Assembly (NCBI GenBank): GCA_951406725.2
Contig: OX597817.1
Span: 115,816,001-115,880,000, forward strand
Length of the DNA stretch: 64,000 bases
Direction: 5' to 3'
Origin: Octopus vulgaris
Lineage: Eukaryota
Shown: piece by piece, positions 1 through 64,000 of the stretch
How the letters are laid out: each line of letters begins with the position of its first letter
How positions within the stretch are numbered: the first letter of the stretch is position 1
The notes under the pieces: generated by a model
Told to the model about the DNA's origin: nothing
Database searches by the model: none
What the model saw: only the letters and a program-made list of their open reading frames with translations
Position numbers and translations under genes: made by a program

Positions 1-429
1 ATACTGTATATAGCAAAGGCCTTCTACCTTTCAATAGAATATAATGGACTATAATTTTTCTCTTTTTCTCGTATTTAATTCGATAAGTTGAAGCATCGAT
101 TAAATATGAATACTGCAATATGAGACAAATGGATCATGCCAGTGTATTTGAAAGGCATGTAAGCTAAATAAATCGTTCGACGGCGCATTTTCATTCTGTA
201 TCTATTTTCCCAAAATACATTGTTTAATACACTGAATTTTGATTGATGTTAGGATTCGCAAATTGGACCTGTCACGGGAGATGAATCACAACATATGTTG
301 AATACTGTGGTAATAGTTGGATAATTTAGTTATCCGGGTTCGAATTCTAGTGGGTGCTTAAAGCAGTATTCGCCTGAATTTATTTAATCACTACTTTCCT
401 TCATGATATATATATATATATATATATTA

Positions 430-800
430 TCTTACTTGTTTCAGTTCGCTCACTGCGGTCATGCCTTCAGGAATTTTATTGGAATGAATCGACAACGCTG
501 TTTATTTTTTTTAAAATCGGGTTCTTAGCCTACCGGTCCCTTTTGCCGAGTCACTAAGTTACGGGGACGTAAACACACCGACACCGGTGGCAGACAAACA
601 CAGACAAAAACACACATCAAACACACACGTCACTCACATTCATACGATGGGATTCTTTCAGTTTCTCTTTACTAAAGGCGTACACAGGGTTTTGGTCTAC
701 CCGAGGCTATATGTGAACAGTTATTGCAAGTGCCACGCACTGGGATTGAACTCTGAACCACGTGGCTGGAAGCAAACTGTTTAGTGCACAACTACAGTTG
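430..800 (-). mobile_element. tRNA-derived SINE (octopus-type), diverged copy
   Basis: Homologous to 1090-1473 and 49550-49960 (ttgtttcagt..tgcggtcatgc; ctaagttacggggacgtaaacacacc; ccgaggctata; gtgccacgcactgggattgaac = reversed B-box region). Confidence 0.8.
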
Positions 801-839
801 CTCATACGCACACACACACACACACACACACACATATGT

Positions 840-1072
840 GAAAGCGCATGGCTCATTGGTTAAAGCGTCAAACGTAAGGTTGTGAGTTCGATTCCCGAAC
901 CGGGCTGCGTGTTGTGTTCTTGAGCAAGACACTTTATTTCACTTGCTCGAGTTCACTCAGCTGTAGGAATGATTTGCTACGTCACTGGTGCCAAGCTGTA
1001 TCCGTCTTTGACTTTCCCTTAGATAACATCGGCGACTACTGGTCTTCCATAAAAACAACCCTAGGCTGTGCG
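840..1072 (+). mobile_element. tRNA-head CORE-type SINE with LINE-like 3' segment
   Basis: A-box-like tggctcattggttaaagcg, B-box gagttcgattccc, CORE-like ttgagcaagacacttt. The 3' part (gtcactggtgccaagctgtatc...) is shared with 5235-5420 and 34540-34787. Confidence 0.8.
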
Positions 1073-1089
1073 TATAGTTCAAATATATC

Positions 1090-1473
1090 TCTTTTACTCT
1101 TTTACTTGTTTCAGTCATTTGACTGCGGCCATGCTGGAGCACCGCCTATAATCGAGCAACTCGACCCCGGGACTTATTGTTTTGTAAGCCCAGTACTTAT
1201 TCTATCGGTCACTTTTGCCGAACCGCTAAGTAACGGGGACATAAACATACCAGAATCGGTTGTCAAGCAATGCTAGGGGGACAAACACAAACACACACAC
1301 GCATATATATACATATATACGACGGGCTTCTTTCGGTTTCCGTCTACCAAATCCACTCACAAGTCTTTGGTCGGCCCGAGGCTATAGTAGAAGACACTTG
1401 CCCAAGGTGCCACGCAGTGGGACTGAACCCGGAGCCATGTGGTTGGTAGGCAAGCTACTTACCACACAGTGCC
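1090..1473 (-). mobile_element. tRNA-derived SINE (octopus-type), well preserved
   Basis: Reverse strand reads gtgtggtaagtagcttgcctaccaaccacatggctccgggttcagtcccactgcgtggcaccttgggcaagtgtcttc. Internal CA/TA tract, several related copies in the window. Confidence 0.85.
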
Positions 1474-1875
1474 GATACATATATTTCAAATATATATATA
1501 TATATTTCAAATATACCCCAGTCCTGAATACAATCCAACTGCAGTTCTGTCAAATCTGTTTGTTTCTGTTTTTACCCCAGTCTCCTTACATTCACTAACC
1601 ACGCAGGAATGCGTAACCGACATCAAAAGAACGACAACTAGTACAACATCATTATCAAAAGAATTACTACATTTTCATCATCATCATCATCATCATCTTC
1701 TTTATTATTATTATCATCATCATCATAATTATCATTATGTTATCATTATTTTTGTAATTCTCTGCTATAATCATCGCAAGTCATGTAAATCTGTTGGATG
1801 TTTCACAAACAATACCCTGGCATATTAAACGTTTTTAAGTTGGAAGTACGGAAAATATATATATATATATATATA

Positions 1876-2065
1876 GGGGGATTTCACGAAAAAAAAAACA
1901 AAAGACGAAGACAGATGGTGTACAAAACAAACAGATGTATTAGTATAACGCTCAGGAATAGAAAAAAGTCTTTTACGTTTCGAGCCTACACTCTTCTACA
2001 GAAAGGGACACAGAAAAAACAAGGACAGAAAAAATTTGTGTAGTGGCTACCAATCTATCATGGCC
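1876..2065 (-). mobile_element. ~190-bp (TA)n-flanked HHR-bearing cassette (Penelope pLTR / retrozyme-like)
   Basis: Homologous to 58929-59138 in the opposite orientation, bounded by TA runs, contains an HHR-like motif at 1970-2005. Confidence 0.7.
1970..2005 (-). ncRNA. Minimal type I hammerhead-like motif, A6U core variant
   Basis: Minus strand CUUU-CUGUAGA-A-GAG-uguagg-CUC-GAAA-CG-U-A-AAAG: stem I CUUU/AAAG, stem II GAG/CUC, palindromic ACGU stem III. Confidence 0.6.
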
Positions 2066-2331
2066 ATATATGTATATATAAGTTCGTCATGGCTGGAATA
2101 CATATTATCAGACGTTTGGACAGATAAGAGCCAACCAGTTCTATAGCACCCGCTATTAATCAACTTCAATAATTCTGATGGTCATGCAAAGAATATCTTC
2201 AGTCCAGTGTTATGGATTAAAATTTCAAAGTGATCATATGAAATGGGCAGTGTTGTACTTTCTTTATTGTTCATGTGTATAGATGGAAGAATTAAGATTA
2301 CAGAATATCTATCTTTTATGCAATTCAACCA

Positions 2332-2373
<42 letters not shown>

Positions 2374-4557
2374 TTGGCTGATAATATGACAATGCATAAG
2401 CCTCACATTAGTTCGGTTTTTTTTTTTCAAAGAGATGAGGAACACAGTAAATGATGAATGTGCTCTTAGCTATGCTGAACAAATTTTCCGAATTTATTAC
2501 TACCTATTTCAGATAAATATAAACTCTAGAATTAAAATGTCCTTGATATCAAGCTGAACTGAGCTTGATATAATCTCATAAATCTGCAGAATAACCACCG
2601 GCTCCTGAACATCAGCTTTTCTATATACTTATGCTGTATGTTAGTCTAACTCCATGTGTTAATTTTGATTTGAAACCAAAAGGATCAAACTATTGTTTCT
2701 GCTGTTTCAATAAATACTAAATATATTGTCTTCATTCTGATTGAGTATAATACGTAAGATATAATTGAAATGAGTTATTCTGACATATTGTGCCATATAT
2801 TTCGTTAGGTCATGTACAGTTTAAGAGAATATTATTGACTTCTAGTGAGATACAATTCTACATGCTAACCTGTAGCATCCTACTTTACGATACAGGTTTC
2901 AAAGTTCCACTCTAGGTAAAAGCAGTTCTCTATATTGTAGCTGTAACTTATGTAGTGTAACGCCCATGCATTTTTCTGATAAATTGAAGGAATAAGTTTA
3001 ATGGACTATCCTCAAATACGAATTACTTAGCTAACACAATTAATCTAATTTTCTCTCACTCCACAATACAAGCCACGGAAATGGCAACTATTTAATTTAG
3101 GCAAATACAATATAATAAGCAACAAAGAAAAATACTGTTTTTGACATTTATTAAATATGAAATATAACTTACGAATTTTAGAATTGTTTTAAAGCAGCCC
3201 TTCTGTTTCAACATTACGATATGAAATATAGTGTGGCAATTGTTTATCACTTTAATTGTTGAGACTTGTTGCAGCGGATTGATTTTTGAATTCTCTATCC
3301 CAAATTAGATCTATAATTTATTAATATTCTAGTTAAATCCAATAACTGATATGCGAGCATTATAATAATGCATAATCAAAGTAGTATTGTTTCTATTTTA
3401 TATCACTCAGATAGATTGGCATAAAAGCGGTAATAAAAACCTTGAAAGGAAATTAAATGTGTAGCTTGATTATAATTTTATGGTTCTATTAATATAGCTA
3501 GATTATATTGCGTGCAATGCGAAACTAAATATGAGTAAGTATTTGGCATAAATTCAGATATATCTAATATTTATAAGTGCAATACGCATTTTAAACCCAA
3601 CACACTAATACATAACCAGAGATAATATTCCAATGCTTCCATTAGAATGTATCGCGTATATAACACAACTATAATAGCATGATTTTGAGGTCTGTTATGT
3701 CTCTTTACATTGAGTTCAAATTCTGTCGGTCATATCAATGAAAAGCAAACATTGATTTACAAGGCGGATCGCAGAATTGGAAATCGAATATAAAAAAAGG
3801 AAAACAATAAGGAGTCAAGAATAACTTGGTATTCAGTGTTAGACTCCTATCTGTGATGAGATGCAGCCAGTATAGAGTGAAATACAGTAAGAATTTTTCT
3901 TCGATGCAACTATGCTCAGAAGTCCCGCGTCGATGCAACAACACACACTTGGTAGAAATCAAGTAGTATCATTGTACAACCACAGTAAGAAAGACTGCGG
4001 AAGTAGTAGTGTTTCTGCATCTCAGATGCACCTGATGTCATTTTCACCGCATAAAGTAATGGCCACTTTTGAAAATACCTTTGGTACTTTTGCTCTAATT
4101 TTAGGTAACCGCTGAACCAGTAACGAGTTTATCTATCCTCTTCACATACTTGTTGTGTTAGTCCAGCTCTATTGTTCTAGCATACATCCTCGTGCACATC
4201 TTGTGGTCAGAGCACTTTTAACATTTGTGAGGCGAGAATGTAACAGATTGTAAAGGACTATAGATAATAACTAGAACTTAAGGGTGGTTCAAGTTGTCTT
4301 TCCATCACATCTCTGAGGCTATTAACTACCAAGTGTAGATGTGCAGAAATGGATCCATTCTAAATATATTAAGGATTGGAGACAAAGGTGTATGCGACAA
4401 CTGTGAAGTGTTCCTTAAGACATACCATGAAATTATACTCTGTTTTAGGGCAATGAATTCCGCCTAGTATCAGGATATATGGTCAATGTACCTTTCTAGA
4501 TTTATATAACTTGCTATGATTATAACATGGAGAGAGAATTACAACAATAATGGTAAC

Positions 4558-4558
<1 letters not shown>

Positions 4559-4650
<92 letters not shown>
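4559..4650. repeat. Compound (TAA)n(CAA)n microsatellite
   Basis: Directly visible. Confidence 0.95.
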
Positions 4651-5234
4651 TATATATATATACATACATATGCATATACACATATATATATATAGATATA
4701 TACATACATATGCATTTTTGTGTGAATGTGTATGTGTGTCTGACATCCGCGCCATATTTGAAGAAAGTTTCTTGAATTAAAATTTATCAACTTTATCAAA
4801 AATTATTCAGAAAGACAGAATGACACAAACCTTCACAAGGAAGTGTTTAAATAGTGTGCAAAAGCTTAAGTTGTTAAGTTTTCCAAGCACGTGTGTTATG
4901 CAGTAACCAATAGAAAGTAGGTTGTTTCCAATAGTGGTGTTGATAAGCTTACGTTCATTTTCGGATTTAGAATTCTTGCAAAGTATTACTCTTTTGTATT
5001 TTGTAGTTGATAAACCACTCTTTCTTTGTTTAGCAAAAGAAAAGTTAGAAAATATTATTTTAAAGATGTAGATCTATCATTTATTGCTTATGTACTAATT
5101 TTCATCTTGTTTGCCCAATAAATTTCTTAATGCATTTTGTGCATTTGATACAGTTCTTGGGATTCTTGTTTGCTTTAAGCTACATTTCCTTCTCGTTCTT
5201 GAATGTTCTGAGTGTCCCTCGTTCAATTATTTCA

Positions 5235-5420
5235 TGTGACCCACGACTAGAGTTTCTGCAGCTTGTATCAGCCTTGCCTTTCTCTTTGATTACATCGGTG
5301 GCGTGTAGAGGGGAGGCTAGTATGCATGTGCGACTTCTGCTCTTCCATAGACAATCATGCCCCGAGGATAGCTTTGTAGGTGCATTCCCATGGTTATTCG
5401 TGACCGAAGCGGGTCTTTGC
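5235..5420 (+). mobile_element. 3' portion of the SINE family seen at 840-1072 and 34540-34787
   Basis: acatcggtggcgtgtagagggggaggc...cccatggttattcgtgaccgaagcgggtc matches 34645-34780. Confidence 0.75.
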
Positions 5421-5424
5421 ATTT

Positions 5425-5553
5425 ATATATCTATGTACATTTATATATATATATATGTGTATATGTGTGTGTGTGTATACGCATATATATATATAAACAT
5501 ACATATACATACATACACACACATGATACATACATACATACATACATACACAG

Positions 5554-5596
<43 letters not shown>

Positions 5597-5742
5597 CGTA
5601 CATATATATATACATATGTACGTGTATGTTTGTGTGTTTGTGTGTATATATATATGTGTATGTATGTATATGTATGTTTATATATATATATGCGTATACA
5701 CACACACACTTATATACATATATATAAACGTATGTGTGTACA

Positions 5743-5808
<66 letters not shown>
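5425..5808. repeat. Complex TA/CA/TG microsatellite with an internal ~55-bp inverted duplication
   Basis: 5465-5518 is the reverse complement of 5655-5709. Confidence 0.9.
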
Positions 5809-5810
<2 letters not shown>

Positions 5811-6528
5811 CATTCTTTTAATAGTTTCAGTTTTAGGGTGGTGGCCTAGAGGTGCGTGCGTACAAATTTTTTTTTAAATTCCACACACGGTTTGATCTTT
5901 AGATGATACATTGTAAAGATATCACGCATTGATTTTGGTGCGAGATTATAACCGTTTTCATGTGCAGCATTGTGAAATGTATCATAAAAACCGACCAAAG
6001 TTAATTGTACGTTTAATCAAAAACAATACTTTGTAATGTCTTCTACAATTGATAGGCGCCAGAAATTCCGATAACTTAATACGATTCCCATTATCATTCA
6101 TACTCTTTGTACGTGTGCACGTTGAATATATTTTTTCTTATAATTTACAATCTATCCGATTTCAATTAATTTCCTTTACAGCTACAATGTGGCATTTTAT
6201 TTATATCAAGCGTCTGTCTTTAGACTGTGAGGTTAACATTAGTTTAGTTTTTGTAACTATATGTTCACTTAACTTGAATTATATTCGTTAAATAATGCTA
6301 TATATGTTTAAATAAATTTATTTAGTGGCGCAAAGTCGAATCGATTTGAAAACGTTTTAACCTGAGGTTTCTATCTCTAGACTGGGCTATCGTGTTTTAA
6401 TAATCAACGTATTTTTGGACAATTTATCATTCTGTCATTAGAAAGATTAACCTTCATCTTTTGGCTCGTCAATAAGTAGCATGTTCCAGATGATTGTGAA
6501 CAGATCGCTGTCATAACATGTCTTGTGC

Positions 6529-6569
<41 letters not shown>

Positions 6570-6729
6570 GTTTGAAACCCTCCTTTTTGTGAAATATAGC
6601 AAACTGCTTTTTATATTAATTTTATAGGTACACATTAGCGAATCCCGAAATCATCGAATTGTTTTTAGATGAAGGAAACGTAAATACTAATGGCGAAACG
6701 AGTCCGAAAAAAAACCAAACGGTCGGGCG

Positions 6730-6784
6730 GTCTTAATTGGTGAGGCAACGGAAATTGCCGAAACTAATGCGACAGTATTAAGAC
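6730..6784 (+). ncRNA. Type I hammerhead ribozyme fold with two core substitutions
   Basis: GUCUUAA | UUGGUGA | GGCAA-cggaaa-UUGCC | GAAA CU-aaugcgac-AG U A | UUAAGAC: 7-bp stem I, 5-bp stem II, 3-bp stem III, GUA triplet. The core differs from CUGANGA at C3U and A6G. Confidence 0.65.
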
Positions 6785-7029
6785 TTCTCGATTGGCACTT
6801 TTAGGACGATTATGGACCCTGTTGGTGTATATGCTTTCATTCATGAGCATTAACTACAGCATATAGCTGTTTCTAACAATGTAGGTGTTTCCTAACACCA
6901 TAGTCACATTTAGTGACGTTTGCAATTCTCCTCTTTGTAGAAACATTGCAAACTGCTAATCATATCAATTATATATATATATATATATACCTTTTATATA
7001 TTTCTATATATACTTTTTATATATTTCAC

Positions 7030-8620
7030 GTCGAATTGCTAACATAGACTCTCTAATTATCTTGCAAGAATAATTAATGAGGCAAAACTTTAGCGCAACA
7101 GTAGAGACTCAGATGCTTCCATAAATGGGTCCCGTTATGGTTATATGGAGGTTTAAATAATTCAGTTGTCTTGTGGAATCATTAGTTTTTCTATTTTCTT
7201 GGTTCATATGCTGTAATAACATTCAAGCTACTTGATTTATCTGGAGGACCCTTCGTGTTTAAGATTGTGAAATACCTTTCTTCATCCATAAAATGTTAAG
7301 ATATGCTGTATTCTGTCAAATGTATTTTCTATTTACATTCATAAGTCCTTCAGCACCACTTTTCTTCTATCCTAGTTATATCTTATTGCCTTCTGAGTGA
7401 GCAACCAGCTTGTTGTAGGATACAGTTCTAAGTACTTTATAGGTTCGCGTAAGCAAGTTACACGCCGGTACTTTTGAGGGGAGGCTCTTCAGTATTCTGC
7501 TTTGGAGAATTAACACGGTTTTCTTCGCCAGCAGCCATTCGTATAATGCCACTGGTATGGATACCAGTTCAGTGAAATTTTCGATAAATTCATGAGAAGT
7601 AGTCAGCTATTTCGGTCAAAATGCGAGAATTCATAAATCTCTAATACTTTGCAGTTCCTAACGTATTTGGTATTTCAACGCCGGTGAGATAAATCACGCT
7701 GACAGTTTTATAGCTTATTCTGATTTAGAGCGTTTCCTTAACTCTTCTATACTTTATTGTGTTCTCTGTTTTTGTCCATATTCCGTCCGAGAATTCTAAA
7801 ATCCTGTTAATGTTGGTGTTTCTACCTGCACTACGATTTTCTTTTCTGAAAATTCTCTTATAAAATCACTTGATATGAAATATAAAAACTTAATTTTTCT
7901 CTATGAAGCGGATGCATTTTGCAAAATGTTTAGTTATTCATAGATTTACTAAATATGTCTTACAAATCTTTGTGTTTCTTCAAGAGTATTCTCTTTGTTA
8001 TCGACACGATACTTTGTTTCAGTTATTCCTTGTTTAATGTTCGTCATCGCATTTTCGTATTCATTAAACAAACATAACAAAGTTTTGATAAAATTTCGTA
8101 TGTATTTTCTTTAAAGCTTTCTTAGGTCTGGCTGATTTTTACTAGGATTCAGTTCGATACAACCACCTGAAGTAATTAGATAATTTAATCTATTCATATT
8201 GGAATAGCTTGTTCACATGAACATTTCGTTTTGCAAAACATTGTTACATATATTCATATTTTCATGTAGCCAATCATTCATATTCAACTTCGGTATGGGC
8301 TTACATTGATCAATGTTCAGCGGTATGTTTTTCTTTTATGTTTTGCCTGATGCCATTACTTTATTAATGGGCGTTTTTAGTTAATAAACTGGGACAACTA
8401 TAATGTGTTGATTGCTCGTAGTATTTTTCAGATTGTTACAATCATCTGTTGATATTTCCTAATATGTGTTGAAAGAAGTGTGCCACTTATCAGGATATCC
8501 TATTAGCAATCTCAATATAGTTCATATACTTGCATGCATTTCCTGTTATCTATTTAAAACTTCGATAATTAAGAAATTCTTCCATAATTACTGCAAAGTT
8601 TTATTTAATTAGGACGTCCT
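7030..8620 (-). mobile_element. Degenerate non-LTR retrotransposon (R4/Dong-like RT region)
   Basis: Frameshifted minus-strand translation near 7420-7545 gives EWLLAKKTVLI...KYRRVTCL..YKVL (RT domain 1-2, YRPITCL-like). FIREFSEKKIVVQVETP near 7810-7865 resembles the pre-RT region of this clade. Confidence 0.6.
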
Positions 8621-8909
8621 ACTACCGTAACAAATATATCGAAACGCTTTCATTAAGGCCAATCAGTTTCTCCCCCAGGACTAAACAAGAGACTATCAAA
8701 TATGTGATAAACGTGTAGAATAAGGAAAGAGGTAGTATAGGGGGCATTTGAAGACATAATTTTTCGGAAACACTCTAAATCGATATTTTAAAAAATACGT
8801 TTATAAATCCTTAACGCAATCCATCGCACTAGATGCATATATTTCTGTAATTATGTTTGCCCTAAAATGAGTGTTTCGTAGGCTGATATGTGTTTATGTA
8901 TCTACGCAC

Positions 8910-8938
8910 ATATGTATGTGTGTGTGTGCATGTGCGTG

Positions 8939-8976
<38 letters not shown>

Positions 8977-9006
8977 CGTGTTTGTGTGCGTGTATGTGTG
9001 TGTGTT
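8910..9006. repeat. (TG)n microsatellite
   Basis: Directly visible. Confidence 0.95.
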
Positions 9007-9049
9007 GATATCTATTTACACATGTAGGTGGCAAAGACAGTCCTACTGC

Positions 9050-11405
9050 ATTTATTTTAATATATAAAATACCATGTCTGTGTGTGTGTCCTCAATGCAC
9101 GCTCAAGCCACTGGATCAATCAGTACTATACTTGGGGTATATGAATAATTTGACCTTCGAAAGAAAAATACGGTCTTGATTTATTTTTTCGTATATAAAA
9201 ATAAATAATATTGCTCTCTATATAAAGATTCACTTCTTCAAATCGTTTTCTCAACTTCTTGTGTTTGAGCTTTCTTTCTTTGGCGTCCGAACCAGTTATT
9301 TACACCCACATGTATGAATAAATCATTACAGTTGTGACAATTTCTGCTACAAAAGTAATACTAAAATACTTTCATGTCAGAAAGATAATTTCATATGGAG
9401 ATAGACACATTTTCCTCATTTAATTAAATGAGGTACTGTATATTGTACATTGATTTTCTGATACATATTTCGGACATTTTTGGAACAAGTCTCATTATTA
9501 AGACTTGATATTTCACATATAAATCCCATGTGACTATTCTTGGCGCAAATCGACTTAACACTTTCATTTAACTGTTTGGTGAATGTCAACATAGTAACTA
9601 AGTAACCAGCTACTCACACACACACACACGTATGTATACATCATTATAGTTGTGACGATTTCAGCTAAGGAAAATTTCTAAAGTTACTTACATTGAGAAT
9701 GATCAAGTCACCCGATTGTACTTTTTTTTCTACGGTTTCCGACATTGTCTCCAACGGAGATTCTGAATATGCAAAACAAAAATCCCCTTTTAGACTTTTT
9801 AATACACTCCCTCCTTAACTTTTCAATTTTTCCGCCGAAATTTTACGACTAGGGTTAAGGGTTAAATACGGATGCACAAACGCCCAAAACGGAGAAACTG
9901 AAACAAATATGGACGACTTATTCCGAACTATCCCCCCCACCAATGGGGAACAGCTCGCAGAAATAATCCCCACTTGTGTTCCCTCCAAATCCTATATGTT
10001 TGGAATCTACATAGTGCAAGGTATATTTGTTGACAATTTCATTGAAAAATATCCATTTCCCTGAAAGTTAAGACGAATTGAAGTGGACTCCGGTGAATTT
10101 TCCGAAAATCCTCCTCACTTTTCCCCCCAAAATTTTGTATATTCCGAGTTTGCATGATATAGCATATGTTCGTAGAAAATTTCATTAAAAAAATATCCAT
10201 ATTTCTGAAAGTTATCATCCAAAATCGGCGGAGGCAAAAAACCTCTGATGAGATGATACCAACTGTCAATGATCTCATAATGCATATGCTCCAAAAAATT
10301 GCACAAACCTTTAGCAACAGTCAATGGCTCTGTGGACGAGCCATCTTAGCGCCACGTAATGATGCTGTCAATAAAACCAACTGGGATCTCTTGCAGCTGT
10401 TGCCTGGACAAGAACAGTCTTTCAATTCCCTTGATACTGTCATTGATCAGGACCAGGCTGTAGTTTTGCCTGGGATGTTGCCTCACCACCTAATACTTAA
10501 AAAGGGGGCTCTAATCTGGCTCAGCAATCTGGATCCACCTCGTCTGTGAAATGTTACAAGACTGGTAGGGAAAGTGATGAGACCTCATGTCCTAGAGGTA
10601 ACAATTATGACTGGGAATTATAAGTGTGAGGATGTCTTCATTCCACGGATCCTGTTAATACCATATGATTTCTCCCTTTGAATTTCAACGGTTCCAGTTC
10701 CCAGTGAAACTAACTTTCACTATGTCAATAAACAAGTTTCAAAGAAAGGTTTCTGGACTTCACCTTGCTTCTCTCATGGGCAATTATATGTAGGATGTTC
10801 GCGAGTTGGAACTCCCCAAAATCTTTTCATTTATTTACCAATTAAAGGGCACAATCAAAACATCGTATATTTAGAAGCTCTGGATAATTAAACTGTGATT
10901 GATTTCCGGATTTGTTTCAATACTTTTGTTTATACTCACGTCATCTGACAGACATTTTGTTGAATGTACTAATTAACAGGAGGGGAGAGCTCGCAGTCCG
11001 GTTCTTCTCAAATTTATGCATTTTCATGTTCAACTTGTTTGAAATATGTTCGGACAATTGAAGGTAATTGCAAAGGCAAAGAACTACCTGTTTTTTTTTA
11101 AGCGATTTTAACAGTGAGAACATCGGATAAAACATGTTATTGTCATTAATAGTTTGTGTCTCAGCCAATTATTGTTGATAACTGCCTTATCTATGTTTCA
11201 TTTTACTGAGAGATTTAAAAGGCATCATTAAATTTCATTAGTTTCAGTAACCGGGAAAGCGCCGCGTTATTAACGTATGAAAATGGTATCTCAGCTACTA
11301 AAAGGTGAAACCACAGTAGTCTGTGTTTGATGTCAGAGACCTAAAAGGATTTTTTAAAATTTCATTATATTCTTTAACCCGGGTAACGCCGAGTATTTCT
11401 GCTAG
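9050..11405 (+). mobile_element. Internally deleted Helitron
   Basis: 3' end cccgggtaacgccgag (hairpin)-tatttctg-CTAG/T at 11378-11406. 5' tatataaaa...gtctgtgtgtgtgtcc motif, boundary approximate. PIF1 helicase remnant inside. Confidence 0.8.
10260..10890 (+). pseudogene. Helitron PIF1-family helicase C-terminal fragment (disrupted)
   Basis: WLCGRAILAPRNDAVNKTN..LLPGQEQSFNSLDTV..PGMLPHHLILKKGA..NLDPPRL*NVTRLV. Downstream FIPRILLIP, FPVKLTFTMSINK and SHGQLYVGCSRV motifs with frameshifts. Confidence 0.9.
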
Positions 11406-11834
11406 TTTACGATAAAATATACATATACGTTGGTCAGTCATAAAAATACGTTATAATGCAAGAACACTTATTTCCCTAGTCACCCATGGGAAGATTATAA
11501 CATTAAATTTAGAGGTGTTGTTGTATCTTTGTTACTGTTGTGACCATTCTTCATCTCACTGTTTTAGACGATTGCAAGATAATTAACAGGGAAAACAGTC
11601 AATTTTGGAGCAAGTGAATTAATATTAAGAACCGTTTTGTTTCGAAACCGGAAGAGGGTTGTGCGCTTGAGAGATCAGAAATTTGGTAAGTGGATGGAAT
11701 TACGTTATCAGTTACAAGGAGAAATATTGAATATTATTAAATATTATTAAATAAATTAATTAAGACTAAAGATGTATTTGTTTCTTTCCCATCTTGAAAT
11801 GCATCAGGACTTCCTTTCCATACTAATATGTATG

Positions 11835-11868
<34 letters not shown>

Positions 11869-13399
11869 TGTATGTATGTATGTATACACATGTGTGTGTG
11901 TGTTTTGTTTGTATATGCATGGAAGCTAGATGAAATACAATTCCAGATGCTAGTATAAAAGCTAGCCATTATGAGTAAGACCTTTTCCGTAGAAGAGAAT
12001 ATCATTTTCAGGTAAATGACCTAAATTCATTTTTCTCGACAGCACAAGTCAACATTCTGTTATTCTATTATTTTCATGGATTTTGCTTTTCAGTGCAATA
12101 AATTTAACTCTTATGTGCAGAAATTAAATTACTCCGTTACCGGTGATGCCTTACAATTTATCATGCCTTAATTATACTATACTATATCGTACAGAATTAT
12201 ATCTAGAAATGTATTTAGGGTTTCTTTTTCAGTACTCAAATGTGTATATACTACGTCTATAGTTGTGTCTGTCTGTCTGTCTCTCTTTATATGTTTGTGT
12301 GTGTGTGTATTATAGATTTACAGTTTTCTGCCCTGGCTTGGAAACCCTGGCTCTTATTATCATTCTTTTGTCCACCCTAGACTAACCAAACTGATATTTT
12401 CAATTGCATATTCGCTGTGAAAACATCATTCTGCTTTAACCTATTGTTTTCGAAACTTTAGCAGATTCGTTGGAAGACTGTATTTAATATATGCTCTATT
12501 TTACATTCAAGTGCATAGAGATCTGACTTGTAGGAAATATATCCTTAATTCTTGTTTAGAATCATTTCTTAGTTTATCGTTGCTGTTTATGAATTCCGTA
12601 GTATTTACTATTTAACACGTGTTTCTAGAGGTTCTCTCAGATGAATTTTGTGTTAGCTACTTAACTTTGTGAAACAGAATCCCTTGCATTTTCGTTCATT
12701 TGTCATTGTCATCCACTGATACATTTTGTCGTGTTCACTCGTCCTACCTCCTTCAATGGGTGCATATTTTCCAGTAACACCTACAAAACCTATCTCATTT
12801 CTATTTATATTATGTATCAAATGATGTTCAGCAAAGCGATACAGAGTGATTTATTGCTTTATCACACACACACCTCATATTCAAAATGACTATTGATGCT
12901 CTGCTTTCTTATGTTATCGTGATCAAAACAACATTGTGTCTCAACTTTGAATTATGGACTTAAGTTTAATTAGAAAATGCTCTTCATGCATAAACCTATC
13001 TTTCTGACATCATTTGTGACATCATTTCACTTTGTTATCATTTCTTTTCATCCATGCTGGACTTTTAGTTCGTGAGTAAATACAACTTTCATTCGTCTTC
13101 TTTTATTCCTCATCTCTCTCCGTCTTTTTTTATTTTTTATGCAACAGTTACTGCTTCTGATTCCGCTATCAACTACAACATCATCACTACCACCGTCCAC
13201 AAAAACAACACAACCCACCATCATAAACCCCATACCACCACCACCACCACCACTACTTTCTTTTTCTTGTAGTGTTGAGGAGGAGAAATCAGATAAAATA
13301 TACATAGCGTAGAAAATAATTAAACAAGACCTGATACAGGGAGTTTCCTATTAGAGTCAAAGAAAATTTTCATCTAACTGCTGTGTTTGTTTTTTCCAT

Positions 13400-14135
13400 A
13401 TAGAGATGCATGATTAGAGTAGTTCTATTACCCAAACTAATTTTGAGTCACCTGCTGTCCACTAAATTACCCTGTTAGTGGAGGGTAATATCCTCTCCAT
13501 TTTCAATTTCTTTTACAAGTTGTAGCTGAAGTCGATGAGAGCTTAACCGAAGTGAAACGAGTCTGTCCTCAATCCATTCAGCCACATCCAACATATAACC
13601 GCTTTCACCGTAGTCACTAGACAAAGGAATGTCGCCTGCACCGCTTGTTTTGGGGGATTGGTGGGGCAATCATTGCGATGAACTTGGCCGATAGACTCAA
13701 CCTACACGTGACAACAGTTATTTGTCATAAAGCTACGAGTCAGGAATGCTCGGATATTACGCGATCGAGAGTTGTACGGTTTTGTCGCTTTGCGATCTAG
13801 AGTTCTACTGTTTTATCACTACGGTTTTGCCGCATGTTAGGCACTCCTACTTGGCTGCACTTTCGTGCCTGTTGAATTTGTTTCGAGCTGGTAGCATCTC
13901 TCTGTAGTACAGCTAGACCAAAGGGGGTTAAATTATCCATAAAAAATTCCGGCCAGACAGTTCTCGAGAAAATTTCAGTTAGTTCGCCTCGTTTGATACC
14001 TATAGTTTCTCCACGAACGTCAATTTTCCAGCCAGACGTTACATCTCTATATATAGCTATCGTAGAAATTCTAGCGATTTTACTGCTCGATAGAGAGAGA
14101 GGAAAGTGGCTGACTGACCACAGACCAGGTACCTA
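13400..14135 (-). mobile_element. Possible LTR-retroelement 5' remnant (unassigned)
   Basis: Abruptly more GC/CpG-rich block with a TATA-like tatatatag near 14050, short tandem tacggttttg repeats at 13770-13832, and a short ORF at 13475-13669. No diagnostic protein motif. Confidence 0.3.
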
Positions 14136-17100
14136 GTAACAATGACAACAATAACAAAAACAAAAAAAAATTATTTTGATTTAGATACAGGACCATCAAT
14201 TTTTATCCGGAGAGTAAGTAACGTGACAAGCTGCCGCTTATCTTTTAAATCGCTATTGGCATTACAAAAATAGGTAAAGTAGATTAGTTAGAGTGCAAAA
14301 GTTATTTTCTCTTTCACTGGTTATTAGAGATATATGAGCTAGCATGGCGTCTCAATGTAACGTGAATTACTGGTGTTGTGCTAGAAACTTCGCTTCTCGT
14401 TGAAGCTATTGGGATCCAACACACGAATGAAATATTTCGTATAAAGGAATATGCATTGAGTGTACACAAGTATTATTTTTCTTTGTATCGTCAAAAGTGA
14501 TGTCTATGAATGTTTTTGTGTTGCCCATTAGTTTGCTTTTTTTATCATGGTGCTTGAAGTTTAACGAAGGTGTATTTATGTAAACATTAATGTTTTTCGC
14601 AATGTTGATTTTTATGCATGATTTTTGTTGTTTTTGCTACGGACATAGAAGGGTTTTATATGCATTATTTTGAGTGTTTGAGACAAATCACCCTTCTATT
14701 TGGTGCGCTATAAAATCAATAACTTTTAATGCAATTTTGCAAGTTACTATTTAAATATATGCATGCCATGATTTATGAGTTAAAGTTTGTGTCAGTTTCT
14801 GGGAAATTATAAAATCAGAATGTGTTGTACAAATTTACATTATATATTCTTGTGTGTTTTATACGGTGCATCTTTTAGTTTTTAAAGGTATGACAAGAAT
14901 CTTGTTTACATGTGAAGAAACAAGATTCAAAATATTTTCTAGTTTAATTTAGAGTTGCGATCGTTTCCTGTAGAGAATAGGTATTGTTGTAATAATCTTT
15001 TCTTTTTGTTGCAAACGTACTCCGTTCTTATCTTCTGTGTAGGTTGTAGAATCGAGATAATCATATCCTAGTTCCAGATTCCGCTGAATAGTTTAATATA
15101 TTAATACGTAAAAGTGATCCGCACCGACTGGACTACCTTAGACTACTGTTCGTAAAATCAATGAACTTTGAGGTGTGTGAGTATTTGAATTTCTCCATTG
15201 TTTACTTCAGAATTGATGAATAAATATGCCAAGGCCATAGTGAATGTTAATAGCGTCCTTCTTACAGTTTACGTTTCTGCTAATCCTGAGTTGTTTTTGA
15301 TGGCTCCCTTTTGAAAAACATTTGATAATTAAATTTGTGTACAATAAGCGCTTGCCTGTTTTACTTAAATTTAAATTTGCTATAGTAGTTGTGGTTAATA
15401 TTGGGTGTCAGTTTAGAATATTGATTTTTCAGTCACGTATCACACATACAAGTCGTTCATACAAAACTAATAGTGACGTTAGTGATAAGTATTGAAGACA
15501 GTCCTGTACTCACGTATTTAAAACTATGTTAGTCTTTATAATTTAATAAGACTTTTTAACACCACTTGTTGGTACATAGCTGATAAACTTCACGATAAAT
15601 AAATTGTCCATTGAACTTGACTTACACGCATTTATTTCTGTTTACCTCTATCACACCACCTTATAAAATTTAGACGCAAAATGTTGTAGCTACATCTATA
15701 CTATTGAATCATTGGGAATTATCACAAAGCAGTCCGATGAAATACGAGATTATTATCCCATGACTATCGCTTTTTTTTATACCGTTACTGATTTGTTTTT
15801 ACAAATATAGCATAAATTTCATTTAAGCCTATTAACGTAAGCACAGGTGGAAACGTGAAGGAGCTTTGCATAAGATCATATGTATCTCATTAAAGTTTAG
15901 CGCCTTTTAGTATCAGACCATTTACAAAGTTTGTCGAGGGAAGTGACATTTACAATGGTGTTACTCATTTTACGTAGACTACAGGAAGATGGACAATTTT
16001 GAGGTCGTACAAAGATGAAATAAGTTACAGTTCTTGAGATTATTCCTAATTGACAAGTTCGATTCTGCCATTGCGCTCGATTATTCTTCAGCTACCAAAA
16101 ATCGACTGAGATCAGACGCCAAATAATCAAAATATCTAATATCTTACATTATTGGATCAAATCATACATTCAATTGTTTCTTTAATAACCGGGCTTCAAA
16201 GAAATTCAGAGGAAAATGTCGGAAGTAACAACTACGTAGATATAGTAACTTCATGTACTTTAGTGTGATAAATATGGTATTTTGCAGTTATTTATACACG
16301 CAAATCAATTCTCTTATCGCTTGGACTATACAGTCATGATGTGAATTCTTACTGATGCAGACAATCAAGATATATGGGATTTTATTTTAATCTGATATAG
16401 AACGACGCCAACAAAACAATTTACAATTATTCAGAATCGAAATACACACACACATACACGCACACACCTAATACACACACATACACACATACGCATATGC
16501 ATGCATACACACCTACATACATATATACGTTTGTTTTAAAATGCATTGACATGCTAGCAAATATCCATAGTTTTAGTAGTATTTATACAGGAAAAAAATT
16601 TTGTGCATATGTATTTTAATGCGTGCAAGATAAACAGACTTTTTACATATGCGAGAAAAGACACTACTTCTCTCCTTCCTTATCCTCTCTATCTTTCCTT
16701 TACTTTCTGCCTTTCTTTTCTTTCACTCTCTATACATATATATATACGCATATATCTAAATGTCTGAGTGTATACGTATACGTATGTCTCTATGTATGAA
16801 TGTACAAATATGCAGAATTATATATGTGTGTGTGTATGTATATATATATATATATAAAGTATATATACATGTATATGTATGTATATATATATACCTGTAT
16901 ATATATGCATACATATATATATCTATATATATATATAAAAATAAATATATATAAAAATAAATATATATACACACACGCACATACACATACCATCGAACAC
17001 TTCTTGTTTATAAACAGATTCAAATATAAGAATATTAACATATTAACAGAAACGTTTGGACAGATTTGCCATCAAGTCACAAATACAGACATTTCGGTAT

Positions 17101-17486
17101 CAAAATACACGAATTTATGTGCCAGAAAAAACATACGTTGATGTGGTTTTATTACCTTTATTGTTCACAGAATCTTTTAAATATATTTTCTATTTTCTTC
17201 TCTGAAGTTTGACTTTCGTCAGAGATTAATGGCATTCTCAAGAGAAAATCAATTAATCATGCGAAAAAATGATATTTCCAAGTATTTACTGAAAAAGTTT
17301 AATTTGTTCTAATATTTTCCCGTTTTTGTTTTTTGCAGCTGAAAATAGCGCTGTACAAAAAATATATATTTTTGCCAACTACTAAATAAGAACCAATCAA
17401 TTGATAAGAATATTTTGGCATTAAGATATTTTGATGACTGCCGGTATTAAAACAGTGTATTATTTAATGCCTAAATATTATAGCTA

Positions 17487-18723
17487 GAACGACTGCTGAC
17501 AAGTAGCAAAATTATTAGAACAGGCTCTTAATATTGATGTTTTTCTGCTTTGAAAGTATCTAAATTTTACTTTTAGATACATGGTGTTTTCAAGAAAGTA
17601 ACAATGTAACAGCATTAAAAACGCTCTCTCCCATAAGAACTAAATCCAGTTCTAGTAGTAATGTTTTTATCAGTGTGCCCCCATTTGGTTTCTGCAGGTA
17701 AAATCGGAGACTATTTTATGGGTTCTACCCGACGTTCCATTTCAAGAAGCAAAAAAGCTAACACACTCTCCGATTACATTCTTTATTGCATAACATATTC
17801 AGAATCTAGGTACATAGGTTACAACAACAGACACATATGGATACACGGATCCGCACATATAAAGATGCACATCCATACATACAAACATGGTACATAGTTA
17901 CAAAACACACACAAACACAGATATACACACATAAGGAGACAGAGGTGCATACATATACAAGCACATGCTCACGCACACATACATAGAAAATACACAAACA
18001 CGGACAGGCAAGCACATAAATATGCAGGATACGTACATACAGATGCACGCGCATACATGCATACATATGCATACACACGCACATATATACATACACATGC
18101 AAACACACACACACATACATACGTATATGTATGGATGTATAGGCACACACTGACCCACACACATGCGCACAAACCAACAAAAGGGAACGCAGCGTAAATA
18201 ATGGACAGAATCAAGACTATTGAAAAGGTTGCAAGACGCAACGAAAATTTTAGAAAAAAAAAGAAAGAAGTGGAGATTTTACCGGTGAGTGTGTTAAATA
18301 ATAAAGCACTAAAAGAGAATGACTCTCCCCAGGCACAACAGAATATTCAGAAAATTTATTTTTATTACACATATTTTGCTATATTTATCTGTGGGGTCAG
18401 TTAGATAATACTAAAATCATGCCCTCCATACAATGTATAAATTTATGTCTCCAGAATGATGAAACAATATAACGACTGTTTTAAGACTCCGTAAAGTAAC
18501 ACAGACTGTTTCTTATAATTTCGAAGAGAATATTTGGGAAGGACAACTAGACAATATTTTAATTCTCAGAGAATTTTAAAATCTCACCCTAATCAGAGCA
18601 ACAGTTAAATTGCTTGAAGAATACTGGAACAACTGCTGACAAGTAGCAAAATTATTAGAACAGGCTTTTCCTTTTGATGTTTTTCTGCTTTGAAAGTATT
18701 TAGAATTTACATTTAGATGCATG
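17487..18723 (+). repeat. Two ~97-bp direct repeat copies (17487-17583 and 18627-18723)
   Basis: gaac.actgctgacaagtagcaaaattattagaacaggct...tgatgtttttctgctttgaaagtat present twice, 1140 bp apart. Confidence 0.9.
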
Positions 18724-18751
18724 CATATATACATATACATGTGTATACACA

Positions 18752-18852
<101 letters not shown>

Positions 18853-18903
18853 CCCCGAAAAACAAATAATATATATGTATATATATATATGTGTGTGTAT
18901 GTA

Positions 18904-19703
18904 CAGAGCAGGACAGTGAGAATGGACGTTTTTCAAAACTTTACAGGATCATTAATCTTTGATGTAAGCAAATTTTATTGACATCAATGTGTTCGTATTG
19001 AATTACCATTTGTCCAAATCAAGTGTGGAAAACAACATCCATTATGTGCTGCACGTTCTCATTGACGCATTTCTGAAGACGTTCTTGAAAGTTTGCCTCC
19101 ACTCTCTCCAGCACTTCTCTGTCCATTTGGGTGGCTTCCACGGTAGTAGTTTCCTTCAAATCGTCCAATGTACGAGGTTCGTGCGCACACACACGTGCCT
19201 TTAGGTTTTCCCATAAGAAATAATCCCCCATGGACAAATGAGGGGACCAAAAGTGCCAAGGAATGTCAGCCAGCCTGTAAATGAGGCAGTCAGAAGAGAG
19301 GGCGAAGAACGTCTACTGATGTTCTGATTGTGTGGACCATCGCCCCATCCTACTGAACCTGCACACACCGAGAGAAATACGTCTTCGTTGTATTTCAGGT
19401 ACAAAGAAGTTGTTTATCATCTCGATGTAATGCTCGGAGTTCACAGTAACAGCATTTCCATAATTGTATTCAAAAACGTAAATACCAATGTAGGCAGCTT
19501 TTCCAACAGCACACCAGACCGTTACTTTTGGACTGTGCAGTAGTCTTTCATGCAGTTCTCTCAGATTTTCAAGAGCAAAATAACGACAGATCTGTTGATT
19601 CACCATGCCCCTGAGATGAAAATAAGCTTCATCACTCATTAACAGAATGAGTCTGTCAGTTGCTTCAAAAATTGTTTCCATCTGACGTGTGAAGTTAAGC
19701 CGC

Positions 19704-19762
<59 letters not shown>

Positions 19763-20090
19763 ATGGTTTCAATTGTTGCCCAATGACCGATTTGTACAGG
19801 TGGAAATGCAGACGTTCATGGAAAGTACGCCTTACCGATCGATTACCGATGCCAATTTTAGTGGAATGTCTTTGAGCAGAACGATGCGGACTCCGTTTCA
19901 AAGCTTCTTTTACGCGTTCCACATTCCCTAGAGACCATACCATCCGTGGTTACCCCGTCGGTTTCCTATTCATTGGTGTACCTCGTTTACGAAGTGAAGT
20001 GCATTCACCCAACGTAAGATTGTGTTAGGGGGGGAACAGTCTGATTCCGATGAAAGTTGAAGTAGCGCCAAAACTCCTATTTTCAAAGAA
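18904..20090 (-). mobile_element. Tc1/mariner-superfamily DNA transposon remnant (maT/rosa-like transposase pseudogene)
   Basis: NVERVKEALKRSPHRSAQRHS (HTH), MSDEAYFHLRGMVNQQ..LHSPKVTVWCAV..VTVNSEHY, DYFLWENLKARV..PRTLDDLKE. Left end TA|cagagcaggac. Right end not found. Confidence 0.9.
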
Positions 20091-20865
20091 CGGATACCAT
20101 AGAATATAAGGAAAAATATTTACATTAACAAAGTTGTGTCATGCTAGAACAGTCTCTCGGGCTAACATCAACCAGTGAAACCACCGTCCGTCTAGCTGCT
20201 TGTACTTTTGTGCTCAGCAATTTTGATTTTGGGCTAAAAATCTGTTTTATATCTTACTGGCTTCGACGACTTAGTTTTCTCGTTTTAAATCATACTATTT
20301 AATTGAAAATCTATATTAATATTTAATTTTTGCTTCCAATTGAACCAGATTAGTAGCAACTGAAGTTGAAACTAGATAATCAAAATATGTATTGAAGAAA
20401 GTATACTAAACAATATATTAAGATCCTTTTTCATAAAATGGTCACCACAAGGGAGTTATAACAGCTCTTCTATCATACAATAGAATGAACTGAAATATTT
20501 ATCCCAAATGAGAAGAAATTTGTAAAAGAGTATATTCTCTTTTATGAGTGTGATTATATTATATCAGTCATCGACATTGTGGAAAATCGATACTAAGATC
20601 TTAAGTGATATCAGCCTTGCCTAACACTTCGAGAGAATTTCATTACAAAACTCACAGCTTTCGTTGAACGATCTCCACCTCGGCGTAAATGCGTTATCTT
20701 TATGAATGATTTAAATTCAGATATAGTGTTACATACATACTGGGTGTAATTCTGTTTAAATGCAAGATAAAAAGGTGTGATATAGTAATGCAATAAAGCA
20801 AAGTGTTTGGATATCAGACTATATTACAATATATTTTAGATTATCAGATACAGAAAATTGCACAC

Positions 20866-20925
<60 letters not shown>

Positions 20926-22208
20926 AACTATATGGGTAGTTAGAGGTCTGCCGAACTGTATGATATTGTTATTGGCATTAGGAAATTATAAGCCCGGACA
21001 TGCTCTACAGCTAAACTAAATTTTAAGGTCGATACTATGATACAGAGTCAACTGAGTCAAGAAATATTAACTAACATTGCTTGTGAGGAGAAAAGAAATA
21101 GTTATTAGCGTAATGATCAATTCCAATGATGAAAGAAGGGAAAATTATTCGGAAAATTACTTCAAAATAAATGTTGCAAATGTAGTTAGGTGAGTGAAAT
21201 TAATTTTAGTACTGCAACAAAAAGGCAGACCTGAAATTTAGAATACAATATTATTGCTTCAATGAATTGAAGCTGAATTTATATACACTCGAGTTTTTGA
21301 ACACTACAACTAAACTTGCTATTATGTATTCACGGGCGGCACTTTTAATAGGGCACCACTGCTGTTATAAGCAATATGTGTTTTTTGTGGGGCCTGGGAT
21401 CGTCAAACGATTCAGGTGGTACTCACTGTAGCTACGCTAGTGTATGGTCCACAGAACAACGCAAAGGGGGGATATGCACATCCATCTATACTATTTTCTG
21501 CATAACTCTATAAGGGTATGTAACGTTACTCAGTTATGTATTGGCAATGATATTTCACATTTAGATTAATACTAATCTATGTGAGAATTTGCAGTTATAC
21601 GAATTGGCATTGTTGAGAGCTATGCATAATTGAGCTGAATACACCCGATATAACTATTGCAGAAGAGCAAAGAGTAAGCTTCAGCGAAAAGGAAAGAAAA
21701 CCTTGTATTCATTCGCTCAGCTGTCATATTTTCCCATGGATATGGTAGTCAGACCTAGTATATTCGTGTCGCCAAAAATACCGACATTTTTATTAATGAT
21801 AGAGGTTGGCGCATCAACATTATGGGAGAAACCATTGCTAAATGTCAGCAATCTTGTAAATAAATGTAGATACCCAGGATTGAAACATTTGAAGAATCAG
21901 ATACGGTTGTACTGTCTTGATTGAAAGTTTCGTCCACATAATGTATGTGTGCATGTGTGTGTGTGTATATATACATGCATTCATACATTAACGTTGCATA
22001 CTTATATATAACTATGGATGCGCATACACATGCATATGTGTATATGTATGTATGTGTGAATGTGCGCGCGAGCACATATGCTTACATGTTTTAGATCGAT
22101 GAAATCAGTAATTTATGTTATCCTTTACTTCGAACAGAAAATCGGAGCTGGTATGAGAATGAGCAATAATGGGAAAATGGACTAAGATGAAACAATTAAA
22201 TGAAAGTA

Positions 22209-22210
<2 letters not shown>

Positions 22211-22271
<61 letters not shown>

Positions 22272-22272
22272 C
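22211..22272. repeat. (TTA)n microsatellite
   Basis: Directly visible. Confidence 0.95.
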
Positions 22273-22393
22273 ATTGTATTTTGCAAGATTCCTGATGTGA
22301 AATCGTGTGTTGCAACAGATATTAATGTATTTCGGAATGGCCAATTTGTTTATTATTTTTTTCTTTTGCCAAATAAAAACACGCATTATATAT

Positions 22394-22439
<46 letters not shown>

Positions 22440-22443
<4 letters not shown>

Positions 22444-22696
22444 TTATTTCACTCGTTTATTACTGTCATTTTATTATTTTAACGTCTGTTCATTTTCCTG
22501 AAGTCTTTCATCACACATCTGTGATCTCCTCGGCGACACTATTCGTGTCTGTGTGTGCTCTTGCTCCACTTACAAGAACACACACGGACACGGATAGTGT
22601 CACTGAAGAAGTCGCAGGTTTGTGACGAAAGACTTCAAGAAAATGGACAGGCGTTACAATAATAAAATGACAGTAATAAACGAGTAAAGAAGAAAT
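22440..22696. repeat. (TA)n-flanked ~250-bp palindrome with HHR-like motifs in both arms
   Basis: Arms ~22451-22563 and ~22573-22685 around a 9-nt spacer ctccactta, about 16 substitutions by manual alignment. Confidence 0.9.
22597..22636 (+). ncRNA. Degenerate hammerhead core
   Basis: CUGAAGA-A-GUCGCA-gguu-UGUGAC-GAAA-GACUU. Stem II is related to that at 28941-28985. No 3' strand of stem I found. Confidence 0.5.
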
Positions 22697-22714
22697 ATAT
22701 ATACATATATATTG

Positions 22715-22945
22715 TAGGCGGCGAGCTGGCAGAAACGTTAGCGCGCCGGGCGAATTGCTTAGCGGTATTTCGACTTTCGTTACGTTCTGAGTTCAAATTC
22801 CGCCGAGGTCGACTTTGCCTTTCATTCTTTCGGGGTCAATATATAAAGTAACAGTTTCGCACTGAGGTCGATGTAATCGACTTAATCCCTTCGCCTGTCC
22901 TTGTTTGTCCCCTCAATGTTTAGCCCTTTGTGGGCAGTAAAGAAA
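22715..22945 (+). mobile_element. tRNA-derived SINE with Meta-domain-like core
   Basis: ggcggcgagctggcagaaacgttagc head, gagttcaaattcc B box, gtcgactttgcctttcattctttcggggtc central domain. Confidence 0.8.
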
Positions 22946-23171
22946 CATATATATATAAATTGAATTAGAGATAAAACCACTATTAGGCAAATCAAACTGA
23001 AAAACATAAACCAAAACATAGAAATAAAATTAATTTTTATAATACAAAATATATAAAATATAAAATTCAAAATTTAAATTATTTAAATTTAAAGTTAAAA
23101 ATTTAAAATTATTAATTTATATTAATTAAATATTAAATATTAAACATTTTTATTTTTAAAGAATTATAATT

Positions 23172-23319
23172 TGTGTGGTAAGAAGCTTGCTTCCCAAACA
23201 CATGGTTCCAGGTTCAGTTCCACTGCATGAAACCTTGGGAAGGTGCTTTCTACTATCATCTCGGGCCGACCATATATTTGTGAGTGTATTTGGTTGAGGG
23301 AAACCGACAGAAGCCCGTC

Positions 23320-23320
<1 letters not shown>
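23172..23320 (+). mobile_element. SINE 5' half (same family as 1090-1473)
   Basis: gtgtggtaagaagcttgcttccc...ggttcagttccactgcat..ccttgggaaggtg. Confidence 0.8.
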
Positions 23321-23393
<73 letters not shown>

Positions 23394-25090
23394 GTGTGTG
23401 TATGTGTGTGTGCGTGTGCGTATGCGGAAGTGCGTATGTAAAACTGATAAAGTACAATTTAAGATAAAAATTCCATTTTGATTTTGAGTAAAACGTCAGT
23501 CTTTCAGAGTAAAGGTTTTAAAGGATGTTCGCATGATTTACTGCGTCTAACTCTCAATCACTCCCACTCCGTATGTTGTTTTGCAATTTTTACTCGCAAG
23601 CGTGGCCAGTATTCACACACATTGAGTTTTATCATATGTAATTAATTAATCAACAGATGTTACTACGGGGGATATGTAGATAGTCCGACGAGTGTTCACA
23701 TTCACAGCCGACCGAATAGAAAGTTATACGTTTAGGCAACACTACATATCAGGTTTTATCACCAGGGATTTGTATATGCCTTACCGGTTTTCTTCCAATA
23801 TATTTTCCTCTGATACATTTTCGCTTTTTCTCATTGTTTTCTCGCTTTTCTTCTAATAGCATCCATGTTGTATTTTACATCTGAATGATTTCTGAAAATG
23901 CATGGTATGCTATAATAGCTTGCAAATATCACTGTATTTTAAGATGCATGAAGCTGATAGTAACTCACATTTAAATCCTACGATCTTAAAGTCATATTTC
24001 GAAATAAATTATATGTTCTATAGCTACTGTATTGTAATTATAAATGACTCTTTTCTTTGATGTTTCTAGATGTAATAACAAGTCGAGGCTGGAGTAACAA
24101 ACTATGCTAATATTTCAATCCTGTTGATTATTATTGATTACCAGCAGTGTTTATGTTTATGGTAGTACCCAGGTGTCGAAACCACAGTACTATCTGTTTG
24201 GCAGTTGACGATGGGAATACATATATTTTATTCTTATTTATGAATTTTTATATGTTATTTTTGTTATTCTGAGTTGTTCTTCGTTCTAGTAAACTAGAAA
24301 GTGTTACATTGATATTGGTTGTTTTTCTTCATAGATAATATATTAAGCTCACGCAACGCTTGGGGTCCTGTGGCATATATACATATATATCTATTGATTT
24401 TGTAATAGCTAAAAAGAGGATGTCATGTGGCCATTTATATAGTTTTTCAATGAAATTACCACTGTGAATTACATCATGTACATATGGGATAATCAGCCAT
24501 GTTAACAATACTGCACAAGGAATGCATAGGAAAATATGACTGACACGCCTATCGACAAATACCTTGCCTAAACATCGTATTTATGTAGGCAGAACCGCTA
24601 TTATTTCAGGAGCATTGCTACTTGGAAATTTTTGCTGAACAATAATCCATCATGTGTATTTCACACATACTCTATTAATTCTAAATTATATACCGTATTA
24701 TTCTGTACAAGTTCATGTCACAAGGTCTCCTTTCCGATATTGAAAATAAGAAGCATTAAAAAAACATTAAATTATAAAGAAAATATTGTATTTCGTATGT
24801 TATATTTTTATCTATGATGTAAGTATAATAATAACCCCCTAATCATATTCCCTCATACAATGCAGCTTTCACATTGACTATAAGCATATTGTTTTATGTT
24901 TCCAGTTGTACGACAAATATAGTATGTTATCAATGTAGAAGAAGTTTTGTAAGCTACACATGCATTCTATGAAGTCTTAAAGGAATATTGTCTTCGTAAT
25001 TTCTTAAAATTGTATATTGTTGAATATAGCTAAACACTTCCTTCCCACGCTTATTTGAACAAAACATCGTCAAATACACAAATTATAGAA

Positions 25091-25126
<36 letters not shown>

Positions 25127-25269
25127 CAGCTTCGATTTAAGGATTTTGAGTAGCCATAACTTAATGCATGCGTAATAAATAACATTTGTGTAATGAGTAA
25201 TTAAGTTTATTAAATAAAGGATCAAAGACACACGTGAATTCACACAAACGCGACATAAATACAGAGATT

Positions 25270-26108
25270 ATACGTGTGCATGTGGTGGAGAGTAAAGCTG
25301 CTTAGCACAGATTGATCTTGAACTCTGCTGAGCATCCACACCATGTTTCAACGTCCTACCTCACTACCGCTATATACATTAGTGCTTGGAAGGAAGGTGT
25401 ATAGCGTGTGATCGTCGCATTGATCATGACAGAGGAAGTTGTCATGACGATACCTGCACAGAGGCCTACGCAAGATTGCAGAGTGTGTATGCAGAGGAGT
25501 GCACGAGTCATACACAAGTGCACAAGTGGTTCAGATGGCCGAAAAATTTCGATATTGACGAAAGTTCACGGAGGCCCGCAACCAGAAGAACTGAGAAAAG
25601 CATCACAAATGTGCGTGCAGCTGTGAGGGGAAATCATCGAATCACCATCCGTGAGGTATCGGAGGATGTGACGATTAGTTAAGCCTCAGTTCGGTCCATT
25701 ATCTCTGAAGATTTGGTATGAGAGATGCGTCTGTCAAGTTTGTGCCAAAACTACTTTCAGCTGACCAAAAACACACTCGGGTTTCAGTTTTAGAAGATCA
25801 CCTTGATTGTATAAAAAATTATGAAATCTTTTAGAAACCTTTGCGTAAGCCTCTGAGCAGGTATACAAAGCTTTTGGCAATATTTGAAGTAGATTCTCTG
25901 CTCAACTTTCTCTGTTATGGTCAATGCGACGATAACACACTACACACGTTCCTTTGAAGCACTGCGGTAACCAGCGTAAATGAGGTACAACGTCAAACCT
26001 TAGTGAATATGCACAACAGGGTACAAGGTCAATCTGTGCAAATCAGCTTTACTTTGTTTTAGCTTCGTTACTATGACGACAGTTCGGATACTTATTCATC
26101 AGCCCTCA
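25270..26108 (+). mobile_element. Internally deleted mariner element
   Basis: ORF 25386-25682 EAYARLQSVYAEECTSHTQVHKWF..SRRPAT..NHRITIREVSE (mariner HTH region). Subterminal inverted repeats 25291-25323 / 26021-26053. Right end ..tacttattcatcagccctca|TA. Confidence 0.85.
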
Positions 26109-28484
26109 TATAAGTTGTGTGATGTATATATGTATTTATGCTTGTGTATTTGTGTATGTGTGTGTGTGTGTGCGTGTACAATAGCGGAGTAGATGAGATA
26201 ATAAGAGTTGACTAGATGCATATATCTTGATATTTTGAATATATAGTTGATTCAAGTAATAACTCTGTAAAGTTAAGGGTTTCTAACTTGTCAACGCACT
26301 GATTGGAAAACATAGGTTTCCAGTTGAAGATTTCGGAGGGGCATTTGTTTTACAGGGGTGATGTGGAGCAATTGTCACAATGCTGTCTATTATGAGACCT
26401 TGTATGTATATTACAAACAATTGTTTCGTTTAACTAAATGATCAAACTTTCGTATTTTTGGATTCGAATGAACCTCTCTTCAGCTACTATTTAAACAAAA
26501 TTATAACAGAATTTTATACATTTTAGTAAAATGTTGTTGGGATTTCTAACGAAAGGAAAGGAGAATACTTATTTCTATTTCGTCAGATCCGTTCCTCATT
26601 AACAATACCTAGCCACCGAATGGTGTCCTCACCTGTGCCGGGATGAGGAATAGGAAAGAACTTTCAATATTACTCAAAAACAGTTAAATTTTTTCCTTCA
26701 CTCACTATCACCACAGAATCTGTATTAAAAACAAACCCCAGATACAACAGATTTGAAACCTTGAGTCTTTATTTTCAAGTTCCAAATTTTAAATAGATAC
26801 ACTCCTATACGCACGTACAAACATGTATGTCCCACATGCCTCCGCATATACGTGTGTCTGCGCGCGCGTTTATGTGAGTGTGCGTATAAATACGCACAAA
26901 CAGCTATATATGTATATTAGTTAAGTATATTTCAATACGCATGCACGTATATGTTTGTTGTGCGCACGCGCATGAAATATAGGTGCGTATCAATGTTGAA
27001 TATATCATTTTATGAAAATTGCAGCTAAATTGATAAAGTTGATGAAATTATATCGAAACGCAAAAGCTATCTCTGTACTAAATCGATTATAATATTTATC
27101 CAAATTTTCATTTACTCACAAATACACGTACAAATAGACAGGAACAGATGCACACACTCGCAAACACATTGGTATGTTTATGTTATTCTATATGCGTAGT
27201 CATGTGTATATTCACTGCTGTATAATATGCTATGAAACTGTGATATAGGATACAGTTTTCGTGCAACCTTTCTACGGAGAAAGAAAATAAATTGATTTCA
27301 TACCAAATAGCAATATTTCTTTTATACATACTTCATTCTGCTTACAGTTTTTTTAAAACACTAAAATGACGATGTATCGACTTATTTCAGAATCTTTAAT
27401 TTCAAGGAAAATTTTCATTATCATTCAGTGCCTTGTAATTTTGATGTAGCGCATAGAATTTTATTTGAAATAACCATTTAGTTTGCGTTTATGCGTTTTC
27501 GCCCACCTCAAGTTCAATATACATATTCCTCAGTAGATATTTATACTGCAACTATGTTGTATCTTTTACGTTTTCTTCAATCGAAGCTAGTGAAATTCCT
27601 TTCCTGAAACTGAATTACGTTAACAGATGACTGAAATTGATTAAATGATAAGCAAAGTTTGAACATTTCGTGTTTTCTTATGTAAACTCCATGCATCCAT
27701 ATTCCAATAAAACTTAGGTAGATAAGAAACCTTGTGTAGGTATTTTTATGTGTACAGGTATACAGATAAAATTATATAACGGTTTCCTTTGAAGTGCTTT
27801 TCCTAACGTAGACAAATTTAATAGTTAAGATAACATCTTCAAATGTGTAATCATACTTTTTAACTCTTTATCATAAACAAAATAAGTCAAAGAAATGCAT
27901 GTTGTTTTTGTTTAAGATGTGTGATTTTTTCGGTAAAAGATATATGGAGTACACTCTACAAAGTTTGTTAAGTTCTGTAGATATATATGAATATTCATAT
28001 ATTGTTATATTTTAATCCATACATCTCTTTGCATATCTGCTTACAAATATTTGAAGGTGTGTAGCCTAATGGTTAGAGTGTTTGGTTTAAGATAGTAATA
28101 TCGAACATTGTTTGATTCATGGAGTAACTCAGTGCGGTGAATATTAGTGTAAGACAGATAATTTTATGAGTACCTACCTACTACGATGCAGCTGTCTCTC
28201 CTTTCCACAACGTAATACTTGATTTTCCTCTGGTTTAAAGGTGGGACAGCCGAGAGACAGAAGTCTATATATGCTCACAACTTTAATGGTATCCAAAAGA
28301 ATTAGAAAAACTGCAGTACAATCCCTCAGGATATACTCACTTTTGTGTGTCGGCTCACTTTTTCCTACGTTATTCGGGTGCGTGTTATTGCCTTCAAGAT
28401 TGTTTACACATTCCATATGAATTAGAAAGCACTTTTGTTTTCGTATAAATTTCTAGTATAATTATATAACTGTATGCAAGCATG

Positions 28485-28826
<342 letters not shown>

Positions 28827-28940
28827 ATATTTCGGAATGGTCATATTGCCAGTTTAGCCAATAAAAACACACGCACTATATATGTGGTGTTATTTTGCTT
28901 CAGTGATATTTATTTTTTACATTAATCTTAATCTTATTTC

Positions 28941-28985
28941 GGCCAAAGTTCTTTCGTCACACTCCTGTGACCGCATCAGTGGTCC
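28941..28985 (-). ncRNA. Minimal type I hammerhead-like motif in the PLE 3' region
   Basis: Minus strand GACCA-CUGAUGC-G-GUCACA-ggag-UGUGAC-GAAA-G-aa-C-U-U-UGGCC, with the A9 position altered. The mirror copy at 30281-30321 lacks 3 nt of stem II. Confidence 0.6.
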
Positions 28986-29447
28986 TTTGTTTTCTTCTCA
29001 CTTACTTGTGTCTCTCCTTACTAACCGTCAGCCATTTTGTATTTCTATTGTATGTCTTCATTTGCGCATGCTTATATCTCTATGTGCGTCTATGTTTATT
29101 TAGTGTGTGGGGGGGATGCCTGTAATATTTGTATCTTCTGGTTATATACATTCTTGTAATTTGTATTTTGTTTTTGTTGTTGTTGCTTTTGTTCTAATTT
29201 TGTTCATGTGTTTACATCCACCCATTATTATCATTACATATGCTTGTATGTATGTATAACAACAATATTAGTAATAATAATAATAAATCTAATCGAAAAA
29301 AAAAAAATATACATATACATATATATATATACATACATATACATATACATATACATACATATATACACACATACATACACATATAGATATTCATTTCTAT
29401 TTCTTTAATTACCTGTGTATTTATTATGTTTGCAGGATCCACTATTG

Positions 29448-29652
29448 TCATATGTTGTGGTGTGCGCTATTGCTCCATTCTAGTTTTCTATTCAGGCTAG
29501 GTTTATTTTCTATTATATGTGTAGCTTCTGTAATTTGTCTAATTGTTGCATCTGTTCTATGTGTGGACAATATCTTAATCTCTATGTTATTGATTGATCC
29601 CCCGTGTTCTTGTTCGGCGTGTTGGTACAGAATCGATGAGCTTTTACCTTCC
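29448..29652 (-). pseudogene. Penelope-type GIY-YIG endonuclease C-terminal fragment
   Basis: GKSSSILYQHAEQEHGGSINNIEIKILSTHRTDATIRQITEATHIIENKPSLNRKLEW fits the S..H....H...kIl....R.i.Ea..I....P.LN.k.Ew pattern of PLE endonucleases. Confidence 0.85.
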
Positions 29653-30496
29653 AGGTAAAAGCTCATCAATAACATAGAGATTAAGATATTGTCCACACAT
29701 AGAACAGATGCAACAATTAGACAAATTACAGAAGCTACACATATAATAGAAAATAAACCTAGCCTGAATAGAAAACTAGAATGGAGCAATAGCGCACACC
29801 ACAACATATGACAATAGTGGATCCTGCAAACATAATAAATACACAGGTAATTAAAGAAAAAGAAATGAATATCTATATGTGTATGTATGTGTGTATATAT
29901 GTATGTATATGTATATGTATATGTATGTATATATATATATGTATATGTATATATATATTTTTTTTTTCGATTAGATTTATTATTATTATTACTAATATTG
30001 TTGTTATACATACATACAAGCATATGTAATGATAATAATGGGTGGATGTAAACACATGAACAAAATTAGAACAAAAGCAACAACAACAAAAACAAAATAC
30101 AAATTACAAGAATGTATATAACCAGAAGATACAAATATTACAGGCATCCTCCCCACACACACTAAATAAACATAGACGCACATAGAGATATAAGCATGCG
30201 CAAATGAAGACATACAATAGAAATACAAAATGGCTGACGGTTAGTAAGGAGAGACACAAGTAAGTGAGAAGAAAACAAAGGACCACTGATGCGGTCACAG
30301 GAGTACGAAAGAACTTTGGCCGAAATAAGATTAAGATTAATGTAAAAAATAAATATCACTGAAGCAAAATAACACCAAATATATAGTGCGTGTGTTTTTA
30401 TTGGCTAAACTGGCAATATGACCATTCCGAAATATAACAATATCTGTTTCAACACACGACTTCACATAAAAAATCTTGCACAACAAATATTTAAAC

Positions 30497-30562
<66 letters not shown>

Positions 30563-30785
30563 AATCATACCTACTCAAATGCATATTCCTGCCGATTATA
30601 ATTGAGTGCATATTGTTAGCGCAAGCATTAATGGATTTATTAAATTGTCATTTCCAGACATGTGATTAATACGAATGAAGTCTACTTTATAGATATTCTT
30701 TATGACGCTGAATGTCATAGTCGTTAATATCAGTTCTGTCCTCAATGCATACATCTATATTCAAAAGAATTCCAGCTATGATCAT

Positions 30786-33586
30786 CTGTGGCGGATCAAC
30801 AATATTCGGGTCCTGAAGCTTAAAATGTTATGGAAACCCCCTTTACAACCAGCAACAGTAGGGTAACATCTAACAAGGGTCAAAAAAGTTCGTGCCTCTT
30901 TGTAAGGTGCTCCAGCTTGAGGCCCTGATAGGTCAAATTGTGGAGTTGTGACGTGGAGTACTTAAAAATGAGTCTGAAATGAGTTTTAGAGTTATGTGGT
31001 GGAGTTGAAAATTAGGGAAACTCTATAAACATGCATGATGCACCATTAGAAGACATAGGAACATTTAAGAGATACTTGTTTTTCTGGTTTTTGTAGCAAC
31101 AGTTTTGTCATTTGACAGCTTCCTTGCAATGTCATTTTCTAGAGACATGCATTAAAGAATTTCAGCGCTCTTCAGTCATGGTAGACCGGAATTCATTCTT
31201 TACAAAAGAAGGCTTTGAGGAACTCCCTTCTACTTCACAGCTCGTGATAGGCATTTTCAATTAATTGTTGTGCATAAATAAGTTGAAAAACTTCTGTGCA
31301 TTGCATTTTAGATGGTATTTTTTCTTCTGTGTTCCGGGATTTCCTAAGGTGTAAATAAGCTTTAAACTGATAACACTCATTCATTAATTTGTGGTCAATA
31401 TCGTCTTTATAATTCGTTATTGTAAGTTTGATACTGTTCTCATCAAATTCTGAATTGTTCATCAGTTCTGAGATAAACTTGACTCTTTTCGCAATGTGCT
31501 TATATGGATCCATCCTCCTCTTAACTGAATTATCAAGCAGTCATAGATTTGATTTAGAACTTCTATCCTAAATTTTTCGGCCTCTTTCAAAGAAGCCCTA
31601 TCACTTATTCCATCCGCAAATTTCTTTGTAATAATGCGTTTGGAAACATCAAAATATTTTGAGGTGAAATATTTACATACACCTTTTGCTACTCATTCAT
31701 AGTGTGCATTCCTGTCGGCTGAATTTTCTCGTAGTTCTTTAACAAATGAAAGCAAAGATGCTAGCAGAAGGTAACCTTCAAACACATCAGAGCCAGATGT
31801 TTGGAGTTTCTTGTTTTGTCAAAACGCTCTCCATAACTCCTTCCCAAACAACTGTTAAAACAGCATATTCCAATTTTACCAACTTGTGGTATAAATTCTT
31901 TGCATCTCTGTTACATTCAGGCTTCTCTTCTGAGTCTTCAGACATACATTTGATAGTTTGTAAAATATCCCTATATCCATTTTTAATTGCCTGGACTGCT
32001 TCACAGTGAGCAGATCATCTCGTTACACTTAAGCTCTTTAGTGAAAAGGCTAGTATGCCCTGTGTGTTCACAATCCCCCATCTTTGAGGAGATTCAAGAA
32101 AACATACAGCTGCTGCTAGATGCCAAAATTGTCAACAACTTCAGGCACAGAAGACGCTGACTTTTACCAAACAACGTTGAGTGAATGGCTTGCACATGGT
32201 ACATAGTCTTCATACCTGTTAATGGTTTTAAGACGTGCTTGAAGCCCTTTCTCAAAGTCCTTCATGTTGGAAACATTATAATACAACTGACCACGGATAT
32301 TTTCGAATGAAAGCATATGCTCCTCCAGAAATTGTCATTTTGTTGAGCAAGGTTGTGGATGAATGTTTTTCTATGATCAAAAACAGCTAAAAGTCTCTCA
32401 CAGGGTTTTCCATTACGACAGTATCGAACCACAATTACGAGCTGGTCAACATGACATGTCAGGTGTAGAATCACCAATAATTGAGTAGTGTTTGATGTCT
32501 AGGTTGTTGATCTGATTCACCACTTCATCTTTCACATGTTTTCCCATGATTTCCATCAATTCTTCATACACAGATTTGGATAGGTAAGTAATATTTACTT
32601 TTTCATTTTTACATTTCTCTAAATGTTCATGTATAAATGGGTCAAACTCTACCATAAGCGCAATGGCCTCCATGAGATTTGCATTATCTGGGGAACCCCA
32701 ATTTTCCTCTTTCACTTAAAAACTTTTTAAGTGCTAAAACTCTTTTTAGCACTTCGAAATAGTACTGTATGTTTTTTTCTCACTTGTTCCTCAAATTGCT
32801 GATCCACAGTGGCTTTATTTGACTTTTGTGTTAGCCAGTTCAACATCGCCCTGTTATTTTCATGCTGTCTTCAAGATTTTCTAGAGTTCTGAGTATATTC
32901 ATCCAATCAGAAAACCCACCTGTTGCAAGTGATATTTGGCATTTAGAAAAGAGATTCCCCTTTGAGAAAACTAACCAGGATCTCATTACACTCTGACCAT
33001 TTTTCATAGTACTTGTTTCAGAAACTTCGATTTTGTTTGTAGATCTTGTTCGACTCAGTATATACTTTATCTGGTTTATCATTTTGAAAAACCAAACTGA
33101 TGTATTGAATTAAACAGTTTTGTATGAAAACATTATCAATTGTTACGGGCCAGTTTGCCAAGTCACTGTAGTCTTTGAAACCATTAAATTTAAACCTTTC
33201 ATTGATCATTAAATAATGGCGTGAAAATAAGAATTCTTATATCTGCCGTGCTGATATAGTAGTAGTAGACACATTTGACAATGGGAGGGACTGGGCTGAA
33301 GTTTTTAAAGTAACTCAAGTAAAGTGAATTATCTGTGAGTCGTTTGTACTTTTATTTTTTATGCTACTCCACACCAGCAGAAACATTTGTTGAACAACTT
33401 GTGACTAGACACTGCATATCTAGACTCTGCATAGGAGTATGATATGATGTCCATTAAGACTGTTAACAGCAATCTGCAAAAATAAAAAAAATGACAATGA
33501 AAATTTAAGTTACTTCAGATGGGTCTCTCCGAGATTAGGGATTCTGAAGCTTAAGCTTATTTAGTTTTACGCTAGATCCACCTCTG
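30786..33586 (-). mobile_element. Full-span decayed hAT DNA transposon (2.8 kb)
   Basis: Imperfect TIRs ctgtggcggatc / gatccacctctg. 8-bp TSD atgatcat (30778-30785) / atgaccat (33587-33594). Confidence 0.9.
31090..33209 (-). pseudogene. hAT transposase (ZMYM1-like/Tip100-type), multiply disrupted
   Basis: YSDLANWP, RSWLVFS..GFSDW, GSPDNANLM..VEFDPFIHEHL..TYLSKSVYEELMEIMG..YSIIGDSTPDMS, VDQLVIVVRY..PCERLL; C-terminal dimerisation-like region near 31100-31250. Confidence 0.9.
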
Positions 33587-33594
33587 ATGACCAT

Positions 33595-33960
33595 ACAGTT
33601 CTCCTTACCATATCTACGACTACGTTGTCCAATATATTCCCCTCCTTAAAGACAATACGATAAATTTGGAATGAGATGTGGCCGCTGGTTTTAAGTAGCC
33701 GATCTTGTGGGATATGTTTCCTTACTTTGAATGTTGAGGCTTTCTCAGTAGCTCACTCTGTAGAAAGCAATTTTCTATACATATCAAATCCTTCTGGTTA
33801 AACGCAATATACTTTCAAACTGTTTCCTTGTTCCTCCAGAGACATGTTTACATTGCTGAAATGTAATTCGTGAGGGGCTACGAATGAGCAGAATCGTTAG
33901 ATAGTCGGATAGATTTCCATGCGAAATTCGTTCAGGCTTTCTTGTCACTTTGCTTGCCAT
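33595..33960 (-). mobile_element. Degenerate LINE fragment (R4/Dong-like, post-RT region)
   Basis: Frameshifted minus-strand LRLTRR/ICIENC resembles the LY..R..GGRGL..IE motif. Weak. Confidence 0.35.
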
Positions 33961-33967
33961 CTCTTTT

Positions 33968-34143
33968 AAGGTCGAGCAAAATGCTTGCAGCATTCCGTCT
34001 GACTTTATGGCCTTTATTCCACGCGCGTCAATTTTGCTTTACATCTTTTCGGGGTGAATAATAGAAATACCTCTTGAACACCGAGGTCGACTGAATCGAT
34101 TTACCGTCCCCTAGATTTGCTGGACTTGTACTAAAATTTGAAA
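33968..34143 (+). mobile_element. Diverged Meta-domain-like SINE
   Basis: Similar to 22715-22945 (gctttacatcttttcggggtg; gaggtcgactgaatcgattt). Confidence 0.6.
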
Positions 34144-34149
34144 TCGATC

Positions 34150-34488
34150 TGTAACTTATGAGGGTTCATGTGTTTAAGGCCTATTTATTGAATAAATCAA
34201 CAAGGGAACATATACAATTGTCATCGTATCTATGAAGATCTTGTAGAGCGGTCTTTGCCACGGCTGTATCTGTCTTTTGATGACAGCTGTCGCTCTGACA
34301 TGTTATATTCCGAAGTCGTCCATAGAATGGATCTATCTGGCACTGTACGACCAGCAGTCGTACAGTATAATTATTATATCAACATAATCTACACATTTCG
34401 ACCTTCTAACCGGTTACTAGTCTATTTACAATGGTTGTCTACTACCACCTTTTACCGGGAGGGGCGTAGAGATTCGCTATATACAACA
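34150..34488 (-). mobile_element. 3' LTR of a Gypsy-like element
   Basis: Minus strand starts TGTTG and ends TTACA, preceded by purine-rich aaagttaagagg (PPT). Its first ~85 bp resemble 36165-36250. Confidence 0.65.
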
Positions 34489-34539
34489 CCTCTTAACTTT
34501 CTTTTTATTTAACAATGAATTTCTTTTATTCACTACGTC

Positions 34540-34787
34540 TAAGGTGCAGGTGTCTGTGGATTGCTCAGCCACTTGCACGTTAATAAATGAGCTACGCCGT
34601 CACTGGTGCCAAGGTGTATCAGCCTTTGCATTTCCCTTAGATAACATCGGTGGCGTGGAGAGGGGAGGCAGGTATGCGTGGGCGACTGCTGGTCTTCCAT
34701 AAACAGCTTTACCCAGACTTGTGCCTCGGAGGATAACTTTCTAGGTGCAATCCCATGGTCATTCATGACCGAATGGGGTCACAACAA
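34540..34787 (+). mobile_element. SINE 3' portion (family of 840-1072)
   Basis: gtcactggtgccaaggtgtatcagcc...cccatggtcattcatgaccgaatggggtc. Confidence 0.75.
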
Positions 34788-34939
34788 TATATATATATAT
34801 ATATATTTTGTTGTGACCCCCTTCGGTCATTAATATATATATATATATATAATATGTACACAATATCTTTTCTTGGGGTCTACTTTTATGAATTCTGTGT
34901 TCCTTCTTTTCCTTGTACGTGTGCTATCGACTTCTTGTA

Positions 34940-35480
34940 ACGGTGTTGGGGTGTTGGGAGCTGAAAAATAACATATTACCAATCCATCTTGTTGGTTCCT
35001 TTTCTATGACTCTCCTTAAGCTCATTTCTCTGTCTCCTTTCCATTCAATTTCCGCTTCTTACACCATGCATAATTTTTCCTATGTATGTTACAATTTCTC
35101 CTTCCCAGTATTGTTAGCCATTTCTGTACATTCTTACATATACCTTATCACCGATTCTAAAGAAATTTAGCATGACTTTACTAGCAAGTATTCTTTTCTT
35201 CACTGGTAATAGCTTATCGAATACTGACTTCCCCTTTATGGCGAACATTAATTCTACTGGTTAACTTCCTTCTGGCGCATTTGGGTTCGGAATTACCCTG
35301 TATAACCTTAAGAATTTTTGGATCACTACCTCGTCCGTGGCTTCCTTATTAGCTTTCTGTAAATCTTTCTTAAAGGTGTCCATGAACCGTTCGGCCCATC
35401 TATTCGATCTTGGGCGATACGGTGTTATAGTTTTATGCTCTAATGTGAACATACCGCAGAATCTTTCAAACTCACAGGGT
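34940..35480 (-). pseudogene. Ty3/Gypsy integrase C-terminal core fragment
   Basis: EHKTITPYRPRSNRWAERFMDTFKKDL..KFLRLYRVIPN..GS*PVELMF matches the P.SNG.AER..T.K integrase motif. Confidence 0.85.
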
Positions 35481-35549
35481 ACAACCTGTGTTCCATTATA
35501 TCCGGTACACCAAATCTTGCGAACAGCTCGATCAAGAAGTTTATAACCG

Positions 35550-36065
35550 TATATTATGTTGGTCGTTTACATCTCGAGACCTCACACAGACAAAACATCA
35601 CCTCGTCCGTCCTCAGCGGTATGGTCGAGTACAGTTCGGAGGCCGCCACCTTCCCAAACTGCATCTCCACCGCTCCACACACCTGAGCCTCGTCAAGGTA
35701 AGTCATCTCCTGTCATTTCGACTCCAGTACTCCCTTCACCTTGGCCTCCGTCCTTACTTCAACTTTGTCCGCTGCTGCGGCGTAAGTTCCGTATACAATT
35801 GTTCTCTCCTCCCTGTCCATCAACACATCTTTGGGGGAAGGAGCACATTTACCACTCTCAAGCACTGCCCTGAATCCACTCAACTCCTCCAGACCGACCC
35901 CTTCAATTCCTTCTCCAGCCGCCACACAACTTCTCCTCTCCACTTCCCCGTCCATCCCGTTCAGACATCCAGCCAACTCCTCCTTAGACAAATCACATTC
36001 TAGGGAAGAGCGCCTCAACCTCCTCAACCTCTCCTGCGTCGCCCCTCCATCATACAAGAGGTAAA
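35550..36065 (-). other. GC-rich coding-like segment (probable retroelement gag/ORF1 remnant, unassigned)
   Basis: Sharp composition shift. ORF 35713-36111 is E/G/V/R-rich and lies between an LTR-like end and the integrase fragment. Confidence 0.4.
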
Positions 36066-36099
36066 ACGTCGATCCACTAGGACAGAAGAAACTTATATG

Positions 36100-36250
36100 T
36101 GTACCAAACAAATCGAATAATGCAACTGAACCATAAACCGGAAATCACGTATTCTCGAACTTCTTTCTGTCGCCCGGCTACTGGTCTATTTATAAAGACT
36201 GGTTACTACCACTTTTTACCAGGAGTGGTGTAAAGTTTCACTATATAACA
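36100..36250 (-). mobile_element. LTR-like segment related to 34150-34488
   Basis: ccggctactggtctattta..tactaccactttttaccaggagtggtgtaaagtttcactatataaca vs ccggttactagtctattta..tactaccaccttttaccgggaggggcgtagagattcgctatatacaaca. Confidence 0.6.
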
Positions 36251-36496
36251 GAAAAGAATACCTAATACATTATTTACTAGTAGATCGTATTAGCATGTCT
36301 CTAGAAATAGTAATGCCTATACGTAACTATTTTGCCTTCAAGTACAAATTATCTTCAGTCAAATGCTTCCTACGAAAGTTCCAAAACTATGTGATTAAAC
36401 TTTCATAACACATGCAGTTCCGACTTTAGTAGATGTGCTCACTGTTCATATACTTCAATAGTCGACTTAATTTGTCAATCGCTTTTTTTAACTACT

Positions 36497-36782
36497 GGTA
36501 CAGATCCCATCAACGGAACAGTTTGCTCGTGTAATGAACGTGTAATTGGCTGAGCACTCCATAGACACGCGTACTCATTACATAGTTCTGAGGGGGATTC
36601 TGTGTGGCACAGAAGGAGACACGGTTGGCCCTTTTAAACTATAAGTACAACTCATTTTAGAGTGAGCTCGGTGTACTGGAGTAACGTGAAATAAAATGTC
36701 TTGCTCAAAGACACAACGCACCACTGGCAGTGAAACTGACGACCTTTCAATCATCAGCTGAATACCCTTACCAATAAGCCTT
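36497..36782 (-). mobile_element. CORE-type tRNA SINE
   Basis: gaaataaaatgtcttgctcaaagacacaacgca is the reverse complement of the CORE-like segment at 906-942. Confidence 0.75.
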
Positions 36783-38185
36783 CAGTCGGTTAAAATACCA
36801 CTCAAACACCTGTATAATAATTTTTTTCTCGCCAACTAGTCTCAGGGTAAATGCGTACGACAATGGCTGTTACACTCTCCAATAGATTATTTAGTTGTTA
36901 ACACGATTAGAGATCATTGCAATTTGCAGCCATTAAAGAATATCAGCACCTTTTAATTATGTCAAGTAGCATGATAGAATCTTGTGTATGTTTAGAGATG
37001 CGAGTGCTGTCTTTACATACAATTTGAATACATCATCAAAGAGCGTTACATTCCGATAATTCCTGGTTAGCACCATTGGCACTATAGAGTGCAAATGTGC
37101 ATTATCTTACTGAATCGGTGTTAATGATAGCGTTTTCTCTTCAATTTAATTGTTAATCAGGAAATTAGATTATCAGTAGAAATCAATGATTAGAAAGATA
37201 AATCATGAAAATATTTGTTCAAGATGTCTCACACAGGACCAGAATATTAATCCGCGGAGTAACCTATTTGTAATGAATACCTAATGTGAGTAGGCCATTC
37301 CAAGATGAGAAATGAGAATAGTATCAATGATATAGTGTTACATGCTTCGGATCTGCAACAGAAATAGTTTTGGCCGATTACCCGTAATGAAATAATGTTC
37401 TTAAACACTAAATTATTGCTTTGTATCAGAGGAATATTCATTATACATTCCTTTCTTAATGCACTGTAGTGATCAATGATTAATAGTTCGTAGCAATGAA
37501 ATGAGGTAGAAAAATGTGAGCGAAGGACAAATAACCAACATTTTATTCACTTGGTTTAATAAGCCACAATTGGGTGAATAGTTGATTGTGATTAATTATT
37601 TATAATAGTATTTACAAATGATTATTTGCATTGAAGAGAATAGACAAATAATTATATTATCTAAACAATTTAATTTTATATTAATTTAAAATAATTATGA
37701 AAATTATTAACTTACGATTTTCTTATTCACCTATTTATACTTTTGAATATAATACACAGCACTCATTTTGTGCAGACTGATAAATCCACCATTAGGTTGC
37801 TGCTACATGCAATTTTAGTAAGGTAAGGCTTCTAATTCAGTCATTCGAAGTTCACATTATATCTCGGTTATACGGCTAAAATGGACGCGTTGTTGAAGTT
37901 ACGTAGGAAATATACAAACTCGCACTCACACACATGCACACACAGACGCACGCACACATAGACGAATAAACACATAGACGAACGCGCTCACAGATGCACA
38001 CACATAGACGCATGCGCACATAAAAACATGTCATGTGTATACGTTTGGGGAGGTATGTAATATTTATTATCAAAATAATTGTATATATCATCTTACACTT
38101 ATTTGTACTGATGAATACTGTCTTTGCGAGTGTCCTCTATACGTCCTCACTTCAAAAGAACCTGATGAATACAACTGTTTAGTTC

Positions 38186-38249
38186 GGACGTACGGCATAG
38201 TGGTTCAGAGCGTGGGCTACTAGCCCCAAGATTCCGAGTTCGATTCCAA

Positions 38250-38329
<80 letters not shown>

Positions 38330-38480
38330 CACAACATCGAAAAATACTTTCGGAATGAGAATCCGTGTTCGAAATTTCCCCAAGAGACCTGATGAAGGCT
38401 GGAGGGTATATCAGCCGAAAGTTGTTTTATCAATACACAAGATGAAGACAAATATCAGTCCAGTATAAATAATGTAAATA
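38186..38480 (+). mobile_element. Composite element: tRNA-like Pol III head + (TAA)n + hammerhead motif
   Basis: A box ggcatagtgg (38194-38203), B box gagttcgattcc (38236-38247), (TAA)n 38251-38329, HHR core 38389-38420. Confidence 0.7.
38385..38427 (+). ncRNA. Minimal type I hammerhead motif
   Basis: AGAC-CUGAUGA-A-GGCUG-gaggguauau-CAGCC-GAAA-GUU-GUUU: canonical core and 5-bp stem II, but stem III cannot form as written. Confidence 0.65.
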
Positions 38481-38850
38481 AGGGTACAATTGTTCTTCTG
38501 GAAATAATGTCTCCTTTATAAATGGAAATCGAAACAATATCGTAATTAATATATTTCTTAAATTCTGAAATTAAAATATCACTACAACCAACTCCTTCTC
38601 CTTCAAGGGGCCTACAAAATAACTATGACTGAACTTGATTAGTAGATCTGGCAAAACACTGACAACTCACTATATATAAATCTTGCATAATTTTCTTGAA
38701 ATCATGACTACATCTTTCCAATAGAGTTTATGCTTATCAATAGGTTCTGCTATAAGAAAGTTATTTATTTTCATCTCTCATTCAGTTCCATGAACTTGTA
38801 AACCCACGAAGCAAATTCCTATTTTGCTTCAAAGTGCGTGCATTGATTCA

Positions 38851-39285
38851 TTTTTAATATAGTTTCACAAAAATATTTCTTCATAAAAACAAAACACATA
38901 AGAGGTAAAAAAACCCACTTAAAATATTTCATTTTCCATAAGCGAGAGGTTGCTGAAATTCAGAACATGTTGGTTCGAAAGGGTTTCTATTGAAACGAAT
39001 AAAACATTTCGCTTTATCGCTAAACATACATATACACAAGCACACACAAAAGAGTATGTGTGTGTATATAATGTATAATGCATACACATATACATGCAAA
39101 CATACTAATACAAAATTCATATATGTGCGATTTCTTCTAATATCTAAAAAATAACAGAAGTTTGCATGAAGTATCGTACGTTTGTTGTAAGAACTTTTAC
39201 AGTTATTTCTGCACATTGAACACTGTTAATTCTCAAACACTTTTCCTTCCTTTGCATGTGACTGTAATAGAATGTATACTTACAT
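38851..39285 (-). repeat. Left arm of ~430-bp inverted duplication
   Basis: Reverse complement of 41733-42142 with scattered substitutions and one ~20-bp indel. Confidence 0.92.
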
Positions 39286-39685
39286 CGGCTTACTTAACGG
39301 GGCTGACATGGTGTCTCTACTTAAATCCAAGCTGACGGTAAATAATTTTTAAAGTTTCATTTTTTTAAAACTTGGAAATAAAAAAACTTCAAGAGGCGAC
39401 AGGTTACTAAAAGTTTGGGATACGGTAAAAATGTTCCACGCTTCACTGTTTTAGTTCGACTTGAAAACATGTAACAGTTCTGCCAGCCCTTTGCATTTTG
39501 ACATAAAAATCCCGTAATGATATTGTTTGGTGATAAACATACACGACGACTGACTAAACACCACTTCCCACCGTATTTTGTACATTTAGCAGTACCCAAG
39601 CTCTAGAATGCATTTGGACTCAGTCTTCGAAATTAGTCCAACTCTGCCCAGAGACTTTGTAAAGCGCGATCGGCGCTGCATTTTC
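39284..39685 (-). other. Candidate exon (mostly 5' UTR, possible start MSAPLSKP)
   Basis: Acceptor ttgtttttattcag|G at 39686/39685, donor GAT|gtaagt at 39284/39283, upstream donor CCG|gtaagt at 40050/40049, accATG at 39309. Confidence 0.35.
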
Positions 39686-40509
39686 CTGAATAAAAACAAT
39701 GTATATTTTATGTACATTGCCGTGAGAATAAAAGGACTGAAATGAATTTAATTATTGAAAAAATCCTTTATAAAACCCAGACCGAAGTTACATCAAAATA
39801 TGGTTTTGATGACTAGTTGTTGGTCCGCAACCAGATGAATTCACCAGAGAAACGATCACAACAGAAAAGAATTGACACGAAATCAATGTGATCTTTAAAA
39901 GAAATTGTAGCGTATATATTTATCATTGGTAAATAGAAAAGTTTCAATATGACGAAACAACAACGCTCGAGCGCACGTCGAAGAACCAACGCTGCAGAAA
40001 CTGAAGGAATTAAAATAAGAAACTCAGCTTCCTCAAATATCATACTTACCGGAGAACTTGCCTACTGCACGCATTTTGAAAACTTGTTGAGAGAAATAAT
40101 CTTCGACGATTAAATAGTTTCAAAAGTACCTTTGAAAACTTCATCGTATACAGAACTTACGATCTCTACGATACCGGAATAAGTAAACTTGGGCATTGTT
40201 GGAAAGGATGTATAGATTATGTTTGGATTTTTTTCGATTTCTGTCATCAATCTTAAGTGCGGAAATATCAATAAAACTGGTTGAAAAACCTGATATTTCA
40301 TTTCTTTTGATTACGCTGTATTGTGTATTAAATACATCTTGTTTAATTAACAAGAAATTAGCAGAAATATACAAATTAAGCCAACCATTATACATCTTTA
40401 TTTTCCCATATCTAAAGTTTCAAGAGACTAAAGAGAATATGGTTAATTTGTTTTAATAACCTTTTAAGCCAAATGTTTCTTTCTCTCTCTCTCTCTCTCA
40501 ATATACATA

Positions 40510-41530
40510 TCTATATATATATATGTAACTCAACTTGTGTGTCTGTGTGTGTATCTGTGTGTGTGTCTGTGTGTTTAACGGCCCGGCACATCTCCTCCTA
40601 GCCAACAAATCGTAGAACCACCAAAAATGGGTCACTTAATGTTTAGGCGAATGAAAATTGAACTGCGCTATTTCTGTTCCGAAAATCATCTCGCAAGTGC
40701 AAAAATCGATAATGTGTTTGTTTAGGCCTTATCCTATGCATTGAATAGTGAACTTTACTCAGTCAGCTGTTTGACGCGTGCAAGCATGCATAAATTGCAT
40801 GAAAAATAAAAAAAATAAGATATAAAAACGAATCGCCGTAAACATTGTAGAAATTCGGAAAAGAAATGAATTTTCGGGATGTAGCCTGGAGGGTTTTTCG
40901 TATTAATCGTTTGGACTTTGTGAACACATACCAATTGTTTTCGTAACATTTTTAACGCTTTGAATTAAATGTGACCATTTTGCGTTGAATCTGCAGTTTG
41001 AATCACTTTAACCAAATTTTAGCAGGCCGGATTTTTGATCATCACGATACATCGCCAGCGACTCCCTGAAACTCTCCCCTGAAATCCCCGTTGAGAAATC
41101 TATATATATAAAACTCAATTTGTGCATCTGTGTGTGTGTGTCTGTGTGTTTAACTTTTGGATGTACCAAGTTTCATTATTAAGGATGGAAAGTAGTGTGT
41201 AGCAAATCTGTATATATAAAGCTGAAGTTGTCCGTGTGTGGCAGGTTTGGTAGCCTTCAACTAACACTATCTCCTTCGAGACTCTGCATCGCAAGTTGAC
41301 CAAAATTGAGAGTATGATAGAAGGCTTGCTCTTCATTCTGTAGAAGATTAAACTTCAAATCGGACCATGTTAAAACCAAAAATTATTTACACCAAAAAGG
41401 TGCTTTTTTTCTATGAAAGTCCCTATTTTTTACGATTTTTGACTGCTGTGTCACCATTTTTCGGTGTATTTCAACTAGAAAAATGTTCACTTGAAGAGAA
41501 TAACAAGTTGCATAATGCAAAAGTTTTACT

Positions 41531-41535
<5 letters not shown>
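40510..41535 (+). mobile_element. Three stacked Helitron-like 5' termini / non-autonomous fragments
   Basis: TCt[a/g]tatatata...ttgt..gtgtgt starts at 40510, 41099 and 41207. The first two share actcaa.ttgtg..tctgtgtgtg..tctgtgtgtttaac. The last is cut off by (TA)n at 41535. Confidence 0.6.
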
Positions 41536-41626
<91 letters not shown>

Positions 41627-41629
<3 letters not shown>

Positions 41630-41732
41630 TGCTGAAGTGGCTGTGTGGTAAGAAATATGCTTATGATTCCGGATTCGCTCCTACTGCCGTTCAAAGCCTT
41701 GTGTGTGGATTTAGTAGATGGAAACTGAGAGA
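41627..41732 (+). mobile_element. Internally deleted SINE (family of 1090-1473)
   Basis: aggtgctgaagtggctgtgtggtaaga...gtgtggatttagtagatggaaactga. Confidence 0.7.
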
Positions 41733-42142
41733 ATGTAAGTATATATTCTGTTAAAGTCACATAAACAGGCAGGAAAAGTGTTTCAGAATTAACAGTGTTC
41801 AGTGTGCAGAAATAGCTGTAAAAGTTCTTACAACAAACTTCTGTTATTTTTTAGATATTAGAAGAAATCGCACATATATGAATTTTGTATTAGTATGTTT
41901 GCAAGTATATGTGTATACATTATACATTATATACGCACATATACTCGTTTGCGTGTGCTTGTGTATATGTATGTGTAGCGATACAGCGAAATATTTTATT
42001 CGTTTCAACAGAAACCCTTTCGAACCAACATATTCTGAATTTCAGCAACCTCTCGCTTATGGAGAATGAAATATTTAAAGTGTTTTTTTTCTTTTTTTTT
42101 TTACATTTGATGAAGAAATATTTTGGGAAATAATATCAAAAA
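41733..42142 (+). repeat. Right arm of ~430-bp inverted duplication
   Basis: Begins ATgtaagt; reverse complement of 38851-39285. Confidence 0.92.
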
Positions 42143-42309
42143 TATGTATACAATATGTACAAAATATGTATACATATTGTATACAATATAATATACAATA
42201 TGTATATTGTATATTATTATATATATATTGCATATTATTATATTAATAATATATTGCATATTATTATGTATTATGTATATAGTATAATATACAATATGTA
42301 TAAAATGAA

Positions 42310-43775
42310 CATCAAGCTTATTTGCTTAGAATGTTACACCCAAACCGGCGCATAATTGGAGAATACTTTCAAATTAAAAGCCCCAGAAATGTGAATGCAA
42401 ACGGAATAAAACAAGTTTCTTATAAATCGGACAACTGATTATTAAGATATGGGGTGGGGTATAAATACCTAAAACGCCGCATAATGGGAAAATACTCCGG
42501 AAATGTCTTAACCCTGAAAAGGAAAAAGCTCTAAACTTTCGGTTATGCACAGTATGATTGGCAAACGTCCTAGTGACTTAAATTTGCCAACGAAAAAATA
42601 GAAGCTGTTTTTACAGTTAATGTTTCTATTTAAGCTTTTGTTAAACACAATATTTTGATAATTTACAAATATTTTTAAGTGAATGTGATTTCAAAAGTGT
42701 AAGTTGTTTGTACAGCAATTATTTATATTTTAGTTTTCTTTGAACAGACAATATTTTAATTGATAATTAGTTCCAAGTGTATACCATTACAAAAAATTTG
42801 CTTTGGTAAATTAAAAAAATTTTTTTTATGAAAATGACTTCAAAAATACGATAAATATTTCGTAACTGTGGTGTGAAATAATTTTTATCCATAGGTTTTC
42901 TCAAGTGCTTTCAACGTATCTCACCTCCAAAGAATTAGCTGTTATTTCTAGCGTGCCTTGCTACCACGTTACAGCTACTTGCGATAAAGGACCCGAAATA
43001 GCTGCTGCGTAGTAGCAGGGCGTGCTAGAAATAGCAGCCAAATCTTTCCTTTTCTGGGGAAAAGTATAGTTTACGCGTGATTTCGATGTCACATTCGTCG
43101 AAAACATGGGAAATAACATGGAAAAGAAAAAGAGAGCCCACGAAACAAAACTCGGTTGATGAGAAACTCCAAAGTCCTCACAACTCATTCCCTCTTTATG
43201 TTTCCAGACGAAAGTGACTTGTGGAGGTTTTGAAGGTGAAATATGTTGAATGCACTCGAAAACACCCGTGAAAATATATTATTTCACACCGAATTACGAA
43301 CGGGTCCGTGACGAAATATTTACACAAGATCAGGACAGGCATGCGATTAGAAGGATCGATGAGACTGATAAAGGAAGGGCTGAGTGTCTGGTAGAACAGA
43401 GAGAAAGAGACAGAAGCAAAAGAGATCAGGAATCGGATGCTCGAAGAGCCGAGCGTCTTGCGAAACAGAGGGAAAGAGACGAAAGCAGAGGTCGTCATGA
43501 ATCGCATGGTCAAGTGAATACAAACAGAATAAAACAAGTTTCGCATAAATCGGACCACGGGTTACCGAGATGCGCGGTTTTTCTGGTACCTTTATAAATG
43601 GCCATACCGACGTATAATTGAGGAAATGCTTTGAAAGATAAGGTACCATTGAAATGTAAATACACACGGAGTAACAGAAGTTTCTCGTAAATGAGACCAC
43701 AGATTTCCAAGGCACGATTTTCTTTTCAGGTACCTTGAACTATTAGTGAACCACCGGGTCACGGGCAGTCTTATA
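42310..43775 (+). mobile_element. Probable Helitron-derived element with internal diverged repeats
   Basis: Charged low-complexity ORF (EQRERDRSKRDQESDARRAERLAKQRERD) like Helitron RepHel N-termini. A unit aatgt.aat.ca.ac.ga.taa....gtttc..taaat..gac occurs at ~42388, ~43512 and ~43652. GC-rich ccgggtcacggg near the 3' end. Confidence 0.5.
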
Positions 43776-44233
43776 TAATATATATATATATAGAGAGAGA
43801 GAGAGAAAGAGAGAGAGAGAGTGAGAGAGAGAGAGAGAAAGAGAGAGGGGGCCAGATATATACAGATATATACAGAAGAGCCTACTCCTGTATATATCTG
43901 GCTTCCGTTACTGTGAGACTACCCCCTTTTATGCCCATGGCAATTTGCCAATCTTCTCACGACGGTGTTCTTAAAATACATAACGCAAGTAAGATCGAGT
44001 ATAAGCAATTGAAGAGTATGATGCTTTCGTGTACCCGAATTCTGATAAAAAATAGCTTATGAACAAAATAATCTATCGATTTTAAAATAATATTTTGTAT
44101 GAAGTTTTTTAAGTTTATTTAATCTACTTCTATCAATTTCTTTCACACTATATGTAGATATTCAATGCGCTTAATACTCTATGTAAGCAGGTGCAGGGCT
44201 GCGTTTTGTAAGCTTCATATATCAAATTATATT

Positions 44234-44270
<37 letters not shown>

Positions 44271-44279
44271 GTGTTTGTG

Positions 44280-44310
<31 letters not shown>

Positions 44311-44540
44311 GTGTTTGTGTGTGTGTGTAATTGGGAGAATGTGACATCGACTATGTTGGACATATTTCGTATTGATAACTAATTAAAGTATACGTTTTCA
44401 TAATGAACTCCGAAATTTAATTACAGTCAATCAGGAATATTGAAGCTCAACGAAAATCGATTTAATAATTGCAGATTTTTCGATTGACTACTCACACAGA
44501 CACGAAACAAACATTTGAATGTATTTACGTACCTCTCTCT

Positions 44541-44605
<65 letters not shown>

Positions 44606-46898
44606 CACATGTATGAGTGCGTGTGTGTATATACAAACACACACACACACACGCATACACACACCGAGAAATAATTACGTACGTAACTCCATATATCCGT
44701 AGTAATGAATACTTACGTATATATTTCTAATAAAGCAATGTATATCAATGTGTCGTTGATTAAATATGTGTGTAGATGCACACTTGCAACAAGCTGGTAC
44801 GATTACTTCAGCTTCAGTGAAATTTCATGATGTCTTCGATTAGTTATCAAAGCACTAAATGCTTATTCTGAATATTAAAATGACAAATATATTTTATTTT
44901 CATTCACAAATATTGAACGGCAAAATGTTTTATAACATCCACAAGCATAATTATTTCATTATTTATGAATTATAACAGCGCAATTTATAATGAAATATAT
45001 AGTAAAGGAAGCAGTTTGACATGCAACAGTATTCGAGTGTCAGTATGCTGTTTAAGCAACTTACAAGTATTCACCTATATGTTTTTGTGCATTGTCCCCA
45101 ATATTATTAGACGATCTTTGTCCCAAAATACTCTCCAGTTTCATTGTTCCTAACTGTCACTTATGTATAGATACATTAGATAACACAGCCAGAAGTTATT
45201 CCTTTACTGTCAACTTGTTAAAGTGGATACATCCTCTTACAAAATAATTTCTTTTTGATAGTCAAAATTTAGAAAACGCTCTCTTTGAAACTCTATTAAA
45301 TAAATTTCTTGACTTTTGCAGACAAGTGTTGTATGAAATATCTCCATTCTATGAATTAAAATTACATTAAAATTACAGTAATCTATATTTACACACGTTT
45401 TCTTTTCATGATATTGAATAAATACTTACGACCTCAAATCAGAGCATCTAATTTAGAAAATAAATTAGCTTCGAAACGCAGAACAGTAGCCACCAAACCT
45501 ACAATGAATCTATGCAACTGGATTTGAATTCACAATGAGTCATATATAAAATCTATAATATTTTAGATGTACAGGAATATCTGTGGAATTCCTCAATGAA
45601 ACCGCTGCGTATTTTAATGGTAATTAATTCATCATGTTTTTAATTCAAAGTATTTTAAATCTGTGAGATCACGCCGTTACGTAAAAATATTGAAAGTAAC
45701 AGTCGGTACTAACTTTTCATTCGACAGGACACTTATTAGAATCAAAATGCTACAGACCACCTTGAAATTCATATATAAACAATTCAATGACATTTACTAA
45801 GACCATGGTTATGTTTTTCATCTCACATTGCCGAAACAATGCATCTTAGCGACCGTAAGAGCTTATGATTATGATAAATTGGTCCTGACATATAACCTCC
45901 TGAAAACTGAGATCATCTATTAATAGCTAATTTCATAATACATAATTCATCACTTTTACACTATCTAACTACAATCTCCCCATTTTTATACGCAAGCAGA
46001 ATAATTTGTAGTTCATGTCGAGACACTTTCATATGGTGATCGGTACAGCAACAAATACATTTGTATCTTTTGCAGCCATTGTTTCTCAAAATAAGGAAAA
46101 CTTTCTCAAAGCAATTTAAAACGCCACTATCCTGTATTATTTTTAGAAAGCGTCTCTTGAAAAACATTATTTAATGTGATTTTTTTAAAATGTAGAAAGG
46201 TACCTGTGTTGAATTTGGACATTCACGTTCCTTCCAAGAAAGGTACTCTAGTAAACTTAATGAACTAAACTTATGGGGTATTCGTTTTTAGCTAAGTCCA
46301 AAGTACAAATCTGGCTGTCAGATATGACATAGTAGACAACCATTTCTCTTATACACTTAATAATATTATTTAGCAAATGCTCATAAAAATAGTAATTGCC
46401 TATGGATTCAGCAACAGTGATTCAAGACTGGATGACTTGCGGGCTTCATTCTTATAAAATGTCTACAATACGCTTCATCAGTTATTTAGATGTTTAACAA
46501 ATATAGCAATAGCTACAGGAGCGAATTTGACCATGTGAAGCTTATAACTTGTATTACTTAAAAACACTTCTGCAGAGTGAGCAGGTAACGGTATATGACT
46601 TAGAAAATTAATTACTCTTTAATATGATCCAACGCGCTTTCTGTATTAGTAAGAGGGTACCTGCTAAAATTTGAAAGAGCTAGAAACAAGTGCATAGAAA
46701 TTCATTATCCGAATAAACTACTCATCATTTGTGTAATAGTTAATAAAATAGTTAATAAAATCAATCACGGTAAATATGTCAATATCGAACATATTCAACA
46801 CAAGCAAAAGTGTGCATGTATATACATACAGACAGACATACATACAAACATACATACATGCATTCATGGTTACTTCTACATACAAATGCGAGAGCATC

Positions 46899-46964
<66 letters not shown>

Positions 46965-46977
46965 CGCACTCAGATAT

Positions 46978-47135
46978 TACTCCCTTCAGTCACTAGACAG
47001 TGGTTATTCTGGAGCCCAGTACATTTTTTAATGCCTGATATTAAATTTATAGATCATTTCTAGGTTACACGGGCTTAAACATGTCAACATCAGTTGACAC
47101 GCGGTGGCGGGGGACGATAAACACAGACGGAAATA
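46978..47135 (-). mobile_element. Diverged SINE 3' fragment
   Basis: ttcagtcactagacagtggttattctggagc; ctaggttacacgggcttaaaca resembles 1110-1290. Confidence 0.55.
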
Positions 47136-47191
47136 CATACATACACAGATACTAAACACATACACACACACACACCTATATATATATATAT

Positions 47192-48322
47192 TAATAAAAA
47201 TAATGACAACAAAAGAATGAATGAGACCTCTATATTATGTAAAATAGAGCAATTCGTCTATAAATATAATATGTGACTAATAGTTGATTGTCATAATAAA
47301 ACTCAGAGTGTCGGATATTGGCATCTCATCAGATATTCGCTATGAAAAACCGTTAAATAAATGGAAATTACTCCAATAGGCATGCTGAAAGTAGAATCCG
47401 CATATGCACACATATGCACACACATACATGTATGCACACGCATGTATGTATATATATATATATATTTGTACATACTCACACACGCGTGTCCATATACTTA
47501 CAAACACACATATATACATATATATATGTCTACGCATACACGCACATACACACGCAAATATACTCATGCACGCATCACTATGCTCATATACACATCTCTA
47601 TACGCCCATACACATCCGCGGATATACAAAATGTAGTCTATACACACATGCACATATGTACGCGGATAGACGTATATACAAATATAAACACATACGCAAA
47701 AAAAACATGAGCCGTAAAACATGCACCTTCGCTCTAAAACTTGAATATACAAAAGAGTTATATATGCATATACACAGATACAACCCCCTGTCTGACAAAC
47801 ACATCTACACCTGCAGACACATAAACGTATATACATACATATATGCGTGCATGAAGGAAGGAGACAAGTATAACAGGTAAAGTCTTGCTCTTGTATATAT
47901 ACAATCATTCATACACAATGTACATATGTACGCACATATACATTAGGTATATACTACACGAGTATAAGTCACACAAGTATAAAGTGTGAAAAATAATAAT
48001 CAGAAAAGATATATAAAGTAATAATATATATATAAATGTATAAGAGATATTAAGGCATGTGAAATGCGTATACGTAGACATAATATAAAAAGCATGTTCT
48101 ATTTGTGATCTTGACGGGGTCCAGAAACGTAGCAAATGTTTTGCCAGATGTGGACATGACTCAAAAAGTTCATTTCTTGAATTCAGATATGTATCGTGGT
48201 CTAAAGAACTTTTCCAGATAAGCCATCTTTCCATATCACAAACACCGCATTTTCACTGCCGTTGGTGTAAGGCTTACACTAATACCTGTACTCAAATGGT
48301 GTTGGGGAATAAAGACAGACGT
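47192..48322 (-). mobile_element. Second Penelope-like element 3' fragment ending at (TA)n
   Basis: Frameshifted CKPYTNGS..CGVCDMERWLIWKSSLDHDTYLNSRNELFESCPHLAKHLL matches the PY....C..C..E...I....LN.R.EL...C.H..K.LL GIY-YIG tail. Long microsatellite-rich 3' UTR with a decayed HHR (CUGAUGA, minus strand ~47326-47332). Confidence 0.75.
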
Positions 48323-48391
48323 AAAGATGCAGACACACACATACAGTAACACACACACAAACATACACTCACTCACACACACACACACACA

Positions 48392-48464
<73 letters not shown>

Positions 48465-48466
<2 letters not shown>

Positions 48467-48700
48467 ACCGGTTGATAGCTCTTCGAAGAAGACCATTTTA
48501 GGGAGACAATTAACAGGTGTTCTGATATCATGACTGACCCATCTTAGAAGAAGGCTTTGGATAATGGCTTCAACGCCGGAGATTCTTGATTGCTGGAGAA
48601 TTTCTGTAGTGCGTAAATTCCTTAGAGGCAAAGGATGGGACATACTTGTATCTTCCTGACATGATGATGCTAAGTGAATATTTTGTCGTCTAAACTACGC
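48465..48700 (-). mobile_element. RTE-clade LINE C-terminal fragment
   Basis: TTEILQQSRISGVEAIIQSLLLRWVSHDIRTPVNCLPKMVFFEELSTG (LRW.GH..RM...LPK..F..EL..G), truncated at (TA)n. Confidence 0.8.
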
Positions 48701-49084
48701 AAACATGTAAATAATACTGATACATTATTTTAACTGTTGTATTTACCAAAGTTACATAAAATATCTTCAAATACTAAAGACTAAATCTATTCAATAAAAT
48801 TGCCACTGGCTTCAACCACAGCCTTCAAACGACTACGAAATCTCCTGCACCTCTTCTAGACAGTCTCGTTGTTTAAGTTGGTCAATGCTGTAATAATCCT
48901 TGCCTTCAGTTCATTTTTTAAATTGCATATATATATATACAATTTAAAAATAGGATATAGGTACATATACCTATTAGATAATTTTGTGTATATATATATA
49001 TATACACACCTACCTATAGGCGTATGTGTAATATAGGTTGCATGAAGAATATTTCCTTGCTATTTTAAGTAGTTGATGCGAACC

Positions 49085-49540
49085 ATCTACAAGCCAGGCG
49101 TGATTTCAGAGATCTCTTGTTGTTGATGGTAGTAATGGTGTATCAGTATTTCATAAAGGTGCCCGTGGTGCAAAGGCTGAAGGAACTCAGAAACAAGTAT
49201 CACTTATGGCCAAGTGGCACCGGCATGACAAACGCGTTATGCTTTAGTGAGGCGTGGGAAATGGCGGGGTACGGGGTCAGAAGCGATACTGAATTTGAAG
49301 AAGTTGTTGAAGAGGATTACGGGTAATAGGTAGGAAAGTCTCGGTATTGTAAAATGATAAGAGGTTTGAAACCTCGTTCTGTTTATTCTAAAGGGAACAT
49401 TGTTTTCGGGAGATGGCGGTCGACGGGCACCGTTCTATTCCCTTATTCATATTTTTATATTCTTTTCATCTCATTAATGTAATTGTCCAGCCCGCGGTCA
49501 CTCTATGTCATACCTCTGTGGCAAAGTGTATGAAATAAAG
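49085..49540 (+). mobile_element. Possible L1/Tx1-like 3' end fragment
   Basis: G-rich coding-like block followed by a T-rich UTR and aataaa at 49534. No diagnostic motif. Confidence 0.35.
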
Positions 49541-49689
49541 TAGCTTGTTTTTCAGTCACATAATTCCGGGTTCAGTCTCACTGTGTGGCACATTGGGCAA
49601 TTGTTTTCTACTATAGCCTCGAGCCGACCAAAGCTTGGTGAGTGTATTTGGTAAAGGGAAACAGAAAGAACCCGTCGTATATATATATG

Positions 49690-49735
<46 letters not shown>

Positions 49736-49962
49736 TGCATGTGTGTGTGTATGTGTGTATGTGTTTGTGTATCTAATTTTCCCCCCTACACCGTTTGACA
49801 ACAGAGGTTGGTGTATTTACGTCTCTGTAACATACCGGTTCAGCCAAAGAGACTAATAGAATAAGTACTAGACTTACAAAGAATACTCCCGGGGTCAATT
49901 TGTTCAACAAAAGGTGGTGCTCCAGCATGGCAGGAGTCAAATGACTGAAACAAATAAAAGGA
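49540..49962 (+). mobile_element. tRNA-derived SINE (family of 1090-1473)
   Basis: ccgggttcagtctcactgtgtggcacattgggcaa...gctccagcatggcaggagtcaaatgactgaaacaaataaaag. Confidence 0.85.
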
Positions 49963-50045
49963 AAAATTATATATATATATATATATCAGTATATATAAGT
50001 GCATGTGTCTCTGTATATATATATATACGTGATAGTTTGCATTGT

Positions 50046-50110
<65 letters not shown>

Positions 50111-50161
50111 TCGGGGTTAACCACAGTAAGTAAGGTACTCAATAGAAGCTCCTTCTATATA

Positions 50162-50221
<60 letters not shown>

Positions 50222-50852
50222 GTCTTTTGCTAGTGCTACTGTTGTGGTTTGTCATTGTTGATGATGATGTTGAAACAAGACTTGAATTATATTACCATTC
50301 TTAGAAATACGAAAGTAAATCCTTCTTGCACAGCACGATAGGTATCATGGCTAAAATATAAGTTAGGAAAAGTAATATTTGAATGACTTTGATCATTGTT
50401 GAGTATAGCAAAAACAGAAATTTATATCACGATTATCGATCATCGTTGAAAATCTCTGGAGACATAACAGCATAATTAGATGTACATGCCAATAGACTTA
50501 CTGGAGCCATTTATGCAATGAAGAAATAAAATTTGAAATTTAACAACAGCATCGGTGATTTTTTTTGCCAGCTCATTTCTACTGGTGTGTTACTTTACAT
50601 AAAACAGAAAAGAAAAATTGGATGAGACTTATGTTTAAAATACGAAGAAATATTAAATCAATGTCAGCAAATAAAATAAGAGGAAAATCAAGTTAAAACT
50701 CATACGGAACATGAAATAAACATGGTGTTCTAGCTGCGTGTATAAAAGAATAAATAACAATTACATTCAATAAAATACATATACCTGCATACATATGTAT
50801 AAACATATAAATACATAAGCATATACATATAAATAACTGTAAGTATATATGG

Positions 50853-50890
<38 letters not shown>

Positions 50891-51256
50891 ATATCTATAT
50901 CCATATCTATATACCTTTTAACACCATTTTATACCATCAATCTCATCTATTTGGATTGCCGCTACACATTCACTATCCGTATATTTTAATATCGTCATTG
51001 ATTTTGATACAGACATACAACCTCGCAAGTACATTTATGTATTTATATATTTTAAATTTTTTTTATGTTATATCTTGTGTATATGAATGCACCTATGTAT
51101 GCTGTGGAGTAATCCGATGCTTTGAAATATATTGAGTGGATATGAACATTGACCTTTGAAATTTGTTCTCTCTTTCTTGGTTTTATATACCTGAGGCTGT
51201 ATTACAACGCTATTTTTTGTGCTGTATAAGGGGATAATTATCCCCTTTATTACTTC

Positions 51257-51287
<31 letters not shown>

Positions 51288-51295
<8 letters not shown>

Positions 51296-51988
51296 GAGTG
51301 ACCACTATGTGGTTCACTCTAGTGCTAAAAATAGTAGCTATACCATTAGCGGAGCTATTTTTAGCACTAGAGTAAACCACATAGTGGTCACTCTCTAATA
51401 TTTATGTATAAATTTGTATTTTTCCCTTGCTTTTTATGTGCTATGCCACTTGGTGTTAAATTGATGGTATTATTAAATTAATATCACATTTTTCACCCTC
51501 ATTTATAAATGTAATTATACTGCAGTAAATATTTTATGCAGTACTCGTTTCCAGTAAGTCTTATCGCTCTTTTGGCGGGGAAATTTGAATCATAACTACG
51601 GATACAATTGATTAAACCGCACGTGTATTTGACGCTCGCTGCGACTTAATAAATTGTATTTAAGACAAACCCCTGCTGAAGATTTATGGATGTTGTGTAA
51701 GTAAAATTGCATGGTACATTAATAATGAAACAATTGTTCAGGGTTAATCTATTTTTTCGTTGTGTTTCACTTACTTTACGTTAAATGTAGTGGTATTTCT
51801 TCTTGGACACAACTTTTAGTGGCTATACCATTAGCGGAGCGATTTTTAGCACTAGAGTGAACCACACAGTGGTCACTCACTAATATTTATGTATACATTT
51901 GTATTTTTCCCTTGGTTTTTATGTGCTAAGCCACTTGGTGTTAAATTGATGGTATTATCAAATTAATATCAAATTTTTCACCCTCATT

Positions 51989-51995
<7 letters not shown>
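51288..51995 (+). mobile_element. Non-coding terminally redundant HHR element (retrozyme / PLE-derived) in (TA)n
   Basis: Direct repeats 51332-51510 and 51817-51995 (period 485 bp), 5' inverted segment 51288-51334 / 51355-51401, (TA)n on both sides, HHR in the unique part, no ORF of 60 aa or more. Confidence 0.85.
51671..51743 (+). ncRNA. Type I hammerhead ribozyme with long stem II and palindromic stem III
   Basis: CCCUG-CUGAAGA-[uUUAUggAUGU UGUGUAA guaaaa UUGCAUG guACAUuaAUAAu]-GAAA-C-aauu-G-U-U-CAGGG: stem I CCCUG/CAGGG, GUU triplet, palindromic ACAAUUGU. Confidence 0.8.
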
Positions 51996-52026
<31 letters not shown>

Positions 52027-53460
52027 CTACCACATAGCAGAGTAGCACCAAAGAAAGGTCAAAACGTACCCAGAAAATATTTCTTGGTGATTTTTGTATT
52101 GGTAATAAACAAAATCATATTATCTGGTCGTGTTACTGAGGACATATGCAAATGTATTATCTGGTCGGATTACAGAGGACATAACATGCATCAAGATGGT
52201 TTTAATTTCGAAAATGCGACGCGAGCAGGCTTTAACTAAAACAGAAGGTAAAACAAGAGGGATGGAACTAGCATCGAACATAGAATGTAATTTGTTTTCT
52301 GATATGCGTATCAACTTTTTTAATTTTTAAGATGGTATAGTCTAATCTGAGGGAGTATTGGCGAGAGACAACTTAAGGACACTGTCACCTGACCGATCAT
52401 TTGTGATAGAAAGTATAGAAAACTAAAACATAGCATTACAAGCACCTAAACCTTCATTTTTAAATAAAAAGTGTACCTATAACTTTATGGTTCGTGTAAC
52501 ATTGTTTTTATCATATCTTCATCGTTTGCCGATTGTTGAAGATTTAATATAATATAAATTTGTTAAAATATACAAAATTGTCGTGAATATTATATTTCCC
52601 TATTATGTGTTATTCTGTCTCGTGATGAACTCGTTAGTTCAGAAAGAATACCAACTTAACGGCCTCTATTCACAACTAATTAACTGGAATCGAATATTTC
52701 ATATTCCGATGAAAGTTACATAGTATTTTTAGACATGATCAGTGAGAGCAAGGGTGAAAATACTATTTGTAGTGGCGCGTTCGTGATTGGCATCCACTTG
52801 AGGCCGAGTAACGACAGCAAATACAAGATGTTTAGAAATAATTACTGAGGCCAGTCTAATTTACTTTTACTGAGTACAATTTTCTTAAATGTTCAAGAAC
52901 TGTGAAACGTTTTTATTTTCATATTAGAGCAACACACACTGAGAAATTCTATAAATTTATAAACTGAAATGCATGACAGAGAAGCAACACGCCGTTTTTC
53001 ATTGCATTTATATTGTTAAAGGTTATATCATGCCCTGCTCAATCTAACCAAGAACATTATTGTAGGTGATAACAATAATATCAATCGTTACTTAATAGTT
53101 GCTTGTCACAGTTTGAGATAAATATTTCATTTCTCCCTCGCGTTTATGAAATTAAAGCATAAAGGTATATGATTATATAAATAGGATTACGTACAGAATA
53201 ATTAAGTATTAAGATTCTGAGATTTGGGTCCTTAGTGTCAAATAAATATTCAGAATGTTAACAAAGTCAATTAATCCAGAATTTGCGGGTTACATATTCT
53301 ATGTAATCTCAACCTTATTTCCAACTTTTACGTGATAATTTAACAACGCGTCGATTAAGATGTATTCTTAGAGCGATCAGTTTCTGAACTTGCTTAAATA
53401 TCTCAAGACATTAAATGTATGTATGTATGCATGTATATTGCGTATATCCATGTATACATG

Positions 53461-53563
<103 letters not shown>

Positions 53564-53614
53564 GTAAATGTGTGTGCGTGTGTGTGTGTATATATATACA
53601 TGCATATGTCTATG

Positions 53615-53680
53615 GACACTTGCTTGTTATTCATACACCTGTCTTCGTCTTTTGTTTTTCTATAAATTTCAACTATATAT
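53615..53680 (+). mobile_element. 3' fragment of the ~200-bp HHR cassette family
   Basis: ttgcttgtt...acacctgtcttcgtcttttgtttt resembles 59081-59125 and ends in tatatat. Confidence 0.6.
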
Positions 53681-56600
53681 ATCTTTATTTGTAAATTAAG
53701 GCTACCAAAGGTTTTCATGTTAAGAAAGACGATCGCATATAGGAAGGTGTTCGCCTTTCTCCATGTGATCGGCTTGAAAATCCGTTAAGGACATGGGATA
53801 TCTTCCTACTTTTCTTAACATGAAACCAACGGTGGCCTTAATTCACAAATAAAAAAATTATATGCACCAGTGCGGTGTTGAGCATTCATTTTTTTCATCG
53901 TTCGACATTTACGTATACATCCCAAGAGCACTGAAACAAACTGTCGGATGAATGAGATAACAGTAATCATATAAATGAATTTCCTGATTTATATTTTCCT
54001 TGCATTGAAATATTTCTTTAAATGTATTCCACATTTATGAACACTTGATTATCTTTAACTTAATGAACGTAATTTAGGGCAGTTACTAGAACATATTAAT
54101 GGTTATTAGTTATAATTCTAGTGGATAATTTTATTTAATATGCCATTAAATCTATCTGTAGGCCAATTTCTTCTAATATCTTCGTATAAATTGCACCAAA
54201 ATAAGTAAAATTAGTAAGCGCTTTATCGTGTAGATATATTAGCTTCACAATTTCTAATAACTATAGACATATTAAATCACATATATATTTGATATTTAAT
54301 CATAATTCGTGACACTAATATGAGCAACTCACATAACGGTGGACAGCAAGTGATGTTAAACTCTAATTTTTATACAATTTCTTATAAATGTACTTGACAA
54401 GCAAACCAAAGCAGCATTTGTGGATATGTTACGAAAATATATCCTTTGATTTCTATTTCATTCCATTCGACATGTTTTGTAATTTATAAATTGCTACTAC
54501 AAATATGTTTAATAAACACTTATATGATATATAATAAAATTTTATACTTACGAGTTCGGACATGATTATGTGGTAAAGACTTACTTTGTAAGTGTCGTTT
54601 CTTGTTCGGTCCTACTTCATGCACGTGGTATTACATCTGTCAGAGTTATGATATTTGCAATGCCTTTTGAGTGAAAATTAGTAGGCAGAATCTGAGAGCA
54701 AGCTCATAATGTTCGTGAATTTGTATAAATTGTTAAAAGCACATTGCAAAAGATGCAGTTTTTAAAAAATGTTATCAAAAATTTCAATTAACAAAGATCA
54801 ATAAATACAAAACAGGTCTACGTACTGGGTCCATACATTTTACTAAAATCTTTTTCGGTGGTTTTCGCGCAACATTTCAGTGACTGAACTTATCACAAAT
54901 GTAACGGGTATTATATATCTAATGATATTTTTTTATGTGCTTACATCATTTGCTCCACTATGCATCAACTTATATTTATATGTTTATAGATACCCATTAC
55001 AGTTCATGAGTCTGCCATTAATATATTTGCAGACATTAAAGATCTCCTTGTCTATCTTTTCAGAATTAACCAAATTACACATATTATGAAATTAGTCATA
55101 ATATATAACAAAGTATATTAAACTATAATTTTTGAAAACATCTATATAGTTAAACTTATTGCCAGTTATTTCGGTATTGTTATGAATAACTGACAGTAAT
55201 TTCCCATCAGCACTATTTCCTTTATATTAGTTTTACTGATTACGTCTTTTACGATCGAATATTGTTTAATATATTAATAACGATTCGCAATTGCAACGAG
55301 ATGTTTTGATATTAACTTCAATATGCTATAAGCACTAAGAATTCCATTTATGATGGATACAATTTTTGGTGAATTTAAAGCGCTGAAACATAAATTTATT
55401 GAAACTTCTGCAAACCAGAAACGGAATACGAACATTAGTCTGGTTAGTCTGACGTTTCTTACACATACAAATTGGTATTTTGTAAATTTTTAATTTTTAG
55501 TCCGTCCCCTGCTGTCACACGCTCAGCCTGTTCACGTTTAGTTTGGTCTGTTTCTCAACCAGCGTTTATTGTGCATCAACCCAGACTTTTCAGCTTGCAT
55601 GTTATATAATTTTTAGGTACCATTGTAACAACACGTTGTAAACATATACGTATTATATATCCTTGTTTCAATAACATTTCTGTTGATTCAGTTATTTTAT
55701 CGTAGAAATAAATATTTTTTACACTACTCCTCATCATGATTTAATCCAACGAGGACGATTTTAATGTTGTTGTTAATACTGTTAACAATACATCCTAAAT
55801 ATGTTTCAGATCCTACCCTCACGTATTAAAACAGAAAACACACTGACTAATATTTAATATAGTTCTAGATATACTGTGTCAAGCAAGAAGATGTGATGGA
55901 CACGATTAGAATGATTTGGATTATGTTTACAATATCGTGATTTACTAGTTAATGAAAACAAACCACTCTCAATAGAAAAATTAATTTGTGATGAGGAAAT
56001 TATGGAATGAGAACCTATATAAATATACTATTGTATAGTATTCTATACTATATAGGATTCTCGGATATTATTAATAGTCTTAATTTAGTAATCCCGTCAA
56101 GAAATCAAAAGCATGACGCGCCATGCTTTCTGGGAAATATATCCGGTACATATACATATTCTCATATCTATATTGTAAAAGTTGAATTTCATTAATTATC
56201 TCTGTGATATTCAATCTGGAAATATATCTTCACGAATGATTACGTAAAGCTAGAACATAATGCCTCTATTAAGTTGTATTCAAAATTACATCCCTGCTTG
56301 TATACTACATTAATACTCATTTGAAAATTCACTTAGCCATATGGACCAAAATGGGTCTTCGTATTTTCTATAGGGTTCACAATTTGCTGAAATTCAAAAG
56401 AATTATTCTACTTTAATCAAGTCTACTGGCACATGTTTGCAAGTAAAGGAACAACATTTAAATACAAAGCAGATAATGCATTGCATTCGTGTATTTGGTT
56501 TTATTACATATTTCCTTGAATTCTTTACATTGCTAAGCATATACCTGCATTAAACGTGTGTTTAATTATAGTTCGAATTATAAAAATAAAAAACAAAAAA

Positions 56601-57402
56601 AACAAAAACAAAACAAAAACTTGAGTCTTGTTTAGATCTTTGAGAAATTCATAGTCAAACTGATTGAGTTGGTTATAATCATTAAGTGGTTACCACGTTA
56701 AGTTTGGTTTTAACAAGACATTAGAATGTATACGTACATCTCCGTTTGCAATTAATCCAAAACAGTGGATTTCTCCATGAGAATCAACAGTGTTTGTACT
56801 AAGCCGACGTAATACTAGAAAATAGAAGACAAAATAGAGTAGAATGCTTCAATATACAGAAAAATCTTTCAGGTTTTAACGGCTGATAACGGCTAAAATG
56901 AAATTATTTCACAACGTTTCTGCTATACATTACAAGTAGTACCTGTTGGTATGGCGTCTCTTAAGCGCATCGGTTAAAATTAAACAACCCGTCATCTTAC
57001 TGGAGTGATATGCTTCATAAATAGATTTCTCGTTATAGTTTAAGTACTTGAGATAGGAATAATACAAGAAAAATACGTGGAAAGAAAGCGGATAATTCTT
57101 TGAATTAAATCAATGTATTTTGACTAAGTTAGGAGATAAGAGATACGATGTTACATAAGTAAAATTGGAAGCAAAAGTATATACAAAAGAAACAATGTGA
57201 AGCTAAATATTATCAAGAAGGCCGCCTCCATAATGTCATTGGAGATTACGAGGCTACATCTGGGTATTGTCTGACTGGTGTAATAATATTTATTACAACA
57301 TAACATGTATTCAAATGACTGAACGTTTGTTCAGATATCCTCTTTCACACACACTCAAACACACACATACAAAAATTCACGCCAGTACATTCACGTATAA
57401 AT

Positions 57403-57461
<59 letters not shown>

Positions 57462-58891
57462 CAAACACTTTCACATATACATGTAAATACATAATTGCCG
57501 AGATAAATATTAGTTGAAGGAGGAGTGCAAGTAAAAGATACTAGGAAAGTTAACTTGAAATGCAGGATATTTGTACATACGAGATTAAGTGGTAAGTAAG
57601 GGGTAGAGTGAATCTATACACATATATTCTTACGTAAGAGATAGATTCCTAAAGACAGTGAAAGAGAAGGAGTTGGAGTAGGTGACAGACTAAGTATGGG
57701 TAGAGTTATACAAATATTTTGTTGTAATATATATTGTTGCAAGGTAATAAGTATTTTCTTTTTGGTAGTTAGCATGTAATTCATAATTGAGTAATTAGAT
57801 TTAGAAACTTGATAAAACCATATAATTATTACATGAATGCCATTATTTCTGATTTTACCTGTGGCGGCAAAAGTATAATTCCAAAGTTGTATTTTATATG
57901 AAGAGTAACACTCCAACACACACACACACATACACATACACACACGTACACAGAGGTAAGAAACTCTCAAGAGGGCTGAGCAGCTGAAGGTCTTCAGTGA
58001 AGAAACTCACTTCAGTCAAGTTTTACGCCCTGTAACTCTTCAAACACTATAAAGGAGCCGGATCACATCCAGGTCATAACACTCTGATGTCCTTCTACTT
58101 ACACTGTTTAGCCACTTGGATATCGGAAACCGGTGTATTTAAACGGCTTAGAGATTTCATCTAGTTGGAACTTCTCTGCGGTGACTCAGCTTTCAAGCTT
58201 ATGCTTAAATATTTAAAGAACATTGGTCATCATGGTATCGACGAAACGTCAACGCTATGATAATAACTCACTCAAAGTTACTTCCCTTAGCGTTAAAATA
58301 CACAAATATTGTCCTGAAGCGATATGGAAGTTATTTTTGTTCCTCCTCGACCAAACATGTTTGGAACACCTCTCCACTGTTTCCCATATTACTTTTAGGG
58401 CTTTGTTCCTGTTCTTCGCACAGACTGAGAGTTGTCCCGTAAAATCATAAGTAAAATTACTCACAGAGCCTTTGGTTCTAACCTTTGGCTTTGAAAACGT
58501 GTGCTATTATTTTATTCTACTTTCAAAAGGCAATACGAGTTCAATCAAAATCAGGTGATTTCAAGAAACTGGAATGGAGTAAGATATCGGTTTTCAAACC
58601 GCTCTTCCTGATCATTTCTGGTTGTTTTGTTAATCCTCACAGGTCTGCTGAGCACGCCCAGGCATCCGCATCACACAGATGACACCATTTCTGTACACTG
58701 TATACGTAGATGTTCCTGGCTATTTGCCGTGTAGAATGTTGTTGGGAATTCTGGCGTTATGGATTTCACTTTTCTGCACTTGTAACTACCAAGGACCCCC
58801 TTTATTTAAATGAGTCTTCCCACGGACCCCTTTTAATATGCTTATCATTATATGTGTATATATATATATATATATACATATATATACACAC

Positions 58892-59247
<356 letters not shown>

Positions 59248-59584
59248 TATTTAAATGTGTTAGGAAGAATCAGAAATCTTGCCGGTAGGTTACAGTAGGC
59301 CACGCTGTTTATTTTGTTTATATCAGTATATTTTGTAGCAATACAGAAACAATGACAGTTAAAAATGGAATTATTTTCTTTTCGTGAGAAAATTGAACCA
59401 AGAATTATCCGATCATTAAGCGGAAAGTATATGCATTCCGGAATCTGCTACTTAAAACGAGGACGACAATTTGTTAGAATACGTTTACGATCTTGATTTG
59501 TTCAAAAACACTAAAGCAGCAGCGCTAATGATTTTATTTGGTATGAAGTCAACTTTTTTTACTGCGTTTGGTTTAATAAACCGC

Positions 59585-59645
<61 letters not shown>

Positions 59646-59668
59646 GTAGTAGTAGCAGCAGCAGCAGC
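59585..59668. repeat. (AGT)n(AGC)n microsatellite
   Basis: Directly visible. Confidence 0.95.
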
Positions 59669-62444
59669 TCTGTAATAAAACGCCTATAATACTTAAAAGG
59701 GGTCTGCGTTGTCTTTTATCAATTGAAGTCTCTTTAAATGGACCTATCCAATTTTATTAACGTGCAAATGATTCCTTAGCTGTTCATCTAATGTTCTGAC
59801 AATCACTCGATAAAAATGAAGACCAAAACTAAAGAAAGTCAGCGTTGTACTTTATCCAATATAAATTTTATTAGTGTTTAATCACATCAAACAATTTAAC
59901 ATTGCCATTTAATATTTATAGCTGTGCAGAAACGTTTTGTTGTTGCTGAGAAATATATCTTCCGTGAATCAGTTTCTCCTTTATGTCCAAGCGCTCATAT
60001 GAATGGAAAATTGAGTTAACGCTAATGAAATCAAGTTATAGATAACGCTATTAAGCCTGAAATTCCATGTATTTGAAACGATAATACACAGTCAATTGAA
60101 AAAGCGAGTACAAAATAGCATTTTGCGAAGTAGAAATATTTCGTATTACAGCTCAGCTTTGATTAACATTTATTAAATAACTGTTATAAGATACAACCAA
60201 ACAATTGTTCGACAGTTAGCAAACAGTTTTCCAATATTTGCTTTCAAATAAATTTTATTATACATTTAAAACCAAATGTGATTTTTTTTCATCTCAAAAT
60301 CGACCCTGATGGAACAACCTATTATCAATTATGTTGGCACAGTTTTTCAACCCTAGGTCAACTCAAATCAAGCAGACCTAATCGAATGCACGGTTGCTTT
60401 CATTTAGACGAAGATAAACGTGACTCGATGAGAGCCATTATCAAAGACAAAGTTGTATATCTCCAAATCAATCTTGATTCAGTAAAGTTATTACTAAATT
60501 CTTTGGCATCCAATCAGCCTTGATCGACCTACCATTTGAGAGCTTCTCACTGGTAGTTAAAAAGCATCATACTGTTGCTTAGATGGGAAACTCCACTCAA
60601 CTAATACACAAAGACATAGTTGTTGCTGATCAAGTTATTGTATTAGCCAATGAGTAAATATATTGCGGATGTTTAGGTTCAGGTAAGGCTCAATCAATTG
60701 GACATATGTTCAGTGACAATGGGTTTAATGCTTAATCCATGGTTAACCTTAATTAAGTAGGTATATTATCACCCTTTTTGCAGAAATCTCTATTTCATCT
60801 TTGATTCTGACATAGTGTTTCAGGAGTTAAATTAATGAATATATATTTATTTATAATATATATTTACTTTGTACGACAATCATTTGGAATTAGAGGAAGA
60901 CTTGGCTGATAAGTTGGAGAGACACGGAGAAACTCCACCAGTTATTTGTAAACTTCTTACGTGTGTTGGTAAATGTGCCAAAATAGGTTTCAAAATGCAA
61001 TATGTTTGAAAGATATATAATTCGGTTATGTTATTTCCATTGTACTATTCCTAGAGTAAGACAAATATAAGGAACATTAATAAACATTATTTCAGTACGA
61101 TGATTCCAAACATACCTAGATTAAAGAATATAAATTGAAACTGTATTTCATATATTTACTAAGAGAACATCGACATAACACACGCAGCTCATTTATGAGT
61201 TAGCCTCACATCACCACACAATGCAAATATTACTATATGTGCTTGCCTTTCTGCTTAATTAGATACAGAATCCAAAGAATTATAAATCAAGTACGAAATA
61301 CAGGGGTTAGTATAAAGTTAGTCAAGTGGAAATTATTGCAGAGAATTTTCCTTTTCGAAGAATATCTATAGATCTAAGTAACATAAATAAAACTATTCGT
61401 TGAGATATATCAATAATTACAAATATAATTCTTTGGGGGTACGAATGCGTGTATATGTGAATATGGTATTTAAGCGAATACAGTCGCTTGTACACACGAA
61501 GACATTATGCATATCTCACCCATATCTATATATAATTATCATATCACGTCGCGTGTGTTAATGTATTTGATCATGTGGATGTAATAATTGTGATTAGATT
61601 ATTCTGCAACAATTGTTAATGTGAGATCATTAACTGTGTTAATTCTTGCTTTGCTTCTTTAATGAAAGTTCCAAGACAATGCCGATTATACACTATGTAT
61701 GCAATCAAGATGAAAAAGAGATGTCAAATAAACTACTATTATGATATATATGTTTAAGAGACTTAAAGTATATTATAAACCAATGAAGACTCGTTTTTCG
61801 ACTATGTATTATTGCTTTGTTTCCATTTATTTACTCTTATCTAAAATGGTGTTTTCTTCATTTGCCATAACGACGTATATATAATAATAGAATGGCGTTT
61901 ACAGCAGCTTGCATTGCCAGATCAATTTCACAATATCAGTTGATAAACAAAAGAGAATTTATATAACCCCACGAGAATGTGTGGCAACAGGCTACGTGTT
62001 TATTCTTTATAAATAGCTTTATTCATTTGAGGCAGATTATACAGGTATATAAACAAAAGTGCTGGCATATTAAAAAAAAAAGATGGAATGTTAACAAAAA
62101 AGTAACGAAGCATATAATTTTATTTTATTTGAAAAATATTTCGAAGTCGTTTCACTCCACGCGTACACCAATAAACAAATAATATATAAGTCACCTCTAA
62201 ATTTTCTTGCAAATTATTTTCTGATGTAAAGTGCTGATAACTTCCAAGGTTTTATTTGATATATTTGGAATAGAAATGAAGGAAAATTCTCAGATAGAGA
62301 AAGTGAATTGAAACTCAAACAGTACTTTCATGGCTCTAAACTCGAATATTCTATATGGCACAGCTGTTCCATAAATCATAAGTCAGAATATAGTGTCAAA
62401 ATAACAGTTGTTTTTCATAAAATTTCATTATAATCATGAATCTC

Positions 62445-62592
62445 TTCGTCGTCATCGTCAGCTATTTTTGTTGTCCCGCCGCCGCCGCCGCCACCGCCGC
62501 CACCGCCGCCGCCACTTCCACCACCACCAGAACAACAACAACCACCAACACCACAACCACCACAACCACCACCACCATCATTATCATTATCG
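62445..62592. repeat. Compound trinucleotide array (CCG/CCA/CAA/CAT)
   Basis: Directly visible. Confidence 0.9.
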
Positions 62593-62899
62593 GCAGGAAG
62601 TTCGATTATATAATAATACCAGGACATGTAATGCAAGTGGAGTATACCCAAAATCTACTCTGAGTTTTAGTTGTCGTATTGAAAGCATTCCCCATTATAA
62701 GATAGAAGACATAAATGTTACTAAAACATATGCATTTCGGGGAAATTAAAATACAAATAAAAAGACAATATTTCTCTTACCAATAGTGAATGCGATTAAA
62801 TAATCTAAATATAGCAGAAGCTATAATGTGTATTGTGGTTACCATTTCAATGTAGCTTATGAGAAGAAATCTGCGTCGTCATACGTTTTTTCCTGAGAG

Positions 62900-63428
62900 C
62901 TTGCAGTAATGCTGCGAAAAGCTTTCTCTTAATCAATAAACGCAACGCGCAGAGGCAAACGGTACTCTCTAGCTTATTCCAGCAACTGCGTTAGAGTAAA
63001 TATATGATCTGTAGTGTTGTACTTCTTTCTGAACTCCTCTGTTCTCTTGATTATGGCTCATCCCGTTATTGAGATAATCGTTCAGGGATTATTTTCGCGA
63101 ACAACTTGTAAATATGAGACAGGAGGCAGATGAAACGCTAGTTCTTAATATCTTCTGTATCGCCCTTCTTGTACAGCAGGATCGTATTTGACTCCTTCCG
63201 TTGGGAGTGTATTGACCCTTTTTCTAGGTAACAGTTGAAGCGTAGAGCAAAGATTTCCCATAACTGTTAACCGCTGGCCTGCAACATTTCAGATGTTATA
63301 ACATCCTTGCCCAGTACTGTTACTCTGTTCATCAGCTTAAGGGCTCTCTCGACTTCACTTATCAGAATAGATGATACATTCTCTCCTGATGAGATAGCGC
63401 TGGTAGCGGAGACCGTTCAGCTGCAAAC
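62900..63428 (-). pseudogene. RTE-clade LINE reverse transcriptase fragment
   Basis: ILISEVERALKLM..GKDVITSEML..KESNTILLYKKGDTEDIKN*RFICLLSHIYKLFAKII..TTDHIFTLTQLLE*AREYRLPLRVAFID*EKAF. Confidence 0.9.
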
Positions 63429-63429
63429 C

Positions 63430-63543
<114 letters not shown>

Positions 63544-63663
63544 GTGTATGTGTGTGTGTGTTTGCGTGTGTCTGTGTCATTCCGTGTGCAAGTGTGTATG
63601 TATGTTTGTATTTGTAACCATATTTCCGTTATATAGGTATGAATTTACGAATGTATATGCGTA

Positions 63664-63739
<76 letters not shown>

Positions 63740-63945
63740 AGAGAGACTGATAGATAGATAGATAGATAGAGGAGAAATAAGTATCAGCATAAGTTCTCGT
63801 ATATTATAGTCCTTACGCACGTATGAGCGTTATGTTTGCTTAGAGACATGCAACAGGTGATTCAAGTGCATTTAGAAGCTCAATCATAATAGGTCATCAA
63901 CGAATATTCTATTGCATTAAGCTGGAGTCATACCAAATATATATA

Positions 63946-64000
63946 GGTGCAGCTGTAGTAAAGTGATAAGAAGTTTGCTTCCCAGCTACATGGTTCCAGG
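63946..64000 (+). mobile_element. SINE 5' head cut by the window edge
   Basis: aggtgcagctgtagtaaagtgataagaagtttgcttcccagctacatggttccagg resembles 23172-23215. Confidence 0.7.

Follow-up and report, generated by a model that had tools for sequence, protein, structure and literature searches.

The window, a stretch of 64,000 nucleotides from Octopus vulgaris, carries between two (TA)n runs a non-coding element built from one complete unit, part of a second lap and a short inverted arm (Table 1). The architecture described in the initial annotation was reproduced. A direct repeat (51332-51510 and 51817-51995) has a period of 485 bp and a redundancy of 179 bp with 10 mismatches, the 47-bp inversion at the 5' end matches 51355-51401 at 46 of 47 bases, and (TA)n sequence is present on both sides. 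The element was likewise confirmed to lack an open reading frame: no frame of at least 100 aa overlaps it, and the longest ATG-initiated ORF in the circularised unit is 38 aa. The two arms, of 664 nt (ending at site B) and 47 nt (ending at site A), have in common a TAG at 51332-51334, identified by hand. In the unit numbering used below, q1 corresponds to window position 51332, the ribozyme to q340-412 and its predicted cut to q407|408.

Table 1. Features of the retrozyme copy in the window (window positions)
Feature	Positions	Strand	Basis or remark
Left (TA)n target	51259..51291	.	A TA run also follows 206 of 235 A/B ends in the family
Inverted arm, 47 bp, unit positions 24-70; 3' end is priming site A	51288..51334	-	Repeat comparison and A/B rule
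Complete 485-nt unit (lap 1), 32% GC, without ORF	51332..51816	+	
Hairpin immediately upstream of site A	51369..51394	+	Fold; alignment by eye
Site A, AU-rich; fixed 3' end of the family, internal to this arm	51397..51410	+	
Type I hammerhead ribozyme, predicted cut after U51738	51671..51743	+	Descriptor match; covariation on 29 copies
Partial lap 2 (unit 1-179), terminating at site B	51817..51995	+	
'Tail' of ~100 nt, site A to site B, at this end alone	51896..51995	+	Tail as defined in sections of PMC11167929
Site B, second fixed 3' end	51981..51995	+	Arm-end counts
Right (TA)n target	51989..52022	.	

The ribozyme is the sole match to a type I hammerhead (HHR) descriptor in the 64-kb window. 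Its stem I consists of 5 bp (CCCTG at 51671-51675 with CAGGG at 51739-51743), and its core comprises CTGAAGA (51676-51682), GAAA (51727-51730) and a GUU triplet. The stem II region spans 44 nt (51683-51726) with a U-U at the stem's base; stem III has only 2 bp (A-U and C-G) closed by an AAUU loop, within the palindrome ACAAUUGU. A 2-bp helix III with a tetraloop and a U-U at the base of helix II are likewise described for HHR_Amex2 of the axolotl, whose weak cleavage as a single ribozyme improves in a dimer (sections of PMC7229834; the logic of dimer cleavage by such ribozymes is laid out in parts of PMC4209133). The complete ribozyme claimed in the initial annotation, with its predicted cut after U51738, is present as stated, with the qualification that the whole locus contains just one, and the copy is consequently unable to release a monomer.

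Rfam at its gathering threshold returned no match in the window, and the HHR region by itself folded no better than shuffled sequence (z 0.12 and z -0.45), so that the reality of this ribozyme rests on covariation. Across 29 HHR copies, hand-picked to span subfamilies, 94% of 666 cells were paired (30-49% in slid controls), and double-sided changes occurred in 51 cells as compared with 13.8 in shuffles (none of 500 as high), both controls ignoring relatedness among the copies. Four of the five stem I pairs are compensatory, with the paired forms CUCUG/CAGGG, UUCUG/CAGAG, UGCUG/CAGCA and UGCCG/CGGCG, plus CUCUA/UAGAG in the young type described below. Stems I and II covary between subfamilies, the older ones included, which suggests that the structure has been under selection. 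Four older arms cover two HHR regions, and in two of these the second core is broken. The hairpin upstream of site A is also retained with altered pairs in other subfamilies, as judged from an uncounted alignment by eye. The window copy itself is atypical in stem I, and its exact HHR pattern is for this reason found at only two places in the genome; the perfect CCCUG stem is rare (CCCCTG in 2 of 121 descriptor matches, a set that includes a few unrelated flanking motifs). The GG at 51713-51714 is likewise rare or private to this copy, nearly all contigs compared having other letters there.

Searches of the genome (2.8 Gb in 227 contigs) with the window unit recovered copies that are 74-97% identical on many contigs, among the best 40 of 2343 candidates. 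Exact HHR half-site patterns matched 156 times, young-type HHR patterns 142 times and an A-module pattern 370 times, with no match to the reversed pattern in each case; altogether the family has at least 298 HHR-motif matches, which are dispersed. Eight natural units are 485-504 nt long and mutually 76-94% alike. The family contains no ORF and has a GC content under the 45-50% threshold for metazoan non-LTR retrozymes. A tblastn comparison with two Penelope-like element (PLE) proteins revealed no ORF linked to a unit in 255 family loci (overlapping loci included); three loci contained fragments, none continuous with the unit.

The family thus has the DNA-level characteristics of metazoan non-LTR retrozymes (one HHR per unit, head-to-tail units, no ORF and low GC) and lacks the RT plus GIY-YIG ORF between pLTRs by which an autonomous PLE is recognized. 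That the sequence is a mere pLTR of a coding PLE was among the refuting possibilities raised at the outset; on this reading the 1.4-mers would be truncated coding insertions. A coding element of Hydra type in this genome does have the identical order HHR-A-B-ATG and the same stem III, and our similarity searches cover the best-scoring candidates only; nevertheless, the ORF-less units are joined head to tail in arrays of up to 7, and neither the 255 loci nor the 30 of a sister family have a linked ORF. We regard the pLTR reading as extremely improbable, and the assignment to the non-coding retrozyme type stands. From its sequence features we would class the family as a metazoan retrozyme that inserts in the manner of a PLE, a new family of a kind already known. 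Literature on retrozymes, PLEs and hammerheads in octopus and cephalopods yielded no description of it, and it is possibly catalogued as an unclassified repeat in libraries or supplements.

According to the sections of PMC7229834 consulted, metazoan non-LTR retrozymes such as axolotl HHR_Amex2 / Rtz_353 and the Mytilus repeats are likewise tandem repeats of short units that are low in GC, contain no ORF and carry a single type I HHR, and they too co-exist with PLEs. The octopus units differ in length, at 485-504 nt rather than 170-400 nt (criterion 150-450 bp), although they fall within the 51-972 bp given in parts of a Xenopus preprint (bioRxiv 10.64898/2026.07.22.740005). Further differences from the retrozymes in those sections of PMC7229834 are a stem II of ~16 bp and arrays of no more than 7 units; circles were demonstrated there by Northern and are putative for the present family, whose fixed ends and inversions (see below) have no counterpart in the same sections.

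The sister family (L299:767-1170; L350-L379) is older and more diverged, with a CAUA/UAUG stem I and a shorter stem III palindrome, ACAUGU; its A and B modules and its layout are the same as those of the main family. One of its 30 loci has a 32% Hydra-like fragment beyond the TA run. Inserts of 220-420 bp common to L007, L021 and L024 were considered as part of the unit and rejected, as they resemble a common genomic repeat. This repeat, which we presume to be SINE-like in these copies and in L032, occupies an identical site (unit 135-150) in three unlinked copies (L021:1967-2199, L024:2138-2359 and L032:1848-2191) with short duplications, and L183 has a break point matching the same insertion site.

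The ends of the copies are highly constrained. Among 263 arms from 163 non-redundant loci, 235 terminate at one of two sites, A (116 arms, q70-90) or B (119 arms, q168-190), and 206 of these 235 ends continue into TA repeats. Copies are therefore not freely permuted: of the properties expected of a circle-derived family in the initial annotation, tandem arrangement and lack of ORFs were found, and free circular permutation was not supported. The two sites are separated by ~100 nt and lie ~156 and ~257 nt downstream of the HHR cut, so that any longer arm crossed the cut site. At site B (unit 170-180), 5' ends seemed over-represented, but not to a significant degree.

The same two sites govern the inversions. 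Of the 85 pairs with an inverted arm, 62 combine A with B, one A with A and one B with B, the remaining 21 having an end that falls in neither class (p 2e-16); all nine young inverted loci with both ends called are A/B. The lengths of the A and B arms are uncorrelated (rho -0.12). The initial annotation had attributed the inversion to a single cDNA folded back on itself. For the window copy this could still apply, since its short arm lies inside the long arm, with a ~20-nt loop and a 3-nt microhomology, and 36 of the 62 A/B pairs are compatible with the same origin. In the other 26, however, neither arm is contained in the other, which makes fold-back impossible for those pairs, and the inverted arm starts at site A just as ordinary 3' ends do. 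We consequently judge fold-back improbable, and as a general cause it finds no support, with an A/B combination in 62 of 64 fully called pairs.

Two 3' ends, a one-sided tail, 5' inversions, partial tandems and (TA)n targets together constitute PLE-type insertion, and the A/B ends with their tail are the published two-site 'tail' signature of PLEs. Sections of PMC11167929 (Frangieh 2024) report that PLE RT begins at two internal sites, the interval between them becoming the genomic tail, and that a purified PLE (PAc) cuts and extends both target strands and is predicted to act as a dimer; the tail is frequently found at one end only (parts of PMC8557442, Craig 2021). The window copy, with its 664-nt B arm and 47-nt A arm, fits two-site priming. 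PAc Poseidon and the Hydra clade, as described in the same portions of these two papers, have likewise two RT start sites, a one-end tail, partial tandems, 5' inversions, (TA)n targets and an HHR upstream of the start sites. Unlike them, the octopus family lacks an RT-EN ORF; its tail is ~100 nt long as opposed to 30-40, and its start sites are AU-rich and TA-like, while PAc starts in an AC-rich stem loop non-homologous to the target (parts of PMC11167929).

A looser HHR pattern with the same stem III gave 1927 HHR-like matches genome-wide (12 in controls), and the main type among them belongs to a coding PLE, of which it forms the 3' end. Its intact ORFs of 838-841 aa (L216:2407-4929, L217, L218 and L220) contain DKT, a CxCX5C linker and no CCHH, with CxxC and CxH near E and N (all by eye); RWK appears as KWK. 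Clade motifs, a canonical HHR and (TA)n targets all point to a Hydra-type PLE, an assignment made by eye against section 11 of PMC8557442. The four loci have a 3.5-kb AT-rich 3' UTR, which exceeds the under-3-kb elements that this part of PMC8557442 describes for the clade. In this PLE, site A lies 91 nt beyond the HHR cut and site B a further 85 nt beyond A, with the ATG 239 nt after the cut. Its loci with two arms and a call for both ends number 12, of which 11 are A/B and one is A/A; two loci with three arms and three in which an end was unclassed do not enter this count.

As the donor of the enzyme for the retrozyme, the Hydra-type PLE is a plausible candidate. In DNA sequence the 3' modules of the two are not significantly alike (79 of 500 shuffles scored as well) and gave no blastn or nhmmer match to one another, the common features being stem III and layout only. 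Borrowing of PLE machinery has likewise been proposed for Xenopus retrozymes, which also occur as dispersed monomers and rarer multimers; among 57 Xenopus families, 24 have matches in known TEs, and PLEs account for 21 of the 22 (Li et al., parts of bioRxiv 10.64898/2026.07.22.740005). By contrast, when the octopus family was compared with a single coding family that bears an HHR, the match was not significant; the octopus family's link to PLEs is the insertion signature. Pfam assigned no family to either of the two PLE proteins that we examined (for the Hydra type, a 471-aa part).

The other protein belongs to a very abundant PLE with a 1312-aa ORF comprising RT and a C-terminal endonuclease-like region (L117, L118), which we take to be Neptune-type. 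It is not favored as a donor, since it neither resembles the unit nor has an HHR that matches. An inverted pair of 3' fragments from this very young family lies in the window at 29200-30065, and the best 150 of 4242 candidates are 99-100% identical. A short CTGATG...GACGAAA motif in its non-coding part may be an atypical HHR. Elsewhere, a further HHR family (L120, L136 and L141, around position 1500) reads CTGAAGA ACTAC...GAAACAATTGTA GTGA and has a short stem II.

A young subfamily of the retrozyme with a 493-bp period was reached via a motif from sequencing-run contigs. Its unit is 81% identical to that of the window, and its circular fold scores z -4.9 as compared with -2.9 for the window unit (40 shuffles). 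Twenty young loci contain arrays of up to 7 units, set in (TA)n and with A/B ends; arrays in the family as a whole range from 2 to 7 units. An interim reading that the family forms no arrays, derived from a two-HHR pattern found at 4 places, was overturned, the pattern having missed the young subfamily with its GTA-TAGAG cut site. Copying of more than one unit across the ribozyme cut site, as the initial annotation proposed, is thus real, and the array units are exact across that site with no junction indels, as judged from HHR counts.

The window copy is an old, decayed and otherwise ordinary member of the family. Its age follows from its two laps, which differ at 10 of 179 sites (5.6%) while laps in young arrays differ at about 1 in 493 (~0.2%). 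Given this divergence and its single HHR, it does not hold up as the best candidate for a still-functional ribozyme element; to judge from their sequences, the better candidates would be the young arrays, and the 493-nt unit is probably still active. The rule for 'active' families in parts of the Xenopus preprint (bioRxiv 10.64898/2026.07.22.740005), two complete HHR units, separates them in the same way: the young arrays pass and the window copy fails. The young HHR carries U4C, a change that reduces HHR activity in vitro and yet is tolerated in a viroid (sections of PMC3088659).

Within the 20 young loci, 45 cut-to-cut monomers differ by a median of 1 position within an arm (47 pairs) and of 11 between loci (935 pairs), and in 6 of 11 multi-unit loci private substitutions are present in every unit. 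In 10 of 11 loci (L337 being the exception), the inverted arm finds its best or equal-best match in the long arm of the same locus, a comparison that is informative in ~6 of them, as short inverted arms carry little information. Near-identical units within loci are the pattern that rolling reverse transcription of one circle would be expected to leave, though such homogeneity in these 20 loci could also come from local gene conversion, from polishing of the assembly or from a parent array that was not sampled. The 1.4-mer, which the initial annotation read as the footprint of a circle, does record copying beyond one unit; by itself it cannot distinguish a circle from a tandem transcript.

One alternative keeps two-site priming by a PLE and replaces the circle with an uncleaved transcript of a head-to-tail array, the HHR being weak or acting at a different stage and any circles incidental. 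In vitro, PAc, the Anolis PLE, works mainly on uncleaved RNA, and its HHR mutants insert normally (parts of PMC11167929); likewise weighing against a cleaved and circular template, only one of nine Xenopus retrozyme dimers was cleaved in vitro (portions of bioRxiv 10.64898/2026.07.22.740005). In the octopus, U4C is found in the very subfamily with the longest arrays, and arrays of 3-7 units exist as possible sources. The 7-unit array at L330:644-4252 is a mosaic in which haplotypes switch between units, with up to 13 substitutions; one circle cannot account for it, and it suggests template switching between RNA molecules or copying of a mixed array. Set against this, private substitutions in all units of the 6 arrays require that one unit was repeatedly copied at some point, a covarying HHR was kept in the older subfamilies, and 5' ends cluster just past the cut site. 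We therefore regard a tandem template as unlikely, if a serious contender.

The clustering of 5' ends was measured on 129 arms (A-anchored loci and partner arms) chosen blind to the HHR. Fourteen end at q411-425, 4-18 nt downstream of the cut, as compared with 4.2 expected (p 1.2e-4, or ~0.005 after 44 bins); L016, for its part, has a 5' end at unit 409. About 30% of the arms that reach this interval stop there (14 of ~47) and about two thirds continue, which suggests that some templates were cut or blocked by stem I and that the majority were continuous. The pile-up may instead reflect microhomology or mapping error at fold-like junctions. The proportion of stops could also be accommodated by template jumping on a linear, HHR-cut monomer, effectively a nicked circle held together by stem I, on which RT stops at the 5' end or jumps to the paired 3' end; stem I would tether both RNA ends. 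Such jumping sits poorly with units that are exact across the cut site and with stops that fall 4-18 nt away from the cut rather than on it, and we consider it very doubtful, a little more so than fold-back.

Taken together, these data make it probable that the window copy arose by an old insertion, with a single ribozyme, of a non-coding retrozyme whose 3' ends are fixed at two sites, and whose ~490-nt RNA, itself likely circular, was likely copied in trans by the RT-endonuclease of a PLE. In the cycle we envisage, multimeric source loci, which are seen in the DNA, would be transcribed (a step for which there is a weak hint), and their HHRs would cut out monomers, likely paired as dimers through the ACAAUUGU palindrome. 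Closure of the monomers into circles would fall to a host ligase, by analogy with retrozymes of the axolotl, mussel and coral. Both (TA)n strands would then be nicked by a PLE RT-EN that is likely dimeric and likely Hydra-type, which would prime one strand at site A of an RNA and the second strand at site B of that same molecule; the pairing of A with B ends and the matching arm haplotypes are seen in the loci. Each RT would run a variable distance, up to 7 laps and often through the HHR cut site, and joining of the two cDNA ends would yield the inversion.

More tentatively, and with a confidence somewhat short of even, we propose that the insertions directly record twin priming that is programmed and takes place on one circular RNA, in which a PLE RT-EN dimer devotes one dedicated site to each strand and copies up to seven laps. 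If this is true, PLE tails, inversions and tandems are explained together, and retrozyme circles are tied to a specific enzyme. Copying of retrozyme circles by PLEs into more-than-unit copies was offered as a model in earlier work (2014-2020; sections of PMC7229834 and PMC4209133). New here is insertion evidence that can be counted: the A-with-B rule (62:2), laps that are identical and private to a locus, and stops near the cut. Since the same genome offers both a young substrate of minimal size and candidate enzymes that are intact, the choice between circle and tandem template becomes directly testable.

Contigs from sequencing runs provide a weak hint of transcription of the young units. 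A contig of 523 nt (493+30; depth 192) matches the young subfamily, the RNA status of its run being a guess, and its length is what would be expected from a cyclic path with 31-letter words; tandem DNA or transcripts give the same. In three runs guessed to be RNA, with no run recorded as such, the contigs consist mainly of variants that form a minority in a DNA run. In run X15, the dominant unit-like contig (contig 1) differs before the A module from those of X9 and X16, hinting at another active variant.
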